Shown one piece after another: positions 1 to 64,000 of a stretch of DNA of 64,000 nucleotides; position 1 is the stretch's first letter, and each line of letters opens with the position of its first letter. A program made the position numbers and the translations under genes. Source of the DNA: Gemmatimonadota bacterium. GTDB taxonomy: Bacteria > Gemmatimonadota > Gemmatimonadetes > Gemmatimonadales > GWC2-71-9. The stretch spans positions 101,375 to 165,374 of the forward strand of contig JAZDCZ010000324.1 of the NCBI GenBank assembly GCA_036679605.1, written 5' to 3'. The notes under the pieces are model-generated. The model saw only the letters and a program-made list of their open reading frames with translations, was not told the DNA's origin and made no database searches.

Positions 1-1651
1 CAGCAGCTTCCGCAACCGCTGGATGGGCTACTAGAGCGCTCTCGACTTCCATCGTTCCTATGCGGTGTCCGGCGACGTTGAGTACGTCATCGACTCGTCC
101 CAAGATCCAGAAATAGCCGTCTTCGTCTTTCTTGGCTCCATCACCGGCGAAATAGTATCCGGGATAGCGACTCCAATACTCTTTTCTATACCGTTTGTCG
201 TCGCCGTAAATGGTGCGCAGCATACCGGGCCAGGGCTTGCTGATCACAAGGTAGCCGCCGCCTACCTTGATGGGCTTACCGTCTCCGTCCAACAACTCTG
301 CGCTAATTCCTGGGAACGGTCTGGTCGCCGAGCCCGGTTTGGTGGTCGTTACGCCCGGCAATGGGGTGATCATTATCCCCCCGGTTTCGGTCTGCCACCA
401 TGTGTCCACGATTGGGCAACGTTTTCCACCGATGTAACGGTTGTACCAGATCCATGCTTCTGGGTTGATTGGTTCTCCGACCGTACCGAGCAGTCTGAGC
501 GTAGATAGATCATGCTGTTGCGGAAACTTGCGACCCCACTTCATGAATGCGCGAATAGCCGTGGGTGCGGTGTAAAAAATCGTAACTCCGTATCGCTCCA
601 CGATATCCCAGAACCGATTCTTCTCGGGCCAATCGGGTGAGCCCTCGTACATCACCGTAGTTGCACCGAGGGCCAGCGGTCCGTAAACGATGTACGTGTG
701 TCCGGTAACCCATCCGACGTCGGCGGAGCACCAGTACACGTCATCGTCCTTCAGGTCGAAGACCCAACGTGTAGTAGCGACGGCTTGTGTTAGATAGCCT
801 CCGGTGGTGTGAACTATTCCCTTCGGTTTACCGGTTGTGCCCGAGGTGTACAGCACGAAGAGCATGTCCTCGGCATCCATTACGGCGGGTTTGCAGTAAG
901 TCTTTGCCCCCGCCATTAGGTCGTGGTACCAGTGGTCTCGTCCGCTGCACATGTCAACGGATGAGTCTTCGTTATCCGTCTGCAACTGTCGGCGGACGAC
1001 TACCACATCGGTTATGGAGGCTGTGTTCTTCAGTGCCTCGTCCACGTTGTGTTTGAGAGGGACCTTTTGGCCACGGCGATACCCGAAGTCTGCGGTAACG
1101 ACAATCTTGGCCTCGGCGTCGTTGATGCGACCGCTCAACGAATCTGCGGAGAAGCCCCCGAATACGACCGAATGCGGTGCTCCGATTCGCGCGCATGCCA
1201 GCATCGCGACTACGACCTCCGGGATCATCGGCATGTAGATCGCTACGCGATCTCCGCGCCTCACCCCCAGAGACTTGAGCACATTCGCAAACTGGTTGAC
1301 CTCTCTGTAAAGCTCCCAGTACGTGATGACTCTCTTGTCGCCGGGCTCGCCCTCCCAGAGCAGAGCGACCTTGTTGCGTGTGGCCGTCCTAACGTGTCGG
1401 TCGAGACAGTTCACTGACGCATTGATCTTGCCTCCCACGAACCACTTGGCATGCGGCGCTTTCCACTTGAGGACCTGTTTCCACGGTTTGATCCAGTCGA
1501 GTTGGCGTGCTTGCTTCGCCCAGAAACGTAGGCGCGCACTCGACGCTTCCCGGTGGATGGTTTTCGATCGGATATTGGCCCTCTGTTTGAAGTCCTTTGG
1601 TGGCGGGAAAGAACGGGTTTCGCTCAGTAGGGTGTCGATTCGTTCCGTCAA
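1..1651 (-). CDS. acs: Acetyl-CoA synthetase, 3' end runs off the window
   Basis: Absent from the ORF track. Manual translation from TTG at 1651 (GGAGG 5 nt upstream) gives [18 protein letters not shown]..., with the AMP-binding motif [12 protein letters not shown] at ~819-853. Confidence 0.93.
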
Positions 1652-1934
1652 GGAAGCCTCCGTCGCTCCGGATGAGACCGTCTGGTAACAGGGGTTATTC
1701 GGGGTTCATATTTAACTTGGTTTTGACCATCGGCGCCATGGCATATGACGTGTCTCCCTGCGAAGTGCTAGAGTCCGGCTAGGTGATGTACCTCACATGT
1801 CTATCAGTAAGCCCTGACGTGTCAACGTCTTACAATGTTGTAACCGACTCTTGCTTCTGTGGAAGCACCGGTGCCCGTTTGATAGTCTATGGGAATCGTT
1901 GGGGCAGGACATGAATTCTTGTATTGACTGGGAG

Positions 1935-2261
1935 ATGCCAGTTGTGACTAAATCGACTGGAGGCAACCGGGTAGTGGTTGCTCCTGAGGAACTCGGTCTG
2001 GATTCTCGGATGGTGTTTCGTCGCGAGGCATTAGAGGCGCTCGAGGTGATGTCGTCTGGCGCGCATGCGCTCGAGATCGATTTTTCCTCCACGCGCTCGA
2101 TGGACAGTTCCGGGCTGGGCGCACTCATTGTCGTTCAGCGGAAGGCCGCCGAATACCAAGTGTCAGTCCGACTGCGCGGACTCAGTCAGGAACTCAGATT
2201 TCTCCTCGCGTTGACTAAGTTGGAGGATCTCTTCGAGATCGATATAGCAGAAGAGGTCTAA
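1935..2261 (+). CDS. STAS-domain protein (anti-sigma factor antagonist type)
   Basis: IDFSSTRSMDSSGLGAL matches the SpoIIAA/RsbV phospho-Ser motif; C-terminal LTKLEDLFEI. Start ATG 1935 preferred over TTG 1851. Confidence 0.85.
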   Translation: MPVVTKSTGGNRVVVAPEELGLDSRMVFRREALEALEVMSSGAHALEIDFSSTRSMDSSGLGALIVVQRKAAEYQVSVRLRGLSQELRFLLALTKLEDLFEIDIAEEV

Positions 2262-2383
2262 CCTTATCGGTAACGGATCGGTGCTATATTGCGGCCGTCA
2301 CATGTCTATTTCTTCAAGATCTACTTCACAAGGAAGCGCTCAAGGATGCGTTTTCTTGGCTTCAATGATGCTAGTCTGAACTC

Positions 2384-3073
2384 GTGTCTATCTCTGGGGG
2401 CAGTAGCCAGCCGGTCCTCGTAGCCAACGGCGTCACTCGTCGCTTCGGACATCGTGTGGTGGTAGATGATGTCTCTCTGGATGTGAAGTGTGGCGATTCA
2501 ATTCTCCTGATAGGGCACAATGGAGCTGGAAAGACAACTCTTCTCCGGCTCCTGGCCGGCCTTCTTCGGCCCAACGCCGGGACCGTGCGCAGAACGGGTA
2601 CGATTGGGATGGTGGCGCACCAGTCGATGCTCTACGATTCCCTCACCGCCAGGGAGAACCTCGCTTTTGCTGCGCGACTACATGGCGTAGTGAACACTGA
2701 ACGAATCGACGAGGTGCTCGAGAGGCTAGGGATCATTCAGCATGGCGACCGCAGAGTAGGAATCTTCAGTAGGGGAATGGTGCAGAGGTTGGCCATCGCG
2801 AGGGCGCTACTGCCAGACCCTGAGCTTCTCTTACTGGACGAGCCGTTGACCGGTCTTGATGACGCAGCTTCGGCGATAGCGCGAGAGTTGGTGGCTGATC
2901 TGCGCTCGCATGGCAAGGCAGTTCTTATCTCTACTCACCAGATAGTGGAATTAGTAGATCTCGTGTCGTCGGTTGGTTATCTCGTCAAGGGGAAGCTCGC
3001 CGCTTTCGAGCCCATAGATGGACGAGATGGTACAGCCGTTATCGATCGGTATCGGGAACTGGCAAATGGGTAA
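2384..3073 (+). CDS. ccmA: Heme exporter ABC ATPase CcmA
   Basis: Walker A GHNGAGKT, signature FSRGMVQR, Walker B LLLLDEP; directly upstream of ccmB and ccmC. Confidence 0.88.
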   Translation: MSISGGSSQPVLVANGVTRRFGHRVVVDDVSLDVKCGDSILLIGHNGAGKTTLLRLLAGLLRPNAGTVRRTGTIGMVAHQSMLYDSLTARENLAFAARLHGVVNTERIDEVLERLGIIQHGDRRVGIFSRGMVQRLAIARALLPDPELLLLDEPLTGLDDAASAIARELVADLRSHGKAVLISTHQIVELVDLVSSVGYLVKGKLAAFEPIDGRDGTAVIDRYRELANG

Positions 3074-3749
3074 TTCCTTCTGGGGCACTGCGATGGCAGT
3101 GGCGAGCAAGGACTTGACCATTGAATGGCGAACGCGAACAGCGTTTGCATCATCCATGGTTTTTGCTGTGTTGGTACTGGCGATTTTCTATCTCGCGCGC
3201 GATCCAACGGCTGTGGCGGCGATCGACGTAGCCCCCGGGGCATTGTGGGTCACTTTCACCTTCTCAGCAATGCTCGGACTAAACAGGGCGTTTCTACTGG
3301 AGCGGGACAATCGTGCACTAGATGGCATCTTGCTTAGTCCGGTATCACGCAACGCCGTGTTTCTTGGAAAACTGCTCGGCAACTTGGCCTTCGTTGGGGT
3401 CGTAGAACTCGTCTCGCTGCCACTTTTCGTATTGTTTTACAATCTGCCAATTTGGAGTCGACTACCGGCACTATTGGGGATAACAGCGATGGCGACGGTG
3501 GCGTTTGTCGTGGTTGGAACGTTGCTGAGTTCAATGGTTGTGCAGACTCGGTTTGCCGAGTTAATGCTCCCCATATTGCTATTACCATTCCTGCTGCCTC
3601 CCGTTGTCGCTGCAGTTCAACTCACATCGCGCGTCTTGGTGGGGAGACCCTTGAGCGAGATGGCCGGATGGCTTAAGTTGCTCGCGGCCTTCGACATCAT
3701 CTTTGTTGTTCTTTGCTTTCTACTTTTTGAGGCCACTCTCGAAGAATGA
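3066..3749 (+). CDS. ccmB: Heme exporter permease CcmB
   Basis: KDLTIEWR, ERDNRALDGILLSP, LGKLLGN and LMLPILLLP motifs, about 6 TM segments. ATG 3066 overlaps the end of ccmA. Confidence 0.9.
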   Translation: MGNSFWGTAMAVASKDLTIEWRTRTAFASSMVFAVLVLAIFYLARDPTAVAAIDVAPGALWVTFTFSAMLGLNRAFLLERDNRALDGILLSPVSRNAVFLGKLLGNLAFVGVVELVSLPLFVLFYNLPIWSRLPALLGITAMATVAFVVVGTLLSSMVVQTRFAELMLPILLLPFLLPPVVAAVQLTSRVLVGRPLSEMAGWLKLLAAFDIIFVVLCFLLFEATLEE

Positions 3750-4450
3750 CTCGACACGAGCGAGCACTAGCAATCTCCAAACGCGGTAGCATGATCACGG
3801 GTCTGGCCCTTCTTGGGCTGATCGGGATCTACGTACGGGCGCTCGCCTTCACGCCGATTGAACGAATCCAGGGTCCAGCGCAGAAAATCTTCTACGTTCA
3901 TGCTCCCGCGGCATGGTCGGCTCTGTTGGCCTTTGGTGTGACGGGTGTTGCGAGCCTGCTGTATCTGTGGCTAAGGGATCGCAAACTCGACATCATAGCA
4001 GCGTCGTCTGCCGAGATCGGCGTGGCTTTCTCAGTCATCATGCTCACTACGGGTCCGATCTGGGGTAGGGCGATCTGGGGCGATTGGTGGAGTTGGGATG
4101 CGCGCCTTACGTCAACACTCTTTATTTTCCTTCTGTTCATTGGATACTTGGTGTTACGCGACGCTCTTACCGATCCTGAGATGCGTGCCAGATATTCGGC
4201 GGTTATAGGTATCATGGCGCTCGTTCTCGTGCCGTTCATCCACATGACAGTTTACTTGTTTCGTACTCTACATCCGGCACCTGTTGTGATGAAGCCAAGC
4301 GCTCCCTCTATGCCCGGCAATATGTTGCTCACTCTGTTGTTGTCGTTCGCGGTATTTACTGTGCTCTATGTTGGCTTTCTTCTGCAGAGGTACGCCCTAG
4401 CTGTTTTGTCGGATGTGAAGGAGGAGATTGAAAGTGGGATACCCGGATAA
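3746..4450 (+). CDS. ccmC: Cytochrome c biogenesis protein CcmC
   Basis: WWD motif WGRAIWGDWWSWDARLT; His residues in YVHAP and RTLHP. Confidence 0.93.
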   Translation: MTRHERALAISKRGSMITGLALLGLIGIYVRALAFTPIERIQGPAQKIFYVHAPAAWSALLAFGVTGVASLLYLWLRDRKLDIIAASSAEIGVAFSVIMLTTGPIWGRAIWGDWWSWDARLTSTLFIFLLFIGYLVLRDALTDPEMRARYSAVIGIMALVLVPFIHMTVYLFRTLHPAPVVMKPSAPSMPGNMLLTLLLSFAVFTVLYVGFLLQRYALAVLSDVKEEIESGIPG

Positions 4451-4544
4451 CGGCGGTTATATGATAGCCGCATATGTAATTACGGCAGTGGTAGTAGTCG
4501 CATATGCCGTGTCTCTGCTAATCAGGATCAAGAAGGTGGGCTAG
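4434..4544 (+). CDS. ccmD: CcmD-like small membrane protein (36 aa)
   Basis: Below the ORF-track cutoff. GTG after GAGGAG gives MGYPDNGGYMIAAYVITAVVVVAYAVSLLIRIKKVG: AY motif, one TM helix, basic tail; overlaps the ccmC stop. Confidence 0.7.
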   Translation: MGYPDNGGYMIAAYVITAVVVVAYAVSLLIRIKKVG

Positions 4545-4569
4545 AGGAAAAGTCCCCGCTAGCCCACCT
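4534..4569. terminator. Hairpin between convergent ccmD and aquaporin genes
   Basis: 11-bp inverted repeat AGGTGGGCTAG / CTAGCCCACCT; no clear U-tract. Confidence 0.55.
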
Positions 4570-4575
4570 ATTTCA

Positions 4576-5256
4576 CTATCCCTTTTTGGGCAACAGCAAT
4601 CCCGCCCACAATCCAGCGGCTATGGCCCCTCCGAGCAGCGGTCCCACCCAGTAAGCAGCATGTCCTTCGAAGTCCATTGCAACCATTGCAGGTCCAAACG
4701 CTCTGGCGGGATTCATGGCGGCTCCAGTGAGGGGGCCGCCGACCAAGATGTCGAACAGGAGAACCAGCCCAATTCCGAAACCACCGACTTTTGGTGCATC
4801 GTCCGAAACGGCAGTGCCAAATACGGCGCTCACCAGGAAAAACGTCAGGATCGCTTCTATCGCGATGGCCTGCACCATACTGACCTCGGAGGCAATCTTG
4901 GGCGTACCGTAGCTCGCGAGTTCACCGGCTATTGACGGAAGAAGCGCGCGTACCAACAGGGCCGCAGCGACAGCGCCAAGAAGTTGCGCTACCACATACA
5001 TGCCCGCGAGCTTGCCGTCGATTTTCTTGGCTAGGAAGAGGGCCAATGTGACAGCCGGGTTGGCGTGTCCACCGGATATGTTCATCGTGGCGGTGACCAT
5101 GATCGATAGAACTAGGGCGTGGGCCAGTGCGACGCCTACGAGGCCCAGTGCACCCCCCGTGTGACTGTCCATTACCACGGCTCCGCCACCAATGAAAATC
5201 AGTCCAAAAGTTGCAAGGAATTCCGCCGCCAACGGGCGTGTGGCCGTCGTGTTCAT
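4576..5256 (-). CDS. MIP family channel (aquaporin)
   Basis: Two NPA boxes (GGHANPAVT, AMNPARAFGP), AEFLATF and YWVGPLLG. Start ATG 5256 with GGAG upstream. Confidence 0.92.
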   Translation of the reverse strand: MNTTATRPLAAEFLATFGLIFIGGGAVVMDSHTGGALGLVGVALAHALVLSIMVTATMNISGGHANPAVTLALFLAKKIDGKLAGMYVVAQLLGAVAAALLVRALLPSIAGELASYGTPKIASEVSMVQAIAIEAILTFFLVSAVFGTAVSDDAPKVGGFGIGLVLLFDILVGGPLTGAAMNPARAFGPAMVAMDFEGHAAYWVGPLLGGAIAAGLWAGLLLPKKG

Positions 5257-5288
5257 TAAGTCTGTCTCCATTTCAAGTGGTTGCCGGC

Positions 5289-6521
5289 TCAGGTTCGTCT
5301 GAACACGAGCGTCGCATTGATTCCGCCGAACCCGAACGAGTTGGAAATCGCGACTTCTGGTCGCGCTTCCAAGCCCCCGTTTGCCAGATAGCAAATGTCG
5401 CACTCGGGATCGGGATCATCGAGGTTGAGAGTCGGCGGTAGCCATCCGCGCGACATTCCCAGAGCGCACACGCTCGCCTCTATCGCTCCACTCGCGCCGA
5501 GTGGATGTCCATAGTAGCTCTTTGTTCCGCTAGCTGCCAGACGGTAGGCATGGTCTCCGAACACCTTCTTGATTGCGAGTGTCTCGGCGCGGTCGTTGAG
5601 CTGAGTCGAAGAGCCGTGTGCATTTATGTACTCGACGTCGGTTGGCTCTACCTTGGCATCGTCTAGGGCCAGCCGCATGGTTCGGGCGGCCTCTCTCGCG
5701 TCCGGTAGCGGTGCGGTAATGTGGTGGGCATCGTTGGTAACAGCGTATCCGATTAGTTCAGCGTAAAGCTTGGCGCCACGAGCTAAGGCTCGATCCTTTC
5801 TCTCGAGCACCAGTACTGATCCTCCCTCACCCATGACGAAGCCATCTCTGTTTGCGTCAAATGGTCTCGATGCTCGTTCGGGTTCGTCATTGCGCTTGGA
5901 CATTGCGCGGATGATAGCGAATGCCCCGAAACAGAGCGGGGCTAGCGGGGCCTCCGCACCTCCGACCAACATTATGTCTGCCTGACCGGAGCGTATGATG
6001 TGAAATCCATCGCCCACAGCGATCGTGCCGGAGGCACACGACATTGCATTAGTGGAGTTGGGGCCCGTGATACCGAATTCGATCGCGATATTGCACGAGA
6101 CCGCACCGCTGAAGACCGAAAGGGCAAGAGTTGGGGACACCGCCCGCAAGCCACCACTTATGTAAAGTTCCGACTGTCGCTCAGCGAACGCTATGCCTCC
6201 CAATGCCGAGCCCATCATCACGCCGACCCGATCCATTTTTTCCTGAGACAGGTCGAGCCCCGAATCTTCAAGGGCAAGGCGGGCAGACGCAACACCGAAC
6301 TGAGAGAATCGATCGAAACGGCGGACCGCTTTCCTCGAGAGATGGTCCTCTGGGTGAAAATCGTTTATCTCGGCTGCAACGCGACTATTGAACGGAGATG
6401 GATCGAACCTGGAAATTGCACGTACGGCCGAGCGTTTAGCTATGAGTCCTCTCCAGAACTGATCAACTCCGATACCTATGGGCGTAACAGTGCCGAGGCC
6501 CGTGATCACAACCTCAGTCAC
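5289..6521 (-). CDS. Beta-ketoacyl synthase, FabF / KS-alpha-like
   Basis: VVITGLG, catalytic Cys (MSCASG), His (HGSST), His (GHPLGASG), NSFGFGG. GTG 6521 overlaps the upstream TGA. Confidence 0.9.
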   Translation of the reverse strand: MTEVVITGLGTVTPIGIGVDQFWRGLIAKRSAVRAISRFDPSPFNSRVAAEINDFHPEDHLSRKAVRRFDRFSQFGVASARLALEDSGLDLSQEKMDRVGVMMGSALGGIAFAERQSELYISGGLRAVSPTLALSVFSGAVSCNIAIEFGITGPNSTNAMSCASGTIAVGDGFHIIRSGQADIMLVGGAEAPLAPLCFGAFAIIRAMSKRNDEPERASRPFDANRDGFVMGEGGSVLVLERKDRALARGAKLYAELIGYAVTNDAHHITAPLPDAREAARTMRLALDDAKVEPTDVEYINAHGSSTQLNDRAETLAIKKVFGDHAYRLAASGTKSYYGHPLGASGAIEASVCALGMSRGWLPPTLNLDDPDPECDICYLANGGLEARPEVAISNSFGFGGINATLVFRRT

Positions 6522-6973
6522 ATCAACTCCGCTTTCTGCTTGACGCCTACTAACGTGAGCGAGGCGATTCCGTGAATGAACACAGGTCCGATTAAGCAAT
6601 TGGCCACAGCAGCTCCTAGAAGAGGCACGGGAAGTCCGGTCCAACGATGAGTTATCGTGATTCGAACCTCGCTATTTTCGGTCGCGAGCTTCCACTCCAC
6701 GTCCATGCCCCGTGTTATGCCACGTACGTGTTCGTAGCGGATGACGTTTTCCTCATGGTCGACGCTCATGCGGGATTGCCACCATGTCGGATAGCGCAGT
6801 GGTCCGAACGGTCGCCAAGCGGCCATCTCGACCAGGCATCCGTGGGAGGTCCGTTCGAGCACGCGTACCCAGCGGTAGTGCTCCAGGAATTCCGGCCATT
6901 TTTCTACGTCTACCGCAGTAGCAAACACCCGCTCGATGGGAGCACGTACAGAAACTCGATCGACCGTCTCCAT
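6518..6973 (-). CDS. SRPBCC/START-family polyketide cyclase-like protein
   Basis: APIERVF...DVEKWPEFLEHY N-terminus typical of SRPBCC proteins; 151 aa; coupled to the ketosynthase. Confidence 0.8.
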   Translation of the reverse strand: METVDRVSVRAPIERVFATAVDVEKWPEFLEHYRWVRVLERTSHGCLVEMAAWRPFGPLRYPTWWQSRMSVDHEENVIRYEHVRGITRGMDVEWKLATENSEVRITITHRWTGLPVPLLGAAVANCLIGPVFIHGIASLTLVGVKQKAELM

Positions 6974-6974
6974 C

Positions 6975-7664
6975 TCACGCTCTCCAGGCGGCAACAAGCC
7001 GATAGCCGGGACGGCGGTAAACTTGAGTATCCAATCCGGCGGCAGTCAGCAGGGATTTCAGTTCGGATGGCGAAAATCCCCTGCGGACAGATATGACCGC
7101 GTCATGCCGGGTGGTGGGATGGAAACGTAGTAGCAAAGATGCCAGCCAAATCCCGGTTGCGGCTATGTGGGAGCGTTCGAGGTCTGCGACGACGATTCCG
7201 CGACGTGCGATGCGCACGCACTCTCGCAGTATGCCTACCGCAGCAGATCGAGTGAAGTGATGAAGCAACTGGCTCACAACGACGATATCGGCACAGCGGT
7301 CCGTCAGAGGAATTGAGCCGACATCGGCCACGAAGGACCTAAGACCTCTGTCACGACACATTCGAGCCGATTCCCGATGGACGTCTAGAGTAATGCAGTT
7401 CAACCTCACACAGTATCGGCTAGTTTGATGGTTCAAGTACTCAACAATGTCCCCGCTGCCGGCTCCGGCATCGAGCAAGGTGAACTCTTGAACGGCCTTC
7501 GTTCCGTTAAGCAGCCTCTTCACTCCGTAGGCAACGGCCGCGCGGCCTCCAAACAACTGATTCGCGCGAGTAATGTCGTGCAACGTAGCCCGAGCAAGCT
7601 TGGGATCGCATTCAGCACTATCTAGCGCCTCCTGCCCAATCCGTGAGATCTTGCTTGACGTCAC
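6975..7664 (-). CDS. Class I SAM-dependent methyltransferase
   Basis: LLDAGAGSGD motif I, SQLLHHF, HDAVISVRRGFS. GTG 7664 overlaps the flavin reductase TGA. Confidence 0.85.
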   Translation of the reverse strand: MTSSKISRIGQEALDSAECDPKLARATLHDITRANQLFGGRAAVAYGVKRLLNGTKAVQEFTLLDAGAGSGDIVEYLNHQTSRYCVRLNCITLDVHRESARMCRDRGLRSFVADVGSIPLTDRCADIVVVSQLLHHFTRSAAVGILRECVRIARRGIVVADLERSHIAATGIWLASLLLRFHPTTRHDAVISVRRGFSPSELKSLLTAAGLDTQVYRRPGYRLVAAWRA

Positions 7665-8115
7665 TTCAAAGTCGGCATCGCTCGGTAGCGACCCTGGTAG
7701 TGTAGAAGCGGTCGGCGATCGAACGTCGTGCCACCCGAGACTCGGCCCAAAAAAATAGTGTGATCTCCGGCGGCCAACGCCTTCCAAGGCTCACATAAGA
7801 TGTGTGCGACAACATTGTCTAGTAGTCGAACGCCGTGTGGACCGTCCTTGTAGCGAACATCGTGGAATCGCAGTGAGGACTCAGCTGCGAATTGTCGCGC
7901 GAAGCTCGTTTCATGACGACGTGAAGAGGGTCGCTGTGGTTAACGCATACCGAGATCAAAGGTGGTTCCAGTGAAACGGCGGTTACGGCGGTGGCTGTCA
8001 TTCCCGCCACGCTCCCTTGGCCATCCGTGGCGGTAATCACGCTGACGCCCGAGGCAAAATTGCCCATTAACTTACGGAAGTCGGACGGCGTCGCGGATAG
8101 CTTTGCTTCGGTCAT
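7661..8115 (-). pseudogene. Flavin reductase-like gene with an internal frameshift
   Basis: N-half FRKLMGNFASGVSVIT...VSLEPPL; the C-half continues in another frame after ~7900 (RQFAAE...AGDHTIFLGRV...PLLHYQGRY*). Span is 455 nt, not a multiple of 3. Confidence 0.8.
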
Positions 8116-9317
8116 CGCACCAGCTGCCAGAAAAATTGTGGACGAAGTACCTGGTGGGGCGGGACGAAATCCCCCGCAACTCCGATTAAGATGTCTGCAA
8201 GTCGTTGCTTGGCGGCAAGACGGCGGGCAACGTGATTGAGGGCCGCAGGATGTCCCACAAACCAGCTCACCAGGCGCTCTACCTTCCACTTCCCACCAAA
8301 TTCGCTTCGACGAATAGTATCGTAATGTGCCAGGTCGGACGCCTGCAATCTATCAGTTTCGAGTGCGGTAGCCGCCACCTCGGACGCCAACTCGGCTCCC
8401 CGCAGTGCTGCGAAGATTCCCTCGCCCGTAAAGGGATCATAAAAATCTGCGGCGTCGCCCACCAGTAGAACCCGATCGGCACATGCAGTCGTCGTGTAGC
8501 GCGCGAACGGACCCGCCCCACGTACTGGGGAAATGAACTGCGCTTTGGCCAATCGGTGGCTTACCGCGGGGAAGAATCGACGTAGGATGTCGCATACTAC
8601 GGAGACCGACGCCCCCGGTACCGTAATGCGCGTGACGTCCACCACGAGCGCGACGTTTGTAACGTCACCGCCGAGCGGAGCAAGGCCCACATATCCGATT
8701 GGAGCAACATGCATCTCGCCGACGTCTCGCATTCCGCCTACGTTGCGGGCGTGGGTTACTAGAGCAATGCGACGCAACTTACCTCGCCTGCCCACGCGCA
8801 ATTCGCTGGCTATACGAGAGTGCAGACCGTCGGCTCCCACAATGAGACGGCCCGAAATCACAAACGCACGTCGCCCGCTGCGGAGCAGTAACTGGCGGGA
8901 ACTACCGGCTGGCCCCAGACGCTCGACAGTAGCACTCTCCAGCAAGGTGGCTCCACTCTTGACGGCGAACTCGGCGAGGCACGCGTCCAGCACCGTCCTC
9001 GAGAGCGCTAGTCCATGGTCGGTGTAGGGGCGAAAGCCGTGAGATCCGTCGAACCATCCGGTGAACGAGGTTCCGTCAGCGGCGACTATTTGCATTCCAC
9101 TTAGTTTGTTGGGCGACTGACGCATCAGGAGTTCGGTAGCACCCAGGTGGTCGATAATCTTGGATATCTGAGGACTCAGGTATTCGGCGCACGGCTTCGT
9201 TCGAGGAAACTCATGGCGTTCCACCAGGGCAATGTGGAAGCCTCGTTGGGCCAGAAAGGCTGCCGTTGCGCTGCCCCCCGGTCCTGCTCCGACTACGATA
9301 GCATCATAGGTTTGCAT
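8112..9317 (-). CDS. FAD-dependent oxidoreductase (geranylgeranyl reductase-like)
   Basis: GAGPGG Rossmann motif, FPRTKPCAE, GADG, LVGDAADFYDPFTGEGI. Confidence 0.85.
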   Translation of the reverse strand: MQTYDAIVVGAGPGGSATAAFLAQRGFHIALVERHEFPRTKPCAEYLSPQISKIIDHLGATELLMRQSPNKLSGMQIVAADGTSFTGWFDGSHGFRPYTDHGLALSRTVLDACLAEFAVKSGATLLESATVERLGPAGSSRQLLLRSGRRAFVISGRLIVGADGLHSRIASELRVGRRGKLRRIALVTHARNVGGMRDVGEMHVAPIGYVGLAPLGGDVTNVALVVDVTRITVPGASVSVVCDILRRFFPAVSHRLAKAQFISPVRGAGPFARYTTTACADRVLLVGDAADFYDPFTGEGIFAALRGAELASEVAATALETDRLQASDLAHYDTIRRSEFGGKWKVERLVSWFVGHPAALNHVARRLAAKQRLADILIGVAGDFVPPHQVLRPQFFWQLVR

Positions 9318-9351
9318 TCATATCCTGGTACGGTTCCGATGTTCGTGCTTG

Positions 9352-10128
9352 CTACAGTAGTGACCAACAAGCTAATGAGATGAAGCCTCCAACTCCGGTC
9401 GCGACGAAGTTGACGCCATCGTTGTTAATCACGCTCCAGCCACGAACCTGTCTGGAGAGTCGACCGCAGGTGTGTCGAGGTCGCTCACACCACGTGTCAC
9501 AAGAATCGCAGCGATAGGATCCTTGGATCGTGGCGCCGAGCAGAGAATCGACCGTCATTCCTGCGAGGCCTCCTGCTAACGCTGCAAAGGCGGTGGCGGC
9601 TGCAACGCCGACCAGCATTGAAAGCCCGGCCATAGCGCTGACGCCGGCTAGACCACCCAGTGTGCCCAGAAGAGTGACCCCGCCCGATGTTCCCGGCTGG
9701 ACCTCCCGTCCTGTTGAGAGAAGGCGCGGTGGACGAGTGGAAAATGCCCCGATCTCAGTTGCCCAAGTATCTCCTTGAGCTGCCGCGAGAGCGCCGGTTA
9801 GGAGTGGCCAGCCGCCATCCGGGTAGGGAATTCCTATCAGGACCGCTCCAACGGCTGCCCATAACCCGTTCGCGATGACCTGGCTGGCGTCGCGGCCCGC
9901 CGTCGAGGGATTGCCAGGTACCGGTCGGAGTGAATGAGAGGCTCTGGTAAGGAGGCTGCTGGAAACGAAGAAGAGGGTTAGTAGGCTGGCCCCGCCCACG
10001 CTGGCGCCCGCGAAAATTGCAGTCCCGATCAGGGCAGCTGCGATCGCTCCACCGGTTGTTAGCCACCTGATTGTACGGCCGATCACTGCGAGTGTCCCCG
10101 CAAGTGCTCCGGCTACGGCAAGGGTCAC
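9352..10128 (-). CDS. DUF92 / TMEM19 family membrane protein
   Basis: RDASQVIANG, DTWATEIG, PGTSGGVT, DSLLGAT and NNDGVN motifs; Cys-rich insert CDSCDTWC...HTC. Confidence 0.85.
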   Translation of the reverse strand: MTLAVAGALAGTLAVIGRTIRWLTTGGAIAAALIGTAIFAGASVGGASLLTLFFVSSSLLTRASHSLRPVPGNPSTAGRDASQVIANGLWAAVGAVLIGIPYPDGGWPLLTGALAAAQGDTWATEIGAFSTRPPRLLSTGREVQPGTSGGVTLLGTLGGLAGVSAMAGLSMLVGVAAATAFAALAGGLAGMTVDSLLGATIQGSYRCDSCDTWCERPRHTCGRLSRQVRGWSVINNDGVNFVATGVGGFISLACWSLL

Positions 10129-10388
10129 TCGTCCTCGAGTTGGTCACCCGTGAGCAGGATTTGCTCGAAGATCTGTCGCCTAAGGTGCTCGGGAGCCTTA
10201 CGTGCTTGTGTTCGCGCCGACAAGAATCTGATGTATGTCTCTTCGAAATTGAAGAGAGAAAAGCAAGGCGCGCAGTCATTCAGGTGTTCGCGCACCGTTT
10301 GTTCAATCTCGGGCGTCAGTTCTCCGTCTAAGTAATCGTAGAGACGCCCAGCTGCTTTGTGGCAGTCCATGCGAGGCTCTTCTTTCAT
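10125..10388 (-). CDS. Soluble zinc-binding anti-sigma factor (zf-HC2, RsrA-like)
   Basis: MDC...LYDYLDGEL...HLNDCAPC (HxxxCxxC); overlaps the ECF sigma stop. Confidence 0.88.
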   Translation of the reverse strand: MKEEPRMDCHKAAGRLYDYLDGELTPEIEQTVREHLNDCAPCFSLFNFEETYIRFLSARTQARKAPEHLRRQIFEQILLTGDQLEDE

Positions 10389-10951
10389 CGCGAGACCGCC
10401 TTGATGTAGCCCATCTCTACTGCGTAGTCGTACAGTAGCTGCTGTAGGGCCTGGCGAGCGCGAAACAGCCGTGACTTGACGGTGCCAATCGGCACGCCGG
10501 TGACCTCCGCGATCTCCGCGTACGACAACTGCTCCACATCACTGAGAACAAGAGTCTCACGAAATTCGTCGGGGAGAGAGTCGATAGCTCTGAGTACTTC
10601 GTCATCGACGATCTGATTGAAAAAAGTGCCCTCAGGGTCAGCGTCCTGGACCTCAGCGAAGACATGGAATTCCTCTATTTCACCAATGTCCACCGTCGAT
10701 CCGGTACGCCGCGCTTTGCGGTATTCATTTATGAATGTGTGTCTTAGGATCGTCAGTAGCCAAGCTCGAACATTTGTGCCGCTCTTGTACTGGTGCCACG
10801 AACGAAACGCCTTGAGCATGGTCTCTTGTGTTAGGTCGTCGGCCTGGGCCTCCTCTCCGGAGAGCCGCAGAGCGACTCGATATACAGTGTCAAGATGCGG
10901 CAACGCCTCGGCCTCGAACGCGGCTCGCCTATCCTCTGGTGGAGTTGCCAT
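10385..10951 (-). CDS. ECF sigma factor (SigR/SigH-like)
   Basis: Region 2 DDLTQET...AWLLTI...FINEYR; region 4 SYAEIAE...GTVKSRLFRAR. Confidence 0.92.
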   Translation of the reverse strand: MATPPEDRRAAFEAEALPHLDTVYRVALRLSGEEAQADDLTQETMLKAFRSWHQYKSGTNVRAWLLTILRHTFINEYRKARRTGSTVDIGEIEEFHVFAEVQDADPEGTFFNQIVDDEVLRAIDSLPDEFRETLVLSDVEQLSYAEIAEVTGVPIGTVKSRLFRARQALQQLLYDYAVEMGYIKAVSR

Positions 10952-11082
10952 TTATGTGGCCTCCGGGGCGGCCGGTTCCAAGACCACAGTCATCAGATGT
11001 GTCATGAACATATTGACGAACAATCGCTCTCCGCTCGGGATAATGCAACGGTATCTAGCAGATCCTTGATGTACGGACTAAC

Positions 11083-11724
11083 TTGCGAGCCTCTCCAACT
11101 CTACGCAACTTCGGAAAAGTGCAGACCGATAGAATACACCCATCCATTCCTCTCGCCCTGCTCGAGGCTGTCCGGTTTCTAGACGGCCTGGCTCCCTCCG
11201 GCATAGGCAAGTATGGGGATGAGATTGCTTCTAATCGACTCGGTACCAATCCAACCGTAACCGCTCAAATCGAACGATACCGCCAATTGGAACGGAAGGG
11301 AGCGTACGTAGATTGCAATGATGTCGTTCAGTTGTTCGAGTTAGTGAATCGGAGGAACGACGCTGCTATGACGCTCGGTAATGCTGGACGGTGGGCGGCT
11401 CGCAGAGCAACGCGTCGAATCTCACTTACTGCTCGGGTTCTGCGGCGGGCCGTGCCCGGGCTATTCCGATCTCGTATGGGGTTCGCCGCTGCCAGAAGGC
11501 TGGCGGAGAAGGTGTTTGCAATAAAGATGGAGCAGGGCAAAGGAGGAGTAGTGGCCGTACGGTACTTCCAGTCGCATGGAGATACGTGCGAGTTTTACGG
11601 GGCCGTGCTTGCAGAGCTTATGAGGTGCTTGACCGATTTCGATGGTGCGATGTTGCACGAAGCCTGCCGCGCACGAGGAGATGATGAGTGCAGGTGGCAA
11701 ACCGCGACGGACATTAAGAGGTAA
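11083..11724 (+). CDS. Hypothetical protein with V4R-like C-terminus
   Basis: CEFYGAVL...HEACRARGDDECRW resembles the V4R Cys motif. Start uncertain. Confidence 0.6.
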   Translation: MRASPTLRNFGKVQTDRIHPSIPLALLEAVRFLDGLAPSGIGKYGDEIASNRLGTNPTVTAQIERYRQLERKGAYVDCNDVVQLFELVNRRNDAAMTLGNAGRWAARRATRRISLTARVLRRAVPGLFRSRMGFAAARRLAEKVFAIKMEQGKGGVVAVRYFQSHGDTCEFYGAVLAELMRCLTDFDGAMLHEACRARGDDECRWQTATDIKR

Positions 11725-11727
11725 TCA

Positions 11728-12900
11728 ATGAACAATCTGGATCGAATCGATCCTGCGGTGCTGACGCAGGTGCTAGCCGAGACGGGGGCGGACGGATGGT
11801 TGCTCTACGACTTCCACGGTGTGAATCCCGTGGTGCAGCGGGTGGTCGGGTACGATGGGATGGTTACTAGGCGAGTCTTCGTGTGGCTACCATCGCAGAG
11901 TTCACCGATCGCTATAGTCCACTCTATAGACGCTGGAGCGATCGCTGGCTTCCCGGGTGAGATCGTCACCTATACAAAGTGGCAAGAGCTGCATCGAGAA
12001 CTGGAAATCGTAGTAGCCGGTAAGCGGGTGGCCATGGAGGTATCACCGAAAAACGAGGTGCCGTATCTCGACAGGGTTCCACAGGGCGTAGTACAGCTCC
12101 TTAGCGAATTCGGGACAGAAGTGGTGCCGTCCGATCAATTGGTGACGAATTTTGCAGCTACGTGGACGGACAGAGAACTCGACGCTCACCGCACGGCAGG
12201 GGAGACAGTGGCCGAGGTTGCTCGATCGATTCTAGCCTCTGCAGTTTGCGAAGCGGATCGGATCAATGAGCTAGACATCCAGGAACTGGTTCTGGAGCAG
12301 TTTGCCCATGCGGGTCTCGACGTAGAGGATCCTCCGATCGTTGCCTTTGGTGCCAACGCGGCCGATCCTCACCACAACACGGCTCGAAGCGGAAATAGGG
12401 TCTTGCGTCACGAAGAGGTAGTTCTACTCGACCTGTGGGCGAGGGGTGGGGGATGTGCTTGGGCGGATCAAACATGGATGGGTTTTTCCGGCGATCAGGT
12501 ACCCGAAAACGTCCTTGACGTTTGGGAGGCTGTGCGCGATGCAAGAGACGCAGTCGTCGACAAGTTGAGGGTCGCGTGGTCCGCAGGCGACGTGGTCACG
12601 GGTGCCATGTTGGATGGAGCGGCGCGCAACCTGTTGGAAGACCGCGGGTATGGTGCGGATTTCGTCCACCGGACAGGTCACTCGATCGACAACGACTTGC
12701 ATGGGTCCGGTCCGCACCTCGACGACTTTGAGACTCACGATGTAAGGCGCTTGGTCCCTGGAATAGTCTTCTCGGTCGAGCCGGGCGTTTACCTGTCAGG
12801 GCGCTTCGGTGTGCGCAGCGAAATCAACATCATAATGGGAGAACATGGTCCTGACGTGACACCGCAGCAACCTCAAACTCAGCTAATTCTTCCCAAGTAG
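11728..12900 (+). CDS. M24 family (Xaa-Pro) aminopeptidase
   Basis: ADPHH, LLDLW, WADQT, HRTGHSID, FSVEPGVY and RSE metal-ligand motifs. Confidence 0.9.
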   Translation: MNNLDRIDPAVLTQVLAETGADGWLLYDFHGVNPVVQRVVGYDGMVTRRVFVWLPSQSSPIAIVHSIDAGAIAGFPGEIVTYTKWQELHRELEIVVAGKRVAMEVSPKNEVPYLDRVPQGVVQLLSEFGTEVVPSDQLVTNFAATWTDRELDAHRTAGETVAEVARSILASAVCEADRINELDIQELVLEQFAHAGLDVEDPPIVAFGANAADPHHNTARSGNRVLRHEEVVLLDLWARGGGCAWADQTWMGFSGDQVPENVLDVWEAVRDARDAVVDKLRVAWSAGDVVTGAMLDGAARNLLEDRGYGADFVHRTGHSIDNDLHGSGPHLDDFETHDVRRLVPGIVFSVEPGVYLSGRFGVRSEINIIMGEHGPDVTPQQPQTQLILPK

Positions 12901-12910
12901 TTCCTCCGAG

Positions 12911-13849
12911 CTAGGCAGCCAATTGCTCGGCATGATGACTGCCGGCTGTGTCGCTGGTGCCAGATGCCGTCCAGGTAAGGTGAATCAAGGCAACCCAGAG
13001 CGCGGTGCCGAAAATGACGTGCAGTGAACGCCCAAGTGCTGGAAGACCTGTCAAGACCATAATGGCCGCGACGATCACCTGGACTATCGTCAGTACGAAC
13101 GCGACTTGCGTTGCAATGCGAATTGGCGCGGGAGTAGAACTCCGCCGCGTTCGAAATGCGAGTCTCGTCATGTGGAGCAGGAGGCCGTAGGCAACCAGTC
13201 GATGGATCCAGTGAATCATTGGTAAACCACTGGCAGCTCCTGTGGGCCAGATCTGGCCACTGCAAAGTGGGAAACCTTGGCATGCGGATCCGGCTCCGGT
13301 GTTAGCGGTGACTGCACCGAGAATGAGCACGCCGGCGCCCATTGCCGCCGAGGCAATGGCCGCTCTAAGGAATTGGGTTGGCTGTGCGTCGTGGGCTTGC
13401 TCCAGCGTTGCCGCTCGAAACGCTGCAACTGAAAGCACGGCTAGCAGCGCCATGGCGTTCCCCAGGTGTGTAGCGGTCACGGCCCACGGTAAATTGTTCC
13501 ACACCGTCACCGCGCCGAGCAGTATTTGAGCGACGAGAAGTGCGCATGCGACGGTTGCCGGTCTGAGTATGCCGCCCTTGCCCCCCACTCCGGACTCCTG
13601 CCGTTGCAAGAAGGCTAAGCCTGCCAGAAGGAAGACCAGAACGCTTACTGCAGCGGCTGCTAGCCTGTGGCCCCATTCGATCATGACCTCCGCGTTGTCG
13701 AGTGGCGGGATCAAGTGACCGTTACAAAGGGGCCAATGTTCGCCGCATCCCAAGCCAGAATCTGTGATCCGGACGATGGGCGAAAGCGCGACCAAGGCAA
13801 AGGCCATGATCGCCGTCGTAATGGCAAGAGGTTTGAGAGTCTTCATCAA
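12911..13849 (-). CDS. ctaA: Heme A synthase (COX15/CtaA family)
   Basis: SGLGCGEHWPLC, EWGHR, CQGFPLC and HWIHR; multiple TM segments. Confidence 0.85.
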   Translation of the reverse strand: MMKTLKPLAITTAIMAFALVALSPIVRITDSGLGCGEHWPLCNGHLIPPLDNAEVMIEWGHRLAAAAVSVLVFLLAGLAFLQRQESGVGGKGGILRPATVACALLVAQILLGAVTVWNNLPWAVTATHLGNAMALLAVLSVAAFRAATLEQAHDAQPTQFLRAAIASAAMGAGVLILGAVTANTGAGSACQGFPLCSGQIWPTGAASGLPMIHWIHRLVAYGLLLHMTRLAFRTRRSSTPAPIRIATQVAFVLTIVQVIVAAIMVLTGLPALGRSLHVIFGTALWVALIHLTWTASGTSDTAGSHHAEQLAA

Positions 13850-13858
13850 GTCGTTGGG

Positions 13859-15277
13859 TTATCGCAAGAAGAATCCGAAGACAAGAAACAACATTGCTGC
13901 ACTGCCTGCCGCGATGAGCGCATAAGGTAACTGCGTGCGGACGTGATCGATGTGATCTGTGGCCGATGCCATCGATGCGACGATAGTGCTGTCAGAAATC
14001 GGTGAGCAATGGTCGCCGAAAATTCCACCTCCCAACGCAGCTGCCACCATGAGCCCTGGATGCAAATGCAATAGAGTTATCATGGGCATGACGATCGGAA
14101 TCATTATGGCAAAGGTGCCCCACGACGTTCCAGTAGAAAATGCGATGAAGCAGCCGAGCAAGAATATGATTACCGGTACAAGTCCAGGGTGGAGAGTGGC
14201 TTGCGCCGCTTGGGCTACGAATACGCCGGTTCCCAAGGCCCGTGTGGTTTCGCCGATCGCGAACGCGAGAGACAGTACGATCACAAGTGGAATCAGTCCT
14301 TGAACGCCCTTGATCACGTTCTCACTCAGATCCTTGATCGTCATGACGCCCTGTATCATGTATAGCACCGAGGCGGCCAGGAGTCCGACTATCACTCCCC
14401 ACATCACTGCCTTGGATCCGCTTCCAGCCATGATGCTGCCGTTTCCAGTCATCCAGAGGACCAGCGGGACGGTAGCGACCATTACCGCGATCGGAGCTAC
14501 CATGTTGATGGCTCTTTTCGGCACCTCTTGTTTGGGTTGAATCATTGCGACATCCGCTGACACGAGCGGCTGGGCACCGTCGCGCAGAAATTTGCCTTCT
14601 TCGGTCACTCTGCGCTCGGCCTCTTTCATTGGTCCGATGTTCCAGCCGGTCAATATGACCACGAAAGCCAATATGATGGCAATGATGGAGTAGAAGTTGA
14701 GCGGCAATGCTGAGACAACCAGGGCGATGGGATTCGCTACATCCTGAGCTGCGAGAAGACTGATTACGTACGCCCCCCATGCATTCAACGGAATCAGAAT
14801 GCACTTGGGAGAGCATGTAGCATCGATGATGTAGCTAAGTTTTTCCCGTGATATGCGGCACTTGTCGAACAGCGGCCGTGCAACTGACCCTGAAACCAGA
14901 AGACCGAAGTTGGATTCGAGAAACACACTGAGACTTACAAACGCCGCGATCAAACCCACGGAACGCTTCGAATTGGCAAAGCCTTTGCGCTCTACCCACC
15001 GGATGAAGCCCTCCATACCACCCGACGCCTGTGTAAATGTGATCATTGCCCCAATCAACGCGCTGAATAAAAGGATGCGCGCGTTATCTGGTTCGGTGAC
15101 CTTGGCAACAAATACGTCGACTGAGCGAATCAATCCGTCTACAGGGTTTCCTGAACTCATGATTGTCCATCCCATCCACACGAACAGGGCTAGGGACAGG
15201 TAGACCTGTTTTGTCTTGATCGCCAACGCAATCGCGACGATGGGAGGGATGATCGAGAGCCATCCGTATGTGTCCAT
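13859..15277 (-). CDS. NhaC-family Na+/H+ antiporter or amino-acid transporter
   Basis: SREKLSYIID, FSTGTSWGTF, GDHCSPISDST, HIDHVRTQLPYA. Confidence 0.88.
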   Translation of the reverse strand: MDTYGWLSIIPPIVAIALAIKTKQVYLSLALFVWMGWTIMSSGNPVDGLIRSVDVFVAKVTEPDNARILLFSALIGAMITFTQASGGMEGFIRWVERKGFANSKRSVGLIAAFVSLSVFLESNFGLLVSGSVARPLFDKCRISREKLSYIIDATCSPKCILIPLNAWGAYVISLLAAQDVANPIALVVSALPLNFYSIIAIILAFVVILTGWNIGPMKEAERRVTEEGKFLRDGAQPLVSADVAMIQPKQEVPKRAINMVAPIAVMVATVPLVLWMTGNGSIMAGSGSKAVMWGVIVGLLAASVLYMIQGVMTIKDLSENVIKGVQGLIPLVIVLSLAFAIGETTRALGTGVFVAQAAQATLHPGLVPVIIFLLGCFIAFSTGTSWGTFAIMIPIVMPMITLLHLHPGLMVAAALGGGIFGDHCSPISDSTIVASMASATDHIDHVRTQLPYALIAAGSAAMLFLVFGFFLR

Positions 15278-15515
15278 GGTCCCACCTATCGATGGAGATG
15301 ATCACTTGCGCACGATCTTGTGGCGTGTCCGAAGCAAGGTACAGGTAGCCTTCCTCTGGGCCAATACAGGGAACTCTGCGCCCCGCCTAGTGAAGCGACC
15401 ACTGGGGTAGTAGCGCGAATTGAAATTCGGCCCGCCCAAGATCTCGGTGCGACATGCGAATCACCAGTGAATGGACTGGGATTGTTTGGTGAGCCGAGTG
15501 GGTTCGACTGTCCGC

Positions 15516-16598
15516 CTACGTGTGGGCCCGCTTGAGGAGCCAGCCGCCAGCCAGTCCAAACAGAATATTGGGAGCCCAGGCCGCCCAAACGGGTGGCAGG
15601 AGACCCCCACCTCCAATTGCCCGCGACATCTGCATCAAGACCAGGAACACCAGGGTGGTTCCTAGTGCCAGAGCCACGCCGAAGGCGCCGCTGGCACGAG
15701 GACTACTTATGGCGAGTGGTGCCCCGAATATCGCGATGATAATACATGTGAAGGGAACTGATATTTTGAGAGCTTGGTCAACTGTCAACTGCCTACCGTC
15801 GCCACCGGAGCGTTCGAGAGCCTCTATGTACCGGCCGAGTTCGGCGTAGGTCATTTCTTCCGGTTTCTTGGGTTCGACAAGGAGGTCGGCGGGTGTTTCT
15901 GTGAGATTGCGAAGTCTCAAGGAGTCGAAGGTGAGCGCGACCTCCTCGGCCGATGTGGCCAGGATCCGCATCCGACCCTTTCCCAATGTCCAGTGAGCAG
16001 TCGAGTCGTCGTAGTACCCAATGCCTGCTTGCACTGCCAGCGTTGGGTAGTCCACGCCGGTTCCTTCCCGTTCCAACACCAAGTTGTACATCTGGTTCTG
16101 CTGGACGTTAAGAGACCGTATTGAATACACCCAGCCCCGTTCCGCTCGGTAGACAAAGTTTTGGCGAGAGCTAGTTGACCTTGTTTCTAGTTCACCGTGC
16201 AGCTCGAGCTGCCTCCTTGTAGAGCTGGGTGCCAGTTCACCAATGGCTATGCCGGCTATCGTAGCGAACATCGCGGCCACCACGATGGGAACCACCGTCC
16301 TCTGGAAACTCCGGCCCGACGCCTTTGCCGCTGTGAGTTCCGAGTGACGGTTCATTGATCCCAAGCTGAATACCGTGGCGAACAGCACTGCCGCTGGCAG
16401 AACCAGAAAGAGCTTGTCAGGAAGGCCGAACAGATACCCCAATGCGATATTCCCTGGCGTGACTCCTCTTGCTAGATGGTTGCTCAGATTGTCGGTGAGT
16501 TCCAAGAGAATGACGATGACGGGGAAACCGATGGTCGTGAACGTAAAGATCTTGATCCATTCCTCTAGGAGGTAGCGGTCAAGTATCCGTGAGATCAT
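15516..16598 (-). CDS. lptG: LPS export permease, LptG-like
   Basis: ILDRYL, SELTAAKASGRS and AAWAPNILF; LptF/G family. ATG 16598 overlaps the upstream paralog. Confidence 0.8.
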   Translation of the reverse strand: MISRILDRYLLEEWIKIFTFTTIGFPVIVILLELTDNLSNHLARGVTPGNIALGYLFGLPDKLFLVLPAAVLFATVFSLGSMNRHSELTAAKASGRSFQRTVVPIVVAAMFATIAGIAIGELAPSSTRRQLELHGELETRSTSSRQNFVYRAERGWVYSIRSLNVQQNQMYNLVLEREGTGVDYPTLAVQAGIGYYDDSTAHWTLGKGRMRILATSAEEVALTFDSLRLRNLTETPADLLVEPKKPEEMTYAELGRYIEALERSGGDGRQLTVDQALKISVPFTCIIIAIFGAPLAISSPRASGAFGVALALGTTLVFLVLMQMSRAIGGGGLLPPVWAAWAPNILFGLAGGWLLKRAHT

Positions 16599-18064
16599 TG
16601 TTTGCTGGGAGTCGGAGCGATCCCTTGGCGTTGCCTGCCGCGCCGAAAACCACCAGGCGCGTTGATCCCCTGCCGGGAAATTCGCCAGAGGGCGAGCACG
16701 CCCAAGAGACTGAATGCCATGTTTGGAAGCCACATGGCGAGGGAGGCAGGGATCTTGAGTTGGTTGGCCAGCGATTCACCTCCGATGAGACCGATGTAGT
16801 ATATGCCGAAAACTGCCATGCCAACCCCGATCACCATTCCGAGGCCGCTGTGGGGGAACTTCAACGCGACTGGAACTCCGACCAGCACGAACACAACGCA
16901 CGCTGCCGGAATGGAGTACTTCTTGTGCATCTCGACCAAGTAGACGGCTGCCCTAACCCGTGCTCCCCGCGCGCGCTCTGTTTGAATGCGAGACTCGCTC
17001 ATACTCTGGCGTGGCCGGGCATCCAGGTAGAGCCTGCTATTCGGAGATCTTGCAGCCGCGTCCGGTCGCTGCTGGGCCTGTTCGGCTTCCAGTTTTGCAG
17101 GCAAGAAGCTTGCGCGCATCCTGCAATAGAAGCTCTCACGAGGTCGAGGAATGATGGTGTCGGCCTCGATTGCGGAGAGTCCTACCAGTGCGCGTAGTCC
17201 GTTCAATTCGATGGTACGGGCTCGCTCCGCGGCGAGCCATTCATTCCGGCGAGCAGTGCGGGACACATCCTCTAACTCACATACTCCCAGCTCGCGATCC
17301 CCATGGAAGCTGTCGCCTTGTCGGCGAACGAATTCACTGCCCACTCCGGCGAGCGATATCAGATAGCGTTCGTAGTAGGTACGCTGGAATAGCGCGGGGT
17401 TCTTCCGATCGAAATCGTGTATGGACCCACTGAACAAGATGAGTTGCAGGTCCTCGTGATTGGGCGCAAAGGCCATTCGCCCGCTGTCCGCGTAGACGAT
17501 GCTGGTGCTGTTAAGGTTGGTGACCCGGTAAATCGTTACGTCCTGCATCTCATAGGTAGCCTCATCAATCTGCGCGGCCCTCAAGAACACTCTTCCGTGC
17601 TGGACTTCGTTTATGACGTGTTCCTTCAGAGAGAACGTCGGCTTCGTGCGACCGATGTCTGTCATCAACACTCGAAGTTTGTGATTCGTGCGCGGCAAAA
17701 CTTGATCGCCGAAGGCAAAGGCGACTAAGCTCACAAGGGCGGCCGCGAATAGCACTGGCCGCACCAGTCGGATCAGGGAGATACCGCCCGCTCGAAATGC
17801 GGTAATCTCACTGTCGTTTGCGAGTCGGCTGAACGTGTGCAAGACTGCAAGGAGAACGGACATGGACAATGTCATCGCGATTAGATAGGGCAAAGTGAGC
17901 GCAAAGAACTCCGCGATGACGGTCCAATGGAGGCCCTTACCAACTAGTTGGGGCAACCGCCGGGCTATCTGGTTCAGCAACATGAATCCCGTGAGTGCCA
18001 GCAAAGAGAACACAAACGGGGCAGCGTGCTGTTTGAGGAGGTAGCGGCTCAGTATGCGCATCAA
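16595..18064 (-). CDS. lptF: LPS export permease, LptF-like
   Basis: ILSRYL, SEITAFRAGGIS, EMHKKYSIP, WLPN. Confidence 0.8.
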   Translation of the reverse strand: MMRILSRYLLKQHAAPFVFSLLALTGFMLLNQIARRLPQLVGKGLHWTVIAEFFALTLPYLIAMTLSMSVLLAVLHTFSRLANDSEITAFRAGGISLIRLVRPVLFAAALVSLVAFAFGDQVLPRTNHKLRVLMTDIGRTKPTFSLKEHVINEVQHGRVFLRAAQIDEATYEMQDVTIYRVTNLNSTSIVYADSGRMAFAPNHEDLQLILFSGSIHDFDRKNPALFQRTYYERYLISLAGVGSEFVRRQGDSFHGDRELGVCELEDVSRTARRNEWLAAERARTIELNGLRALVGLSAIEADTIIPRPRESFYCRMRASFLPAKLEAEQAQQRPDAAARSPNSRLYLDARPRQSMSESRIQTERARGARVRAAVYLVEMHKKYSIPAACVVFVLVGVPVALKFPHSGLGMVIGVGMAVFGIYYIGLIGGESLANQLKIPASLAMWLPNMAFSLLGVLALWRISRQGINAPGGFRRGRQRQGIAPTPSKQ

Positions 18065-18260
18065 ATAGTGTAACTTTCTAATTCATAATCGCTTTGGATG
18101 GACCATTATATTCCGGTGGCACACCTCATACAAGACGTACACCGTTCCAAGCTCGAAGTGTCCGCTGGAGGAGACCTCCGGAAGACAGCTCATTGTCGCG
18201 CCGGCCCGGCGCCGGCTTCGTATCTAGCTATGTTGTAAATGCCCTACCGCTCATCAGACA

Positions 18261-19193
18261 ATGAAACTTTTAGCCGGTGAGGATTGGATGAAGGTGCGGA
18301 CCACACTGATACTCATGGCGTTCTTGGGATGCAGTGTCGGCGCGAGCGCCGGACAGGAGTTCGATGGCGCCGCAGCATACCAATATGTGAAAGCGCAGGT
18401 AGAATTCGGTCCTAGGATCCCTAACACGGAGGGCCATCGCCGCACCGGCGACTGGATATTGCAACATCTGCGAGACACAGCCGACTCAGTGGAAGAGCAA
18501 TCGTTCGAGCACGTAACGCAGGATGGAGACACGCTCGAGCTGAGAAACCTGATCGGCAAGTTTCGACCGGAGATGACCGAGAGAGTGCTCTACGTTGCTC
18601 ACTGGGATTCACGACCCAAGGCAGATCAGAGCGCTAACCTAGGGGATCAGCAACGACCGCTCCCCGGTGCTAATGACGGCGCATCCGGAGTCGCAGTGCT
18701 GCTGGGAGTCGCGGACGTGCTGGCTCGAATCCCTCCGACCTTCGGGGTAGATCTGGTGATGGTCGACGGGGAAGACTTCGGCGACTTTGGGCAAGGAATC
18801 GACGTGTTGCTTGGGGCTCGCTACTACGCGCGGCACCTGGACCCAGCCCAGCCGAAGCCGCTGTTTGCAGTCGTTTTCGATATGGTTGGAGACGCTGATT
18901 TGACATTTGTTCAGGAATCAGGTTCGATGGCGAGAGCCCCGGAGGTGGTGGAGCGGGTCTGGTCAACCGCTTCGCGACTCGGCTATGGCCGGATCTTTCG
19001 ATCGCAGAGAGGAGGGCCCATCACCGACGATCATATACCGCTATTGGACGCCGGTATTCGCGCTATTGACGTGATAGACTTCGACTACGGGCCGAACAAC
19101 AGCTATTGGCATACCGTAGATGATACGCCGGACAAGGTGAGCGCCGAATCGCTTCAGGCGGTTGGTGATGTGGCAATCGCACTAGTTAGGTAG
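18261..19193 (+). CDS. M28 family peptidase / glutaminyl cyclase-like, secreted
   Basis: Signal peptide; FGPR, AHWDSR, GANDGASG, DGED, DMVGD, DDH and YWHT. Confidence 0.85.
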   Translation: MKLLAGEDWMKVRTTLILMAFLGCSVGASAGQEFDGAAAYQYVKAQVEFGPRIPNTEGHRRTGDWILQHLRDTADSVEEQSFEHVTQDGDTLELRNLIGKFRPEMTERVLYVAHWDSRPKADQSANLGDQQRPLPGANDGASGVAVLLGVADVLARIPPTFGVDLVMVDGEDFGDFGQGIDVLLGARYYARHLDPAQPKPLFAVVFDMVGDADLTFVQESGSMARAPEVVERVWSTASRLGYGRIFRSQRGGPITDDHIPLLDAGIRAIDVIDFDYGPNNSYWHTVDDTPDKVSAESLQAVGDVAIALVR

Positions 19194-19286
19194 CTCTCGG
19201 CCCTGAGAAGACCAATCCGCAACTTCCAGTACCGCCTGGCGTAGGAATGGTGTGGCATCCAAGGTCTTGAGGCGACATGATCGCGC

Positions 19287-19907
19287 ATGGCAACCCGTGA
19301 CGATCGAAGAGCCGGCGTAGTGCTATTGAGTCTAGCTGCCACGGGCTTGGTGCTGCGATTGATTCTGGGTGGGGGGAGTGCTCCCGGGGCCGTTCTGTAT
19401 CGGGCAACGAACACCAATCGTCCCAGTCATGACAGTGTTGCAGCTCGGTCGGCCCGGCTAGCCCGGCCAGTAGTCAAGGGCGAAAAGATCGACGTAGATC
19501 GGGTTGCGGCGGGAGAACTGGTTCGCTTGCCGCGAATAGGACCCACTCTGGCCGCCAGAATAGTGGCCGACCGAGACTCTCGTGGTCCTTTTGGGACGCT
19601 AGCACAACTGGACCGCGTGACCGGGGTCGGCCCAGCCCTGCTAGCTATGATAGAACCGTATGTGGTTTTTTCCGGCCGGCCGCGGCCGCGCAATCGATCC
19701 ATAGAGGATCCAGTGCGCGTGAGGCTCAACTCCGCTACGGCAGAGGACTTGGCCCAATTGCCGGGTATCGGCGCAACCCGAGCGAGGGCCATAGTCGAAG
19801 ACCGTGCGGTACGCGGTCCATACCGTTCGGTAGAAGATCTGACGAGAGTGAAGGGAATTGGTATGACTACAATGGAGCGGCTCCGCAAGCTGGTCATCGT
19901 GCCTTGA
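19287..19907 (+). CDS. comEA: ComEA-like DNA-binding protein with two HhH domains
   Basis: N-terminal TM; two repeats of LPxIGxxxAxxIVxDR...GP(F/Y)...V(T/K)G(V/I)G. Confidence 0.8.
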   Translation: MATRDDRRAGVVLLSLAATGLVLRLILGGGSAPGAVLYRATNTNRPSHDSVAARSARLARPVVKGEKIDVDRVAAGELVRLPRIGPTLAARIVADRDSRGPFGTLAQLDRVTGVGPALLAMIEPYVVFSGRPRPRNRSIEDPVRVRLNSATAEDLAQLPGIGATRARAIVEDRAVRGPYRSVEDLTRVKGIGMTTMERLRKLVIVP

Positions 19908-19931
19908 CACCTGTTTTACCGCCCGTACTTT
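19904..19931 (+). promoter_or_regulatory. Candidate sigma70 promoter for pilB
   Basis: TTGACA-N16-TACTTT, ending 57 nt before the pilB ATG. Confidence 0.45.
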
Positions 19932-19988
19932 ACCCCTTGGGTTCAAACGAGTTAACAAAACTTTCCACCGGTTCCTACCAGGGCTGTA

Positions 19989-21695
19989 ATGGCAACAGCT
20001 GCGGCTAGCAGTGAGCGCCTCGGCGATCTTCTTGTTCGTGAAGGCCTGATTACGAGAGAACAGCTCCAACAGGCGCTCACAGAGCAGAAGGGCACCGGCA
20101 TGCGCGTGGGCTACACGTTGGTGAAGCTGGGTCTTGTTGAAGAGACCGAGATCACCAAGATGTTGGCTCGCCAGTACCGCATGCCTGCTGTAGACTTGAG
20201 CCGCTTTGAGGTAGACAAGCGGATCATCAAGATGGTTCCTACCGAAGTAGCGGTGAAGCACACGGTGCTGCCGTTGAAGCGTGAAGGTCGGACGCTCACT
20301 GTGGCTATGTCCGATCCTACCAACATGAGTGTTGTAGACGACCTCAAATTCATCACGCGGTACGACATATTTCCGGTGATCGCAGGGGAGTACACGCTCA
20401 GGACAGCCATCGAGAAATACTACGAGCAGACGGACGCTCAGCTACAAAACCTTCTGAAAGATATTGAGGAAGATGAAGATCTCGAAGTAATCGAGGAAGA
20501 AGAAGACGAGGAGGCACCGACCCAGGTTGCCGACGATGCACCTGTTGTAAAGTTGATCAACGGAATCTTGACAGATGCTGTAAAGCGCGGGGCTAGCGAC
20601 ATACACGTCGAACCGTTCGAGAGCGAAATCCGAGTGCGATATCGGATCGACGGAACCCTACTCGAAGTCATGAAGCCTCCGATCAAGCTGAAAGCCGCTT
20701 TGACGAGCCGCTTGAAAATCATGTCTTCCCTCAACATTGCCGAACGGCGGGTTCCGCAAGACGGTCGGATCAAGCTAAAGATGGCAAAAAAGGTCATCGA
20801 CTTTCGTGTCTCGACACTACCAGTGATCTACGGCGAGAAAATCGTTCTACGAATCCTCGATAAGGGCAACCTTACGCTCGATTTATCCAAGTTCGGATTC
20901 GAACCGCAGGCCGAGAAAGATCTAATGACTGCCATCCTCAACCCCTACGGGATGGTGTTGGTGACTGGACCCACTGGGTCGGGAAAGACCACTACTCTCT
21001 ATTCGGCTCTGTCGCAGGTAAACCAGATAGGCGTAAATATCATGACTGCCGAGGACCCGGTGGAGTACAATATCCACGGGATCAACCAAGTCATGGTCAG
21101 AAACGATATCGGAATGACCTTTGCTGCGGCGCTGAAGGCTTTCCTGCGACAGGATCCAAACATCATTATGGTTGGTGAGATCAGAGACCTGGAAACCGGG
21201 AGCATCGCAATTAAAGCAGCACTGACTGGCCACTTGGTACTATCTACTCTGCACACCAACGATGCTCCTTCAACTATCACGCGAATGATCGATATGGGAA
21301 TTGAGGCGTTCAACGTTGCGAGTGCCGTAAATCTGATCGTGGCCCAGCGTTTGATCCGCCGTATTTGCGCTGACTGTAAGGAGGAGTATCAGTACAGTGA
21401 TGATGAACTGGATGCATTGGGTGTAGATTTGGATGAAGCAAAGGAGATTACCTTCTTCAAGGGTGCAGGGTGCGATACTTGTGACGACACTGGTTATAAG
21501 GGGCGCCAAGGACTGTACGAGGTGATGTTCATGTCACCGGCGGTGCGGCGCTTGGTTTTGAAGGGGGCCTCCACAGCAGATATCCAAGAGCAAGCGGTTT
21601 CTGACGGGATGCTTACCTTGCGGATGGATGGCATCGTCAAAGTAAAAAAGGGTGTTACGACGATAGAAGAAGTAGTGAAAGAAACGGCGGGATGA
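19989..21695 (+). CDS. pilB: Type IV pilus extension ATPase PilB
   Basis: MshEN-like N-terminus (RLGDLLVREGLIT...L..Q), ASDIH, GPTGSGKT, LRQDP, TGHLVLSTLHTND, tetracysteine motif. Confidence 0.95.
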   Translation: MATAAASSERLGDLLVREGLITREQLQQALTEQKGTGMRVGYTLVKLGLVEETEITKMLARQYRMPAVDLSRFEVDKRIIKMVPTEVAVKHTVLPLKREGRTLTVAMSDPTNMSVVDDLKFITRYDIFPVIAGEYTLRTAIEKYYEQTDAQLQNLLKDIEEDEDLEVIEEEEDEEAPTQVADDAPVVKLINGILTDAVKRGASDIHVEPFESEIRVRYRIDGTLLEVMKPPIKLKAALTSRLKIMSSLNIAERRVPQDGRIKLKMAKKVIDFRVSTLPVIYGEKIVLRILDKGNLTLDLSKFGFEPQAEKDLMTAILNPYGMVLVTGPTGSGKTTTLYSALSQVNQIGVNIMTAEDPVEYNIHGINQVMVRNDIGMTFAAALKAFLRQDPNIIMVGEIRDLETGSIAIKAALTGHLVLSTLHTNDAPSTITRMIDMGIEAFNVASAVNLIVAQRLIRRICADCKEEYQYSDDELDALGVDLDEAKEITFFKGAGCDTCDDTGYKGRQGLYEVMFMSPAVRRLVLKGASTADIQEQAVSDGMLTLRMDGIVKVKKGVTTIEEVVKETAG

Positions 21696-21699
21696 GACC

Positions 21700-22833
21700 A
21701 TGACTCCAGAAGCAACTCAAGCAAGCGAACCCATCAACCTGAGGGCATTACTCGAGGAAATGATAGAGCAAGACGCTTCCGACCTGCATATCACAGCGGG
21801 CGAGCGGCCGAAGCTGCGGGTAGATGGCGAAATAGGCAACTCAAAAGTAGAGCATCAGTTGACGCCGAAGGAAACGCTGCAAATAGCGTACTCGGTGTTG
21901 ACCGAAAATCAAAAGAAGCGTTTCGAGACCGAGGATGAGTTGGATTTCTCGTTTGGGATTCAGAATCTCGCCAGATTTCGCGGCAACTGTTTCAAGCAAC
22001 GCGGCTGCGTCTCCATGGTCATTCGGCAGATTCCGTTCTCGGTCAAGACGTTTGATGAGTTGGGATTGGCGCCGGTGTTAGCGGAGTTGGCTGAGCGCCC
22101 ACGCGGTCTCGTGCTCGTGACCGGGCCAACAGGCTCAGGGAAATCGACCACCCTGGCGGCGATGATCGACAAGGTCAACAAGGAGCGGAAGGCGCACATC
22201 ATCACAGTTGAAGACCCAATCGAGTTCATTCACAAACATCAGCAATGTATCGTTAACCAGCGCGAGGTCGGGACCGACACACAGTCGTTCTCGAACGCGC
22301 TGAAATATGCGCTGCGTCAAGATCCGGACGTCGTGTTGATCGGTGAGATGCGTGATCTGGAAACGATCTCGTCTGCCCTGACTATTGCGGAGACCGGGCA
22401 CCTGGCATTTGCGACGCTGCACACCAACTCCGCTGCGGAAACTATCAACCGAGTCATAGACGTGTTTCCTGCGCATCAGCAGTCCCAGGTGCGGGCTCAA
22501 TTGGCGTTTGTGCTCGAGGGAGTCGTCACTCAGACTTTGCTTCAGAAGGCGTCTGGGAGAGGTAGAGTGATGGCGTGCGAGATTATGATCGCAACTCCGG
22601 CTATCCGTGCACTCATTCGTGACGACAAAGTACACCAAATTTATTCTGCGATGCAGGCGGGCAAGAAGCATGGTATGCAAACCTTGGCCGACGCGCTGTA
22701 CGTACTGTACATGTCGCGTGACGTGAGCCTGGAAGAATGTCTGCGCGTGGTGGCTGACCAGAACGAATTTTTGCGGATGGTGGGAGAACCGGTGCCGGGC
22801 GAGGAGGGTGCTGCCATGGCGGGACGACGTTAA
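21700..22833 (+). CDS. pilT: Type IV pilus retraction ATPase PilT
   Basis: ASDLH, GPTGSGKST, EDPIE, LRQDPD, AIRALIR, GMQT. Confidence 0.95.
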   Translation: MTPEATQASEPINLRALLEEMIEQDASDLHITAGERPKLRVDGEIGNSKVEHQLTPKETLQIAYSVLTENQKKRFETEDELDFSFGIQNLARFRGNCFKQRGCVSMVIRQIPFSVKTFDELGLAPVLAELAERPRGLVLVTGPTGSGKSTTLAAMIDKVNKERKAHIITVEDPIEFIHKHQQCIVNQREVGTDTQSFSNALKYALRQDPDVVLIGEMRDLETISSALTIAETGHLAFATLHTNSAAETINRVIDVFPAHQQSQVRAQLAFVLEGVVTQTLLQKASGRGRVMACEIMIATPAIRALIRDDKVHQIYSAMQAGKKHGMQTLADALYVLYMSRDVSLEECLRVVADQNEFLRMVGEPVPGEEGAAMAGRR

Positions 22834-22848
22834 ACGCAGGAGAACCGA

Positions 22849-24039
22849 ATGCCAGTATTCGAATACACGGCGAGAACTGCCAAGGGTGACGAGACAACCG
22901 GAACAATCGACGCAACCAGTAGAGAACAGGTGGTTCAACGGTTGCGCAAAGACCGGTTGGTGGTGGTCCGGGTTAGAGAGAAAAAGAAACAAAAGAAGGG
23001 TGGCCGAGTACCGACGCGCGATGTCGTAGTGTTCACGCGACAATTTGCGACTATGGTGAACTCGGGACTGCCATTGGTACAGGCGTTGGATATTCTTGGT
23101 AAGCAGACAGACAACAAGATCCTATCGGAGGTGACCAAACAAGTCGTCTACGATGTTGAGAGCGGCCATACACTGGCCGATGCCCTGGACAAGCACAAGA
23201 ACGCATTCAGCGGATTGTATGTGAACATGGTAGCTGCTGGCGAGGCCGGTGGTATTCTGGACACCATCATGTTGCGGCTCGCTACGTTTTTGGAGAAAAA
23301 CGACGCCATCGTCCGGAAAGTTAAGGGCGCGATGGTCTACCCTACTGTGATCTTTACCGTTGCGGGAATCGCAATTCTCATATTGCTGATTGTTGTGATA
23401 CCTACATTCCAGGAAATGTTTGCATCGTCAGGTGTGCCTCTGCCATTGCCGACGATCATCGTAATCGGATTGAGTGACTTTCTCCAAGGTTTTTGGTGGG
23501 CCCTGATCATCGGCGGAGTCGTGGCGTTTCTTTCTCTTCGTGCGTATTACGCCACAGACGACGGGCAGTTGGTCATAGACCGTCTATTGCTCAAGACGCC
23601 TATTTTGGGGGATGTCCTGCGAAAGTCGGCGGTTTCCCGTTTCACTCGTACTCTTGGGACGCTGCTGGCGTCGGGCGTATCGATCCTGGACGGTTTGGAA
23701 ATAACGGCTCGAACGGCTGGGAACCGCGTGATACACGACGCAGTGATGGAGTCGCGCGGATCGATAGCCGGTGGTGACACGATTGCCGCGCCGCTGAAGA
23801 GATCCGAGGTATTTCCCCCTATGGTCACCTCGATGATCGCGGTTGGTGAGGCCACAGGCGGTCTTGATGAAATGCTCACCAAGATTGCCGATTTCTACGA
23901 TGACGAAGTAGACGCCGCGGTTGGAACTCTATTGTCGATGATGGAACCGATCATGATCGTCTTCTTGGGGGTGATCGTGGGCGGCATGATTGTGGCCATG
24001 TACCTACCGATCTTCGATATGATACAGACGGTTGACTAG
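22849..24039 (+). CDS. pilC: Type IV pilus platform protein PilC
   Basis: FTRQFATM, AGEAGG, AMVYP, GEATGGLD, EP and MYLPIF (GspF/PilC family). Confidence 0.95.
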   Translation: MPVFEYTARTAKGDETTGTIDATSREQVVQRLRKDRLVVVRVREKKKQKKGGRVPTRDVVVFTRQFATMVNSGLPLVQALDILGKQTDNKILSEVTKQVVYDVESGHTLADALDKHKNAFSGLYVNMVAAGEAGGILDTIMLRLATFLEKNDAIVRKVKGAMVYPTVIFTVAGIAILILLIVVIPTFQEMFASSGVPLPLPTIIVIGLSDFLQGFWWALIIGGVVAFLSLRAYYATDDGQLVIDRLLLKTPILGDVLRKSAVSRFTRTLGTLLASGVSILDGLEITARTAGNRVIHDAVMESRGSIAGGDTIAAPLKRSEVFPPMVTSMIAVGEATGGLDEMLTKIADFYDDEVDAAVGTLLSMMEPIMIVFLGVIVGGMIVAMYLPIFDMIQTVD

Positions 24040-24062
24040 GGAGTTTCACGACATGGGCTAGC

Positions 24063-24101
24063 CAACGGGCCTCACGGACGGAATCAACGTGAGGTCCGTT
24101 G
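24063..24101 (+). terminator. Hairpin after pilC
   Basis: CAACGGGCCTCACG / CGTGAGGTCCGTTG inverted repeat with one G-U pair; weak U-tract. Confidence 0.5.
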
Positions 24102-24184
24102 TGTATCTGGCGGGGCCACACTGTGTCAAGGACATCCGATCGGTATTGAGTCGCTGCAAGTTTATGAACCGCTACCTATAGATC

Positions 24185-25828
24185 ATGCCTTCCACTGAGA
24201 GGCCGGAAACCGGCATAGTGAAAGAGGAACGCTCAACTCGCCTCCCGGGCGCCCAAGGCCTTCTCAGGTGGCTTTACGTCGGGCGCGTGACCCTGGCGAT
24301 CGCGATCTTTATCGCGGCAGCCTTCGAAGCCCAATCTTTGCCCCCGGAAACAATCGTACTTATCGCAGTAGCTGCCATCGCTAGTGTTCTTTTGAGTGGC
24401 TGGGCCTTCTGGTACACAGAAATAAGAGGCCAACCATCGAGTCGGACGTTTCTCTATTCGCAAAGCCTATTCGATGTAGCGCTGGTCACCACGGTTGTCC
24501 ACGTGACCGGCGGACCTGCTAGCCAGTTTCCGGCCTTGTACATAGTCGTCATTGCGGTGAGCGCGGTGCTAATGCCGCTGACGTCGAGCTTACTCATCAC
24601 GACCCTGGCGAGTCTGTTGTACGTCGCCGACATCGTGTGGTGGCAGGACGTGTCAGTGACGTCCGCAGTGTGGTTGCAGATCGCGGTCTTCGTCGGGGTG
24701 TTCTTGGTCACAGGTCTCTTGGCGAGCCGTGCTCAAGTTGCCGAGCGTGAAGCTAGGCGAGCTACGCTCGAGGCGGGAGACATACTACGCAATATCCGTA
24801 GCGGAGTCGTTACCGTAGACGGAGATGGAAACCTCGTGTTCGCAAACCCTGCAGCCAGAGATCTACTGGGGCCAGATATATCGGATACCGGATTCGTTTC
24901 AGCGTTGAGTGACAGAGCACCGGAGCTGGCTCGTCTAATCAAGGCCACTCAACAGCGAAGCCTAGGATCTCTCAGAGGAGACGGCGTGGTACTACGAGAA
25001 GGCCGCCCTTTCCCCATAGGATTCACGATCACCCCTCTAGACGCCGAAGGATCAGCACCTTATTCGGTTGCGGCGATCTTCACTGACATTTCCGACCAAC
25101 GCCGGCTGCAGGAATTGCGCCTCCGGACCGAGCGTCTCGAGGCCGTTGCAGAGTTGTCGGCCTCCCTGGCTCACGAAATAAAAAACCCTCTCGCAACCAT
25201 CCGGTCGTCGGTGGAGCAACTCGGCGTCTCCGAACGATCCAACGACGATGAGCGTATTTTGGTAAACCTGGTTGTGCGTGAAAGCGACCGACTGAGCCGT
25301 CTTCTCACAGAGTTTCTAGATTTTTCGCGGGTGCGCGTAACTAGCTGCCGAACTATAAAGTTATCCGAAGTCGTCAAGGATGCAGTGGTGGTAGTGCAGC
25401 AGCATCCCGACTGTACTGATGGAGTTACGATAGTGGTGGATGCGCAGCCGGTGAAGGTTGAAGGTGATGAGGATCTGTTGCACCGTGTGGTCGTAAACCT
25501 CGTTCTCAATGCGGTCCAGGTCTGTAACGGAAAATGTAGAATAGCCGTCGAACTACGAGAGGCTGAGGCCAGTGAGTTACCGAGAGAGTTTCGGCTCGAA
25601 ACCGGTGTGCTTCTCAAGGTCACAGACAGCGGCCCCGGGATTCCGTCACATCTTCGAGATCGACTGTTCGAGCCGTTCGTTAGCGATCGAGACGGTGGAT
25701 CAGGTTTGGGGCTGGCAATAGTGCAACGCGCTGTCCAGGCCCATAGGGGAGTCATTTGGACGGACTCAGACCCAACTACATTTACTGTCGTGCTCCCGAG
25801 TAAGAGAGCAGCGGAGGTAAATTCGTGA
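24185..25828 (+). CDS. pilS: Sensor histidine kinase, PilS-like
   Basis: About 6 N-terminal TMs, PAS-like region, H-box LAHEIKNPL, N-box NLVLNA, DSGPG and GSGLGL; position in the pil locus. Confidence 0.85.
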   Translation: MPSTERPETGIVKEERSTRLPGAQGLLRWLYVGRVTLAIAIFIAAAFEAQSLPPETIVLIAVAAIASVLLSGWAFWYTEIRGQPSSRTFLYSQSLFDVALVTTVVHVTGGPASQFPALYIVVIAVSAVLMPLTSSLLITTLASLLYVADIVWWQDVSVTSAVWLQIAVFVGVFLVTGLLASRAQVAEREARRATLEAGDILRNIRSGVVTVDGDGNLVFANPAARDLLGPDISDTGFVSALSDRAPELARLIKATQQRSLGSLRGDGVVLREGRPFPIGFTITPLDAEGSAPYSVAAIFTDISDQRRLQELRLRTERLEAVAELSASLAHEIKNPLATIRSSVEQLGVSERSNDDERILVNLVVRESDRLSRLLTEFLDFSRVRVTSCRTIKLSEVVKDAVVVVQQHPDCTDGVTIVVDAQPVKVEGDEDLLHRVVVNLVLNAVQVCNGKCRIAVELREAEASELPREFRLETGVLLKVTDSGPGIPSHLRDRLFEPFVSDRDGGSGLGLAIVQRAVQAHRGVIWTDSDPTTFTVVLPSKRAAEVNS

Positions 25829-27198
25829 ACCAGCGAAGTCCAAAACTTCTCATAATCGATGATGAATCAGCGATTCTGGAAACACTCGGCATCTTATTCA
25901 AGAATTCGGATTTTGACGTGCAAACGGCCCAGGGTGGCAGAGCCGGAATAGAGGCACTGGATTCTTCAACTCCGGACGTTGTCCTCACGGATATAAAGAT
26001 GGCGAAGATATCCGGTCTGGACATTCTGAAGTACGCGCGCGATCTGGATTCAGAGATGCCGGTCATCGTAATGACCGCGCACGCCGATCTTCAGAGTGCC
26101 ATTCAATCCGTCAACGACGGCGCATTCGCTTTCATTCAAAAACCGTTTGAAAACGACCTTCTTGTCAACCAGTGCAGACGTGCGGCTCAAACTCGCGAGC
26201 TCCAGACAGAGAACAAGAACTTGAAGCGAGAAATCCGGCGACGCCAGAAGTCGTTGTCGGTGGAACCACTTGGGAAAGCCAAGCCGTTCTTGGAGGTCAT
26301 GAAGCTCGCAGCGCAGGTGGCGCCGACCGACTCCACTGTGCTGATCTTGGGTCAGAGTGGCACCGGTAAGGAAGTTATTTCCCGTTACGTTCACGAACTG
26401 TCGGAGCGTAGCGACGGCCCCTTCTTTTCGATCAACTGCGGAGCCTTGCCCGAAGGCTTGCTGGAATCGGAACTGTTTGGGCATGTCAAGGGATCGTTCA
26501 CGGGCGCCCATCGCGACAAGGAGGGAATGTTCATGGCTGCCCGTGGAGGAACCTTCTTTCTCGACGAAGTTGCCGAGACGAAACCCTCTACACAGGTGAA
26601 ACTGCTGAGAGTCTTACAGGAACGTGAGGCTCTACCGGTAGGCGGTACGGATCCGGTGCCGGTAGACGTTCGCGTGATAGCGGCCACGAACAAGGATCTC
26701 GAAGAAGAGATCCGCCGCGGGACTTTCCGAGCAGATCTTTATTATCGCTTGAACGTAATCACACTACATCTCCCACCTCTCAAGGAACGTGGGGATGACA
26801 TCGTATTGTTAGCGAAAGCGTTCTTGGAAAAATTCGCTTCGCGGGCGTCCGCCGGCACTAAACATCTCGGTCAGGACACCGTTGACGCGATAATGGCCTA
26901 CGAGTGGCCGGGCAACGTGCGAGAACTCGAGAACGCATTGGAGCAAGCTGCGATCCTGAGTCCGTCCGACGAGATCGGTGTCGATATGTTACCCGCTCGT
27001 ATCAGGAATCCCAAACCACAGCCACTTGTAGCAGATCGTCCGCACGAGAATCCGACGTTGGACACGGTCGAGCGAGCTTACATTAACTGGGTTCTTCAGA
27101 GTGAAGGTGGCAATAAGACGCGGGCGGCAGAGGTGCTGGGTATCGATCCGTCCACGCTCTACAGAAAACTCGCCCGGTATGACGGCGAATCGGAGTGA
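25825..27198 (+). CDS. pilR: Sigma54-dependent response regulator, PilR-like
   Basis: Receiver with phospho-Asp (VLTDIKM), GQSGTGKE, GSFTGA, WPGNVREL, Fis-type HTH. Confidence 0.85.
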   Translation: MNQRSPKLLIIDDESAILETLGILFKNSDFDVQTAQGGRAGIEALDSSTPDVVLTDIKMAKISGLDILKYARDLDSEMPVIVMTAHADLQSAIQSVNDGAFAFIQKPFENDLLVNQCRRAAQTRELQTENKNLKREIRRRQKSLSVEPLGKAKPFLEVMKLAAQVAPTDSTVLILGQSGTGKEVISRYVHELSERSDGPFFSINCGALPEGLLESELFGHVKGSFTGAHRDKEGMFMAARGGTFFLDEVAETKPSTQVKLLRVLQEREALPVGGTDPVPVDVRVIAATNKDLEEEIRRGTFRADLYYRLNVITLHLPPLKERGDDIVLLAKAFLEKFASRASAGTKHLGQDTVDAIMAYEWPGNVRELENALEQAAILSPSDEIGVDMLPARIRNPKPQPLVADRPHENPTLDTVERAYINWVLQSEGGNKTRAAEVLGIDPSTLYRKLARYDGESE

Positions 27199-27208
27199 GG
27201 CTGACCTC

Positions 27209-27940
27209 TTGAGCGTTCCGTCCGATTGGAACGAGATAGTTCTATCGACGATCATTCCGGTTTACAACGAAGAGGAAACAATAGAAGCTGCGGTCAATCG
27301 TCTTCATGATGTTCCCCTACAGCTCGAGATCGTTGCGGTGAACGACGGATCGACCGATTCCAGTGGTGACATTCTCGACCGGCTTCTGGCGTCAGGCTTG
27401 CTATACCGCGTGATTCATCAAACAGGTAACCAAGGTAAGGGTGCTGCAGTGCGGGCAGGTATCGAAGCAGCAACGGGCGACGTGATAGTGGTCCAAGATG
27501 CAGATCTCGAATACGACCCCAGCGAGTTTCCCATGCTACTCGATCCAATACGCACTGGGCGGGCGGACGCGGTTTTCGGCAGTAGATTCCACGCCGGACC
27601 CCGACGCGTACTGTACTTCTGGCACTCGATCGGGAACCAACTCCTGACTCTGCTGTCCAATATGTTGACCGATCTGAATCTCACCGACATGGAGACCTGC
27701 TACAAGATGGTGAGGGCGGACGTGTTAAAAAGCTTGCCGCTCGTGTCGCGCAGGTTCGGAATAGAGGTCGAACTTACCGCGCGACTGGCCCAGTGCGGAG
27801 CCCGCATATGGGAGATGCCGATTACCTACAGCGGTCGCACATATGACGAAGGGAAAAAGATCGATTGGAAGGACGGTGTAGCTGCACTCTGGCACATCAT
27901 CCGGTTCAATCTGTTGAGCGGCAAACGCTCTCGTAAGTGA
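27209..27940 (+). CDS. GT2 glycosyltransferase (polyprenol-phosphate sugar synthase-like)
   Basis: IIPVYNE, NDGSTD, NQGKG, QDADLEYDP, GSRF, DMETCYK, GKKI. TTG 27209 follows GGAGTGAGG. Confidence 0.88.
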   Translation: MSVPSDWNEIVLSTIIPVYNEEETIEAAVNRLHDVPLQLEIVAVNDGSTDSSGDILDRLLASGLLYRVIHQTGNQGKGAAVRAGIEAATGDVIVVQDADLEYDPSEFPMLLDPIRTGRADAVFGSRFHAGPRRVLYFWHSIGNQLLTLLSNMLTDLNLTDMETCYKMVRADVLKSLPLVSRRFGIEVELTARLAQCGARIWEMPITYSGRTYDEGKKIDWKDGVAALWHIIRFNLLSGKRSRK

Positions 27941-29928
27941 GACGGCCGCTCACTCATCTGTTGTGGGTGAGCATAGGAGCCGGTCTCCTAGCTCTGCCAG
28001 CGCTCCCGATAGCTCGTTGGACAAAGGCCCTCGATCAAGGACCCGTGTGGGAGTCACAGATCGAAGCTTGGACCATCGGCTTGCTCGTGGTAGTAGTGCT
28101 GGCGGCGCTGGCCGGACGCATAGTCGGACGCGTTCCGTCGTTGCCGGACAAGCTTCTGAGGCTGCCCCCCGTGTTGTGGGTCATATTGCTTTCCGTAGGC
28201 TTCACTGCCCTCTCGGCATATGCAATGGTGGACGCCTTCTCACGAAACCCTCAGCTCATAGACGAAATGGCTCAGCTGCTGCAGGCCAGAGCTTTCGCCG
28301 CTGGCCGCTTGGCAGCTCCTGTGCCCCAACCACCAGAGTTCTTCCTAATTGCCCAGACCTTCGTGACAGAGGCAGGCTGGGTTTCACAATATCCGCCGGG
28401 TGAGACGTTGCTGTTGGCGGCGGGCATGCGCTTCCACCTGGAATGGTTGGTTAATCCGGTTCTCGGCGGTGTATCGGTGATGCTGGTGTTTGCGCTCGGA
28501 CGCGGCCTCTATGGAAAGAGAACCGGATTGTTTGCTGCGTTTCTGTTTGCGTCCTCGGCGTGGGCTCTGTTCATGTCGGCGACGTACATGAACCACGTAG
28601 CTGCCCTCGTGTTCGCCCTGGCTGCATGGGTTTTGATCCTCACTCCACGGTCGCTGCGGAGAAGGCACATCGTGGCAGCCGGGCTATTTCTTGCTGCTGT
28701 GGCGCTAACGCGACCGCTGGATGCGGTGGTCGTCGCCGTTCCAATATTGCTGTGGTTTGCAACGGGCCGACGGCTAATCTCGGTGGGATGGCTTCTTCTG
28801 GGAGCTGCTCCGATCGGGCTCGTTTGGGGATACATCAACTGGCGAATGTATGGGTCACCGCTGACGCTGGGGTACACCGCTCTGCATGGACCCGACATCG
28901 GGTTGGGGTTCCATATCGATCCGTGGGGCAGGCTGTACACTCCTCTTGTTGGATTGAGTAACATGGCGTCCGCCATTCGAAGACTTCACATCTATTTTTA
29001 CGAGTGGCCTGTTCCTGCGCTGTTGCCACTGGCACTTTGGGCAATTTTTGGCCGACAGCGTACCCGGAGGAGTCTCGTCGTAGCAGGAGGGATCCTTGCT
29101 GGCCCCCTGCTCTACTTCTTCTACTGGCATTCTGGATTTTATCCTGGGCCACGATTCTACTATATAGCAGCCCCGTTCGTGGTGGTGGGGATGGCGCATG
29201 GAGGGCGATGGGTTTGGAAGAGGGCAAGCCGAATGAACAGGGCAGTTAGGATCGACACGGCACTGCTTGCCGCAGCGGCAATCGTAATGGTCTGGGGATG
29301 GGTTGGCCTCCTCCCTGCTCGCTGGAATGCTTATCGGTCACAGCTGGCGGTATTGAAGAGGCACCCCGAACAGGAGTTGGCCCGACTAGGGATACAGAAG
29401 GCATTGGTCATCGTTCCCGAGAGCTGGAGTAGCAGGATCGTTACGAACCTGTGGGGGGTGGGAGCGCCGCCAGGGTTAGTCGAAAGTGTGTTCCGACAGG
29501 CCGACTCCTGTGAGTTATACCATTTTGTTGAGAGAGTGAAGAATGGACAGTTCTTGCCTGGTGAGCTTGCCGATAGTCTTGCAGTGTTCGCGGTGCAATC
29601 CGGAGTGCGTCCCAGGCCGCGGGCGGACTGGCCCGATCCGGCACTGCGGCTTCGGCCAGGCCCGATTCCATCGGATTGTCAAATGGAGATGACGCGTGAT
29701 CTGAATGGCTTTACTCTCTTTGGTCACCTGGCGTGGCGCAACCGGCTGGGCCTGGACTCGGACATCGTGTTTGCGCGCGACCTATATCAATTGAATACGC
29801 GGCTCTTTGCCAGATACCGCGGCTGGCCGGTGTGGCGTTTCGCACCGCCCCAGGGAGACCCGAATGGGCAGCCGGTGCTGACGAAGGTCATGGACATTGC
29901 CGCGCCTCCAGCTGCGTTAGAGAATTAA
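27937..29928 (+). CDS. Multi-TM GT-C-fold glycosyltransferase (ArnT/PMT-like)
   Basis: Many TMs; acidic loop PQLIDEMAQ, SQYPPG, TRPLD and GPRFY; soluble C-terminal domain. Confidence 0.7.
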   Translation: MRRPLTHLLWVSIGAGLLALPALPIARWTKALDQGPVWESQIEAWTIGLLVVVVLAALAGRIVGRVPSLPDKLLRLPPVLWVILLSVGFTALSAYAMVDAFSRNPQLIDEMAQLLQARAFAAGRLAAPVPQPPEFFLIAQTFVTEAGWVSQYPPGETLLLAAGMRFHLEWLVNPVLGGVSVMLVFALGRGLYGKRTGLFAAFLFASSAWALFMSATYMNHVAALVFALAAWVLILTPRSLRRRHIVAAGLFLAAVALTRPLDAVVVAVPILLWFATGRRLISVGWLLLGAAPIGLVWGYINWRMYGSPLTLGYTALHGPDIGLGFHIDPWGRLYTPLVGLSNMASAIRRLHIYFYEWPVPALLPLALWAIFGRQRTRRSLVVAGGILAGPLLYFFYWHSGFYPGPRFYYIAAPFVVVGMAHGGRWVWKRASRMNRAVRIDTALLAAAAIVMVWGWVGLLPARWNAYRSQLAVLKRHPEQELARLGIQKALVIVPESWSSRIVTNLWGVGAPPGLVESVFRQADSCELYHFVERVKNGQFLPGELADSLAVFAVQSGVRPRPRADWPDPALRLRPGPIPSDCQMEMTRDLNGFTLFGHLAWRNRLGLDSDIVFARDLYQLNTRLFARYRGWPVWRFAPPQGDPNGQPVLTKVMDIAAPPAALEN

Positions 29929-31787
29929 TGGCAAGCGGACTGGGACGTTTCCAGAATCCTGCTTTCGTGGCCTGCCTAGTGAGTGCAGCGGCGGCCGTAG
30001 TAGTCACACTTCCATCGGTCACCAATGGGTTCGTGTACGACGACGTCTGGGTCGTACAGCAGAACGACGTTGTTCACAATCTCCAGTTAAAGGAGTTGTT
30101 GCAGTCCACCTACTGGCCGCAGAACAGGGGAGGGGCGATGTGGCGTCCGGCAGCGCTCGTCGGCTTCGGACTCGAGTGGGCCTTGGGTGGTGGTGGGGCA
30201 ACCATCTTTCACGTTGCTAGCATCGGTCTGTACGGATTGGTGACGGGGTTGGTGGCGTTGTTGGGGGTGCGTTTGTTTTCACCCACAGTGGGGTTGGTCG
30301 GGGGCATACTGTTTGCGGTCCATCCGGTACATGTAGAAGTCACAGCCAACATTGTGGGTCAGGCAGAATTAATAGCCGCAGCGGGATATCTCGTGGCCAT
30401 GCTGGCGATGTGGGAGCGAGGAATCAGAGATGCGACGGGACCAAGAGCGGCCTTGTTGGGAGCTGCGGTTTTGGGATTCGCGATCGGACTAGGTGGCAAG
30501 GAACACGGGTTGACGTTCCCGGGCGCGGTCATGGTTCTGTGGTGGTTAGTGGCTCGGCGCCGCGGATTGAGGTTCAAAGAGATCGTCCGCCGGGAATGGA
30601 TGTCGTTGATACCGGTCGTACTCGTGGCTTTGATCTATCTGGTACTCAGGGCCCAGGTCGTGGGCGAAGCAACGGATGCGGGCGGAATAGCTACGGGCTT
30701 GAGCCGAAGCTCGATTCTAGAGCGATCGATCGTGATGCTGCCGGTTTCGCTAGAGTGGCTAAGGCTGTTGTTCTTTCCGGTTCATCTATCCGCTGACTAC
30801 TCGCCGCTGAAGTTAGTTCCGCAAGCGACATTTGGATTCGATCACGCCATGGCGTTGGTGATGTGGTCGACGATTCTGGCGCTAGTGTGGCTGAAGCGAA
30901 ACAAGGCGACCATGGTTGCAGGAGTGGCGCTGTTTCTGGTGACCATATCGATCACGTCCAATCTGCTTGTTCCTTTGGAGATCCTGCTGGCCGAACGGTT
31001 GTTGTTTCTGCCATCGGTAGGATGGGCGTTCGTGGTTGCCGGAGTAATGGTGCCGGAAATTGGGGCCGAGGGTTCGCGAGGCTCAATGCGACGGCTCGGG
31101 TTCCTCGTTGCTATCGCCGTGGCCCTCTTTGCGGCGCGAAGTGTCTGGCGAGCAACCATCTGGCACGACAACGATCGGTTTTTTGCCCAACTGTTGGAAG
31201 ACGCTCCAGATTCCTTTAGGAGTCATTGGGCACTTGGATGGTTCGCCTTTGAACGCGGAGACTCCGTCGCCGGAGAGCGAGAGACGCGTACGGCGATTCG
31301 GTTGAATCCAGATCACCCGCAACTGCTGGAGGACATGGGCCTCCGCTACGCGGCATCAGATCGCTATGAACCAGCGATCCCCCTGCTTGCTAGGGCAGTG
31401 GCTCTGGACTCCAATCGTCTCTCGTCAGCGCTGCCCCTCGCCGTGTCCCTCGGGCGATCCGGCAGAACCGGCGAGGCCACGCAGGTGCTGAACGCTATGG
31501 CGCGGCTTCACGGAGAGACCAGGGGAATCGCCATCGTCCGGGGCGAGGTTCTGATGAACGCCCAGCAGTTCGACAGCGCGCTAGCGGTACTCGAAATCCT
31601 GATCAGCCGTGAACCGAAGGTCTGGGCGGTGCGGAAGATGGCAGCCGAGGCGGCGGCCCGTGCGGGGAGGTGTGGAACTGCCCTGGCCCAAGCTGACACG
31701 GCCATGGAACTCGCTCCGGAGAGCGAACGAACCAAAATCCAGGCCGATTTCGACAGGGTCGCGAATGGCAAATTGCCTTGCAAATAG
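29928..31787 (+). CDS. TMTC-like GT-C protein with C-terminal TPRs
   Basis: GFVYDD, WRP, HPVHVEVTANIVGQAE, GKE, LFFPVHLSADYS, AERLLFLPS and WHDN match TMTC-family motifs, followed by TPR-like helices. ATG 29928 overlaps the upstream TAA. Confidence 0.78.
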   Translation: MASGLGRFQNPAFVACLVSAAAAVVVTLPSVTNGFVYDDVWVVQQNDVVHNLQLKELLQSTYWPQNRGGAMWRPAALVGFGLEWALGGGGATIFHVASIGLYGLVTGLVALLGVRLFSPTVGLVGGILFAVHPVHVEVTANIVGQAELIAAAGYLVAMLAMWERGIRDATGPRAALLGAAVLGFAIGLGGKEHGLTFPGAVMVLWWLVARRRGLRFKEIVRREWMSLIPVVLVALIYLVLRAQVVGEATDAGGIATGLSRSSILERSIVMLPVSLEWLRLLFFPVHLSADYSPLKLVPQATFGFDHAMALVMWSTILALVWLKRNKATMVAGVALFLVTISITSNLLVPLEILLAERLLFLPSVGWAFVVAGVMVPEIGAEGSRGSMRRLGFLVAIAVALFAARSVWRATIWHDNDRFFAQLLEDAPDSFRSHWALGWFAFERGDSVAGERETRTAIRLNPDHPQLLEDMGLRYAASDRYEPAIPLLARAVALDSNRLSSALPLAVSLGRSGRTGEATQVLNAMARLHGETRGIAIVRGEVLMNAQQFDSALAVLEILISREPKVWAVRKMAAEAAARAGRCGTALAQADTAMELAPESERTKIQADFDRVANGKLPCK

Positions 31788-31877
31788 CCGTGAAGACTCC
31801 ATCTTTTGGCGACTTATGCGCCCCACCATCTTGCCTAACACCTTGTCCAATAATCACTTACATGATGCAGTCACATG

Positions 31878-31893
31878 TGGCATGCCGGTTGCA
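31878..31893 (+). promoter_or_regulatory. Sigma54 (-24/-12) promoter of the pilin gene
   Basis: TGGCAT-GCCGG-TTGCA with exact GG-N10-GC spacing, 64 nt before the pilin ATG. Confidence 0.85.
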
Positions 31894-31957
31894 CTTCGTC
31901 GTCGCAGTCAATGCCCCGGAACGGGCGGATGGGCACTCACTCCACGGGAGGTAGTAG

Positions 31958-32353
31958 ATGCTTCGCAGCAAAAAGGGTTTCACTCTGATTGAGCTTCTGA
32001 TCGTAGTCGTCATCATCGGCATCTTGGCCGCTATCGCGATCCCGAAGTTCGCCGGTACCAAGTCAAAGGCCTACATGGCCGCCATGAAGACCGACCTCAA
32101 GAACTTCGTGCTTGCCGAAGAGTCGTACTTCACGGACTACAACACGTATGGCACGGTCACCCAGGTCAAGGCTGACAGTCTCTTCAACGCGACGAAGGAC
32201 GTCAACCTTACGGGCGGTGCTAGCTCACTGGTGGGATGGGCCGCCACGGCCACTCATGCCGGTGCTCCCGGTAAGACGTGCGGCGTCTTCGTGGGCAGTG
32301 CAGCGGCGCCGAATGGGGCGGTCACCAACGAGGGCGAGGTTGGGTGCTGGTAA
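31958..32353 (+). CDS. pilA: Type IVa major pilin
   Basis: Class III signal KKG|FTLIELLIVVVIIGILAAIAIPKF; C-terminal Cys pair; sigma54 promoter; GGAGGT SD. Confidence 0.9.
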   Translation: MLRSKKGFTLIELLIVVVIIGILAAIAIPKFAGTKSKAYMAAMKTDLKNFVLAEESYFTDYNTYGTVTQVKADSLFNATKDVNLTGGASSLVGWAATATHAGAPGKTCGVFVGSAAAPNGAVTNEGEVGCW

Positions 32354-32396
32354 CCGCTAGGTAGCCTCTGTATTTCTTAGTACGTGCACCTGAGTT

Positions 32397-32436
32397 GCTG
32401 CGCCGGATGAGATTTGGACATATCATCCGGCGCAGC
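32397..32436 (+). repeat. 14-bp perfect inverted repeat between the two pilin genes
   Basis: GCTGCGCCGGATGA / TCATCCGGCGCAGC with a 12-nt loop and no U-tract. Confidence 0.8.
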
Positions 32437-32458
32437 GTTCAGAAAGGAGGGATGCAGA

Positions 32459-32842
32459 ATGGATCGACGCGGCTTCACATTGATTGAACTCTTGATAGTC
32501 GTTGTGATCATCGGAATTCTAGCCGCTGTCGCTATACCGAAATTTGCATCGACCAAGGGCAAGGCCTACGTCGCCACCATGAAGACCGATCTCAAGAACC
32601 TGTCTAGTGCTCAGGAGAGCTACTATTACGACAACACGCGGTATTACAACGGAACGGTGCCGGACGCTGCGTTTGATTACGCGCCTACCAAGAATGTCAA
32701 TATCACGATGATAAGTGGCGACATCGCCGGCTGGTCGGCGACGGCCACCTACACCGGCCTTGCCACCACGTGTGCAATCTTCATAGGAACGGCTGCGGCG
32801 CCATCGCCTGCCACCCAGTCAGGGAGTCCCGCCTGTAACTAG
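32459..32842 (+). CDS. Second type IVa pilin (pilA paralog)
   Basis: RRG|FTLIELLIVVVIIGILAAVAIPKF; shares KAY..MKTDLKN...ESY with the first pilin; AGGAGG SD. Confidence 0.88.
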   Translation: MDRRGFTLIELLIVVVIIGILAAVAIPKFASTKGKAYVATMKTDLKNLSSAQESYYYDNTRYYNGTVPDAAFDYAPTKNVNITMISGDIAGWSATATYTGLATTCAIFIGTAAAPSPATQSGSPACN

Positions 32843-33032
32843 TTGGGTCTCCAACGCACACCTTCCCCAATGCATTCAATAATCAGGACAAACCATCCCG
32901 GAGGCCCAGCCCCCGTCGGTTTCGTACAAATGGGCTCCTCGATGCAAGAATTCGGTTAGGTACCTCGCCGCAAGGAGCGGTAACATAGCCAATCAAAGTT
33001 GGCCGGCCGATTCTTGGGAGGGGGAGTGTCAG

Positions 33033-33380
33033 ATGATACGCAACAGCGATGGGTTCACGCTCATCGAGGTCATAGTAGCCATCTTCTTGTTGACGCTAGG
33101 ACTGCTGGGTTTCCTTTCGAGCGCGGCGCCAATCGCTCGCATGGCTGCCGAGGGTCGCGGCTACACCAAGGAGAGTGCCTGGGTCGCGACTCAAATCGAG
33201 GCGCGGCGAAGTCTGGGTTGTTCGGGAATCGCCGGAGGAATTTGGAGTGAAGACGGTTTGAGCGGAGTCTGGTCGCTGGGGAGCGCCAACAATGGCATCG
33301 TAGATGGTCAGGTGATTGTGCGCAACGTGATGTGGTCTCGGGCGAAAATCGACACGTTTGCAATGACCATTCCCTGTTGA
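33033..33380 (+). CDS. Minor pilin, PilV-like
   Basis: G|FTLIEVIVAIFLLTLGLLG; small; first of three minor pilins. Confidence 0.78.
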   Translation: MIRNSDGFTLIEVIVAIFLLTLGLLGFLSSAAPIARMAAEGRGYTKESAWVATQIEARRSLGCSGIAGGIWSEDGLSGVWSLGSANNGIVDGQVIVRNVMWSRAKIDTFAMTIPC

Positions 33381-33388
33381 ATTGCACC

Positions 33389-34249
33389 ATGAACCGGCAC
33401 GGATTTACGCTCATAGAGATGGTTGTTTCGCTCACGTTGGTGTCGCTGGTAGCAGCCGCGGTTGGGGGAGTAGTAGTGACGGTACAAAGGTTTTACCGCG
33501 AACAGGCTGAGCGGGCTGCCATCAGTGCAAACCTTCGAGAGGGCGTATCAGCGCTCGAGATGGATTTGCGCGGACTAGACGCGGTAGACTCCCTGGGAAG
33601 CGAGCTAATCCGGATGGAGCAGACGTCGCTGACCGTCATGGTAACGAGGAGCGTTTCGTTCCTTTGCGAGAGTCCGGATCTGACTCGCTCACAACTAAAG
33701 ATAGGCCGCAAGCCGATTCTCGGCCTCCGTCTACTCGATCCCGCGAGAGATTCGCTTCTTATCTGGGCCCGAGCCGGCGCTGACAGCCAACCTGACAATG
33801 TGTGGCTACGTGCGGATGTCCATTCGGTTAGTTATGGCAGAGTGTGCCCGGGGAATTCTCCGGGAATCGCCGTGGGTCTAGGTGGGGTGAGTGCGACAGA
33901 GCTAGCCGGTGCACGGTTGGGGACGGTTGTGAGAGCGTACCAGCAGATTCGTTATCTGCTTTATCGCAGTGCCGACGGAAGGTGGTGGCTCGGGGCCCGA
34001 GAGTGGAAGAAAGGGCTGGGCTGGACCACCACCCAACCAATCGCTGGTCCTTTGGCGCTGAGGGGTCTCAGGTTCAAGTACTTCGATGCCACAGGCAGCC
34101 AGACTGCAAGACCCGAACGAGTTGTGGCAATCGGTGTTACCCTCGTGGGCGTGGGCACGAGTAGAGTCAAGCGGGCACTAGGCGGTGCGGAGGTGCTGCA
34201 GGATTCACTTATCACGCTCATAGCGCTCCGCAACAACCCGCGGCGATGA
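33389..34249 (+). CDS. Minor pilin, PilW-like
   Basis: HG|FTLIEMVVSL, long globular domain, C-terminal IALRN. Confidence 0.78.
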   Translation: MNRHGFTLIEMVVSLTLVSLVAAAVGGVVVTVQRFYREQAERAAISANLREGVSALEMDLRGLDAVDSLGSELIRMEQTSLTVMVTRSVSFLCESPDLTRSQLKIGRKPILGLRLLDPARDSLLIWARAGADSQPDNVWLRADVHSVSYGRVCPGNSPGIAVGLGGVSATELAGARLGTVVRAYQQIRYLLYRSADGRWWLGAREWKKGLGWTTTQPIAGPLALRGLRFKYFDATGSQTARPERVVAIGVTLVGVGTSRVKRALGGAEVLQDSLITLIALRNNPRR

Positions 34250-34252
34250 TCG

Positions 34253-35395
34253 ATGGCTCGGACTGAAAACAGAAGTGCCCGTTGTCGGAAGCAGTCTGGG
34301 GCGGCCCTCGTCCTTACGATCTTCGCTTTGTTTCTGGTGGGGGCTCTCCTGAGCATGAGCCTCTTGATTGGCCTCACGGAACACCAAATCGGTCGTAATC
34401 TCATACAATTGAAACAGTCCTTTTCTGCTGCTGAATGGGGACTTCTCGAGCCGGCGCGTCGATGGAACCCGGTGGTCCATAACAGATTGAGAATTGGGGA
34501 GAGCCTTGCGTTCTCGGGTCGGATTGGTGCTGGGCCCGGGCAGTTTCGAGCCGACCTTACGAGAACGAGCGAACTGTTGTTCCTGGTTCTCTCGGAGGGT
34601 TCGAGTGGTGTAGGCACGGGCAACCAGAGACTCGGGGCATTGCTGCAAATCGATCCTCTCAACTTTACCGCTCGAGCGGCTCTTACCACCGCTGTACAAA
34701 CCGAAGTAGATCAGTGGTCACAGATCGACGGTTCCGATCAAGCTCCGTTTGGCTGGATCTGTCCTCCGGACGCGTCTAGCCTACCGGCAATCCGAGTACC
34801 CTTTGCCGATTCCTCGACAGCCCAGGTGGTTGGGTGTCTGAGCAGCAGCTGCGTGAGCGGCAGCCCACCGATGATTGTTGACTCGACTTTGGTAGGATCG
34901 ATACTCGGAGACCTGGACGGAATCACCCTTGCTGATCTCAAGAGTTTGGCCACGACCGTCATCCCGGGCGGCAGTCTAAGAATCCAGCCGACTGCGCTAA
35001 ATGCGACCTGCATCACCGCGGCCCCAACTAATTGGGGCGACCCTTATGATCGGTCAGGAGCCTGTGGAAACTACTTCCCGCTAGTTTACTCTATGGGTGA
35101 TCTGCAGCTGTTGGAAGGGCGGGGTCAGGGTATTCTCGTGGTCGATGGAAACCTGGCTCTGGAGGCAGGAGTCGAGTACGACGGCGTGATTCTGCTGACG
35201 GGCTCACTGTTGAGTAATGGCGCTCATCTGTTAGGAGCTATTGTCGCGGCAGGGCTATCAGGCAGGCCCAATCAAATCCTTGGCGGCACCGTCGTTCGGT
35301 ACTCCCGGTGTGCCACTCGGCAGGCTCTCGTCGGCTCTGGGCAAGGTTTTTTGCTTCCAGAAAGAGGCTGGCTAATGGGGGTAGAAATCCCGTAA
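34253..35395 (+). CDS. Minor pilin, PilX-like
   Basis: QSG|AALVLTIF lacks Glu5 as PilX/GspK do; SFSAAEWGL. Confidence 0.75.
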   Translation: MARTENRSARCRKQSGAALVLTIFALFLVGALLSMSLLIGLTEHQIGRNLIQLKQSFSAAEWGLLEPARRWNPVVHNRLRIGESLAFSGRIGAGPGQFRADLTRTSELLFLVLSEGSSGVGTGNQRLGALLQIDPLNFTARAALTTAVQTEVDQWSQIDGSDQAPFGWICPPDASSLPAIRVPFADSSTAQVVGCLSSSCVSGSPPMIVDSTLVGSILGDLDGITLADLKSLATTVIPGGSLRIQPTALNATCITAAPTNWGDPYDRSGACGNYFPLVYSMGDLQLLEGRGQGILVVDGNLALEAGVEYDGVILLTGSLLSNGAHLLGAIVAAGLSGRPNQILGGTVVRYSRCATRQALVGSGQGFLLPERGWLMGVEIP

Positions 35396-35445
35396 GTTCT
35401 GGCCAGTCAGCAGGTTGTTGCAGTTGGCTTAAAGTATCTTGGAGC

Positions 35446-35474
35446 TTGACAAACTGGCCGGTCGGCCCTACTGT
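35446..35474 (+). promoter_or_regulatory. Candidate sigma70 promoter for pilMNOPQ
   Basis: TTGACA-N17-TACTGT. Confidence 0.6.
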
Positions 35475-35519
35475 AGTTTGCCTTTGCACCTCACTTATCT
35501 CGTTGATCTGTAGGCAGAT

Positions 35520-36566
35520 ATGGCGCTTTTCGGCTTTGGTGGAAGTAGTAAGACGATCGGTCTGGATATCGGGAGTGGGTTGCTGAAGCTCGTGGTCATC
35601 GACCACAGCAAAGGAGAGCCCACCCTCAGCGGCGTGTCCGTAACTCCAGTTTTGGCCGACGCCATTGTCGAGGGCGAGATCATGGATCCCGGCATCGTGT
35701 CGGAGACAATTCAGGGTCTGTTCAAATCGGCTGGGCTGAAGCAAAAGCGGGTGGTGGTCGCTGTTGGCGGTCGGGATGTGATCATTAAGAAGATCCAGGT
35801 CGACCGAATGAAGGAATCCGAAGCCTTCGAGGTGATTCGTTGGGAGGCCCAGCAGCATGTTCCGTTCGACATTGAGGCTGTCGAACTGGACTTCCAAATC
35901 TTGGACCCCGAGGGCGAGGGCCTCCAGATGGACGTGCTGCTGGTGGCGGCGAAACGAGATCTCGTGGAGGACAAGGTTCAGCTCCTGAGCCAGGCCGGAT
36001 TACAGTCTGCGATTGTGGATGTAGACGCTTTTGCTTTGCACAACGCCTTCGAATTGAACCATCCGGAGGCCATGGAGGGAGTCGTAGCTCTACTGAACAT
36101 TGGACACGAACTCACGAATGTGAACGTTTTGGATGCGGGCATTCCATTGCTGACCAGGGATCTTACCATCGGGACGCGCAAGATTCGTGAAGATCTTCAG
36201 CGGGAGCGCGGTCTTTCCGCCGACGATGCAGACGGCTTGCTCAAGGGCTTTGAGCGGTCGCCTGATCTGGACCCGTTTGTTCAGACCAGAGGAGACGAGA
36301 TTGCCGTCGGTGTGGAGCGAGCGTCTGCCTTTCTCCAATCGGCTAGTCGTGATGCCGGGTCGATACAACGAATCTATTGTTGCGGAGGTGGCGCGCGGAT
36401 TCCCGGACTGACGGAGGTCCTGGGTCAGAAGTTGAAGATGCCCGTGGAGGTGGCGAATCCGATCCAAAGATTGAGTGTAGAGGACGGCGTCTTTGATACG
36501 ATCAACGTCGATGAAGTGGCACCGCTCTTGATGCTGGCTACCGGTCTAGCGCTCAGGACGAACTGA
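35520..36566 (+). CDS. pilM: Type IV pilus assembly protein PilM
   Basis: IGLDIGS, LLVAAK, LNIG, GGGARIPGL, NP, ATGLALR (actin-like fold). Confidence 0.93.
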   Translation: MALFGFGGSSKTIGLDIGSGLLKLVVIDHSKGEPTLSGVSVTPVLADAIVEGEIMDPGIVSETIQGLFKSAGLKQKRVVVAVGGRDVIIKKIQVDRMKESEAFEVIRWEAQQHVPFDIEAVELDFQILDPEGEGLQMDVLLVAAKRDLVEDKVQLLSQAGLQSAIVDVDAFALHNAFELNHPEAMEGVVALLNIGHELTNVNVLDAGIPLLTRDLTIGTRKIREDLQRERGLSADDADGLLKGFERSPDLDPFVQTRGDEIAVGVERASAFLQSASRDAGSIQRIYCCGGGARIPGLTEVLGQKLKMPVEVANPIQRLSVEDGVFDTINVDEVAPLLMLATGLALRTN

Positions 36567-36585
36567 AGCTAAAGGTCACGTTCCG

Positions 36586-37266
36586 ATGATTGAAATCAAC
36601 CTGCTTCCGGGGAAGAAGAAGAAAAAGGCCTCTTCTGGTCTGTCCTTGCCCGACTTCAGCGCGATCGCCGGGAAGATCCGCGATCCCCTGATGTTGGCAG
36701 CGGTTGGATCATGGATGATACTGCTGCCGTTCGTTGGGTACACCTACTACACGGAGGATGCCAACGTTGGAGTTCTGCAGGAGGATTCTACCCGGATCGA
36801 GGGGTTGGCCCGACAATACCGCACCCTCCTCCGAACCAAGCAGCGTCAGGAACGACTACGCGACTCGCTGGTGACGCAACTAGCGTCGATTCGCGATATC
36901 GATTCAGAGCGGTACATCTGGCCGCACATTCTGGAGGAAGTGGCGAAGGCTTTACCAGACTTTACCTGGCTAACAAGCGTGGAATTCATTCCAGCGGCAG
37001 CCCCGGACATCACGGCGGAGGTCGATCAGACAGTCCGGCCGCCGGTGAAGTTCACTATTGCCGGGCGTACGGCGGACATGAGTGGGTACACGAGGTTCAC
37101 TCGCAATCTCGCTAGCTCGCCGTGGATAGCGGATATCCAATTTGGGGCAACGCAGCAGGTTTTGGACAATGACAAGGCAGTGATTTCTTTCACCATCACA
37201 GCCACGTTCCAGGAGGCTGACTCGGCCTTCATCCGAACGGTCCCGCTCGCGGAGCAAGTGCAGTGA
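36586..37266 (+). CDS. pilN: Type IV pilus assembly protein PilN
   Basis: MIEINLLP PilM-binding motif, TM segment, LPDFTWL. Confidence 0.9.
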   Translation: MIEINLLPGKKKKKASSGLSLPDFSAIAGKIRDPLMLAAVGSWMILLPFVGYTYYTEDANVGVLQEDSTRIEGLARQYRTLLRTKQRQERLRDSLVTQLASIRDIDSERYIWPHILEEVAKALPDFTWLTSVEFIPAAAPDITAEVDQTVRPPVKFTIAGRTADMSGYTRFTRNLASSPWIADIQFGATQQVLDNDKAVISFTITATFQEADSAFIRTVPLAEQVQ

Positions 37267-37282
37267 GGAGGGCGTCCAAGAC

Positions 37283-37897
37283 ATGGCTATGACAGCCAAG
37301 GATCGACAGACACTGCTCGTTGTGGCAGTCATCGCGGCGATAGGCGGAGGAGTTGCATTCTGGATGTTATGGAGGGGGCCGGCAATTCAGCAGCAAACCG
37401 AACTTCGGATCCGCAACGATTCTTTGCAGGCAAGGGTGGACTCGGCGCGCAGTGCTCTTGCCGAAGGCACGGTAGAGAGCATCCGCCAACGAGTGAAAGA
37501 CTTTGAAGTAACTCTCGACCGGATGTCACAACTGGTACCGACAGGTGAGAGCGAAGTTGCAACACTGATCGATAACATTTCGGACGGAGCAAAGAGGAAC
37601 GGAGTAAAGGTGGGGGAGTTCAACCCGCTGGCGGTGGAAACAGGCGCAACGTTCGACATTCATCGCTCTCGTTGGACCGTTTATGGTTATTACAACGATC
37701 TTGGTGTGCTGATGTCTGACATCGCCGGACTGCCCAGAATCATGGTGCCGTACGATCTCTCGCTGACCCTCGCAACGGCGGCAAACCAACGTAGTCTCGG
37801 CGATACGACTGGCAGTATCGTGCAGGCTCGGTTTCAAATCAGGACCTATGTGAAGCGACGAACTCAGCCGGCCCCGGGAGGTTCAGGTGGCGGCTAA
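37283..37897 (+). CDS. pilO: Type IV pilus assembly protein PilO
   Basis: N-terminal TM, coiled coil, GYYNDLG...LPRI; gene order. Confidence 0.85.
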   Translation: MAMTAKDRQTLLVVAVIAAIGGGVAFWMLWRGPAIQQQTELRIRNDSLQARVDSARSALAEGTVESIRQRVKDFEVTLDRMSQLVPTGESEVATLIDNISDGAKRNGVKVGEFNPLAVETGATFDIHRSRWTVYGYYNDLGVLMSDIAGLPRIMVPYDLSLTLATAANQRSLGDTTGSIVQARFQIRTYVKRRTQPAPGGSGGG

Positions 37898-38366
37898 AGG
37901 AATTATTGTGATTTCTCTGTGTGGCTGGCTTGCATTGGGGTGTGGAGGCGAAGAGGCTGAGCAATCTGGAGCCGAGAGCCTGGTACCGCCACCGCCCGTT
38001 ACCGATACCACGTCGGTTCAGTCGAGGCAGACGGAACTGCAGCGAGAGGTCTTCTCGTATCGTGGATCCGGTAGAAACCCATTTGTTTCGTTGATCCAGT
38101 CGGGCGAGGTGCGCCCGCTGATAGAGGATCTCCGTGTGACGAGCATTACCTACGATCCGAGGTATCCGGCCACCAGCGTAGCGGTGCTGCGAGACACCAG
38201 TGCCGCCGGTGAGAACCAGGCCTACGCAGTGCGTGTGGGAGATGAGTTGGGCCGCATGCGGGTGGCGGAAATTACGCCGGGTCAGGTAGTGTTGATCGTC
38301 TCTGAATTTGGAATGGACCGTCAAGTAGTATTGCGCCAGAGGCGCAGGCAGGAGGGAATGCCATGA
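37887..38366 (+). CDS. pilP: PilP-like lipoprotein
   Basis: Lipobox LALGC, RNPF, VRVGDELG; lies between pilO and pilQ. Confidence 0.75.
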   Translation: MAAKGIIVISLCGWLALGCGGEEAEQSGAESLVPPPPVTDTTSVQSRQTELQREVFSYRGSGRNPFVSLIQSGEVRPLIEDLRVTSITYDPRYPATSVAVLRDTSAAGENQAYAVRVGDELGRMRVAEITPGQVVLIVSEFGMDRQVVLRQRRRQEGMP

Positions 38367-40174
38367 AGCGGTTGATACTCGCAGCCCTGGTTATGACCAT
38401 GGCGGCGCCCCGAGCCCTTGCGGGGCCTAGCGAGGTTACTGGTCCCGGAGAAGTGACTGCGGTTAGCGTGTTGCCGGGTCCCGGGCGCGCACAGGTGATT
38501 ATCGACGTCACGGGAACTGTGAGCGTTCAAGATTTCACGCTAGACAACCCATCGCGCCTAGTGGTGGATATCACCTCAGCGACGCTGAGGGCACCCGGTA
38601 CACAATATGATGGCAGGAACCGTGGTGGGATTCTGGATATTCGGTACTCCCAACTCCGGCCTGATGTGGTACGGGTGGTTATCAATCTGGAGTCGCTCAA
38701 GGACTACCAGATTGAGCATTCCGATGATGCCATTCGCATCACGTTCGGATCCGACCAGAGCTTCGGGGCGTGGTCTACTGCATCGTTTGAGGGGCGTGCA
38801 TCTCCGGTGGAACTCGCTGAGGCGCAGCCGGAAACCCGTACCATGTTTGCGCCGGTATCAAGCGGGATGCCACAGTCGCAGCAGCCAAGGGTGACCGTGA
38901 CCTATGACCAGGCAAATCTTCATGACGTGGCGAACGCATTTGCCGAATTCAGCGGCAAGTCGATCATAATTGGTCAGAATATTGACGCTACTATCACTGC
39001 CACAATCAAGAATCAACCATGGGATGTGGCATTCCAAATCATCCTCGAGTCCCACGGCCTCACGGCGACTGAAGATCCTCCCGGAATCCTCCGCGTTGAC
39101 AGCCGTGCAACTTTAGCCGCCCGCGACTCCACAGAGCGGCTGATGACCGTGGTTAAGTCGGTGAACTATGCCAGAGCTACGGCACTGGCCGTTTCGTTGG
39201 CCTCGCTGGTGTCCAGTCGCGGTAAGATTGTTGCGGATACCGGAACGAACAGCCTGATAATCACTGATGTAGAGAGTCGTATCGAAGCTGATACGATCCT
39301 CGTGAACCAGCTCGACGTGCGAACACCCCAAGTGTCGATCCAAGCAAAGCTCATTTTCGTCGATCGTACTGATATCGAAGATTTGGGGATCAAGTATGAT
39401 CTAGGGACGTCCGACCAGTTCTTTAATAGGCTGGTTCAACGGCCCGACCCGGCCACAACGGAGGCAGTCGACACCGATGGCGACGGAGTGCCGGATGCGG
39501 TGCGAGCCACGGGTTCGTTCGGTCGGGATGTCAATGTCGTCGATTTGGGTGGCAATGCTTTGGCCGGTATAGCAAACGCCAATGCTGAGGTCGCCTCCCC
39601 GGCACTGCAACTGATATTCTCAACCGCTATAGGAAGCTTCAACCTGACCTCGTTCGTCGACGCCCTTCAGAGAGTAGAACTCGCCGATCTGCAGGCCGAA
39701 CCGCTCACGACTACAGCGGATAATACGGAAGCGTACATATTGGTTGGTGAAAGAACGCCGATCCGACAAATAGATGCGAGTTCAGTAGCTGGTGCGGGTA
39801 CTGGAGCACCAAGGGCGGTGACGGAGATCGTCCCGACGGGTCTCCAACTGAAAGTAACACCGCACGTTACCAACAACCGTCAAGTTCTGATGCAGGTTTT
39901 TGTTGAGAACTCCTCGATACGTGCTGCGCCGGCAGATGTTGGATTTACCTTCCAAACTCAGGAAGTTAGCGCCCAGATTCTCGTAGACGATGGAGAGACA
40001 GCCGTCATCGGTGGACTTACTGTGACAGAGATCACGGTGGCAAAGAGCGGTATCCCATTTCTTGTAGACCTGCCCGTGGTGGGGGGTCTGTTCGGGTTTA
40101 CGACTCGGCGTGAACAGCGGCGCGATCTATTGATACTTGTAACGCCGCACGTGTTGGATCAGCCTGGCCAGTAG
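38363..40174 (+). CDS. pilQ: Type IV pilus secretin PilQ
   Basis: AMIN domain (NPSRLVVD), PWD, LDVRTPQV, LKVTPHV, GETAVIGG, IPFLVDLPVVGGLF. Confidence 0.93.
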   Translation: MKRLILAALVMTMAAPRALAGPSEVTGPGEVTAVSVLPGPGRAQVIIDVTGTVSVQDFTLDNPSRLVVDITSATLRAPGTQYDGRNRGGILDIRYSQLRPDVVRVVINLESLKDYQIEHSDDAIRITFGSDQSFGAWSTASFEGRASPVELAEAQPETRTMFAPVSSGMPQSQQPRVTVTYDQANLHDVANAFAEFSGKSIIIGQNIDATITATIKNQPWDVAFQIILESHGLTATEDPPGILRVDSRATLAARDSTERLMTVVKSVNYARATALAVSLASLVSSRGKIVADTGTNSLIITDVESRIEADTILVNQLDVRTPQVSIQAKLIFVDRTDIEDLGIKYDLGTSDQFFNRLVQRPDPATTEAVDTDGDGVPDAVRATGSFGRDVNVVDLGGNALAGIANANAEVASPALQLIFSTAIGSFNLTSFVDALQRVELADLQAEPLTTTADNTEAYILVGERTPIRQIDASSVAGAGTGAPRAVTEIVPTGLQLKVTPHVTNNRQVLMQVFVENSSIRAAPADVGFTFQTQEVSAQILVDDGETAVIGGLTVTEITVAKSGIPFLVDLPVVGGLFGFTTRREQRRDLLILVTPHVLDQPGQ

Positions 40175-40200
40175 GCGTGGGAGCTAACGAGAGGGAGACC

Positions 40201-42654
40201 GTGCGAACTCGATTACTCTGCGGAGTCGCGGCTAGCGCGTTGACGCTGGCCACAATTGGATGTGAAGAACAGCAGTTCCAGCCGGGCTTTGAAAGCGATC
40301 AGTTTAGTCCGTCTATTTCAATCCAGAAAACTGCGGGCGATACTCTGACTCTGGCTGGCGGAATTCGCTTCGGAATCACCGCCACCGACAATCTCGGCAT
40401 CAAGAACATAAACATTCTGCTGAGCGGCGGTCACAGCGCCCAGATCGACACCGTCTTTACAACGGCCATTACGTCCGTTTCGTTCGACGTAACGATCTCG
40501 CTTTCCTCGACTTCCACTTCTGGCGGCAACATCGTCATACAGGCTACGGTAACGGACGGCAGCGATCTGACGGCTACCACACAGGATTCCGTTTTCCTCG
40601 TGAACGACGACGCTCTGTTGGTTCAATTGCTCAAGCCCAATGTCGGTGCCATTGCATCGCCCGGATTGCAGATCCCGGTTGAGGTCTTGGCGATTCAACG
40701 AGACGGCATAACCCAGGCCGGTTACGTGGTGACTGGCGTTGTAACGGACAGTGTATCGATCTTGCGTGGCTCACCGTTGCCTGACACCGTTGACTTCCTC
40801 GACACACTTGCGGTTCCCTCGGGCGCCTCTAACGGAACATTCGACATCGTTGCATTTGCGACCGATTCGAGCGGCAGAACAGCATTGGCCACGCCCCTTA
40901 CGGTCACAGTCCAGTCGGTTGGCAACGACAATCAGGCGCCGCTGGTAGATTTCCAGATCGCGCGCCGCGTTGAGGTAAGCGACTCGATAACAGTACAAGC
41001 GACTGACCCGAGCGGGGTAAACCAGATCGCGTATACTGCCACGTTGCTGGACGGCACTCCCGTGAAGAGCGGTACCATGAGTTTCAGCGGACTCACCGAT
41101 GTGAGCCAGACCTTCCCGCTAGACCTCGTCTTCGCAAGCCTACCGCAGACCCTGCTCGTTGGTGCCACAGCGACTGATGCAGCCGGTAACACAGGATCCG
41201 CCACAATAGGTGGAGCGGTGGGTGGTCCGACGAGAATCGACACTGTGACAGTCGTCAATGGTGTCACGAAGCCGCTCCCTGCCGGGGGCCGAATTGTCGA
41301 CGGGATCTATAGCCGCAACCTGAACGAGATTTATTTGACGAACGTTGATCTCGATCGGCTGGAGATCTTCCAGGTAGCCGACACATCGTTTGTAACCGGT
41401 GGCATTCCGGTGGGTTCCAGGCCGTGGGGTATCGCGCTGTGGCCGGGCAATGCAAGCGGTGCTGCCGGCGACACTGTAGTGATAGCGAACTCGGGCGGCA
41501 CCGATCTATCGATCGTCGACCTTAGGTTGCGCCGGGAAGTTCGGCGTCACTCACTACCCAACTTTCTAGTGGACCAAGTTACCACCGAGCTAGACGTTCA
41601 AACATCGATCATTCAGATAAAGTTTACTAGAAACGACTTTTCTGATCGACCCCAGTTCCTTGGCATGACATGCCGACCTGGAGTAGGGGCCTGCGCCGCC
41701 GATCAGATCCTTGCGGTCTATTCGACCACGCCTACAATAGGCCAGGGCGGCCTGTCGCTGCGCGGTTCGGTTCGGTGGGAGAACTTGACCTCCGCAACGC
41801 CATCGGGCCATTTCTTCTGGGAGCATGCCGAGGTATTGCCGTCGCCCGACTTCGACACACTCCGGGTGATTTCCGATCGTGGTCCCGCTGCGATTCCAGA
41901 TACGCTCCTGGCGGCTGCATGTGGGCGTCTTGTGGACATCGATAGACTGGTGTTCCGCGATACGACGTTCATTCGGAACTCAGGTGACTTTACCCATGCC
42001 CTGATCGGTGAGGGGGGGCTCGTAGGCGGCGAGACGTTTGCGCAGGCGATTGGCTACAACTCGCAAGCAGGCCTGACGACCGGAGTTTGTACCGGCAGTA
42101 TCGTTCTTCCCAGCACCACGATCTCTCTAAGTGGGTCGTTCGAAGAAGACAATGGAGTTACACCGAGCTTCCGGGTACGCGACTTCATCAGTAATACCGC
42201 AACGGCGGTTACGGCGATAGCGGTCAACTTCAACGGGTTGACGAATATGGTCCGTACAACGGACTCCGTGTACGTGCTGAATGAATCCCTACGGTTGAAG
42301 GGTCTCATCTCGCAGAGCGGTATCAATCCGGGCATGGACCTGAACTTTGATCACGCGTTCGAGGCCGGAGTTGGGGGAACCGCGGGCACGTTCGGCGGCA
42401 CGCTCGACCCCAACGACCGCTTTGTTTTCTTGGCGAGCGAAGCTCCGCAGATCGACGTGTTCGACACGTTCTTCTTCGGGAAAGTAGCGACGATTCCGAT
42501 CAGAGACCCAATTATTGGTCCGCTGCGAGTCGCCAAACTGCCCACCAACGAGCAGATCCTGGTTGGCGTGACGGCAAGGGGGGTGGTAACGGTCCGGCTG
42601 CCCAGCATCTCAAATACGTTCCCCGTCTCCGGATTTGGCGGATCGCAGCCGTAG
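40201..42654 (+). CDS. Large putative lipoprotein with Ig-like repeats and a beta-propeller-like C-terminal half
   Basis: Signal peptide ending LATIG|C; recurring ATD..G motifs; IPVGSRPWGIA...ANSGGTDLSIVDL (YVTN-like). GTG 40201 follows GGGAG; the track start is 40177. Confidence 0.65.
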   Translation: MRTRLLCGVAASALTLATIGCEEQQFQPGFESDQFSPSISIQKTAGDTLTLAGGIRFGITATDNLGIKNINILLSGGHSAQIDTVFTTAITSVSFDVTISLSSTSTSGGNIVIQATVTDGSDLTATTQDSVFLVNDDALLVQLLKPNVGAIASPGLQIPVEVLAIQRDGITQAGYVVTGVVTDSVSILRGSPLPDTVDFLDTLAVPSGASNGTFDIVAFATDSSGRTALATPLTVTVQSVGNDNQAPLVDFQIARRVEVSDSITVQATDPSGVNQIAYTATLLDGTPVKSGTMSFSGLTDVSQTFPLDLVFASLPQTLLVGATATDAAGNTGSATIGGAVGGPTRIDTVTVVNGVTKPLPAGGRIVDGIYSRNLNEIYLTNVDLDRLEIFQVADTSFVTGGIPVGSRPWGIALWPGNASGAAGDTVVIANSGGTDLSIVDLRLRREVRRHSLPNFLVDQVTTELDVQTSIIQIKFTRNDFSDRPQFLGMTCRPGVGACAADQILAVYSTTPTIGQGGLSLRGSVRWENLTSATPSGHFFWEHAEVLPSPDFDTLRVISDRGPAAIPDTLLAAACGRLVDIDRLVFRDTTFIRNSGDFTHALIGEGGLVGGETFAQAIGYNSQAGLTTGVCTGSIVLPSTTISLSGSFEEDNGVTPSFRVRDFISNTATAVTAIAVNFNGLTNMVRTTDSVYVLNESLRLKGLISQSGINPGMDLNFDHAFEAGVGGTAGTFGGTLDPNDRFVFLASEAPQIDVFDTFFFGKVATIPIRDPIIGPLRVAKLPTNEQILVGVTARGVVTVRLPSISNTFPVSGFGGSQP

Positions 42655-42697
42655 ATCTGTGGAAGATGGTGGTTTGTCCACCTGATTCTGTTGAGAC

Positions 42698-42730
42698 AAC
42701 AAGCCCGGATTGATCCGGGCTTGTTTGTTT
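42698..42730 (+). terminator. Intrinsic terminator ending the pilM-Q-lipoprotein unit
   Basis: AACAAGCCCGGAT-TG-ATCCGGGCTTGTT followed by TGTTT. Confidence 0.85.
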
Positions 42731-42791
42731 ATGAGGAGCGCCTCGCAAAGGATCCTGGACCCATCTGCGCTGTAGCGCTAGAGTAGTATGT

Positions 42792-43997
42792 ATGATCAAA
42801 TTCACAACTGCTGGTGAATCACATGGGAAGGCGCTGGTCGCGATTCTGGAAGGGATTCCTGCGGGACTACAGCTAGTTGCTGATGACATCGATCATCAGC
42901 TCCGACGGCGGATGGCCGGGTACGGTCGGGGGGCGAGAATGAAGATCGAGTCCGATGCGGTCGAGTTCATCTCGGGCGTGCGTGCGGGCGAGACGCTGGG
43001 ATCCCCAATCGCTCTTCTAATTCGCAACAAAGATTGGGATAACTGGATTGACGTGATGGCTGCGGAACCCGACCGCGATCAGTCTGCCAGACGCCGCCGC
43101 CGGGTTTCGAGACCGCGGCCCGGACACGCTGATTTGGCGGGAGTCCTAAAATACCGGCGTACTGACGCACGTGACATTCTCGAACGCGCGAGCGCGCGGG
43201 AAACTGCGGCACGGGTTGCGTGCGGAGCGGTTTGCCGTCGACTTCTGAAGGAGTTCGGAGTCGAGGTAGGAAGTCACGTGGTCGAGATGGGATCCGTGAA
43301 GGCGCCACCGTTGCCGGTACTCCCGACACCGCTCAACGAAACGGCTGACGAATCACCAGTCAGGTGTCTTGATCCAGGCGCTAGCGAGGCGATGGTGGCA
43401 GCAATAGACCAGGCCATGAAGGAGCGAGATACATTAGGAGGTGTGGTCGAAGTCATAGTTCGTGATTCGGTCGTGGGTTTGGGTTCGCATGTCTCATGGG
43501 ATCGCAAACTGGACGGACGTCTCGCTGGTGCGATCATGTCGATTCCCGCGGTCAAAGCAATCGAGATTGGAATGGGGTTTGATTCAGCCCGCAATCGAGG
43601 TTCGGTTGTGCACGATGAGATCAAGCGCAGCGAGCGAGCGCGAACGGGAGGTGTAAGCAGAACCACGAATCGGGCCGGCGGGTTGGAGGGCGGGATGACG
43701 ACGGGTGAACCGCTGATCCTGAGGGTGGCAATGAAGCCCATATCTACTTTGCGTCGGCCGCTCGACACAGTGAACATCGAGACAGGAATGGGTGCCAAGG
43801 CCCAGTCGGAGCGCTCGGACGTGACAGCTGTGCCGGCGATGGGCGTCATAGCCGAAGCGATGGCCTCGCTGGTATTGAGCGACGCCATGTCGGAAAAATT
43901 CGGTGGTGACTCGCTGGACGAGATGCGCAGTAACTACGAGTGCTATGTTGAACATCTGGAGAGTCGCTGGCGGAGCCGGGAGGAAGAGCACGAGTGA
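42792..43997 (+). CDS. aroC: Chorismate synthase
   Basis: TAGESHG, RPGHAD, ERASARETA, NRAGGLEGG, MKPIST, RSD. Confidence 0.97.
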   Translation: MIKFTTAGESHGKALVAILEGIPAGLQLVADDIDHQLRRRMAGYGRGARMKIESDAVEFISGVRAGETLGSPIALLIRNKDWDNWIDVMAAEPDRDQSARRRRRVSRPRPGHADLAGVLKYRRTDARDILERASARETAARVACGAVCRRLLKEFGVEVGSHVVEMGSVKAPPLPVLPTPLNETADESPVRCLDPGASEAMVAAIDQAMKERDTLGGVVEVIVRDSVVGLGSHVSWDRKLDGRLAGAIMSIPAVKAIEIGMGFDSARNRGSVVHDEIKRSERARTGGVSRTTNRAGGLEGGMTTGEPLILRVAMKPISTLRRPLDTVNIETGMGAKAQSERSDVTAVPAMGVIAEAMASLVLSDAMSEKFGGDSLDEMRSNYECYVEHLESRWRSREEEHE

Positions 43998-44506
43998 AGT
44001 GTCACGTAGTACTCGTGGGCCTGCCGGGGTCCGGAAAGTCGAGTGTAGGCCGGCTGGTAGCGCAAAAAACGGGAGCCGATTGGTTTGACGTCGATCGCAT
44101 TATCGAGCGTCGAGTGGGCCGCCGAATTGCGGAAATTTTCGACTCTCTAGGCGAGCCAGAGTTCCGCGCTATTGAGCGGGAGGAAACTAACCGGATTCTG
44201 TCCGGTGACCCTTCGATAATCGTTCCCGGTGGGGGATGGGCCGCACAAGCGGGAAACCTGGCCGGTATTGGCTGCAAAGCATTGACAGTCTACTTAAAGA
44301 CAACCCCGGAGACCTCGGCCGAAAGGCTGGAGGGTGACGACACGCGGCCCTTGCTGGTGGGTCACGATCCCACGAACCGTCTAAGAGAACTACTGGCCGA
44401 ACGCGAGTCGTTCTATTCGCAGTGCGATCACTGGATCTCGACCGAAGGCAAGAGTGTTGTCACGGTAGCCGATGAAGTGGTTGCGCTTGCGCTCAGTGAG
44501 GGTTAG
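43994..44506 (+). CDS. aroK: Shikimate kinase
   Basis: GLPGSGKS, GEPEFRAIE, GGG, RPLL. Confidence 0.92.
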   Translation: MKCHVVLVGLPGSGKSSVGRLVAQKTGADWFDVDRIIERRVGRRIAEIFDSLGEPEFRAIEREETNRILSGDPSIIVPGGGWAAQAGNLAGIGCKALTVYLKTTPETSAERLEGDDTRPLLVGHDPTNRLRELLAERESFYSQCDHWISTEGKSVVTVADEVVALALSEG

Positions 44507-44724
44507 CGATAGATATGCTCCCGCCCGAGTAAGCTGCTGGAAACCGAGTGTAGTAGTTAAGTGGTTATAAATAATGAAGTTAGCTGATAGGCCTAGGCGG
44601 GCGACTTTTCCGTCTGGGCCTTTCGGGCACTTCTACACCAGCGTTGTTGATAGTGGGTTGATGGAGCAGTGTTATAAGGGGTCTGGCAAGTGTTATAGAG
44701 GGCATCGTAGTTAATTGGAGAGCA

Positions 44725-46986
44725 ATGGCAGCGAAAAAAAATGCCTTGGTGATAGTCGAATCACCGACAAAGGCTAAGACGATCGGTAAATACCTCGGCA
44801 AGGGGTACGCTGTTAAGGCCACAGTCGGCCACCTTCGGGATCTGCCTCAGCGAGAGTTGGGGGTTGAGATCGATAAGGGGTTCCGTCCCAAGTACGTCAC
44901 GATACGTGGGAAGGGTAAGACTCTGGCCGATCTGAAGCGTTCGGCTAAGAGTGCGTCGGCTGTGTACCTGGCGACTGACCCCGACCGGGAGGGCGAGGCG
45001 ATAGCCTGGCACGTGGCCGAGCAACTGGGTGACTCTGGATCTATTCAGCGTGTGTTGTTTCACGAGATCACCCGTGATGCGGTTGCGAAGGCGATGGATA
45101 GTCCTCAACCGATTGATGGACGGAAGGTCGAGGCACAACAAGCTCGTCGCATTCTCGACCGCCTAGTAGGCTACAAGGCAAGTCCTCTGCTCTGGAAGTC
45201 AGTCAAGGCCGGCCTGTCGGCAGGACGGGTACAGACCGTCGCACTCCGAATGATTGTTGAGCGGGAAAGGGAGATCCGTCAATTCAAGCCGGTAGAGTAT
45301 TGGTCGATCGAGGCTGAGTTGGAGGCCGCAGAAAAGCGCTTCATCGCGAAACTACACAAACTGGACGGCCGCAAACCAGATATTAAGTCGGCGAAAGCAG
45401 CTACAGAAATTGTTTCGGCGGTTCAGGGCAACAAGTTCGTCGTATCAGATGTAAGTAAGAAGCAGCGAAAGAAGCGTCCTGCTCCTCCCTTCATCACGAG
45501 TACTCTGCAACAGGAGGCGGCGAAGCGATTGGGATTCTCTGCAAAGCGTACGATGGTGTGTGCTCAGCAACTCTACGAGGGTGTAGAGTTGGGAGCCGAG
45601 GGGGCGGTGGGTCTAATAACCTATATGAGGACCGACTCGGTTCGGGTTGCAGCGAGTGCAATAGATCAGGTGCGCGCGTTCATCACCGAGAAGTACACTA
45701 AGCCATATCTTCCAGCCAAACCCAACACCTACACGACGAAGAAATCTGCTCGGGCCCAGGACGCGCATGAAGCGATAAGGCCTACTGAGGTGACCCACAT
45801 TCCCGAACAGGTCCGCAAGTATCTCACACCGGATCAGAATAAGCTGTATCGATTGATTTGGCGCAGATTCGTTGCGTCGCAGATGACACCCGCGGTATAC
45901 GACACCACTACGCTTGATTTCAAGATCGGCCGCCACCTCTTCCGTTCTACAGGGTCCGTCCCGGTGTTCGACGGATTCCACGCAGTGTATGCGGAGGCAA
46001 AGGAGGTTGAGGAGGGAAAGACCTTTGAGGACCTTGCTCCGCTGCCGCTCCTCGAGAAGGGAGATGAGGCCACTGTTATGGAGGTCGTGCCGAAGCAGCA
46101 TTTTACCGAACCTCCTCCGCGCTTCAGCGAAGCTAGTCTCGTCAAAGAACTAGAGGCCCTCGGCATCGGACGCCCCAGTACGTACAGTAGCATTATCTCC
46201 ACGCTTCGAGATCGCGTTTACGTCCGCATTACCAACAAGCGATTCCAGCCGACTGATCTGGGCGAGACCGTCACACGTGTACTGATCAGTCGGTTTCCGG
46301 ACATCTTCAATGTCGAGTTTACATCTGCGATGGAGACTGAACTGGACAAGGTGGAGGAGGGCGAATTAAAGTGGGACGAAGTCCTGGAGAGGTTTTATGG
46401 TCCTTTCGCCGAAGCTCTCAAGAATGTCGATACGGAGGCGATGATTCGAGAGGCGTTCGATGTCGAGGATCTCGAGAAGGAGCCGTGTCCGGACTGTGGC
46501 GGCAAGCTATCGGTTAAGAGCGGTCGGTTCGGTCCCTTCATAGCCTGCACCAATTATCCGGACTGCAAGCACACGAAGCCGCTCAAGCAGGACAAAGTAC
46601 CGGATCGTCCGACCGATGAAGTGTGCAATGAGTGCAGTGCGCCGATGGTTATCAAGACAGGCAGGTATGGTGAGTTTCTTGCTTGTACCAAGTATCCCAA
46701 ATGCAAGCACACTCGCCCGATCCCACTTGGCGTCAAGTGCCCTAAGTGCCGCGCGGGTGAGCTTACTGAGAGACGGACGCGCAAGGGCAGGTCGTTTTTC
46801 GGTTGCATGCGGTACCCGAAATGTGATTTTTCCACCTGGTATCGACCCGTTCCTGACGTTTGTTCCTCGTGCGGATACGTCGGTGCGGAAAAGCGATCGA
46901 CCAAAGCACGAGGCGAATTTCGCAAGTGCCTCGATTGCGAGCACGAATTCATTCCAGAGGAGATCGAGAGCCCGACTCCAAAGTGA
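44725..46986 (+). CDS. topA: DNA topoisomerase I with C-terminal zinc ribbons
   Basis: IVESPTKA, ATDPDREGE, SAGRVQ, catalytic ITYMRTDS, GIGRPSTY, repeated CxxC ribbons. Confidence 0.97.
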   Translation: MAAKKNALVIVESPTKAKTIGKYLGKGYAVKATVGHLRDLPQRELGVEIDKGFRPKYVTIRGKGKTLADLKRSAKSASAVYLATDPDREGEAIAWHVAEQLGDSGSIQRVLFHEITRDAVAKAMDSPQPIDGRKVEAQQARRILDRLVGYKASPLLWKSVKAGLSAGRVQTVALRMIVEREREIRQFKPVEYWSIEAELEAAEKRFIAKLHKLDGRKPDIKSAKAATEIVSAVQGNKFVVSDVSKKQRKKRPAPPFITSTLQQEAAKRLGFSAKRTMVCAQQLYEGVELGAEGAVGLITYMRTDSVRVAASAIDQVRAFITEKYTKPYLPAKPNTYTTKKSARAQDAHEAIRPTEVTHIPEQVRKYLTPDQNKLYRLIWRRFVASQMTPAVYDTTTLDFKIGRHLFRSTGSVPVFDGFHAVYAEAKEVEEGKTFEDLAPLPLLEKGDEATVMEVVPKQHFTEPPPRFSEASLVKELEALGIGRPSTYSSIISTLRDRVYVRITNKRFQPTDLGETVTRVLISRFPDIFNVEFTSAMETELDKVEEGELKWDEVLERFYGPFAEALKNVDTEAMIREAFDVEDLEKEPCPDCGGKLSVKSGRFGPFIACTNYPDCKHTKPLKQDKVPDRPTDEVCNECSAPMVIKTGRYGEFLACTKYPKCKHTRPIPLGVKCPKCRAGELTERRTRKGRSFFGCMRYPKCDFSTWYRPVPDVCSSCGYVGAEKRSTKARGEFRKCLDCEHEFIPEEIESPTPK

Positions 46987-48296
46987 ACGCAACTGTGGTC
47001 GGTGGTGGGCTGGCAGGTTGTGAGGCCGCCTGGGCGCTTGCAGAGCGGGGAGTGCGTGTAACACTGAAGGAAATGCGCCCGGTAATGGAGACGGCAGCGC
47101 ACAAGACCGATCGCCTGGCTGAGATCGTCTGCAGCAACACCTTCAAATCGATGGAAGTAGTAAATGCGCACGGCCTGCTGAAGGCGGAATTGCGGATTCT
47201 CGGTAGTTTGCTTCTGAACGTGGCGGACACGGTGCGCATCCCGGGTGGCACAGCGTTGACAGTAGATCGAGATGAGTTTAGCCGAGAAGTCACACGCCGG
47301 ATTGAACATCATCAAAACATAGATGTGTGCCGTACTCACTTAGTTGATCTTCCCACGCCGGCGGTTGTAGCGACTGGCCCGCTAACGTCTAGCGACCTTG
47401 CCGCGAAAATCCAAGAACGCCTAGGGCAGGACTCCCTCGCGTTTTATGATGCGATTGCTCCGATAATCAGTGCTGATTCCATCGATCACTCTCAGCTTTA
47501 CCGTCTATCGCGTTATGGCAAGGGTGATGGAGACGATTACTTGAATGTCCCGCTGAACTCGGAGCAATACTACGAGTTGGTCGATGAGCTGATCAAGGGT
47601 GATCAGTACCATGGGCATGACTTTGATGATGTAGTCTATTTCGAAGGATGTCTTCCAGTCGAGGAGATGGCCGCTAGGGGGAGAGAGACACTTCGGTTTG
47701 GCCCGATGAAACCGGTTGGTCTGCCGGATCCTCGAACCGGACGAGAGCCGTACGCTGTAGTACAGCTCCGGCAGGAGGATAGAGCCGGTCAGATGTGGAA
47801 CTTGGTTGGTTTTCAAACGAGACTGAAGATTCCCGAGCAGATGAGAATCCTCAAGCGATTGCCAGGTCTGGCAAGCGCTGACTTCTTGCGCTACGGAAGC
47901 ATACATCGAAACACCTATCTCAACACGCCGGCTGCCTTGACGCCACACCTTTCCGCGAAGGACGATGATTGTCTCATCTTCGCCGGCCAGTTGGTGGGGG
48001 TGGAGGGCTATACGGAGTCGCTTGCCACAGGGCTGCTCGCAGGACTGAATTTGACGCGGTTGCTGGAGGGTACGCCACCTGTCATCCCACCGCCGGAAAC
48101 CATGCTGGGTGGTTTGATGCGGTATGTCAGAGAGGCAGATGCGAGCCGTTTTCAGCCGATGAATGCCAACTTCGGACTCTTGCCATCCCTCGATAAACGC
48201 GTGCGTGACAAGCGCCGTAGGAAGGAGTTGTTGGCTGAGCGAGCGTTAGCGGCGATGAAGCTGTTTAACCAGCAATTGGCGCCTGTCTCTGTATGA
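46983..48296 (+). CDS. trmFO: tRNA (uracil-5)-methyltransferase TrmFO
   Basis: GGGLAGCEAAW, AEIVCSN, YFEGCLP, FGPMKPVGL, GVEGY, FQPMNANFG. GTG 46983 overlaps the topA stop. Confidence 0.95.
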   Translation: MNATVVGGGLAGCEAAWALAERGVRVTLKEMRPVMETAAHKTDRLAEIVCSNTFKSMEVVNAHGLLKAELRILGSLLLNVADTVRIPGGTALTVDRDEFSREVTRRIEHHQNIDVCRTHLVDLPTPAVVATGPLTSSDLAAKIQERLGQDSLAFYDAIAPIISADSIDHSQLYRLSRYGKGDGDDYLNVPLNSEQYYELVDELIKGDQYHGHDFDDVVYFEGCLPVEEMAARGRETLRFGPMKPVGLPDPRTGREPYAVVQLRQEDRAGQMWNLVGFQTRLKIPEQMRILKRLPGLASADFLRYGSIHRNTYLNTPAALTPHLSAKDDDCLIFAGQLVGVEGYTESLATGLLAGLNLTRLLEGTPPVIPPPETMLGGLMRYVREADASRFQPMNANFGLLPSLDKRVRDKRRRKELLAERALAAMKLFNQQLAPVSV

Positions 48297-49228
48297 GTAG
48301 AGCGGGCCGTCCCGAAATCGCTGAGTTTCGGAGTTTCTTGGCCAACGAGCGCAATGATTCGCCGAATACTGTCACCGCGTACTGCCGGGACATCGGTGCG
48401 TTCTGCCGGTTCTGCGACAAGTACTTCGGTGGCGCTACGGAATGGGATTGGACATCAATCGATCGTTTGGCTCTGCGCGGATTCATGGGAGAACTTACAC
48501 GCAGGCATCTGGCCAAGCGATCGGTCACGCGCGCGATTTCAGCTCTACGGACGTTCTACCGGTTTCTGAATAGCCGTTATGGAGTCGAAGTCAGCGCACC
48601 GACAAGCGTGCGGCTTCCGAAACTCGAAAAAAAACTTCCAGCCGTACTCGACCGGGCACAGGTGGACATGATGTTTGAGTACGCAGAGTCCCTGGCCAAC
48701 GATGGTGGCTTCAAATCTGCCCGTGATCTGGCCATTCTAGAGATGTTCTACTCGACCGGCATGAGGCTGTCGGAGTTGGCGGGACTAGATCTACCACACA
48801 TTGACGTCGTGTCGGAGCAGGTAAAATTACGGGGTAAGGGAAGAAAGGAGCGAATAGTTCCGGTCGGCACTCACGCTCTGCAAGCACTCAGGCGATATTA
48901 CGCCAAGCGAGACAAACTCTTGACCAGGCCCAATTCAACAAGCGACGATCGGAAGGCCGTGTTCCTTTCGACCAGGGGGAAAAGGTTGTCGGCCAGAGGA
49001 GTACAGTACATTGTGGGGCAATTCCTGCGTGTGCTCGACGAGAGTTCGGGATTCAAAGTGCACAGTATGCGGCATAGTTTTGCAACTCATTTGCTGGATG
49101 CTGGGGCAGATTTGCGGGCAGTGCAGGAGCTACTCGGTCATGCATCATTGAGCACGACCCAGATTTATACCCATACCAGTGTAGAAAGATTGAAAAAAGT
49201 CTATAACCAGGCTCATCCACGAGCCTAG
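48293..49228 (+). CDS. xerC: Tyrosine recombinase XerC
   Basis: GMRLSE, GKGRKER, HSMRHSFATH, LGHASLSTTQIY, HPRA; trmFO-xerC-hslVU context. Confidence 0.9.
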   Translation: MSRAGRPEIAEFRSFLANERNDSPNTVTAYCRDIGAFCRFCDKYFGGATEWDWTSIDRLALRGFMGELTRRHLAKRSVTRAISALRTFYRFLNSRYGVEVSAPTSVRLPKLEKKLPAVLDRAQVDMMFEYAESLANDGGFKSARDLAILEMFYSTGMRLSELAGLDLPHIDVVSEQVKLRGKGRKERIVPVGTHALQALRRYYAKRDKLLTRPNSTSDDRKAVFLSTRGKRLSARGVQYIVGQFLRVLDESSGFKVHSMRHSFATHLLDAGADLRAVQELLGHASLSTTQIYTHTSVERLKKVYNQAHPRA

Positions 49229-49287
49229 GTGAAATCGCAATGCCTGTGGGTAGCAGGTAGTGTGACTTGGAGGACCAGGAGAAAAGG

Positions 49288-49833
49288 ATGCGTGAACGTT
49301 CGGTGTTTTACGGCACGACTATTCTGAGCGTGCAGAGGGATGGAACGGTGGCCATGGGTGGAGATGGTCAGGTCACTGTAGGTGATACCGTTATGAAGGC
49401 AAATGCAACTAAGGTACGAGAACTCTCCGGCGGAAACGTATTGGCGGGCTTCGCCGGGGCGGCAGCCGATGCATTTACGTTGTTCGAAAAATTTGAAGAG
49501 AAACTGAAACGCTCTCCTGGGAATCTTTCCAGAGCAGTGGTGGAGCTTGCCAAGGATTGGCGTAGCGACCGTGTGCTAAGGCGGTTGGAAGCACTACTGG
49601 CCGTGACAAATCGGGAGAATTCGTTCGTAGTTAGCGGTAGTGGGGAGCTGATCGAGCCGGATGACGGGATCCTAGCGATAGGCAGTGGTGGCAACTACGC
49701 ACTTGCCGCAGCGCGAGCATTGCGAGCAAATTCCGAGCTATCTGTCAAAGAGATCGTCCAGCAGAGCCTGGAGATCGCAGCAGACATTTGTGTGTATACG
49801 AATCGAAATATCAACATTCTTGAACTGAAATAA
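49288..49833 (+). CDS. hslV: ATP-dependent protease subunit HslV
   Basis: Short propeptide then G|TTIL, GDGQVT, GFAG, GSGG, CVYTN. Confidence 0.96.
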
Positions 49834-49854
49834 CGGTTTTGCGAGGCATGACTG

Positions 49855-51390
49855 GTGGCTACTGATTCGACTAAGATTGACTCGAAACTCACCCTAGAGA
49901 AGGGCGAGGACGACCTGCCGTGGTTAGAGGAACTGCCACCGAAGCAGATTGTTGCTGAGCTAGATCGTTATATCGTCGGCCAGCGTGACGCAAAGAAGGC
50001 CGTGGCGATAGCGATACGTAACCGCTGGAGGCGACAGCAGGCGCCGGAAGAAATCCGCGACGAGATCCTGCCCAACAACATCATCATGATCGGGCCCACC
50101 GGCGTCGGTAAGACAGAAATTGCGCGTCGGTTGGCTCGGCTGGCCGGTGCGCCGTTTATCAAGGTGGAAGCGTCGAAGTTCACCGAGGTGGGCTACGTGG
50201 GTAGAGATGTGGAATCAATGATCCGTGATCTCGTGGACGCGGCAATCAACATGGTGCGCGGGGAACGTGAAGACGATGTGTTCCCGACTGCTGAGCGACG
50301 TGTCGAGGATCGGTTACTGACATTACTGTTTCCTGCGCCCAGTCCACCGGTCGCGCCGCCGGAGCCGGTTGCGCAGAATGGCAGCGTCGAGAGTGGTGCG
50401 GGTAGCGAAGCGAATGGAGAATCTGCCCGACAACTGTTCGTGGTATCGGCCAGCGGGGACATACACCAAGAGTCTGCTGATGACGATGAGGCTACCGAGA
50501 AACGTCGTAGCCGTACAATGGAAAAGCTTCGCAAGATGCTCAAGGACGGGAAGTTGGAGGATCGCGAAGTAGAGATCGAGGTGTCTCAGCAGATATTTCC
50601 GGTTATCGACATGATGCAACCTCAGCCCGGCATGGACTCGCCGGACATCAATTTTGGGGAGATGCTGCAGGATTTGCTACCCAAACGCACAAAGCGACGC
50701 ATGGTGCGGATCGCCGAAGCACGACGTCTTTTGATCGATGAGGAACTCAAGAAGCTCGTTGACATGGATGACGTGGTCAATGAGGCGCTGGATAGGGTGG
50801 AGAATCATGGAATAATTTTCATAGACGAACTCGATAAGATTGCAGGAGAGAGAGGGCAGGCCGGGCCCGACGTTTCGAGAGAGGGTGTACAGCGCGACCT
50901 GCTACCGGTCGTGGAGGGATCTACGGTACAGACGCGGCACGGCTACGTGCGCAGCGATCATATTCTGTTTATTGCGGCTGGTGCCTTCCACGTATCCAAG
51001 CCGTCCGATCTCATTCCGGAACTGCAAGGTCGGTTCCCTATTCGGGTTGAGCTGTCAAGCCTGACCGGTGACGACTTCGTCCGCATCATGACTGAGCCCG
51101 AGAACTCGCTTGTCAAACAGTATCAAGCGTTGTGCGCCTCCGAAGGAGCAACACTCGAGTTCACGGAGGGGGGTATTGCTGAGGTTGCCAGACTTGCGAT
51201 GCACATGAACGAGCAAATGGAAAATATTGGCGCTAGGCGCCTACATACCGTGATGACCACGCTCCTCGAAGATGTTCTCTTCCAGCTCCCAGATATGCCC
51301 GACAAGAATATTGTGTTCGACGAGACCGGAGTGCGAGATCGGTTGATCCGGATCGTCGAGGATGAAGATCTCAGGAACTACATCCTCTAG
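49855..51390 (+). CDS. hslU: ATP-dependent protease ATPase HslU
   Basis: GPTGVGKTE, GYVG pore loop, SREGVQRDLLP, ENIGARRL, C-terminal YIL. Confidence 0.96.
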   Translation: MATDSTKIDSKLTLEKGEDDLPWLEELPPKQIVAELDRYIVGQRDAKKAVAIAIRNRWRRQQAPEEIRDEILPNNIIMIGPTGVGKTEIARRLARLAGAPFIKVEASKFTEVGYVGRDVESMIRDLVDAAINMVRGEREDDVFPTAERRVEDRLLTLLFPAPSPPVAPPEPVAQNGSVESGAGSEANGESARQLFVVSASGDIHQESADDDEATEKRRSRTMEKLRKMLKDGKLEDREVEIEVSQQIFPVIDMMQPQPGMDSPDINFGEMLQDLLPKRTKRRMVRIAEARRLLIDEELKKLVDMDDVVNEALDRVENHGIIFIDELDKIAGERGQAGPDVSREGVQRDLLPVVEGSTVQTRHGYVRSDHILFIAAGAFHVSKPSDLIPELQGRFPIRVELSSLTGDDFVRIMTEPENSLVKQYQALCASEGATLEFTEGGIAEVARLAMHMNEQMENIGARRLHTVMTTLLEDVLFQLPDMPDKNIVFDETGVRDRLIRIVEDEDLRNYIL

Positions 51391-51412
51391 GCAGCTCTCG
51401 ACCGATTGCGCC

Positions 51413-51441
51413 TTGCAGGTAGTACTTGCGCGAGCTAATAT
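51413..51441 (+). promoter_or_regulatory. Candidate sigma70 promoter for argF
   Basis: TTGCAG-N17-TAATAT. Confidence 0.4.
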
Positions 51442-51482
51442 CCTCCCCACTCTGTCATTTTGACCTACTGATGAGCTAAAGC

Positions 51483-52382
51483 ATGCCGAAAAGGGACTTT
51501 TTGGAGATGTCCGACTTCTCCTGTGAGGAGATTGCCGGTCTCCTGAGCCTAGCCTCGAAAATGAAGACCGGTGAGTACAGCGACCGCCCGCTCGCGGGGA
51601 AGGCGCTGGCCATGGTGTTCGCTAAGAGCAGTACTAGAACGAGGGTGTCCTTTGAAGTGGGTGCGTACGAGCTGGGAGGGCACGCGCTGTTTCTATCTGC
51701 CAGAGACATGCAGCTAGGCCGTGGCGAGCCGATCGCTGATACCGCTCGCGTCCTGTCGGGCTACGTGGACGGAATCATGATCAGGACCTTCGATCACGAG
51801 GATGTGGTCGAGCTAGCACGTCACGCACTTATTCCGGTGATCAACGGTCTGACCGATCTGCTTCATCCGTGTCAGGTGCTTTCCGATCTCTTGACGGTCT
51901 CCGAGGCGCTCGGCGGATGGGAAGGAAAAACTGTGGCGTGGGTCGGAGACGGTAACAACATGGCCAACTCGTGGCTAAATGCGGCCGCCCTACTTGGCTT
52001 TCGGTTGCGTTTGGCATGTCCAAGCGGGTACGAGCCTAACAAGTGCATCCTGGATCGCGCAAGGCAGAGTGCGGAAGTCAACTTGTTCGACGATCCTAGA
52101 GACGCGGTCAACGGCGCGGACGTAGTGAACACAGACGTATGGGCGTCTATGGGTCAGGAAGAGGAGGCCGATGACCGAGCCCGCGTGTTTGCAGGCTATA
52201 CGGTCGACTCCGAACTCATGGGTCTAGCGGCCGAAGATGCGATTTTTCTGCATTGTCTGCCCGCGCACCGCGGTGAAGAAGTGACCGACGAAGTCATCGA
52301 AGGTCGGCAGTCTCGCGTATTCGAGCAAGCGGCAAATCGACTGCACGCCCAAAAAGCGTTACTCGCAACCTTGATGGGGTGA
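51483..52382 (+). CDS. argF: Ornithine carbamoyltransferase
   Basis: STRTR, HPCQ, GDGNN, DVWASMG, HCLP. Confidence 0.95.
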   Translation: MPKRDFLEMSDFSCEEIAGLLSLASKMKTGEYSDRPLAGKALAMVFAKSSTRTRVSFEVGAYELGGHALFLSARDMQLGRGEPIADTARVLSGYVDGIMIRTFDHEDVVELARHALIPVINGLTDLLHPCQVLSDLLTVSEALGGWEGKTVAWVGDGNNMANSWLNAAALLGFRLRLACPSGYEPNKCILDRARQSAEVNLFDDPRDAVNGADVVNTDVWASMGQEEEADDRARVFAGYTVDSELMGLAAEDAIFLHCLPAHRGEEVTDEVIEGRQSRVFEQAANRLHAQKALLATLMG

Positions 52383-53515
52383 AAAGAATAAGCATGGCCG
52401 GAGAGATCTTGCGTCGTACCCCTTTCTATGACTTTCATATAGAGAACAAAGCCAAGATGGTGCCGTTCGCCGGATTCGAGATGCCGGTGCAATATGACAC
52501 GGGCATCACTAAGGAGCATCTTGCAGTCCGCAAATCAGTTGGTGTCTTCGATGTCTCCCATATGGGTGAGTTCGAGATAACGGGTCCGGATCGCAACGCC
52601 TTTGTGAATCGCCTCACGTGCAACGATGTCGCGGCCCTGGCTGACGGGCAGGCTCAATACTCGGCAATGCTCACGGACGAAGGCACCTTCGTGGATGATT
52701 GCATCGTCTACCGGTTCGATGACCGCGTGATGATGGTTGTCAACGCTGCCAACATCGAGAAGGACTGGGAATACGTAGTTAGCAAGAAGGCCGGTATCAA
52801 CGCCAGGTTGAAGAATATATCTGATGATGTCGTGCTCTTGGCGATTCAAGGCCCAGAGAGTGAAGCACTGATCGGATCTTTGACACGAACAGATGTAACG
52901 GCCATCGGTTACTATCACGTCGAAGCAGGACAGGTAGGCGGAATCGATTGTTTCATCTCGCGCACCGGGTACACCGGAGAAGATGGGTTCGAGTTGTACT
53001 TTCGACCGGCTCATGCAGAAGTGATGTGGCGGTCGCTCGCTGGAAGAGGACGCGCTCAACCGGTTGGGTTGGGGGCGCGGGATTCACTGCGACTTGAGAT
53101 GGGATATCCTTTGTACGGCAACGATATCGATGACACCACCAATCCCTACGAGGCGAAGCTGGGGTGGATTGTCAAACTGAATAAGGGCGCCCCGTTTACA
53201 GGGCACGTGGCGCTAGACGGAATTAAGAACTCGGGTGGCGTGACTCGCAAGTTGGTCGGCTATTCGGTTGCTGGAAAAGGAGCGATTCCGAGAAAGGGCT
53301 ACGACGTATACCTCAACGATCGCAAGATCGAGGTCGTCAGAAGCGGCGGATTCAGCCCCAGCCTACAGATCCCTATCGGCACCACCTATCTCCCAACCCA
53401 CTCGGCCACGCCAGGTACGGTGATCGAGATTGACTGTCGCGGTCGGCGGGTTCGGGCCGAGGTGGTAGCGATGCCGTTCTATAAGGACGGGAGCGTGAGG
53501 AACAAGAAGTCTTGA
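52379..53515 (+). CDS. gcvT: Glycine cleavage aminomethyltransferase T
   Basis: [40 protein letters not shown]. Alternative start ATG 52394. Confidence 0.95.
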
Positions 53516-53531
53516 TGCCGCGATAATCGTA

Positions 53532-54020
53532 ATGTCTATCTCTGTGGCCGTGCTGACCGTATCCGATGGGGTAGCCGCTGGAAAGCGTGTCGACGAGTCG
53601 GGAGAGGTAATCTCGACTTGGATTGACAAGAAAGGCTATGCGTTGGCCGCCCGCGAAGTCGTTCCCGATGAAAGTGACATGATTGCAAGTCAGCTTTCCC
53701 GATGGGCTGATGATGGTGTTGCAGACTTAATCATCACGACAGGTGGAACAGGACTTGGAGAGCGAGACGTAACACCCGAAGCGACTCTAGCTGTACTGGA
53801 ACGGGAAGCGCCTGGCATTGCAGAAGCGATACGGGCGGACGGTCGCAGGAATGTCCTACGCAGTGTGTTGTCTCGTGGAGCGGCAGGCGTTCGTGGCAGA
53901 GTGCTGATCGTGAACCTTCCGGGAAGTCTTGGTGGTGTAAAGGACGGCATCAGGACGCTCGATCCCCTAGTTGAGCACTCCGTCCAGCTGCTTCGTGGCG
54001 AACCCACTGATCATTCATGA
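53532..54020 (+). CDS. Molybdopterin adenylyltransferase, MogA/MoaB family
   Basis: LTVSD, TTGGTG, RDVTPEA, LSR, NLPGS. Confidence 0.9.
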   Translation: MSISVAVLTVSDGVAAGKRVDESGEVISTWIDKKGYALAAREVVPDESDMIASQLSRWADDGVADLIITTGGTGLGERDVTPEATLAVLEREAPGIAEAIRADGRRNVLRSVLSRGAAGVRGRVLIVNLPGSLGGVKDGIRTLDPLVEHSVQLLRGEPTDHS

Positions 54021-55552
54021 GTACGACCGTTCTCATATCAATGGACGATCTCGAAGCGGCGGTTCGCGCAAACGCCCAACTCGAGGAAGTCGGTTTTGAC
54101 ACAGTGCTGGTGTCGTCGGTGGATGACGTCTCGGGTGTGTTACGGAAATCGGAACCCGACGTAGTGGTCTTGACCGGCGCCCTTCAGGAGCACACCGCAA
54201 AAAAACTGATTGGTCTAGCGCGCGATCGTTCGATCTCGACCCTCGGTCTTATTGAGGCGCCGATAACAGATCCCGAAACTTTGGCTGGGCGTTTGGGTCT
54301 CACAGCCTGGCTCATGAAGCCTGTTGATGCATCCGAAGTCGCAGCAGTTACTCAACGACTTGTCGAGCGGAGAAGGTTGCAGCGGCGTACCGGAATTTCT
54401 GGAGAGAGTCCGGCGATTCAAGAAGTGCTTGTGAAGATCGAGCAGATGGCTCCGGTCAAGAGCAACGTGCTCGTGGAAGGCGAATCGGGCACCGGGAAGG
54501 AACTCGTTGCCCACGCGATTCATGACCTCTCGCCGCGGAGGGACGGACCGTTTATCGCTGTTAGCTGCGCAGCGCTTCCTGAAACGCTACTGGAGTCGGA
54601 GTTGTTTGGACACGAGAAGGGTGCATTTACAGGTGCAGCGGAGCGCAGACTAGGGCGGTTCGAGCTAGCACATGGTGGCACACTCTTCTTGGATGAAGTC
54701 GGCGAAATGCCAGTTGCAACGCAGGTTAAACTGCTTCGAGTACTGGAGAATCATGCATTCTTCAGAGTAGGCGGTACCGACTCGATACGAGTTGACGTAC
54801 GTGTGGTTGCCGCCACGAACCGCTCTCTCAAGGAGTTGGTGGCGCTACGGCAATTCCGCGATGACCTGTATTACAGGCTGAATGTGCTGTCGATTTACCT
54901 CCCGCCCCTAAGGGAACGAAAATCCGATATTCGCATTCTAGTCAAACGCTTCGTAGAAGAGCTTAGCGAGGAGCACGGTAGATCGTTCTCCGGAATTTCT
55001 CCTGAGGCAATGGAAGTTCTGGTAAATGCGGACTGGCCCGGCAATATCCGGCAACTCAGAAACCTCATCGATTCCATGGTTGTGCTCGCACACGGCAGGG
55101 AAGTTCGTGCCAGTGATATCCCGACGGATATTCGAGAGGGTGGCTCGAGATTGCTACCGGTGCACCTTCCGCATCAAGCGGTGGACGTTCAAGGCAAAGA
55201 ATTGGAATTCATATTCCGAACCCTCGTGGAGTTGAAGCTACAGGTGGAAGACTTGCGTCGGCGCATGGATGACGTTCCTCAGCGCGTGGAAGTCATCGAC
55301 GTGGGTCGTGTTGCTCCGGCGGAGTATGAAGAGCTAACCCGTGACACCAGTGAGTCGTCCGATGAAACGGAGCCAAAGGACGATGATACCCAGGTCGTCT
55401 ATCGCCCCGGAATGAACATGGCGGAAGTCGAACGCGCTGCGATCAATGCAGCCTTACGGGAAACTGGTGGCAACAGACGTCGCGCAGCAGAAAAACTCGG
55501 CATTGGCGAACGCACGCTTTATAGAAAAATCAAGGACTATCGGCTGGTCTGA
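54017..55552 (+). CDS. Sigma54 enhancer-binding protein with a degenerate receiver domain
   Basis: [22 protein letters not shown] and HTH; the receiver reads PDVVVLT at the phospho-Asp position. Confidence 0.88.
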
Positions 55553-57303
55553 GGAATTCCGACCAGTTCGGTCAACTCGAAGTTCAGTTGAATGATGTCG
55601 CCGGCGCCCAGCTGAGTCGTGGTGGCGACGCCGGACCACCCGGGCAGCCTAACCTGCACCGTTACCACTTGCCTTTGTGGCACCCCGCAAGCGGCGTAGT
55701 AGCCGGCCCAGTCAGACATCGCCCAAATCTCCACAAGCTTACCCGGAGCTTTGCGAGTACCGGGGAGTCGTGCGGACAGCGTTATTTCTGCCTCTCTGAG
55801 CGCCTTGCCGCTTGCAGCGTCGCGAACGAATCCGGACACCATACCCACGCTGTCAGCTATCGTGGACGATGGGCACAATCGCGACCAAACAGCACGTGCC
55901 GATGGTATGGCGATTCCAACCGTCGCAGTACGCCCCAATTCGAGAGTGGCCTTTTGCCTGGGAGGTACAAAGCCAAGACTGTCGAGAAATTCGCGGGGGA
56001 AAGATATCTCGTAAGTGTCTTCAGCTAGTCCATGCAGAAAGAAGCGCCCGCTACTATCGGTGCGCGCCCGGTATCCAGTTCCTAACAGAATGACAGTTAC
56101 ACCGGCCAACGGTTCTGCGGTTTCCATATCGACGACTTTGCCGATCAGAGATGTTGCCAAACCACGTTGGAGCAATGTGCCGTCGAGTGCATGAATCTCG
56201 CTGACCCAACCACCCATTTCCTTTACCGCCGCGAGGTAGGGCTCGGAAGTAAGGTCGCTGAATTTGGTCTGTCGAACTCCAATAACCGGCATCCGAATCC
56301 ACCACTTGCGGACCATCCAAGGGCCGTCAGGCAATCGTTCGAACTCGACACGCCCGCCTACGTGCTCCGACTGGGTTCCCCGTGGAACGCCGGTGTAGCG
56401 GTACTCGAGGTACTGTAATCGAGCCGATTCCTGGTCGAGCCAGAGAACTCCTTCGATGTCCGGCACCTTCCGTCCCCTGATGGGCTTGAACGCCAACCCA
56501 ATCAATCTGGCGTCTTCGTGTCTCTGTACCGAGAAGCAGTGTAGGTTCGCGAATTCGTTCGACAACAGAACGGTCGCGTCCGGTCCGTAGTAGTAGTACT
56601 CGTGTTTGCCGGTCTGCTTGATAAAGCCGGCGGCGGCCAATTCATCAGCCGGTAGAGTACGAAACGGACTCGCCCGATACATCCCCGACTGCGACCAGCG
56701 CAGACTGTCCTGGGATCTCAGCGAATGTGGGTCCAGCAGTCGCTGGTACTGAACCAATCGATGACGCAGAGTCCCTTGCTCCTCGGTCCACGCTACGGCG
56801 TCCAGAGCTTTCTGCGCTTCCTCCCACAGCGTCAGCGCTGCGATGCTCGCCTCCCGGCGCGTTCGGCAGGCCTTATCTCCTCGGATAACGAGAGTTGGGA
56901 GTGTTATTGAGATCGCTGGAATTACGAAGGTGAACTCCACGGTCTCGTCGACGGCAACATCGATGGGCTCGGAGATCTTGCTCTTTACGCCAATTACTGC
57001 GGACCTCAATCGGTACCGGCCCGCGCCGGGTGCCTCCAGGGTGAATCGTCCTCGGGGATCCGTCAGCGTTCTCGTATGCTGCAGCGAACTATTGCCCAAC
57101 AGGATCACGAATCCACCAGATATCGGGCTGCCCGTTATCTCATCGACTAGTGTCCCACTTATGGTCTGAGAAAACAGCGGACCTGCGACGAAAAACATCG
57201 CCAGCAGTGCGCTGAGGCTGACGGCCGCCATTGAGGAGGCTGGAAGCCGGATCGGTACGGTTGTTACGGTCCTCTTCTCGTCCACACCGCTATGACGCCG
57301 CAA
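55537..57303 (-). CDS. Secreted protein with several CarboxypepD_reg-like domains
   Basis: Signal peptide; three G.V.D..G.P/A...T/SD..G.F/Y repeats. True start may be ATG 57231. Confidence 0.7.
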   Translation of the reverse strand: MRRHSGVDEKRTVTTVPIRLPASSMAAVSLSALLAMFFVAGPLFSQTISGTLVDEITGSPISGGFVILLGNSSLQHTRTLTDPRGRFTLEAPGAGRYRLRSAVIGVKSKISEPIDVAVDETVEFTFVIPAISITLPTLVIRGDKACRTRREASIAALTLWEEAQKALDAVAWTEEQGTLRHRLVQYQRLLDPHSLRSQDSLRWSQSGMYRASPFRTLPADELAAAGFIKQTGKHEYYYYGPDATVLLSNEFANLHCFSVQRHEDARLIGLAFKPIRGRKVPDIEGVLWLDQESARLQYLEYRYTGVPRGTQSEHVGGRVEFERLPDGPWMVRKWWIRMPVIGVRQTKFSDLTSEPYLAAVKEMGGWVSEIHALDGTLLQRGLATSLIGKVVDMETAEPLAGVTVILLGTGYRARTDSSGRFFLHGLAEDTYEISFPREFLDSLGFVPPRQKATLELGRTATVGIAIPSARAVWSRLCPSSTIADSVGMVSGFVRDAASGKALREAEITLSARLPGTRKAPGKLVEIWAMSDWAGYYAACGVPQRQVVTVQVRLPGWSGVATTTQLGAGDIIQLNFELTELVGIPQTSR

Positions 57304-58049
57304 CCCGAGTCCATGTCGCTGAATTCAATGGGGACCTCCGACGGCCTGTATATTTCGATTCCCTCGAGATCGTGGGGGAAAAGCTCCCGATCCATACCCT
57401 CGAAGGTGTCGACTGACCCCCACTTCGCGTTGTCTACCCAGAGGCTTGGCGGGCAAGGGCTCCCCTTGATTCGAACGGTCCACCCGGCTCCCTGCTGGGG
57501 CGATCGGACAATCCGCACGCCTGCGACCAACCTAAGTAGGCTTGTAATCTGGGTGGAGGCCCGTTCTTCAATGTCCTTCCGGGTCACGAAGTGTCCCATC
57601 CCCTTCTCGACCCGGTCGTAAAAACCTCGCAATGGTCCCGGTGCATAGGGTGCAGAATCTGCAGTAACTACGACTGCCGGTAGTTCTGTGAAGGTCCATA
57701 GTTGCAGCTTGAACTGCAGACTCTGCCCCTTTTTGATTATGAAGGGGAGCGCGTTCAGAGTGTTGTATCCCTGAGCGTCGACTCGGAAACTGTAGGTGCC
57801 GGGGCTGGGTGTACGGATCGAATAGAATCCGGCAGAATCGGCGATCCCGATGCGCTTGACCTGCCCATCCTTGCTCAGGAGCACGAGAGAGGCGTCCGGA
57901 ACTGGAGCCCCGCTTGCATGATCTACTACTTGGCCCCTCACCGTCTGTGCCACTGCGGGGTGGGTCTGGATCCCGGTGAAGGTCAGCACGGCCAGAAAAG
58001 CGGCCATGGTGGCCCTAGGGTCGACATGCGAATTGATCGGTAGTCTCAT
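57264..58049 (-). CDS. Secreted CarboxypepD_reg + TonB-plug-like protein without a barrel
   Basis: Signal peptide, VRGQVVD, LPAVVVTA, GFYDR...GHFVTR..IE, LEGIEIY, CGVIAVWTR; only 261 aa. Confidence 0.72.
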   Translation of the reverse strand: MRLPINSHVDPRATMAAFLAVLTFTGIQTHPAVAQTVRGQVVDHASGAPVPDASLVLLSKDGQVKRIGIADSAGFYSIRTPSPGTYSFRVDAQGYNTLNALPFIIKKGQSLQFKLQLWTFTELPAVVVTADSAPYAPGPLRGFYDRVEKGMGHFVTRKDIEERASTQITSLLRLVAGVRIVRSPQQGAGWTVRIKGSPCPPSLWVDNAKWGSVDTFEGMDRELFPHDLEGIEIYRPSEVPIEFSDMDSGCGVIAVWTRRGP

Positions 58050-58263
58050 CTGCGTTGGATCCTCAAGAGGGCGCCTAGAAGGTTGTCACACCGGACCTGG
58101 CCGGTCAAATCACTGGCTCAGCGGTGAATCTATATTAAATCCCCGGTGAAGCAGCTTTGTTTCACCTCCCCGTAGATCTGGATCAGCCTGAACCCAGTCT
58201 CCCCGGGGGGAGTGTGTTAGCGGTCCCACACCTGGGCATGAACCTCTAGTAGTTTCTCAAAAG

Positions 58264-58340
58264 AGTGATGTAAGTCACTGACATTTAGTGTGTTGAAGCA
58301 CTTTCAGCTATTGACAATCGGCCCTGAATAAGGCTATAGT
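58264..58340 (+). promoter_or_regulatory. Sigma70 promoter with an upstream CRP/FNR-like palindrome
   Basis: AGTGA-N6-TCACT at 58264-58279; TTGACA (58311)-N18-TATAGT (58335). Confidence 0.55.
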
Positions 58341-58417
58341 AGGGGTCCGTTTAGCCCAACTAAGGATACCTAAACAATACACCTCGGTCGCCGGGGCCCA
58401 GGCTGGCACATGGATCA

Positions 58418-60136
58418 GTGCGGTTTGAGATAAACCCCGAAAAATGCGTGAGTTGCCTGGCCTGTGTGAGGGTGTGCGCGGTTCAGGCAATTGCGGTCGA
58501 TGGGCCAAACGTGCGGATCGTGGACGATGTGTGCATTCGCTCAGGAACCTGCTTGCCCGAGTGCCCTCACGACGCGATCGATGCAATTGGTGACCTAGAC
58601 CGGGCCCTGGCGCTGGCCGGGGGTGGCGAGGCGGTCTTGATCCTGGCGGTGGAATCGGCGGTCCACTTCTACCCCCAGACGCCCGAGCAGCTCGTAAACG
58701 CCTGCTACCGTGCGGGGTTCAAGGTGGTTCACCGTGGTGTGCTGGGCGATGAGCTGGTGGCGGAGGAGTACCAGAGGCTGTGGGCGGATCCCCATTGGGG
58801 GACGATGATTCGCTCGACATGCCCTGTAGTGGTGGAGCGGATTCGCACCGATTATCCGGAGTTGGTGCCCTTCCTGGCTCCGGTCCAGACGCCGCTGGCG
58901 GCCGAGGCGTTGTACCACCGGGCGCTATATGGGGAGGAAGTGCCGCTGGTCTACGCCGGTGTCTGTCTGGCCGAGGCCGAAGGTCAGCTGGACGCGACGC
59001 TGACCTTCGAGGAGCTGGAGGAATTACTGGGGCGCTGTGGGGTGGACGTGTCGGCGGAGCCCTCGTATTACGAGCGGATTCCCGAGGTTCGGGAGCGATG
59101 CTTGAGTGCGGCGGGGGGGTTACCGCTCGACCTGTTGGAGAGTGAGCATCAGGCGAGCCGGCGATTTCGCAAAGTGCGGGGGCTAGGGGGGTTGGGGGCG
59201 ATCTCACGGGCTGTGGGAGTGCACCGGATGGACCTGGGGTTCGTTGACATCCTGCCGTGTGAGGGGTGTCTCGCCCACCCGTTGATGGGTCCGCCTGAGG
59301 AGTTGTTCTGGCGCCGTAGCGTGGTGAACGACACGGAGCCGAAGCGGTGTGATACTCCGGTAACGGATTCTGGGGTGAGTGTCCAGATCGAGCGGGCGTT
59401 CCCGTTCATCCGCAACGGGCACAAGCCGAGGGCCGCCGAGTTGAAGGGAGTGTTGGAGACCATCGGCCGTGCTCCGGACGGCTCGCCGTGGGACTGCGGG
59501 GCCTGTGGATATGGCACGTGTGACGGTTTCGCTGCGGCGCTGCTGCAGGGCCGGTCCACACTGAGGCAGTGTACGCCCTATCAGGAGCGGCGCGCCGATG
59601 AGGCGGTGCGGTCGGCGGCAGTGGACGAACTGACCGGCCTAGCGACGTTTCGCATGCTGCGCTCGCGGCTGGAACAGGAAGTGGCCCGCAGCGATCGTAG
59701 TGGCGAGGAGTTCTGGGTGATCTTTGTGGACCTTGATGAATTCAAGGGCGTCAACGACGTGCATGGGCACGACGCGGGCAACAGGGTGCTGGAGGGAGTC
59801 GGTGCGATAATGCTGCACAGCGTCCGCAAGACTGACATGGCGGCCCGCTACGGCGGCGACGAATTTGTGCTGGTATTGGTGAGGACCGATGTGGAGGGTG
59901 CGCGACGAGTGGGCGAGGTAGTGCGGGAGTCGGTCGAGGCTTTGGGAGTGGCACAGGGGTTGGAAGTTGGAGAGATCGGCGCTTCGATCGGTGTAGCCTG
60001 TCACGATCCTAACGCCGAGAAGTTAGCAGACGCGTTGCGGGAGGCGGACAGAGCCATGTACCGGGCCAAGGAATTGGGTGGCAATGTGGTGGTGTTGGCG
60101 GGAGACAGAAAAGCGAATGGAAACGAGGAGCGATGA
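58418..60136 (+). CDS. Fe-S / [FeFe]-hydrogenase-like sensor fused to a diguanylate cyclase
   Basis: CVSCLACVRVC and CIRSGTCLPEC; H-domain-like RSTCP, GVC and PCEGC; DCGACGYGTC...C; DELTGL, DLDEFK.VND..GH..G, RKTD I-site, RYGGDEF. Confidence 0.85.
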   Translation: MRFEINPEKCVSCLACVRVCAVQAIAVDGPNVRIVDDVCIRSGTCLPECPHDAIDAIGDLDRALALAGGGEAVLILAVESAVHFYPQTPEQLVNACYRAGFKVVHRGVLGDELVAEEYQRLWADPHWGTMIRSTCPVVVERIRTDYPELVPFLAPVQTPLAAEALYHRALYGEEVPLVYAGVCLAEAEGQLDATLTFEELEELLGRCGVDVSAEPSYYERIPEVRERCLSAAGGLPLDLLESEHQASRRFRKVRGLGGLGAISRAVGVHRMDLGFVDILPCEGCLAHPLMGPPEELFWRRSVVNDTEPKRCDTPVTDSGVSVQIERAFPFIRNGHKPRAAELKGVLETIGRAPDGSPWDCGACGYGTCDGFAAALLQGRSTLRQCTPYQERRADEAVRSAAVDELTGLATFRMLRSRLEQEVARSDRSGEEFWVIFVDLDEFKGVNDVHGHDAGNRVLEGVGAIMLHSVRKTDMAARYGGDEFVLVLVRTDVEGARRVGEVVRESVEALGVAQGLEVGEIGASIGVACHDPNAEKLADALREADRAMYRAKELGGNVVVLAGDRKANGNEER

Positions 60137-60873
60137 GTTCTACAAAGCCAGAACCGAAGCCTGAGCCGCCCAGACCGGCGGCGAGTCGGTCCGAGGAGGA
60201 AGTTCGGAAGCCGGACCCTTGGGGGGTCAAGCGGGCTGAGAATCTGCTCCAGAGTCTGCAAGGGATACTCTCGGCGCGGGTTGTGGTCTCGCCCATCGGT
60301 GAGATAATCGAGGTGCATGTGCTCGCGAGTAGCGGCGGCGCGCCCAAGCAGGTGGTTCGCAACGTAGAGAGCGCTTTGTTGGCTCACCTCGGCATAAAGG
60401 TCGACCATCGCAAGATCAGTGTTGCACAGACGGCCGACGTCAAGCCGATAGAGGCGTTGGAGAAGGCGGCAGTGCAGCAAGCGGCGATGCGGCGCGGCGT
60501 CGTGTATCGGAAGTTGGAGCGGATTCCCGTTGGTGAACACCGCATTCGATTTGCGGTCACACTCGAGGTGAACGGACAGGATGTAGTGGCGGAGGAGGAA
60601 TCCGCCGACACCTCTCGAGCGCGCATGCAGGCTGTTGCGCGTGCAGCGGTGACTGCGCTGGACGATTCCTTGCCGACCGGCGTGTTCGAGTTAGAGGGTA
60701 TCAAGGTGATCGAGGCGTTTGACGAGGAACTCGTGGTGGCCGGGGTTCATGTGATCGAGGGTCGTCACACTCGTCTCCTGACGGGTACGGCGCCGGCGGA
60801 AGAATCGGCCGAGCAGGCGGCGGTGTTGGCGGTGCTGGACGCCACGAACAGATGGTTCCAGTCGCGCCAGTAG
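60133..60873 (+). CDS. Conserved-looking soluble hypothetical protein
   Basis: ATGA overlap with the cyclase; motifs EVHVL...PKQVVRNVESAL...DHRKISVAQ and C-terminal AVLDATNR. Confidence 0.8.
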   Translation: MSSTKPEPKPEPPRPAASRSEEEVRKPDPWGVKRAENLLQSLQGILSARVVVSPIGEIIEVHVLASSGGAPKQVVRNVESALLAHLGIKVDHRKISVAQTADVKPIEALEKAAVQQAAMRRGVVYRKLERIPVGEHRIRFAVTLEVNGQDVVAEEESADTSRARMQAVARAAVTALDDSLPTGVFELEGIKVIEAFDEELVVAGVHVIEGRHTRLLTGTAPAEESAEQAAVLAVLDATNRWFQSRQ

Positions 60874-60898
60874 CGGCGCACAGTAATTAGATAATTTC

Positions 60899-60927
60899 GG
60901 CCCCGTCCACACGGTGGGTGGGGTTTT
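60899..60927 (+). terminator. Probable intrinsic terminator
   Basis: GGCCCCGTCCAC-ACG-GTGGGTGGGGTT (with G-U pairs) ending in TTTT. Confidence 0.6.
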
Positions 60928-61126
60928 GGTTCGATAGCAGTGAACCAGAGAAGATTGTAAGCCAACAACAGAACCTAAGGAGAAAAGGGGGTGCCCCGAA
61001 CGGTGACCTAGCCAAGACGCAAGCGGAGTGAATCGGTCAGTAGTTAAGAGCGGAGCCTCGGGCATACCATAGCGAGGGATGCCACTTTCCACGCGGCGCA
61101 AGCCGCCCGAGAGGGGGTGACGCAAC

Positions 61127-61195
61127 ATGCTAGACTCGTTCATTATTTTTTGTGAGAAGCTTTTGGCGTTATCAGCCTGGCAGAGCTGGGGTTAA
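61127..61195 (+). CDS. Small 22-aa peptide MLDSFIIFCEKLLALSAWQSWG
   Basis: Strong SD GAGGGGGTGA at 61111-61120, 6 nt before the ATG; TAA at 61193-61195; below the ORF-track cutoff. Confidence 0.7.
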   Translation: MLDSFIIFCEKLLALSAWQSWG

Positions 61196-61229
61196 GTCAT
61201 AACGTGGGGCATCCCCCCCAACACTTTCG

Positions 61230-62582
61230 GTGCTCAAGCAAATTTCTAAACGTGGCGCGCTTTCGGTTAACTCCTACGTTTTCCTGGTAGCGGCGATTGG
61301 GATACTTGCATTCATTGTGGCACTCAGCGTAGATCCTTCCGTCTCAGCGAACGAAGCCGTATCTGTCACGGCAGTGCTAGCCTTCTTGGCCATCGCTCTC
61401 GGACTCCAGTTGGCTGAGCATCGACTTGCTGTTGGGAAGGCGACTGGATCTATAGCGTTCATCGTTTACTTAGCGTCTGCCCTCGTCTTCGGCGCTGTTT
61501 GGTGTGCAGTCATTACTGCAGTTACTGTTGGGAGCGCCCACGCTCTTAATCGCAAAACTCCTATCAAGATCGTTTTCAACGTATCCCAACATGTGATCGC
61601 ACTCATTGCTGGCACATCGGTTTACGTGCTGCTTGGCGGTACAATACCTCTGCAATCCCTGGATTCTGCTATCATCCCCTTCTTTGGGTTTGTCGTCACT
61701 TCATTTTCGATCAACAGTACTGCCGTGAGTGGTGTCATAGCAGTTAGCGAGGGCAAGCGGTTTGCCGAAGTCTGGCTGCGCAATACCTGGGCACTTGCAG
61801 GATACGATCTTGTTGCCAGTGCGCTCGGCCTTGGCGTTGCGTGGCTATACGTTCAGTTTGGCTTTGGCGGAATCGCAGGTGTAGTCATTCCGATTCTGTT
61901 TCTTCGGCACACATTCTTGATCAACCTCCAGTTGCAGAATACAAACCGTGAACTACTTGATCTTATGGTGAAAGCGATTGAAGCACGAGATCCGTACACA
62001 AGTGGTCATTCACAAAGGGTGGCTGAATTGGCCAGGATCTTGGGGCGCGAGCTAGGCCTTGGTTTTAAGGAAGTCGAGAGGATAGCGACCGCCGCGCTCT
62101 TGCACGATGTGGGCAAGATCTATGAGGAGTTTGCGCCGCTGCTTCGAAAGGAAGGAAAGCTGACAGAACAGGAGAGCTTTGTGATGCAATCTCATCCTGC
62201 CCGAAGTGCAGAACTAGTTGGCACCATTTCCAATTTGAGGGGCGTGGTAGAAGGTTGTGTACGTCACCACCATGAGAATTACGATGGTTCGGGGTACCCC
62301 GGAGGTTTGGCAGGAGAAGATATACCCCTTGGCTCACGTATCATCATGATTGCCGATACGACCGATGCAATGACTACCGATCGTCCGTATCGAAAAGCTC
62401 TCTCGTACAAACGAGTTCAGGAAGAGCTAGACGAATGCTCTGGGAAACAGTTTGATCCGAAGCTGGTACGTGTGTTCGGTCACAGTGCTGCGGTCCGTGC
62501 GATAATGGACGAAAGGGGTAGCCAACAACCGCTGCCTTGGAGATCGGCCAAGCAGTCGCTGCGTCTACGGGCAGTAAAGTAA
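61230..62582 (+). CDS. Membrane-anchored HD-GYP cyclic-dinucleotide phosphodiesterase
   Basis: About 6-7 N-terminal TMs; EARDPYTSGHS, LHDVGK, HHENYDGSGYP, IAD..DAMTTDRPYR, QFDP. Start uncertain because there is no clear SD. Confidence 0.9.
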   Translation: MLKQISKRGALSVNSYVFLVAAIGILAFIVALSVDPSVSANEAVSVTAVLAFLAIALGLQLAEHRLAVGKATGSIAFIVYLASALVFGAVWCAVITAVTVGSAHALNRKTPIKIVFNVSQHVIALIAGTSVYVLLGGTIPLQSLDSAIIPFFGFVVTSFSINSTAVSGVIAVSEGKRFAEVWLRNTWALAGYDLVASALGLGVAWLYVQFGFGGIAGVVIPILFLRHTFLINLQLQNTNRELLDLMVKAIEARDPYTSGHSQRVAELARILGRELGLGFKEVERIATAALLHDVGKIYEEFAPLLRKEGKLTEQESFVMQSHPARSAELVGTISNLRGVVEGCVRHHHENYDGSGYPGGLAGEDIPLGSRIIMIADTTDAMTTDRPYRKALSYKRVQEELDECSGKQFDPKLVRVFGHSAAVRAIMDERGSQQPLPWRSAKQSLRLRAVK

Positions 62583-62592
62583 AGCTACGTGC

Positions 62593-64000
62593 TCACGGTG
62601 GAGGCACCCCAAGGGTGCGGAGACGGCGTATGACGCCGTGCAGTCCCATATCCCTCAGCTCGTGAAATGGCGACAGGCTTGCTGTTTTATTGTCCGGTCT
62701 CTCCCTTGCCGCCCATTCTTCGAATGCGAGAACTTCGAGTCGGTCACTGATCTGAATACACCGCTGTTTAAGGTTTCCCATCTCCGAAAGTCTTCGCATC
62801 GCGTCAAAACCGTGGCACCTCCACATGTGGTGGCGACTTAGCCGCTCATACCGACCCATGTCTGCCAACATATACATGCGCCCCTTGGTGTGGGCTTGTG
62901 CTACTTCGATCAATGGCCAAGCCAGTTCTGGCCGAGCGCAAGCGATATGGAGATCAGATTCGGCAAGCAGAACATCCGTATACAGCCACCAGAGTTGAGA
63001 AGCCTCAGCGCGTAGTTTGGCGATATCAATGCATTGCCTCGCACCAGACATGTCATCGATCACCATACTTAGGCTGGCCATATTCAGGTTTGCTTCGACT
63101 GCCCGGCGAGGATTGGACGCGATGTTTTCCTGAGACAGAGCGGTGCGATAGCAATTCTCTGCGGTATCGAACTTTCCGATGTCTTCATATACTGCTCCGA
63201 GATTGCCCCATCCGTTTGCAACGGCGACAGAGTCTCCAATCCGTGTCGCTATGTTGATGGATCTGTGAAAAGCCTCGATGCCTTTTTCAAATGCACCAGT
63301 GCAAGTGTATGCCAGACCAATCCCGTTCAAAGCCTGTCGTATATTTGGGTCCAACGACAGTGGTTCAAGTATCGTGAGGCACCTCCTGAAATGGGCAACC
63401 GCAGAGCTTGCTTCGCCAGCTACTAGCGAGCAGTACCCTTGTGTCAAGAGTGCACTGGCTCTTATTGATGGATCGCTTGCAGCGTTCTCGATGCTCGCCG
63501 CTTTGACCCGAACGACGTTCACGTCAGTCCAATCGCCCCTCTCCGATGCCACTTCTGCTCGGACCTGCAGGGAACGCATGGCGATCGACTCGTCGTCACA
63601 CTCCTCAACGAATTCTGACGCAAGAGAAGACGCCCTCATGATCTGATCGTCGTCGGCCAATCTTCCACGATGTAGAGCTTCAGCGCGAATAGTAGCTGCC
63701 AAGGCCTCGCCGCAATGAGTCGTCTTCGAGCACCTCCAATGTGCCAACGCTCTCAGCGATTCCTGATAACGACCTCTCGCGTTCAGGGCCTCTGCCATGA
63801 GGAGGTAGAGTGGCTGTGACTTATCCTCGGGGCATCTCTCCATCACTACCTGCAGCGCCCGCTCTGCCTCCTTAGGTGCTCCTCTCCTGACAGCGAGATC
63901 AGCACCAGCGCACACGGCTGTCACGGCATCATCGATCATTCTCGCTTTCGCGAAATGGTGTGAAGCCTCGAGGGCTCGCTGAAAGTCATCGGCTTCGCGA
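62593..64000 (-). CDS. TPR-rich protein, C-terminal part of a larger gene
   Basis: Frame stays open to the window edge (READDFQRALEASHHFAKARM...); TPR-like repeats ALNGIGLAY, GWGNLGAVY, ANLNMAS. Confidence 0.75.
   Translation of the reverse strand, partial: READDFQRALEASHHFAKARMIDDAVTAVCAGADLAVRRGAPKEAERALQVVMERCPEDKSQPLYLLMAEALNARGRYQESLRALAHWRCSKTTHCGEALAATIRAEALHRGRLADDDQIMRASSLASEFVEECDDESIAMRSLQVRAEVASERGDWTDVNVVRVKAASIENAASDPSIRASALLTQGYCSLVAGEASSAVAHFRRCLTILEPLSLDPNIRQALNGIGLAYTCTGAFEKGIEAFHRSINIATRIGDSVAVANGWGNLGAVYEDIGKFDTAENCYRTALSQENIASNPRRAVEANLNMASLSMVIDDMSGARQCIDIAKLRAEASQLWWLYTDVLLAESDLHIACARPELAWPLIEVAQAHTKGRMYMLADMGRYERLSRHHMWRCHGFDAMRRLSEMGNLKQRCIQISDRLEVLAFEEWAARERPDNKTASLSPFHELRDMGLHGVIRRLRTLGVPPP

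Follow-up and report, generated by a model that had tools for sequence, protein, structure and literature searches.

A small ORF inside a structured leader ahead of a MASE9-HD-GYP gene: a putative strain-specific peptide-receptor pair with c-di-GMP output

The window analysed here is a stretch of 64,000 nucleotides from a Gemmatimonadota bacterium. Its end carries, on the forward strand, a gene for an Fe-S sensor (ferredoxin, [FeFe]-hydrogenase-like and FeS parts) fused to a GGDEF domain (58418..60136), a gene for the uncharacterised DHRKIS protein of 246 residues (60133..60873) that overlaps the former by 4 bases (ATGA), a structured leader, a small ORF of 22 codons (61127..61195) preceded by a strong Shine-Dalgarno (SD) sequence (61111..61119), and a gene for a membrane HD-GYP protein with a MASE9 domain (61230..62582). 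On the reverse strand, a TPR frame (62593..64000) converges on the HD-GYP gene. All elements listed in the initial annotation of this DNA were found again in place by ORFs, profile matches and folding. The sigma-70-like promoter upstream of the cyclase gene (58311..58340, forward strand) is a match only, with 11 of 12 consensus bases; the scan found 3 such sites, as against 2.3 expected. The initial annotation also placed DHRKIS-type proteins near membrane HD-GYP genes and tiny ORFs in other phyla, and the neighbourhoods of homologues across phyla bear this out. HD-GYP is the next gene in 64 of the 70 loci of other phyla with sufficient DNA, and at least 61 of these 64 (58 + 3) have the peptide ORF. 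Likewise, the small ORF is kept in all 60 Gemmatimonadota loci, whole in 57 and cut by a contig end in 3. The core unit consists of the DHRKIS protein, the leader, the small ORF and the MASE9-bearing HD-GYP phosphodiesterase. Literature searches, which mostly covered papers outside subscription, returned no description of an HD-GYP protein with a small peptide in Gemmatimonadota, and among the papers listed none described such a unit under HD-GYP with MASE9, HD-GYP with peptide pheromones or quorum sensing, S-components with HD-GYP, HdgA/HdgB or DUF5317.

The Fe-S/GGDEF gene is a lineage-specific accessory. It adjoins the unit in 36/38 loci of two Gemmatimonadota families, as against 0/22 loci of three other Gemmatimonadota families and 0/80 loci of other phyla. 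The single system first proposed, in which synthesis follows redox or gas status and a peptide tunes degradation, is thus not upheld, and redox-controlled synthesis is at best an add-on of these two families. Judged from its sequence, the protein is no working [FeFe]-hydrogenase, sensory type included, because HydG and HydF gave no match above cut-off in its own genome (96.5% complete); in addition, its motif strings lack two residues of the reference H-cluster motifs, the second Cys in L1 and the Lys in L2. At the position facing the Watson-Crick edge of guanine (canonical Asp; Ser348 of GacA) the window's protein has Asn. Among 34 orthologues this residue is Asn in 31 and Ser in 2, with 1 unmatched; Asp stands there in the 4 other GGDEF domains of the same genome to which the pattern applies. 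With the Asp that reads guanine replaced in this way, the protein may not be a plain diguanylate cyclase: it might make c-di-GMP, a mixture of products or nothing at all. Hypr GGDEF enzymes such as GacA also have this Asp replaced, and according to the available part of PMC6456294 their Ser/Thr variants require a GGDEF, not GGEEF, motif. The motif here is GGDEF as well, and Ser occurs in the 2 orthologues mentioned; in contrast, the Asn of the other 31 lies outside the residues tested in section 12 of that paper.

The DHRKIS protein belongs to a widespread family (2,611 representatives at 50% identity) that the unit brings into view. No named family scored above cut-off for ORF 60133-60873, nor for the peptides and the other DHRKIS sequences save for LeuA_dimer in one homologue (P0265, 27.7 vs 24.9 bits). 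The sequence search gave no relative with a solved structure, and the Atlas yielded unnamed clusters without a usable named match. By fold, the N-domain is a small alpha/beta domain, perhaps KH-like; its matches at Z 7-9.7 (an acyl-CoA ligase subdomain, the CDF C-terminal domain and EscJ/PrgK) reflect a common arrangement. The C-domain has the fold of the LeuA/CimA allosteric domain, and domains of the LeuA type bind hydrophobic amino acids (3f6g, as far as that entry tells). The protein is a candidate leader-binding regulator, its RNA binding being putative.

The leader (60874-61235) folds better than 100/100 shuffled versions (z −3.4) and is single-copy in its own genome. A c-di-GMP riboswitch or another Rfam RNA was rejected: Rfam gave no meaningful match in the window (E≤5), and at gathering scores the leaders of 20 + 15 loci gave none. 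The unit points to an RNA motif not described so far. Directly after the DHRKIS gene stands a GC-rich hairpin with a short T run (60899..60925, hairpin 60906-60922), a weak candidate for a terminator: since 4 terminator-like hairpins were found and 5.0 expected, such a hairpin alone is at chance level. Farther on, three AGCG(A/G) motifs (61022, 61049 and 61071, within 61022..61083) are candidate RNA sites for a protein. They are strand-specific, at 2.37 per 100 nt in the leader sense strand, 0.01 in the reverse strand and 0.46 in the DHRKIS gene, and the last of them sits in the loop of a hairpin, P2 (61061-61083), which is 82% paired vs 33-44% when slid.

Leader and small ORF are enclosed by a long-range helix, P1, whose 5′ arm (60987..60998) faces a 3′ arm (61205..61216) located 9 bases past the peptide stop and 13 bases ahead of the HD-GYP start. 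Over the loci the 3′ arm begins 0-23 nt past the small-ORF stop, and the helix score is 31.8 for own arms vs 22.4 for cross-locus and 20.2 for shuffled arms in 56 Gemmatimonadota loci; the 60 loci from other phyla give 33.3 vs 20.4. Moreover, in 33/45 Gemmatimonadota loci no SD-like word stands 4-13 nt from the start of HD-GYP, and leader and ORF remain together where an extra gene has been inserted after DHRKIS (L103, L104). These features would all fit a small ORF that is a mere leader, the translation of which opens P1 and licenses translation of HD-GYP or read-through into it, with a peptide of no role. We regard this as quite improbable. Many Bacillota HD-GYP genes are preceded by an SD of their own that lies past P1, and a U-tract follows P1 in just 17/60 and 12/56 loci, so that a terminator role is not general; P1 plus U-tract was rejected as a general terminator on the same counts. 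An upstream purine tract serving as a looped-in SD of HD-GYP was considered by eye; in L062 and L064 the tract is paired as far as the start codon. A comparable arrangement is mgtQ before mgtB in Salmonella, where, in the available text of PMC8092293, a short intergenic ORF likewise accompanies RNA structure over the start of the next gene. For coupling of this type the observations point both ways: P1 is supported and the SD is missing in those 33/45 loci, but in Bacillota an SD is often present outside P1. What sets the present peptide apart from mgtQ is a conserved membrane-type build, selection at the protein level and a tail that co-varies with the sensor domain of the next protein. Probably, RNA-level coupling exists as well, but not alone.

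A peptide without a role would leave the properties of the small ORF unexplained. Its pN/pS is 0.25 (19 disjoint pairs), with 144/236 changes at third positions, which indicates selection at the protein level. It would also leave unexplained why core, hinge and aromatic tail recur in every phylum, and why tails switch together with MASE9. In the window, the ORF encodes a hydrophobic peptide of 22 residues with a polar hinge and a Trp-containing tail, here proposed as the MASE9 ligand. The SD-led ORF agrees with the initial annotation, but of the WxxWG signature described there only the last Trp is conserved: it is the sole invariant column in 36 aligned peptides, and Trp lies within the last 3 residues in 53/56. 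WxxW as a conserved modification motif was dropped for that reason, and the locus has no radical SAM gene. Eight picks without the family pattern (L115-L118, L135, L143, L148 and L178) were left out of the peptide-build, tail/core and P1 counts.

Outside Gemmatimonadota the peptides have a precursor-like build, as judged from a basic residue at positions 2-6 in 60/61 and from GGA in 37/61, followed by 36 distinct tails. Bacillota, Coriobacteriia and Armatimonadota peptides carry GGA or AxA at the hinge, those of Gemmatimonadota Gly/Ala/Ser. Gemmatimonadota peptides, that of the window included, are not classical signal peptides, since the basic N-region is mostly absent (present in 7/56). No processing gene was found in the window's locus. 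In 28 pairs selected by the identity of their DHRKIS proteins, the tail is more variable than the core (70/140 vs 161/518 residues); with unbiased pairs the gap in pN/pS is small (0.56 vs 0.42), and an estimate of 0.49 vs 0.18 was set aside as biased, the pairs having been chosen on core identity. One relative has 4 substitutions only in leader plus ORF, one of them synonymous in the ORF, which gives no variation at such a scale, and among contigs aligned to the stretch there was no joint at the peptide.

The enzyme downstream can be assigned from its sequence to the MASE9-HD-GYP family. On its own, the protein of the window falls short of the Pfam model PF20972 (MASE9); 41/43 orthologues match it at E≤1 (best 5e-13), the profile-profile probability is 99.9 over 216 columns, and a profile built from MASE9-type proteins matches the window protein itself with E 7e-20. 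The HD-GYP domain (HD_5, E 3.6e-36) keeps HD, HHE, GYP and RPYR invariant in 43 sequences, Rxx(R/K) being the c-di-GMP signature of HD-GYP domains (10.1101/600031). With metal and substrate motifs intact, it is a predicted c-di-GMP phosphodiesterase. A structure search with the 8-helix MASE9 domain matched RibU (Z 14.7, rmsd 3.1, 161 residues aligned), and the best 14 matches were all S-components; MASE9 has the fold of the small-ligand-binding ECF S-components. By the positive-inside rule, the side of the S-component pocket (loops L1, L3 and L5) would be cytoplasmic in MASE9, so a peptide from outside could not simply use the vitamin pocket. Enzymes of the same family are TM1467 of T. maritima and HdgA of S. 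venezuelae (10.1101/2021.11.05.467447, PMC6205966). In contrast to the present unit, no ligand, peptide, leader or DHRKIS partner is named in the available text of these papers, the word 'peptide' being absent from the main text of the former; the S-component fold, by comparison with those parts, is added here by structure search.

The relation between tail and MASE9 was examined in pairs of loci with DHRKIS proteins at least 95% identical. When the tail is the same, MASE9 is 97% identical (2 + 2 pairs); when the tail differs, MASE9 falls to 61% (7 pairs) and 52% (3 pairs). Even then the HD domain is 94-95% identical. In these tests 9/30 and 11/30 loci were unparsable and left out. Tail and MASE9 are exchanged jointly between close relatives while the flanks stay unchanged, the pattern to be expected of a peptide that serves the enzyme as a strain-specific signal. 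In the pair L052/L053, identity is about 95% outside the exchanged block and 47-72% from just past the peptide to the TPR end of the convergent gene. GC3 is 0.86 in DHRKIS vs 0.65 in MASE9, lower in 46/48 loci (7/55 without a clean HD-GYP frame being left out); outside Gemmatimonadota the drop is weak (0.65 vs 0.61). Contig ends also cluster here: 15/75 minus-strand matches have one 200-450 nt downstream, as against 0-4 per other 250-nt bin, 10 of the 15 lie inside the small ORF, and 20/27 genomes with such ends have no MASE9 match. An rRNA operon or repeat was rejected as their cause, because these ends lie within the leader or the small ORF and the own genome has one copy of the leader. The co-varying block explains the frequent absence of the enzyme from metagenome-assembled genomes. 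However, with the tail lying next to MASE9, co-variation follows from linkage by itself, and tail similarity predicts HD-domain identity as strongly as MASE9 identity (partial r 0.28 and 0.40, vs 0.36 and 0.28 for MASE9). Since kin are not independent, the p values are overstated. There are also counter-examples: L230/L232 share a tail with MASE9 only 56% identical, and the L052/L053 peptides are one residue apart with MASE9 at 63%.

The convergent TPR frame was correctly placed in the initial annotation, ending 10 bases from HD-GYP, but it is not a complete ORF. It is the C-terminal part, about 460 residues and open at the contig end, of a STAND protein (AAA_16 + TPR) of about 1,100 residues, the N-terminal part of which is on another contig (C90), the ends of the two contigs overlapping by 114 bases; orthologues have 1,140-1,174 residues with AAA_16/NACHT + TPR. 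Its proposed role as an RRNPP-type peptide sensor fails, the architecture being STAND and not HTH-TPR. Its TPR end belongs to the variable block (GC3 0.62 vs 0.79 in the N-part; identity in L052/L053 37% vs 95%) and is more variable than MASE9. This would suit a peptide that is the ligand of the STAND TPR domain, and ComR TPR domains do bind peptide pheromones (PMC8605241, in its available part); the LeuA-type domain of DHRKIS could be the receptor on similar grounds, given the amino acids bound by such domains, or the block might vary for an unrelated cause, for instance because phages select on the STAND sensor, with MASE9 sensing something else. Such readings seem improbable, because STAND is a conserved neighbour in Gemmatimonadota only and is found in 0/80 loci of other phyla, yet tail and MASE9 co-vary there as well, and because DHRKIS stays 95-100% identical while tails change, unlike what is expected of a tail receptor.

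That the peptide acts on the membrane domain of HD-GYP, as the initial annotation supposed, fits the co-variation and was also modelled. The full-length peptide of a relative with its MASE9 scored 0.58, vs 0.00 for the best of 3 controls, which were unrelated proteins and not non-cognate hydrophobic peptides; runs shared 96% of contacts, with partner pLDDT ≥73. In calibration, scores ≤0.60 occurred in 18/157 solved pairs and in both passing mismatches, so the model lends weak support to a peptide-MASE9 complex. Two arrangements of such a pair have to be weighed. The small membrane protein MgrB modulates the sensor PhoQ, and the peptide here might similarly be an unreleased small cognate subunit or modulator of MASE9 in the same cell, the pair diversifying as lock and key. 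The co-variation fits this equally well, the complex was modelled with the full-length peptide, Gemmatimonadota peptides have no signal-peptide N-region, and stoichiometric co-translation would match the absent HD-GYP SD; moreover, the MASE9 ligand has been proposed to bind within the membrane (10.1101/2021.11.05.467447, available text). It is nevertheless the less expected arrangement, and we consider it unlikely, though to be taken seriously: a private subunit leaves 36 tails in 37 peptides and assembly-breaking strain swaps without a clear reason, most helix contacts would come from the hydrophobic core, and this is the part that is conserved, and in Armatimonadota an AxA site and an extended polar tail give the peptide the look of a Sec signal peptide. 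Preferably, then, and with nearly an even chance of being right, the sequence patterns point to a strain-specific, pherotype-like peptide-receptor pair with c-di-GMP output in which the peptide is released.

In such a released-peptide pair, the hydrophobic core would insert the peptide into the membrane, cleavage at the small-residue hinge would free the aromatic tail of 3-7 residues, and the tail would bind its cognate MASE9 and switch phosphodiesterase activity, so that c-di-GMP would track the density of kin cells. The folded leader, with its AGCG repeats and helix P1, may set the amounts of peptide and enzyme, probably via the DHRKIS protein. Most HD-GYP starts in Gemmatimonadota are without an SD of their own; there, P1 is probably opened when the small ORF is translated, which would couple ORF and HD-GYP.

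The nearest known system is ComX-ComP of Bacillus (comQXPA; PMC4008528 and PMC4408185, as far as their available text goes), which shares a small precursor with Trp near a hypervariable C-terminus, an adjacent multi-helix membrane receptor with a variable N-terminal and a conserved cytoplasmic domain, and different alleles among near-identical strains; the same variability pattern is described there for comX/comP (PMC4008528). The receptor here, by contrast, is an HD-GYP phosphodiesterase and not a histidine kinase, the unit has no ComQ prenyltransferase or response regulator (no ComQ, ComP kinase or ComA was found among locus ORFs or Pfam matches), and the precursor has 14-47 residues instead of 52-73, its gene being enclosed in structured RNA. 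A hypervariable Trp-bearing C-terminus co-varying with the membrane domain of the receptor is found in both, and the unit appears from these patterns to work like ComQXPA without being a member. For Agr, the processing enzyme AgrB and the kinase AgrC are absent from the locus, and a search of the own genome (96.5% complete) gave no PF04647. ComS/XIP-ComR and other RRNPP systems (PMC8605241, available part) resemble the unit in a hydrophobic precursor of about 24 residues whose C-terminal residues are the signal and in co-evolution of sensor and peptide, but have the HTH-TPR regulator that is missing here.

If the released-peptide reading is true, kin recognition would be linked directly to c-di-GMP, and hence to biofilm and lifestyle, with no kinase or transcription factor, and pherotype-type signalling would extend to phyla in which our searches found none. 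A broader proposal, which we offer as a speculation somewhat more apt to fail than to hold, is a third peptide quorum-sensing route beside the histidine-kinase and RRNPP ones: an aromatic peptide of 3-7 residues, released from a micro-protein inside its own structured RNA, would have as its direct receptor a membrane c-di-GMP phosphodiesterase that uses an inverted form of the vitamin-transporter fold, with pherotypes in Bacillota, Actinomycetota, Armatimonadota and diderm Gemmatimonadota and with DHRKIS, an RNA-binding amino-acid sensor, as feedback regulator; in Gemmatimonadota the peptide may also key the convergent STAND receptor. MASE9 was defined as a sensor domain without known ligand, and the peptide offers a concrete candidate together with a natural specificity panel. 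In Desulfosporosinus-like cultured genomes, tetrapeptide tails such as SFRI, SYRI, TFRW and TFKW each occur with their own MASE9 allele.

All elements listed in the initial annotation were found in the window, which forms the end of contig C251 in a 6.7 Mb assembly (completeness 96.5%, contamination 6.3%) with its nearest named homologues in Gemmatimonadales. The promoter and terminator matches could both be located, but each by itself is at chance level. DHRKIS, the uncharacterised 246-aa protein at 60133-60873 (+), had a match in 230 of 301 Gemmatimonadota genomes, a tally including weak paralogous matches and the unpublished genome G157, which underlies none of the claims made here. Sixty loci spanning five families were hand-chosen from the 150 matches listed. 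The next gene is the HD-GYP phosphodiesterase (61230-62582, +, in the window) in 56 of them, and the contig edge comes first in the remaining 4. An SD-led small ORF, in the window that of the 22-codon peptide (61127-61195, +), was detected by script in 55/60 loci and by eye in 2 more, those with an HTH-receiver gene inserted 3' of DHRKIS; 3 loci are cut inside the ORF. The same association occurs in other phyla, as the initial annotation had suggested: among the best 80 of 581 loci (Armatimonadota, Bacillota, Coriobacteriia, Sumerlaeota; a sample biased to the query), HD-GYP comes next in 64 of the 70 with enough DNA, and the peptide is present in at least 61 of these 64.

The flanking genes are less constant. 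The Fe-S/GGDEF cyclase (58418-60136, +) adjoins the unit in 31/33 and 5/5 loci of two Gemmatimonadota families, and was seen beside it in 0/22 loci of three other families and in 0/80 elsewhere (best 80 of 581). The convergent gene (62593-64000, −) encodes a STAND protein of ~1,100 residues (Pfam, two orthologues), matched by tblastn in 35 of 51 long-enough Gemmatimonadota loci, most of the rest having long convergent frames, and in 0/80 loci of other phyla (best 80 of 581). The TPR repeats reported for it are present, but they form the end of this STAND protein, the only portion inside the window, and not an RRNPP-family member. Since both neighbours are limited to some lineages, the core consists of DHRKIS, the leader RNA, the peptide and HD-GYP. 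This module is real, widespread and undescribed; no published description was found in the literature searched, which included few subscription journals. Upstream of the unit, a receiver-AAA-Fis sigma-54 activator (54017-55552) recurs in 46/50 loci of three families; in the window's own genome it is separated from the cyclase by two inserted minus-strand genes of carboxypeptidase-regulatory-like type (55537-58049).

The cyclase carries ferredoxin, hydrogenase-like and FeS domains, followed by GGDEF. Because its H-cluster motifs are incomplete against the reference motifs, and HydG and HydF were not found in its own genome (96.5% complete), it is probably an Fe-S redox sensor and not an H2 enzyme. 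The guanine-reading residue of GGDEF is Asn in 31/34 orthologues and Ser in 2 (loci L056, L058). Section 12 of PMC6456294 gives Ser at this position as the mark of cGAMP-making Hypr enzymes, with Asn outside the tests described there; the two Ser enzymes would be candidate Hypr enzymes fused to an Fe-S sensor. The proposed opposition of redox-driven synthesis and peptide-tuned breakdown is possible in this lineage, but it is not the conserved system, the cyclase not being seen beside the unit in the 22 loci of the three other families or the 80 (best 80 of 581) elsewhere.

The pN/pS of the small ORF (0.25, 19 disjoint same-length pairs) and the bias of changes to third codon positions (144/236) indicate that the peptide is a real product. 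It matched no Pfam or NCBIfam family. Gemmatimonadota peptides are hydrophobic, of 14-35 residues with a polar hinge, and 53/56 have Trp among the final three residues. Those of other phyla look like precursors: a basic N-region (60/61) is followed by a hydrophobic core, GGA (37/61) and a short tail, of which 36 different ones occur. In Armatimonadota the peptide carries an AxA site, and its tail is longer. The peptide may be a released signal whose freed tail is read by the cognate MASE9, the membrane domain of HD-GYP, a reading we hold tentatively. That it is instead a membrane partner of MASE9, in the manner of MgrB with PhoQ, seems less likely.

The leader forms a genuine RNA structure, which matched no Rfam family. 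In its long-range helix P1, an arm 110-165 nt 5' of the start codon pairs with a site 0-23 nt past the stop. In 56 Gemmatimonadota loci own pairs scored 31.8, swapped loci 22.4 and shuffles 20.2; for 60 loci from other phyla the scores were 33.3 against 20.4. Strand-specific AGCG(A/G) words occur in 2-6 copies, one of them in the loop of a hairpin; pairing in its stem reaches 82%, against 33-44% when slid (40/56 loci). This stem shows several pair types across loci, and in a ~92%-identical relative both substitutions preserve pairing. One Armatimonadota group (L115-L118, L122, L123, L126, L135), with GCG replacing GGA in the peptide, offers a natural control on the role of the repeat: its leader is longer and holds 0-1 AGCG words ahead of the picked frame. 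As no SD-like word precedes HD-GYP in 33/45 Gemmatimonadota loci, its translation is likely coupled to the peptide ORF there, and RNA-level coupling probably operates on top of a peptide-MASE9 pair.

The catalytic domain has all HD-GYP motifs and the RxxR signature, linked to c-di-GMP in a passage of 10.1101/600031. In the structure search with the MASE9 model (pLDDT 91), ECF S-components fill the 14 top rows (RibU: Z 14.7, rmsd 3.1, 161 aligned); Foldseek also pointed to these families, with E values from 0.02 upwards. Since the K/R distribution places the vitamin-pocket loops on the cytoplasmic side, MASE9 would be an S-component fold inverted relative to the membrane topology of S-components. 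Passages of the preprint that defines MASE9 (10.1101/2021.11.05.467447) name no ligand and suggest binding within the membrane. The proposed action of the peptide on this domain gains weak support from a complex model, not of the window's own pair, of a relative's 31-residue peptide with its own MASE9 (0.58, best control 0.00; 96% contact agreement between runs, partner pLDDT at least 73). The score mark is reached by 116/157 solved and 2/215 mismatched pairs; 18 of these solved pairs and both mismatches score 0.60 or under.

From MASE9 to the STAND TPR end the sequence is variable. GC3 is 0.86 in DHRKIS, 0.65 in MASE9, 0.66 in HD, 0.62 in the TPR end and 0.79 in the STAND N-part (window: DHRKIS 0.74, MASE9 0.52, HD 0.49, TPR end 0.55), and is lower in MASE9 than in DHRKIS in 46/48 loci. 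The close pair L052/L053 is ~95% identical on both flanks and 47-72% from just 3' of the peptide to the TPR end; five further pairs dip less sharply, L076/L078 shows no dip across peptide and MASE9, and L068/L106 aligns too poorly to be read. The TPR end is the most variable part (37% identity against 95% in the N-part), like a sensor under diversifying selection. Contigs end 200-450 nt downstream of DHRKIS in 15/75 minus-strand matches (0-4 in other bins), 10 of them inside the peptide ORF, and several, on both strands, stop exactly at the hinge, before the tail. A MASE9 match is missing in 20/27 genomes picked for such ends, though they are 91-100% complete.

Two families of other phyla, with 21/30 and 19/30 loci parsed, yielded pairs whose DHRKIS proteins share at least 95% identity. 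MASE9 identity is 97% in the 4 such pairs that share a tail, and 61% or 52% in the 10 whose tails differ, HD staying at 94-95%. A passage of PMC4008528 describes this variability pattern for comX/comP. Several points weigh against co-evolution of tail and MASE9: linkage of adjacent sequences yields the same signal, the tail predicts HD identity too, counter-examples exist, tail and core differ modestly in unbiased pairs (changes at 50% against 31% of residues; pN/pS 0.56 against 0.42), and in other phyla GC3 falls little. All considered, peptide and MASE9 quite probably form a cognate pair in some form. The module would work like pherotype quorum sensing and belongs to none of the ComQXPA, Agr and RRNPP families.

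In the DHRKIS model (pLDDT 82) a small N-domain of a common, perhaps KH-like, fold precedes a C-domain that resembles the allosteric domain of LeuA/CimA (Foldseek E 5.5e-6; Z 9.9, rmsd 3.2, 110 aligned); one homologue passes the LeuA_dimer cut-off. Our guess, a rather doubtful one, is a ligand-sensing regulator binding the AGCG repeats of the leader. Six homologues (L143, L148, L153, L163, L178, L183) have no adjoining HD-GYP. At L103 and L104 (also the ends of L199, L206, L208) an HTH-receiver gene separates DHRKIS from the leader; leader and peptide remain with HD-GYP. Several genomes hold two modules, and a second, divergent one in a same-genus genome (L190, G060:C101) has a 16-residue peptide of a type seen in another order. 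In Bacillota and Coriobacteriia (L124, L141, L149, L171-L173, L186) the unit follows hpf/raiA, often with secA, a second HD-GYP or DUF5317 afterwards, and at L186 raiA RNA lies upstream. The window's own genome also encodes a stand-alone protein like the LeuA-type C-domain (L213, G000:C334, about 42900-43350), and weak second DHRKIS matches of this kind are common among genomes of the phylum.

Follow-up and report, generated by a model that had tools for sequence, protein, structure and literature searches.

The locus examined here raises the question of what a hydrogenase-like protein senses when it is joined to a GGDEF domain, and what that domain makes. In the window, i.e., the 64,000-nucleotide stretch of DNA that was analyzed, an uninterrupted open reading frame with a GTG start (58418..60136; all coordinates are on the + strand unless stated) encodes a 572-aa Gemmatimonadales protein. 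Pfam and an AlphaFold model divide it into a ferredoxin domain, a hydrogenase-derived H-domain, an Fe-S domain, and a GGDEF domain. The gene is a conserved core gene, found in 154 of the 166 same-family genomes sampled and hence near universal in an abundant soil and sediment lineage. The literature searched (FeFe hydrogenase, Gemmatimonadota, and GGDEF, with few subscription papers covered) held no description of the family, at most passing mention, and among the sequencing runs listed as containing the sequence none was RNA, the others having small shares of it.

The domain chain was well resolved. A 2x[4Fe-4S] ferredoxin domain (aa 3 to 54, 58424..58579), matched by Pfam as a Fer4 pair at residues ~3 to 54 and seen in the ortholog alignment, is followed by Fe_hyd_lg_C at 86 to 285 (58.7 bits versus a cut-off of 22.1), FeS (PF04060) at 359 to 387 (40.4 bits versus a cut-off of 23), and GGDEF at 400 to 556 (134.9 bits). 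The model has a mean pLDDT of 83, and its residues 1 to 330 align with CpI, DdH, and CbA5H at Z ~28 and an rmsd of 3.2 to 3.4 Å over ~327 residues. A preliminary description of this DNA had proposed an [FeFe]-hydrogenase-like domain fused to a GGDEF domain; since Fe_hyd_lg_C was matched, the central domain is Fe_hyd-like, and the fold comparison agrees. The motifs quoted there are likewise all in the translation, namely, CxxSxxCxxxC (with S42), RSTCP (132 to 136), GVCLAE (181 to 186), DILPCEGC (277 to 284), the CxxCxxxxC...C of the FeS domain (C360-C363-C368-C385, exactly Cx2Cx4Cx16C), the RxxD I-site (RKTD, 470 to 473), and GGDEF (479 to 483). Because the score exceeds the Pfam [FeFe]-hydrogenase cut-off, H2-metabolism surveys can miscount this family.

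In a quick tree of 78 rows, which was rooted on two group A sequences and left out TmHydS, TamHydS, and Nar1, the family was nested among group C-like proteins, in a clade with RSTCP HydS-GGDEF fusions (SH-aLRT 99). The nearest outgroup consists of HydS-GGDEF fusions that retain the P2 Lys/Glu. This placement, the Cx2Cx4Cx16C motif, and the 2x[4Fe-4S] domain support the group C (HydS) ancestry and domain order suggested at first.

The di-iron pocket and the maturases

Pfam, structure alignment, and outgroup comparison place an H-domain fold with a remodeled di-iron pocket at aa ~72 to 310 (58631..59347). All four H-cluster cysteines are present in this copy: C135 in P1 (RSTCP, 58811..58825), C183 in P2 (GVCLAE, 58958..58975), and C281 and C284 in P3 (DILPCEGCLAHP, 59246..59281), the last of which also carries an invariant H287-P288. 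The Lys of the P2 CxxKxxE motif is the cyanide anchor of the di-iron site, and this protein has neither the Lys nor the Glu that characterizes a HydS di-iron pocket at P2; Glu186 stands at the Lys position. Four differences from the outgroup were apparent. First, the P2 Lys (C+3, counted from C183) is in 0 of 98 orthologs compared to 90 of 111 outgroup proteins, which bears out the absence noted earlier. Second, the P2 segment is 3 to 10 residues shorter than in group C. Third, position 79 is Glu in 98/98 orthologs, whereas 90/111 outgroup proteins have Ser, the Ser of the group C APS motif. Finally, position 287 is His in 98/98 orthologs and Gly in 107/111 outgroup proteins. In P3 the CxxC is spaced one residue more tightly than in group A; the group C outgroup often shows this too, and it was rejected as a sign of degeneration.

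The maturases are missing as well. HydE, HydF, and HydG gave nothing above cut-off anywhere in the genome of this organism (96.5% complete), so the absence of hydEFG first noted for the window holds genome-wide. HydG was above cut-off in 0 of 61 relatives and in 3 of 401 genomes of the phylum, none of which carries this gene. In these three, a canonical kinase-fused HydS (GPCIAKKGE) lies ~4 kb or less from hydG, beside a group A enzyme, and serves as an internal positive control. The genome encodes no catalytic [FeFe] and no [NiFe] hydrogenase. Two heme-copper oxidase subunit I motifs indicate an aerobic host, and the heme A synthase reported for the window is indeed encoded there (12911-13849, − strand; COX15-CtaA, 115.7 bits).

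H2 sensing is therefore very unlikely: group C ancestry with loss of the P2 Lys, the lack of maturases from the genome and 60 relatives, and an aerobic host without [NiFe] hydrogenase make the earlier statement that this is not an H2 sensor well founded. In favor of a genuine H2 sensor, one that matures along some other route or takes up a scavenged cofactor, are the group C ancestry and domain order, a [NiFe]-hydrogenase family match in 18 of 36 family genomes, and the many pocket changes that characterized HydS enzymes are described as tolerating (PMC8163306, PMC10055695). However, no carrier examined has HydG, the Lys segment is deleted, the bridging Cys is gone in 27/98 orthologs, and this genome encodes no hydrogenase for such a sensor to control, which leaves that explanation barely credible. 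Because the di-iron-site Lys, the pocket, and the H-cluster maturases have been lost, an Fe-S or redox state is likely read instead of H2; such an input is probable, if less firmly so than the lack of H2 sensing.

Cluster ligands, pocket residues, and the downstream neighbor

The next question is which cluster would do the sensing. The accessory ligands are nearly fixed. C10, C16, C20, C39, C45, and C49 of the ferredoxin domain are in 98/98 orthologs and C13 is in 93/98. In the C-terminal Fe-S domain (59495..59572; Pfam and alignment), whose Cx2Cx4Cx16C motif is the hallmark of group C/D HydS as defined in PMC8163306, C363, C368, and C385 are in 98/98 and C360 is in 97/98. Of the 12 accessory cysteines, 10 are at or close to 97 to 98 of 98. 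This protein has Ser at position 42, where 72/98 orthologs have Cys; the Cys-to-Ser change pointed out in the preliminary description is real, but it marks a variable position, and S42 was ruled out as a family trait.

The H-site ligands vary far more. The set is complete in 68/98 orthologs and incomplete in 30/98 with the same synteny; position 135 is Cys in 71, Asp in 26, and Ser in 1. A clade of 26 orthologs has Asp at the P1 Cys and no bridging Cys, yet in it the accessory cysteines are kept and the H-domain is equally conserved (mean identity, 72% versus 70%). Because the P1 Cys of CrHydA1 is reported not to be replaceable by Asp or Ser (PMC5855289), these 26 should be without an H-site cluster. 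The full-length tree needs three changes to account for the loss of H-site cysteines and the H-domain tree two to three, but an AU test gave no rejection (p 0.23) when the 20 Cys-less rows were all given one origin, so that several independent losses are at most a candidate reading. H-site ligands are also absent from all 8 homologs examined (two other families and paralogs).

Judged from these alignments, the H-site ligands are dispensable within the family, and the H-site would not be its essential sensor, since its ligands are incomplete in 30/98 orthologs while most accessory cysteines are near invariant. This bears on the proposal made at first, a Nar1-like protein that senses O2 or NO directly through its H-site [4Fe-4S] cluster and whose GGDEF domain, by implication, makes c-di-GMP. 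The four cysteines are kept here and in 68/98 orthologs across divergent genera, and in Nar1, a maturase-free homolog, O2 is described as destroying the clusters (PMC12621388), a precedent for redox sensing. However, at least one ligand is missing in the 30 syntenic orthologs, the P1 Cys in 27 of them, and the 8 other homologs have none; the H-site as sensing element is unsupported as stated, and the proposal as a whole is unlikely.

A different explanation is that the H-domain pocket binds a small ligand or a partner protein, the Fe-S clusters being structural and the cyclase obeying the ligand or partner. E79, D111, E112, R132, R227, H287, R299, and R300 are invariant with or without the H-site cysteines, and many of these pocket and surface residues persist in homologs without any Fe-S cysteines. 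Three paralogs or class-level homologs (L124, L140, and L141) have lost the ferredoxin and C-terminal cysteines too; some relatives therefore do without even the accessory clusters, which counts against an Fe-S input. Moreover, one N-terminal cluster of TamHydS is described as structural (PMC13104023). A candidate partner is encoded by the overlapping downstream gene (60133..60873, 246 aa), which adjoins the cyclase gene in 75 of 77 informative loci. Its product matches no Pfam family and is predicted to contain a small alpha/beta domain and a LeuA/CimA regulatory-like domain; the latter aligns with the CimA/LeuA amino-acid-binding regulatory domain at Z 9.5 (rmsd, 3.1 Å over 109 residues), which indicates a shared fold only. 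Complex prediction with this neighbor gave a score of 0.24 (mark, 0.32), and the ESM Atlas returned only unnamed Gemmatimonadota clusters for it. No sigma-54 consensus was found upstream of the cyclase gene in the window or at 11 loci. Against ligand or partner control, three cluster sites near 100% in the main family would be costly for a mere scaffold in an aerobe, and this explanation is considered rather unlikely, though less so than H-site sensing.

The GGDEF domain and its product

The GGDEF domain (59624..60091; alignment and PDB match) has a conserved catalytic motif and RxxD I-site, and among PDB sequences it matches GacA best (6D9M; 131.5 bits, compared to 107.1 for the second). Aligned to GacA, F411 (59648-59650) lies at Tyr304 and N455 (59780-59782) at Ser348. 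The guanine-reading Asp position (348) is Asn in 94/98 orthologs and Ser in 4/98, and the cross-dimer Arg position (304) is Tyr in 49/98, Phe in 42/98, and Arg in none. GGDEF, D438, D440, N446, D447, H451, K551, and the I-site are invariant (98/98). Thus, of the features of a canonical diguanylate cyclase, GG[DE]EF, the metal Asp, N446/D447/H451, and the I-site are present, but the Watson-Crick Asp and the cross-dimer Arg are not. The domain that had been called intact is so only in its catalytic motif; at both known specificity positions it is noncanonical and Hypr-like.

The match to Hypr enzymes is itself partial. Position 304 is not Arg, and the central-Asp GGDEF, which Hypr enzymes are described as requiring (PMC6456294), is in 98/98 orthologs; this copy has Phe at 304, where Tyr, Ser, Ala, and Gln are the residues listed for Hypr, and Asn rather than Ser or Thr at 348. 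Ser and Asn replace one another among the family members, as they do between the two proteins of another Y-bearing pair that are 56% identical, and the remaining four GGDEF domains of this genome have Asp. Characterized Hypr enzymes are described as having Ser (or Thr) there instead of Asn, and canonical cyclases given a D-to-S mutation as being inactive in 4 of 5 cases (PMC6456294). Both points count against cGAMP, and the second would also suit a catalytically weak or dead GGDEF domain, with the protein serving as a scaffold or as a receptor for c-di-GMP or GTP, as would the invariant I-site and the altered Asn and Arg of DxLTGLxNRR together with the base-reading Asp. However, the same positions differ in active GacA, and the catalytic residues are invariant, so a dead domain is highly improbable and the protein is, by its conserved residues, very probably an active cyclase.

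Whether cGAMP is among the products is less clear. An RxxQ HD-GYP, a motif described as a cGAMP-phosphodiesterase mark (bioRxiv 600031), is in this genome and in 3/3 family genomes checked, and in one family genome without this gene the closest HD-GYP homolog has RxxR. A20 riboswitches occur in relatives, and in 6 of 9 such relatives no intact GGDEF other than the ortholog lacks Asp; in genome G037, by contrast, an A20 switch coexists with Asp in all 7 GGDEFs. A20 switches may, according to PMC6140456, be bispecific. The RxxQ HD-GYP here and the A20 switches in relatives fit cGAMP signaling, but the co-occurrence with the cyclase is not independent evidence because the compared genomes are kin. 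In favor of cGAMP from the GGDEF domain, SMODS CD-NTases are absent from 36/36 family genomes. Against it, the STAS gene, which in relatives lies behind A20 switches, has no switch upstream of its local copy; Rfam gave no hit at gathering scores there or anywhere in the window. Features favoring the c-di-GMP output implied at first are the sole GEMM-I riboswitch of this genome, which is G20, a PilB with an MshEN-like motif, and the adjacent, often syntenic, membrane-anchored HD-GYP phosphodiesterase (61230..62582; Pfam and synteny), whose substrate motif is the canonical RxxR in 27/27 readable copies (of 35); N455 and F411 speak against that output. On the residues at the two specificity positions, cGAMP, a rarer messenger than the usual c-di-GMP, may be among the products, with a likelihood a little short of even.

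Proposed mechanism and comparison with known systems

Sequence and comparison show the order of the domains, the group C ancestry, the altered pocket, a genome that lacks hydEFG, ferredoxin and C-terminal cluster ligands that hardly vary, H-site ligands that the family can do without, a linker of constant length, and the Asn/Ser and Tyr/Phe residues. The linker, a signaling helix in the model and alignment, runs from C385 to Asp403 of DxLT (59573..59623) and has 18 residues in 98/98 orthologs, compared to 22 in 9/9 outgroup fusions measured. The tentatively favored reading is that of a group C HydS descendant that senses an Fe-S or redox state, probably O2 linked, and is helix-coupled to a GGDEF domain likely making 3′,3′-cGAMP, alone or with c-di-GMP. 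Three accessory clusters would be bound and, in this copy, one more at the H-site. Cluster occupancy or oxidation may alter how the ferredoxin and C-terminal domains, adjacent to each other in the related TamHydS model, are packed, and the packing change would shift the helix register that sets GGDEF dimerization. The H-domain would now be a scaffold, and, by analogy with GacA, c-di-GMP may inhibit through the RxxD I-site. A bolder scenario, rather improbable as a whole, starts from an H2-sensing hydrogenase in a Gemmatimonadota lineage of aerobes: it would have become an Fe-S redox/O2 sensor that needs no maturases and, in the same step, its cyclase would have become a cGAMP synthase of an Asn type. 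This synthase would be the only writer in a circuit shared across the family, with an RxxQ eraser and with A20 riboswitches on STAS genes and on surface genes with Ig domains.

The family bears on an open question, the role of the HydS C-terminal cluster and the mode of HydS signaling; the redox state of that cluster in TamHydS is described as unchanged by H2 (PMC13104023), which, like the structural N-terminal cluster there, counts against an Fe-S input. The family offers a covalent, easily assayed output and natural variants for the loss of each set of clusters. Should Asn prove compatible with cGAMP synthesis, the Hypr search rule widens and cGAMP signaling reaches the Gemmatimonadota. A maturase-free sensor with an Asn-type cGAMP synthase, if true, would provide a bacterial Nar1 counterpart. 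It would also add a residue to the Hypr signature, define what a cGAMP synthase responds to, and give a living series that leads from a hydrogenase to a fold devoid of its cofactor.

Three known systems are comparable. First, HydS of group C (M2f, Thermotoga maritima TmHydS; HydDB C1 to C3) and group D (M2e, TamHydS) has the same order of 2x[4Fe-4S], H-domain, Cx2Cx4Cx16C, and signaling output, and a P1 without the proton-transfer Cys. Unlike HydS, this family has no P2 Lys, a shortened P2 segment, pocket-lining Glu and His substitutions, no hydEFG, an aerobic host, and a core-genome location, and many members have lost H-site cysteines; the HydDB HydS subtypes are kinase, chemotaxis, or phosphatase linked, none cyclase linked. 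Second, eukaryotic Nar1/CIAO3 (IOP1) likewise combines an H-domain fold with the lack of both maturases and the [2Fe]H cofactor. The relation appears to be analogy only, as argued from architecture and from an origin within group C in a tree that did not itself include Nar1; this protein differs in its extra C-terminal cluster domain, covalent cyclase, and dispensable H-site ligands, and a role in Fe-S trafficking is not suggested. Finally, the Hypr cGAMP synthases (Geobacter GacA, Bdellovibrio Bd0367, and Myxococcus GacB) are alike in a non-Asp 348, an aromatic 304, a central-Asp GGDEF, and an RxxD I-site; RxxQ HD-GYPs and A20 GEMM-I switches occur in this family as well, but in a mixed pattern, this genome having G20. 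The differences are Asn instead of Ser in 94/98 orthologs, an Fe-S, hydrogenase-derived input rather than a receiver or cAMP-binding domain, and a Gemmatimonadota host.

Architecture, distribution, and gene order

The open reading frame at 58418-60136 (+) is unbroken and encodes 572 aa, in which Pfam recognized a ferredoxin pair, an Fe_hyd_lg_C domain (PF02906, aa 86-285), an FeS domain (PF04060, aa 359-387), and a GGDEF domain (aa 400-556). The hydrogenase assignment of the central domain in the preliminary description was borne out at 58.7 bits against a cut-off of 22.1; every motif quoted there was found in the translation, and heme A synthase is indeed encoded within the window. An AlphaFold model built on 98 orthologs (mean pLDDT 83) aligned over residues 1-330 with CpI, DdH, and CbA5H at Z scores of ∼28 and rmsd values of 3.2 to 3.4 Å. 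The C-terminal cysteines are spaced Cx2Cx4Cx16C, which the excerpted text of PMC8163306 gives as the mark of the putative sensory hydrogenases (HydS) of groups C and D.

The query family is real and conserved. Among 79 related loci, all named genomes with a lineage in the title were Gemmatimonadota, and one was titled only "Bacterium HR33." PF02906 was present in 33 of 36 same-family genomes versus 2 of 24 genomes of two other families. When 401 phylum genomes were searched with a sensor profile, matches were found in 154/166 genomes of the same family and 14/32 genomes of two other families of the class, with weak matches in 31/95 genomes of the sister family and matches in 3/11 of a distant family. 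The gene order hslU, argF, gcvT, mog, sigma-54 regulator, query gene, and 246-aa gene is stable; of 77 informative loci, 75 have this last gene directly next to the query ortholog, and an HD-GYP gene frequently comes after it. The query gene is a core gene kept by vertical descent and not a decaying relic.

Some neighboring features were also apparent. Two carboxypeptidase-regulatory-like/TonB-plug genes (55537-58049, −) lie between the sigma-54 regulator and the query gene; of 79 related loci, just 4 have this insertion. The conserved 246-aa protein (60133-60873, +) belongs to no named family; its N-terminal domain resembles CDF-transporter C-terminal domains (Z ∼8) and its C-terminal domain the CimA/LeuA regulatory domain (Z 9.5). 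A 213-aa ORF (11083-11724, +) has no Pfam match and ends in a V4R-like motif containing Cys and His.

Probable H-cluster loss and retention of accessory cysteines

No HydG, HydF, or HydE model exceeded its cut-off in the window's genome, so that the absence of hydEFG noted for the window holds genome-wide. The query gene was the sole PF02906 match and no [NiFe] hydrogenase was found, whereas two heme-copper oxidase subunit I motifs were; counts in this genome (6.7 Mb, 96.5% complete) may take in foreign contigs, given its size and 6.3% contamination. A same-genus genome is 3.7 Mb, and the GC content of the window's genome is 54 to 62%. None of 61 relatives had a HydG match over cut-off, and among 401 phylum genomes three did; two more phylum genomes gave sub-cut-off matches (207 and 183 bits), one of which (G162) has a query-gene homolog. 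In the three positives, a canonical HydS (GPCIAKKGE) lies ∼4 kb or less from hydG, next to a group A enzyme. These positives validate the HydG search and show that, in this phylum, true HydS is found alongside its maturase.

Orthologs (98 distinct full-length sequences, query included, from 110 loci after self-copies, duplicates, and three short matches were left out) were compared with 111 outgroup proteins from a representative search. First, the P2 Lys, already reported missing from the query, occurs at P2 Cys +3 in none of the 98 orthologs versus 90/111 outgroup proteins, and the segment bearing it is 8 to 9 residues long versus 12 to 18. Second, position 79 is Glu in 98/98 orthologs versus Ser in 90/111, and position 287 is His in 98/98 versus Gly in 107/111. 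By comparison with CpI, these three positions would be cyanide anchors or part of the di-iron pocket lining. Judging by these residues and the maturase searches, it is very unlikely that the query protein would hold an H-cluster. In a quick tree with two group A sequences as root, the family nests among group C-like proteins, and its nearest relatives (SH-aLRT 99) are HydS-GGDEF fusions, one from an actinomycete record, that retain RSTCP and, for the most part, the P2 Lys/Glu. Thus, the sensor-GGDEF fusion is older than the loss.

The four H-site cysteines (C135, C183, C281, and C284) are kept in the query and in only 68/98 orthologs. In a clade of 26 (SH-aLRT 99), Asp replaces the P1 Cys and the bridging Cys has been lost; beyond it, one ortholog lacks all four, and C281 alone is absent from three. 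According to PMC5855289, neither Asp nor Ser could stand in for the P1 Cys of CrHydA1, whereas the [4Fe-4S] cluster tolerated the loss of any one Cys at the other sites. The Asp clade nevertheless retains the accessory cysteines, and its H-domain conservation is 72% versus 70% in the H-site-intact group. Across the 98 orthologs, six ferredoxin Cys are invariant, with C13 in 93 and a Cys at position 42 in 72, as are three C-terminal Cys, with C360 in 97. H-site Cys are absent from the homologs of two other families, and some paralogs lack the accessory Cys as well. A single origin of the loss is compatible with the data (AU test, p 0.23). The [4Fe-4S]-only H-site proposed in the preliminary description is therefore plausible for the query, but it cannot serve as the essential sensor of the family.

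A second H-domain-GGDEF paralog occurs both in the query's genus and in a different family (L124:3386-5065, −; L140; L141). L124 and L140 have no Fe-S cysteines left and L141 keeps a remnant; their GGDEF specificity sites are still Tyr/Asn. The sister family (L125, L126, and L142-L150) has stand-alone H-domains without ferredoxin, Fe-S, or GGDEF domains, often two per genome, with cysteines in shifted motifs (CxCP, GxCP, and GCxC) and long Pro/Ala-rich low-complexity tails; a membrane helix is present in some of them.

C385 and the DxLT motif are joined by a linker of 18 residues in 98/98 orthologs; in the nine outgroup fusions for which it was measured, the linker has 22, a difference of about one helical turn that fits a signaling helix. 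For TamHydS, the excerpted PMC13104023 describes N- and C-terminal cluster domains predicted as neighbors, one N-terminal cluster as structural, and no H2 response from the C-terminal cluster. Nar1 clusters are lost to O2 in minutes, according to an extract of PMC12621388. O2 or redox sensing by the query protein would follow by analogy, not from a result.

GGDEF specificity and a possible cGAMP circuit

The GGDEF domain had been called intact, yet the cyclase is noncanonical at both specificity positions. Among PDB sequences, the domain matches the Hypr enzyme GacA best (6D9M; 131.5 bits versus 107.1 for the next entry), F411 aligning to Tyr304 and N455 to Ser348, the two specificity positions in the excerpted PMC6456294. 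Position 455 is Asn in 94/98 and Ser in 4/98 orthologs, at position 411 the residue is Tyr or Phe in 91/98 and Arg in none, and all 98 have the central-Asp GGDEF motif that Ser-type Hypr enzymes require (PMC6456294, in part). Of 8 readable Lys-type outgroup fusions, 7 keep Asp at the 455 equivalent, so the Asp loss came together with the sensor remodeling. The remaining four GGDEFs of the window's genome all have Asp there. However, Asn is not the characterized Hypr residue, and when canonical cyclases were given the D-to-S change, activity was lost in four of five (PMC6456294); both points speak against cGAMP.

GEMM-I riboswitches occur in 34/36 family genomes; position 20 (presumably position 11 of the Rfam model, by Vc2 numbering) was read in 44 matches from the family among ∼100 matches listed, with 22 A and 22 G, and was A in 1 of 7 read among the sister-family matches listed. 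A20 switches lie upstream of STAS and Ig-domain genes. In nine A20-bearing relatives, all kin as are all genomes in these co-occurrence comparisons, 83/84 GGDEF matches were read, and in six of these genomes every intact GGDEF except the ortholog keeps Asp. One other genome encodes an additional Asn/GGEEF domain, and the last two encode more domains of Hypr type; these include a pair, 56% identical, that carries Ser in one of the genomes but Asn in its counterpart. A receiver-HD-GYP with RxxQ, 1 of 7 readable among 10 matches in the window's genome (contig C212:73466-74578, −, outside the window), is a candidate cGAMP phosphodiesterase, RxxQ being the mark of that activity in the excerpted bioRxiv 10.1101/600031. 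It recurs in 3/3 family genomes checked, and its closest homolog in a genome without the cyclase has RxxR. A search of 36 family genomes gave no SMODS CD-NTase.

Several further observations speak against cGAMP. The window's genome has a single GEMM-I switch (contig C277:10006-10093, −, outside the window), which is of the G20 type and precedes a gene for a PAS hybrid histidine kinase, an arrangement shared by a same-genus genome. The STAS gene (1935-2261, +, upstream of ccmABC), whose counterpart in several relatives is preceded by an A20 switch, has no detected switch here, and the neighboring HD-GYP is RxxR in 27/27 readable copies. One A20-bearing relative (G037) has Asp in all seven GGDEFs; in another (G005), no ortholog was found in the 490-contig assembly. 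Moreover, both ligands can bind A20 switches (PMC6140456, in part).

The window also encodes the type IV pilus ATPase PilB (19989-21695, +), with pil clusters at ∼20 to 27 kb and 35.5 to 40 kb. The PilB N-terminus carries a putative MshEN-like c-di-GMP-binding motif.

Comparison with known systems

A description of this family was not found in the literature searched. It is conceivable, though on the doubtful side, that an aerobic lineage turned an H2-sensing hydrogenase into a maturase-free Fe-S redox/O2 sensor with an Asn-type cGAMP synthase, the sole writer of a family-wide cGAMP circuit. The protein works like a HydS-type sensor module, yet it falls outside HydS in having neither the P2 Lys nor maturases. 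Its cyclase is similar to Hypr GGDEFs, yet has Asn in place of their Ser. With Nar1, the family shares independence from the maturases.

Follow-up and report, generated by a model that had tools for sequence, protein, structure and literature searches.

A conserved micro-peptide gene in front of a membrane HD-GYP gene in Gemmatimonadota, and its possible role as a tryptophan-peptide input to MASE9

An open reading frame of only 22 codons is located shortly upstream of an HD-GYP gene in the 64,000 nt of Gemmatimonadota DNA that were analysed (the window). This raises the question whether so short an ORF is a gene and, if it is, what its product could do next to an enzyme of c-di-GMP turnover. 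The ORF extends from an ATG at 61127 to a TAA ending at 61195 (forward strand), and its translation, MLDSFIIFCEKLLALSAWQSWG, combines an amphipathic N-terminal helix with a C-terminal Trp core (..SAWQSWG). An extended Shine-Dalgarno (SD) sequence, GAGGGGGTGA, is found on the same strand at 61111-61120 with a spacing of 6 nt to the ATG, and 34 nt separate the TAA from the GTG start codon of the HD-GYP gene at 61230. This arrangement had been described in an earlier note on this DNA, and all of its coordinates could be confirmed. The same is true for the statement that the HD-GYP gene lacks a clear SD: none is present, and GTG 61230 is the sole in-frame ATG, GTG or TTG codon in 61196-61330.

Two of the checks suggested in that note, homology upstream of HD-GYP orthologs and dN/dS, speak for a gene. 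In the set L001-L072, the DNA in front of the orthologous HD-GYP gene is 160 nt or longer at 66 loci, and 63 of these carry an ORF of 12-35 codons behind an SD. The three exceptions differ from each other: in L070 the ORF is located further upstream, in L071 the SD is followed by an ORF of 41 codons, and L030 has neither leader nor peptide. As a background, a strong-SD ORF of 12-35 codons occurs upstream of 13 of the 2,791 long ORFs from the same genome, the micro-peptide locus included. Loci with the same type of membrane domain (MASE9, see below) were sampled across the phylum, leaving out L196 from the unpublished genome G183; 27 of 28 have an SD-led peptide ORF, and the 28th has a peptide with a weaker SD. 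When loci were collected via a 246-aa protein that is encoded upstream, the peptide ORF was found in 30 of 34, and two of the four misses were recovered on a wider look; the sets of 66, 34 and 28 loci overlap, and their members are kin rather than independent events. For dN/dS, 20 disjoint pairs of equal length were picked by HD-GYP similarity from 84 distinct peptides (L030, L035, L071 and L107 were excluded as wrong picks). The ratio is 0.27 in frame, as compared to 1.35, 2.29 and 1.25 in the other frames, and the 333 substitutions in the 20 peptide pairs are distributed 92/60/181 over the three codon positions. Because of this purifying selection in frame, and because of the conservation at 63 of 66 loci against a background of 13 in 2,791, we conclude that 61127-61195 is a real gene under amino-acid selection, with its translation being predicted.

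Neither Pfam nor NCBIfam has a family for the micro-peptide, and its own genome has no paralogous peptide and no second close MASE9 domain. In the closest complete relative (L146) the peptide is MLDWIAILLGALAQLFSRSAWQSWG. The conserved part of the peptide family is the Trp end: a C-terminal Trp is present in 69 of 78 peptides, in a context like G-(T/G/N)-(V/Q/I)-(S/G/T)-W, and the Trp end is retained throughout a length range of 14-35 aa. The W-x-x-W-G end that had been pointed out earlier is found in the peptide from the window but is not a family motif, W-x-x-W(G) being clade-specific and restricted to 4 of the 78 peptides. That the peptide is hydrophobic/amphipathic had been seen correctly: the N-terminal part has a hydrophobic moment of 0.39 versus 0.29 for shuffled sequences, a value that was reached by none of 200 shuffles (78 peptides). 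The net charge is between -2 and +2, mostly -1 to +1 (78 peptides). Lys or Arg at residues 2-4 occurs in 9 of 84 peptides, so that a basic n-region is absent from most of them in this phylum. A Trp-sensing leader peptide, acting as an attenuator, had also been proposed. This is not supported: tandem Trp residues occur in 1 of 101 cases, a U-rich run follows the stop codon in 10 of 101, and the downstream gene codes for a phosphodiesterase.

This downstream gene (61230-62582, forward strand) codes for 450 aa, with a MASE9-type membrane domain (residues about 10-217) in front of an HD-GYP domain. All invariant residues of the HD, HP, HHE, GYP and DRPYR motifs are present, and the fold of the HD-GYP domain scores a Z of 24 to solved HD-GYP domains. 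As predicted from intact motifs and fold, the protein is a membrane HD-GYP phosphodiesterase that degrades c-di-GMP, and it is the proposed receptor for the peptide. Its membrane domain has no match to Pfam MASE9 (PF20972). Among the orthologous N-domains, 71 of 82 match MASE9 at E<=0.01, an orthologue with 46% identity passes the cut-off, and in Atlas the first matches to the window protein are MASE9 at 0.92. MASE9 is found in 43 of 81 genomes of this phylum; the tallies over 81 genomes (DUF5317, MASE9, leader model R1, 246-aa family) include the unpublished G183, and the conclusions are independent of this genome. MASE9 was defined by Galperin and Chou, and the available part of their account (10.1101/2021.11.05.467447) predicts binding within the membrane and names no ligand. 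In Streptomyces venezuelae, according to the available part of PMC6205966, hdgA mutants are without developmental phenotype and the authors suspect that an activating signal is missing.

The membrane domain model (pLDDT 92, eight predicted helices) has its best structural match in NikM (4m5c; Z 14.1, rmsd 3.6, 190 aligned), followed by a run of further ECF S-components at Z 9-13, with Z 12.5 for RibU (5kbw), and Foldseek concurs (probability 1.00 and TM-target 0.70 for RibU), although a Z of 12-14 is close to chance level for helical bundles. As modelled, MASE9 has the ligand-pocket fold of ECF S-components. In such proteins the binding site is built by helices 4-6 together with loop L1 (PMC4245157, available part), and in NikM the pocket is occupied by the protein's own short N-terminal loop (PMC3945884, available part). 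The N-terminus, loops L1, L3 and L5 and the C-terminus of the MASE9 model are rich in Lys and Arg, and the conserved polar residues S74, N117, N162, W182 and D193 are found on the same half. Because the positive-inside rule can be applied to these K/R-rich loops, the pocket seems to face the cytoplasm. This is the reverse of ECF transporters, the S-components of which have the opposite pocket orientation.

Peptides in front of MASE9-type enzymes also occur in Chloroflexota, Bacillota and Actinomycetota. These resemble signal peptides in that the n-region is basic, and their core is short. The C-termini are GGASFTWGGGG in Natranaerobius, PPGVSWT in Nonomuraea, and the Trp-free SGAFFCVR in Subdoligranulum. 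In other cases, MASE9 genes are preceded by subtilases with pentapeptide tail repeats (GISWE/GVTWD or LLTWD; L110, L111, L114, L115, L116, L134) or by secreted proteins with a predicted mature N-terminus of GVQW, GYDW, AVDW or RDIEW (L118, L122, L130, L135, L112; the cleavage sites of these five were judged by eye). The five secreted proteins have about 80-170 aa and carry Trp-Cys right after the predicted signal peptide. Upstream of MASE9-HD-GYP genes coding for ~700 aa, there are ORFs of 8 codons (MLSWNYSW, MLSWSFQW; L129, L131), which are possibly minimal precursors. For Chloroflexota, 25 MASE9 loci were surveyed, two of them with too little upstream DNA and a few being ambiguous. At peptide loci, DUF5317 follows MASE9 in all five Chloroflexota genomes tested but was found in none of the 81 genomes of the Gemmatimonadota set; because of this, the Gemmatimonadota version is, by its gene content, a distinct variant with an amphipathic leader and without DUF5317. 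The Nonomuraea locus (L109, NZ_LT559118.1) has a peptide of 34 codons in front of an hdgA/hdgB-like pair; this 11.85-Mb record is filed as a plasmid and has 10 annotated features.

Three unrelated precursor types thus give one motif beside one domain, which is our main argument for a reading to which we assign slightly better than even chances: the micro-peptide would be the precursor of a short Trp peptide which is read by MASE9 and tunes c-di-GMP breakdown. The amphipathic helix would carry the peptide to the membrane, and the C-terminal 5-7 residues, probably released by proteolysis, would enter the S-component-like pocket, filling it in the way in which the N-terminal loop of NikM fills the pocket of that protein. 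Occupancy of the pocket would then alter c-di-GMP hydrolysis by the HD-GYP domain. Since the pocket side appears to be cytoplasmic, the peptide would act from inside, being either made in the cytoplasm or exported and then re-imported. That the peptide acts on the HD-GYP sensor domain, as its ligand or as a membrane modulator, had been the preferred suggestion of the earlier note, and the gene context in four phyla as well as the modelled pocket fold of the sensor argue for it. Several points count against a Trp ligand. At L030 the enzyme is present while leader and peptide are absent from the locus, the C-terminal Trp is missing from 9 of 78 peptides, and the absence of DUF5317 from the 81 genomes is to be listed here as well, as are the rarity of a basic n-region in this phylum, the missing match of the window's own domain to PF20972 and the near-chance Z of the membrane fold. 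With neither DUF5317 nor, in most peptides, a basic n-region, the module offers no candidate exporter or protease. Furthermore, a pocket on the cytoplasmic side can be reconciled with secreted subtilases and secreted folded proteins only on the assumption that the core is released from them and then imported.

The peptide may instead remain unprocessed and serve, in the same cell and with no released signal, as a membrane-bound subunit or modulator of MASE9-HD-GYP that resembles MgrB or SafA. This we hold to be unlikely, though it deserves to be kept in mind. The amphipathic helix with its increased hydrophobic moment would suit such a modulator, as would the lack of a basic n-region in most peptides and of DUF5317 in this phylum, the cytoplasmic pocket side, and the strict adjacency of the peptide and enzyme genes. 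However, the peptides range in size between 14 and 35 aa and yet keep the Trp end, subtilase repeats and secreted proteins carry the same motif without a membrane helix, and there are versions of 8-9 codons before other MASE9 genes (L129, L131).

The SD of the micro-peptide gene is part of a structured leader which, like the 246-aa gene, was overlooked in the earlier account. The conserved leader core (61055-61123; all leader elements are on the forward strand) contains helix P1 (61055-61059 with 61119-61123), the covarying P2 hairpin (61061-61068 with 61076-61083), the consensus helix P3, in which an anti-SD (61084-61089) pairs with SD bases 61113-61118, and a variable hairpin (61093-61106); the last bases of the SD are in P1. 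A long-range helix, P0, closes the leader plus ORF by pairing of 60987-60998 with 61205-61216; 13 nt lie between its 3′ arm and the HD-GYP start codon, which has no SD. The region 60980-61225 folds better than all of 200 shuffles (z -3.7). In 41 aligned leaders (L215, on the wrong strand, was dropped) double changes are seen at 6 of the 8 P2 pairs. A U-A pair (19) in P3 switches to C-G (13) in step with the GGAGG/GGGGG variant, which was repeated on 39 leaders; several P1 and P3 pairs are invariant and hence uninformative. In 94 of 99 leaders, folding predicts a paired SD. Cognate P0 arms average -37.2 kcal/mol, whereas swapped partners give -29.4 and shuffled ones -27.4; the cognate arms are better than 90% of the swaps in 51 of 101 cases. 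The fold of the window's own locus pairs the leader into the coding start. We conclude that, by prediction, the SD is paired within a conserved covarying leader. The earlier view of a strong SD driving the ORF holds as far as GAGGGGGTGA is in place, but its predicted base-pairing points to a regulated site rather than a simply strong one.

Rfam gave no match for the leader, and c-di-GMP-I/II models gave 0 hits at E<=1 in 57900-62800. The c-di-GMP riboswitch model found none in the leaders of five relatives while L127 scored in the same test; a c-di-GMP-II riboswitch is present in leader position before the peptide in the Chloroflexota loci L124, L126, L127, L128 and L133. Our covariance model of the leader (R1) has a single match in the genome of the window and matches 35 of 81 genomes (32 of 38 in its own family) with one copy each except for G001. 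All strong R1 matches that could be placed are at the peptide/HD-GYP locus, and no leader regulon was found with R1 across the 81 genomes, where R1 misses the divergent leaders of other families. The same leader layout is visible by eye in two Bacillota loci. A terminator-like hairpin with a T run (60900-60931, forward strand) separates the 246-aa gene from the leader but is no general feature of the family. In 90 leaders, the DNA directly 5′ of P0 showed no conserved promoter. Contigs from run X1, the RNA status of which is guessed, cover scattered pieces including 60972-61110 and are not taken as evidence. Assemblies often break inside or beside the leader and peptide (G009, G166, G168, G182, G189, G001:C11), which lowers the apparent presence of the module.

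Two further explanations start from this folding. The ORF could be a cis-acting leader, its translation opening P0 and coupling to the SD-less HD-GYP gene, with the peptide itself being incidental. The SD-less start 13 nt past P0, the covariation in leader and P0, and the pairing of the leader into the coding start are consistent with this. It is nevertheless improbable, as there is purifying selection on the residues, an amphipathic pattern and a terminal Trp, the same motif is found in precursors that are long proteins, and attenuator features are absent. The other explanation, also raised in the earlier note, is a type I toxin, that is, a small membrane-damaging peptide silenced by mRNA folding and antisense RNA. 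SD/anti-SD pairing and a long-distance 5′-3′ helix are described as hallmarks of such mRNAs in the available part of PMC8594479. Both are predicted here, and the product is small and amphipathic. However, a terminator is absent after most ORFs (10 of 101 have a U-rich run in the 70 nt behind the stop codon), the window has no promoter-like site on the minus strand, the alignment has no conserved AT-rich element, and no antitoxin was matched in Rfam. In addition, the gene occurs as a single copy at a fixed signalling locus, and the net charge is confined to -2 to +2. We thus consider a toxin to be very improbable.

If the micro-peptide is the precursor of a MASE9 ligand, the leader would gate its synthesis, probably via the 246-aa protein acting on AGCG(G/A)A repeats, a position that would be taken by the c-di-GMP-II riboswitch in some Chloroflexota. 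Ribosomes that finish the peptide would open P0 and make the SD-less HD-GYP start accessible.

The 246-aa protein (60133-60873, forward strand) consists of a small alpha/beta N-domain and a C-domain that resembles the LeuA/CimA regulatory domain (Z 10.0, rmsd 3.1, 110 aligned). It has no Pfam or NCBIfam family, and no PDB sequence relative of the family was found. Its gene is found upstream at 56 of 72 loci, and the two Bacillota loci have it there as well. Within the leader, three AGCG(G/A)(A/G) repeats are found in 61022-61076 (at 61022, 61049 and 61071, forward strand), the last one in the P2 loop. Every one of the 101 leaders from this phylum has 1-4 copies of AGCG(G/A)A, and the two Bacillota leaders have 2-3; where the locus lacks the 246-aa gene, the motif occurs in 1 of 13 leaders. 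That one leader is from the only genome among five Chloroflexota tested that has pieces of the 246-aa family, and the co-occurrence amounts to about three lineages against two. Because the repeats track with the gene, they are candidate sites for the 246-aa protein, and we infer that it binds them and gates the SD; it perhaps responds to an amino acid. MFE folding does not clearly place the repeats in loops (unpaired 0.46 vs 0.40). They could also be a DNA site for the BTAD regulator described below (spacings of 10, 15 and 22 nt). A CsrA site was rejected, as the repeats do not fit the ANGGA consensus of CsrA.

The tie between the 246-aa protein and the peptide is not exclusive because homologues of the protein exist in G165, where two loci lack the peptide and MASE9 is absent. 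The 246-aa family has 2,027 clusters at E<=1e-10, many of which match one domain only. A shorter protein matching only the LeuA-regulatory-like half (G000:C334:42897-43313) occurs in the genome of the window and in most genomes of the family. In one subgroup (L243:859-1490 in G182, L008, L009, L012 and others), a gene that seems to code for an excisionase-type HTH plus a receiver domain is located between the 246-aa gene and the leader.

Further upstream, a gene that runs into the start of the 246-aa gene (58418-60136, forward strand) codes for a protein of 572 aa in which 4Fe-4S, Fe-hydrogenase large-subunit-like, FeS and GGDEF domains are fused; the same order is found in G013. This protein is likely a redox-sensing diguanylate cyclase opposite the phosphodiesterase. 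A TTGACA ... TATAGT-like promoter, read by eye at 58330-58370, precedes this gene and is a possible operon start. The genes at 55537-58049 (reverse strand) are transcribed away from the operon and code for two proteins that look secreted and contain carboxypeptidase-regulatory-like domains; one of the two also has a TonB plug domain. The genes flanking the peptide are those for the GGDEF, 246-aa, HD-GYP and TPR proteins, with no RiPP-modifying enzyme adjacent, and PADLOC on three neighbouring proteins gave HD cross-hits only.

The TPR protein is a convergently encoded regulator of ~1,100 aa with BTAD, AAA_16 and TPR domains; its TPR-rich C-terminal part (62593-64000, reverse strand) is cut by the end of contig C251. 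This regulator may serve as another reader of the peptide or act on the repeats as DNA. TPR domains of RRNPP regulators bind signal peptides, and the earlier note had considered a signalling precursor for this protein. In its strongest form, the peptide would be read mainly by this regulator, following the logic of RRNPP peptide-signalling systems (PMC7564271, available part), and MASE9 would be a co-regulated passenger. The regulator is indeed syntenic in this phylum (tblastn matches at 52 other loci; a long convergent ORF, mostly a BTAD/AAA/TPR regulator, in 63 of 69 loci), and BTAD/TPR genes also adjoin Chloroflexota loci. However, none is annotated or seen in the examined flanks of the Natranaerobius, Nonomuraea and Subdoligranulum loci, where peptide and MASE9-type enzyme co-occur, and its architecture is STAND/SARP-like, not that of a soluble HTH-TPR RRNPP receptor. 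We give this explanation little credence.

Losses of single components are mostly uninformative, as the loci in G009, G166, G168, G182 and G189 end at contig breaks. In G033 the peptide is kept while the MASE9 frame has stops, possibly due to assembly errors. The module is split in G206 (L248, L198): an SD-led ORF of 11 codons follows the 246-aa gene without an adjoining MASE9, whereas the MASE9 gene, at a distance of 13 kb and on the opposite strand, has a second peptide in front of it. The MASE9-less ORF is another point counted against a Trp ligand.

A wider generalization is possible, with the balance of probability somewhat against it. MASE9 would be an inward-facing, S-component-derived receptor through which short Trp peptides control c-di-GMP enzymes directly in several phyla, the peptides being supplied by interchangeable precursors (micro-gene, protease tail or N-terminus of a secreted protein), and in this phylum an RNA switch would be read by an amino-acid-sensing 246-aa protein.

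With known MASE9-HD-GYP proteins (PF20972; T. maritima TM1467, S. venezuelae HdgA) the enzyme has in common the fusion of a membrane N-domain to HD-GYP, and, judged by 71 of 82 orthologues, probably the family of this N-domain. The available parts of the published accounts (10.1101/2021.11.05.467447, PMC6205966) do not mention 'peptide' or 'small protein', and they are equally silent on the micro-peptide, an S-component fold, a leader RNA and the 246-aa gene. The pairing of a peptide with MASE9 was not found in the literature searched (titles and abstract starts; Figure S5 in the supplement of the MASE9 preprint may show gene context), nor was anything relevant on DUF5317 or on an S-component combined with HD-GYP. 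The conserved micro-peptide thus belongs to an undescribed module, with the mechanism outlined above being our proposal.

Similarities to other systems are partial. Judged from the available parts of PMC7564271 and PMC13220807, the export-reimport peptides of streptococci (SHP/Rgg, ComS/ComR) and Bacillus (Phr/PapR) have in common with it a tiny gene by the reader, a hydrophobic leader and a short C-terminal core, but here the reader would be an S-fold domain in the membrane, attached to a c-di-GMP enzyme, instead of a soluble RRNPP regulator, and the host is a diderm. NikM and CbiM (PMC3945884, PMC4245157, available parts) share the membrane fold with an extra N-terminal helix, and in NikM a pocket filled by a peptide loop; MASE9 differs in being fused to an enzyme, in its eight predicted helices, in the apparently cytoplasmic pocket side, and in a plug that would be encoded separately. 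Type I toxin-antitoxin mRNAs (PMC8594479, available part) resemble the module in the paired SD, the 5′-3′ helix and the small amphipathic product, while terminator and antisense evidence is absent here and a single copy is found in a fixed signalling context. What the peptide shares with MgrB and SafA is that it is small and hydrophobic and has a membrane sensor as its proposed target; the differences are that this target is a phosphodiesterase, and a motif that is interchangeable with protease tail repeats. MgrB and SafA are small-protein modulators of membrane sensors, and ComS carries a Trp motif.

For MASE9, an orphan sensor in the Streptomyces, Thermus and Thermotoga models, the micro-peptide provides a concrete candidate ligand that can be synthesised. 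The locus also yields an RNA leader without Rfam match and, with the 246-aa protein, a candidate new family of RNA-binding regulators. If the proposed reading is true, there would be a route of peptide signalling that bypasses histidine kinases and RRNPP and acts directly on c-di-GMP, including in a diderm phylum.
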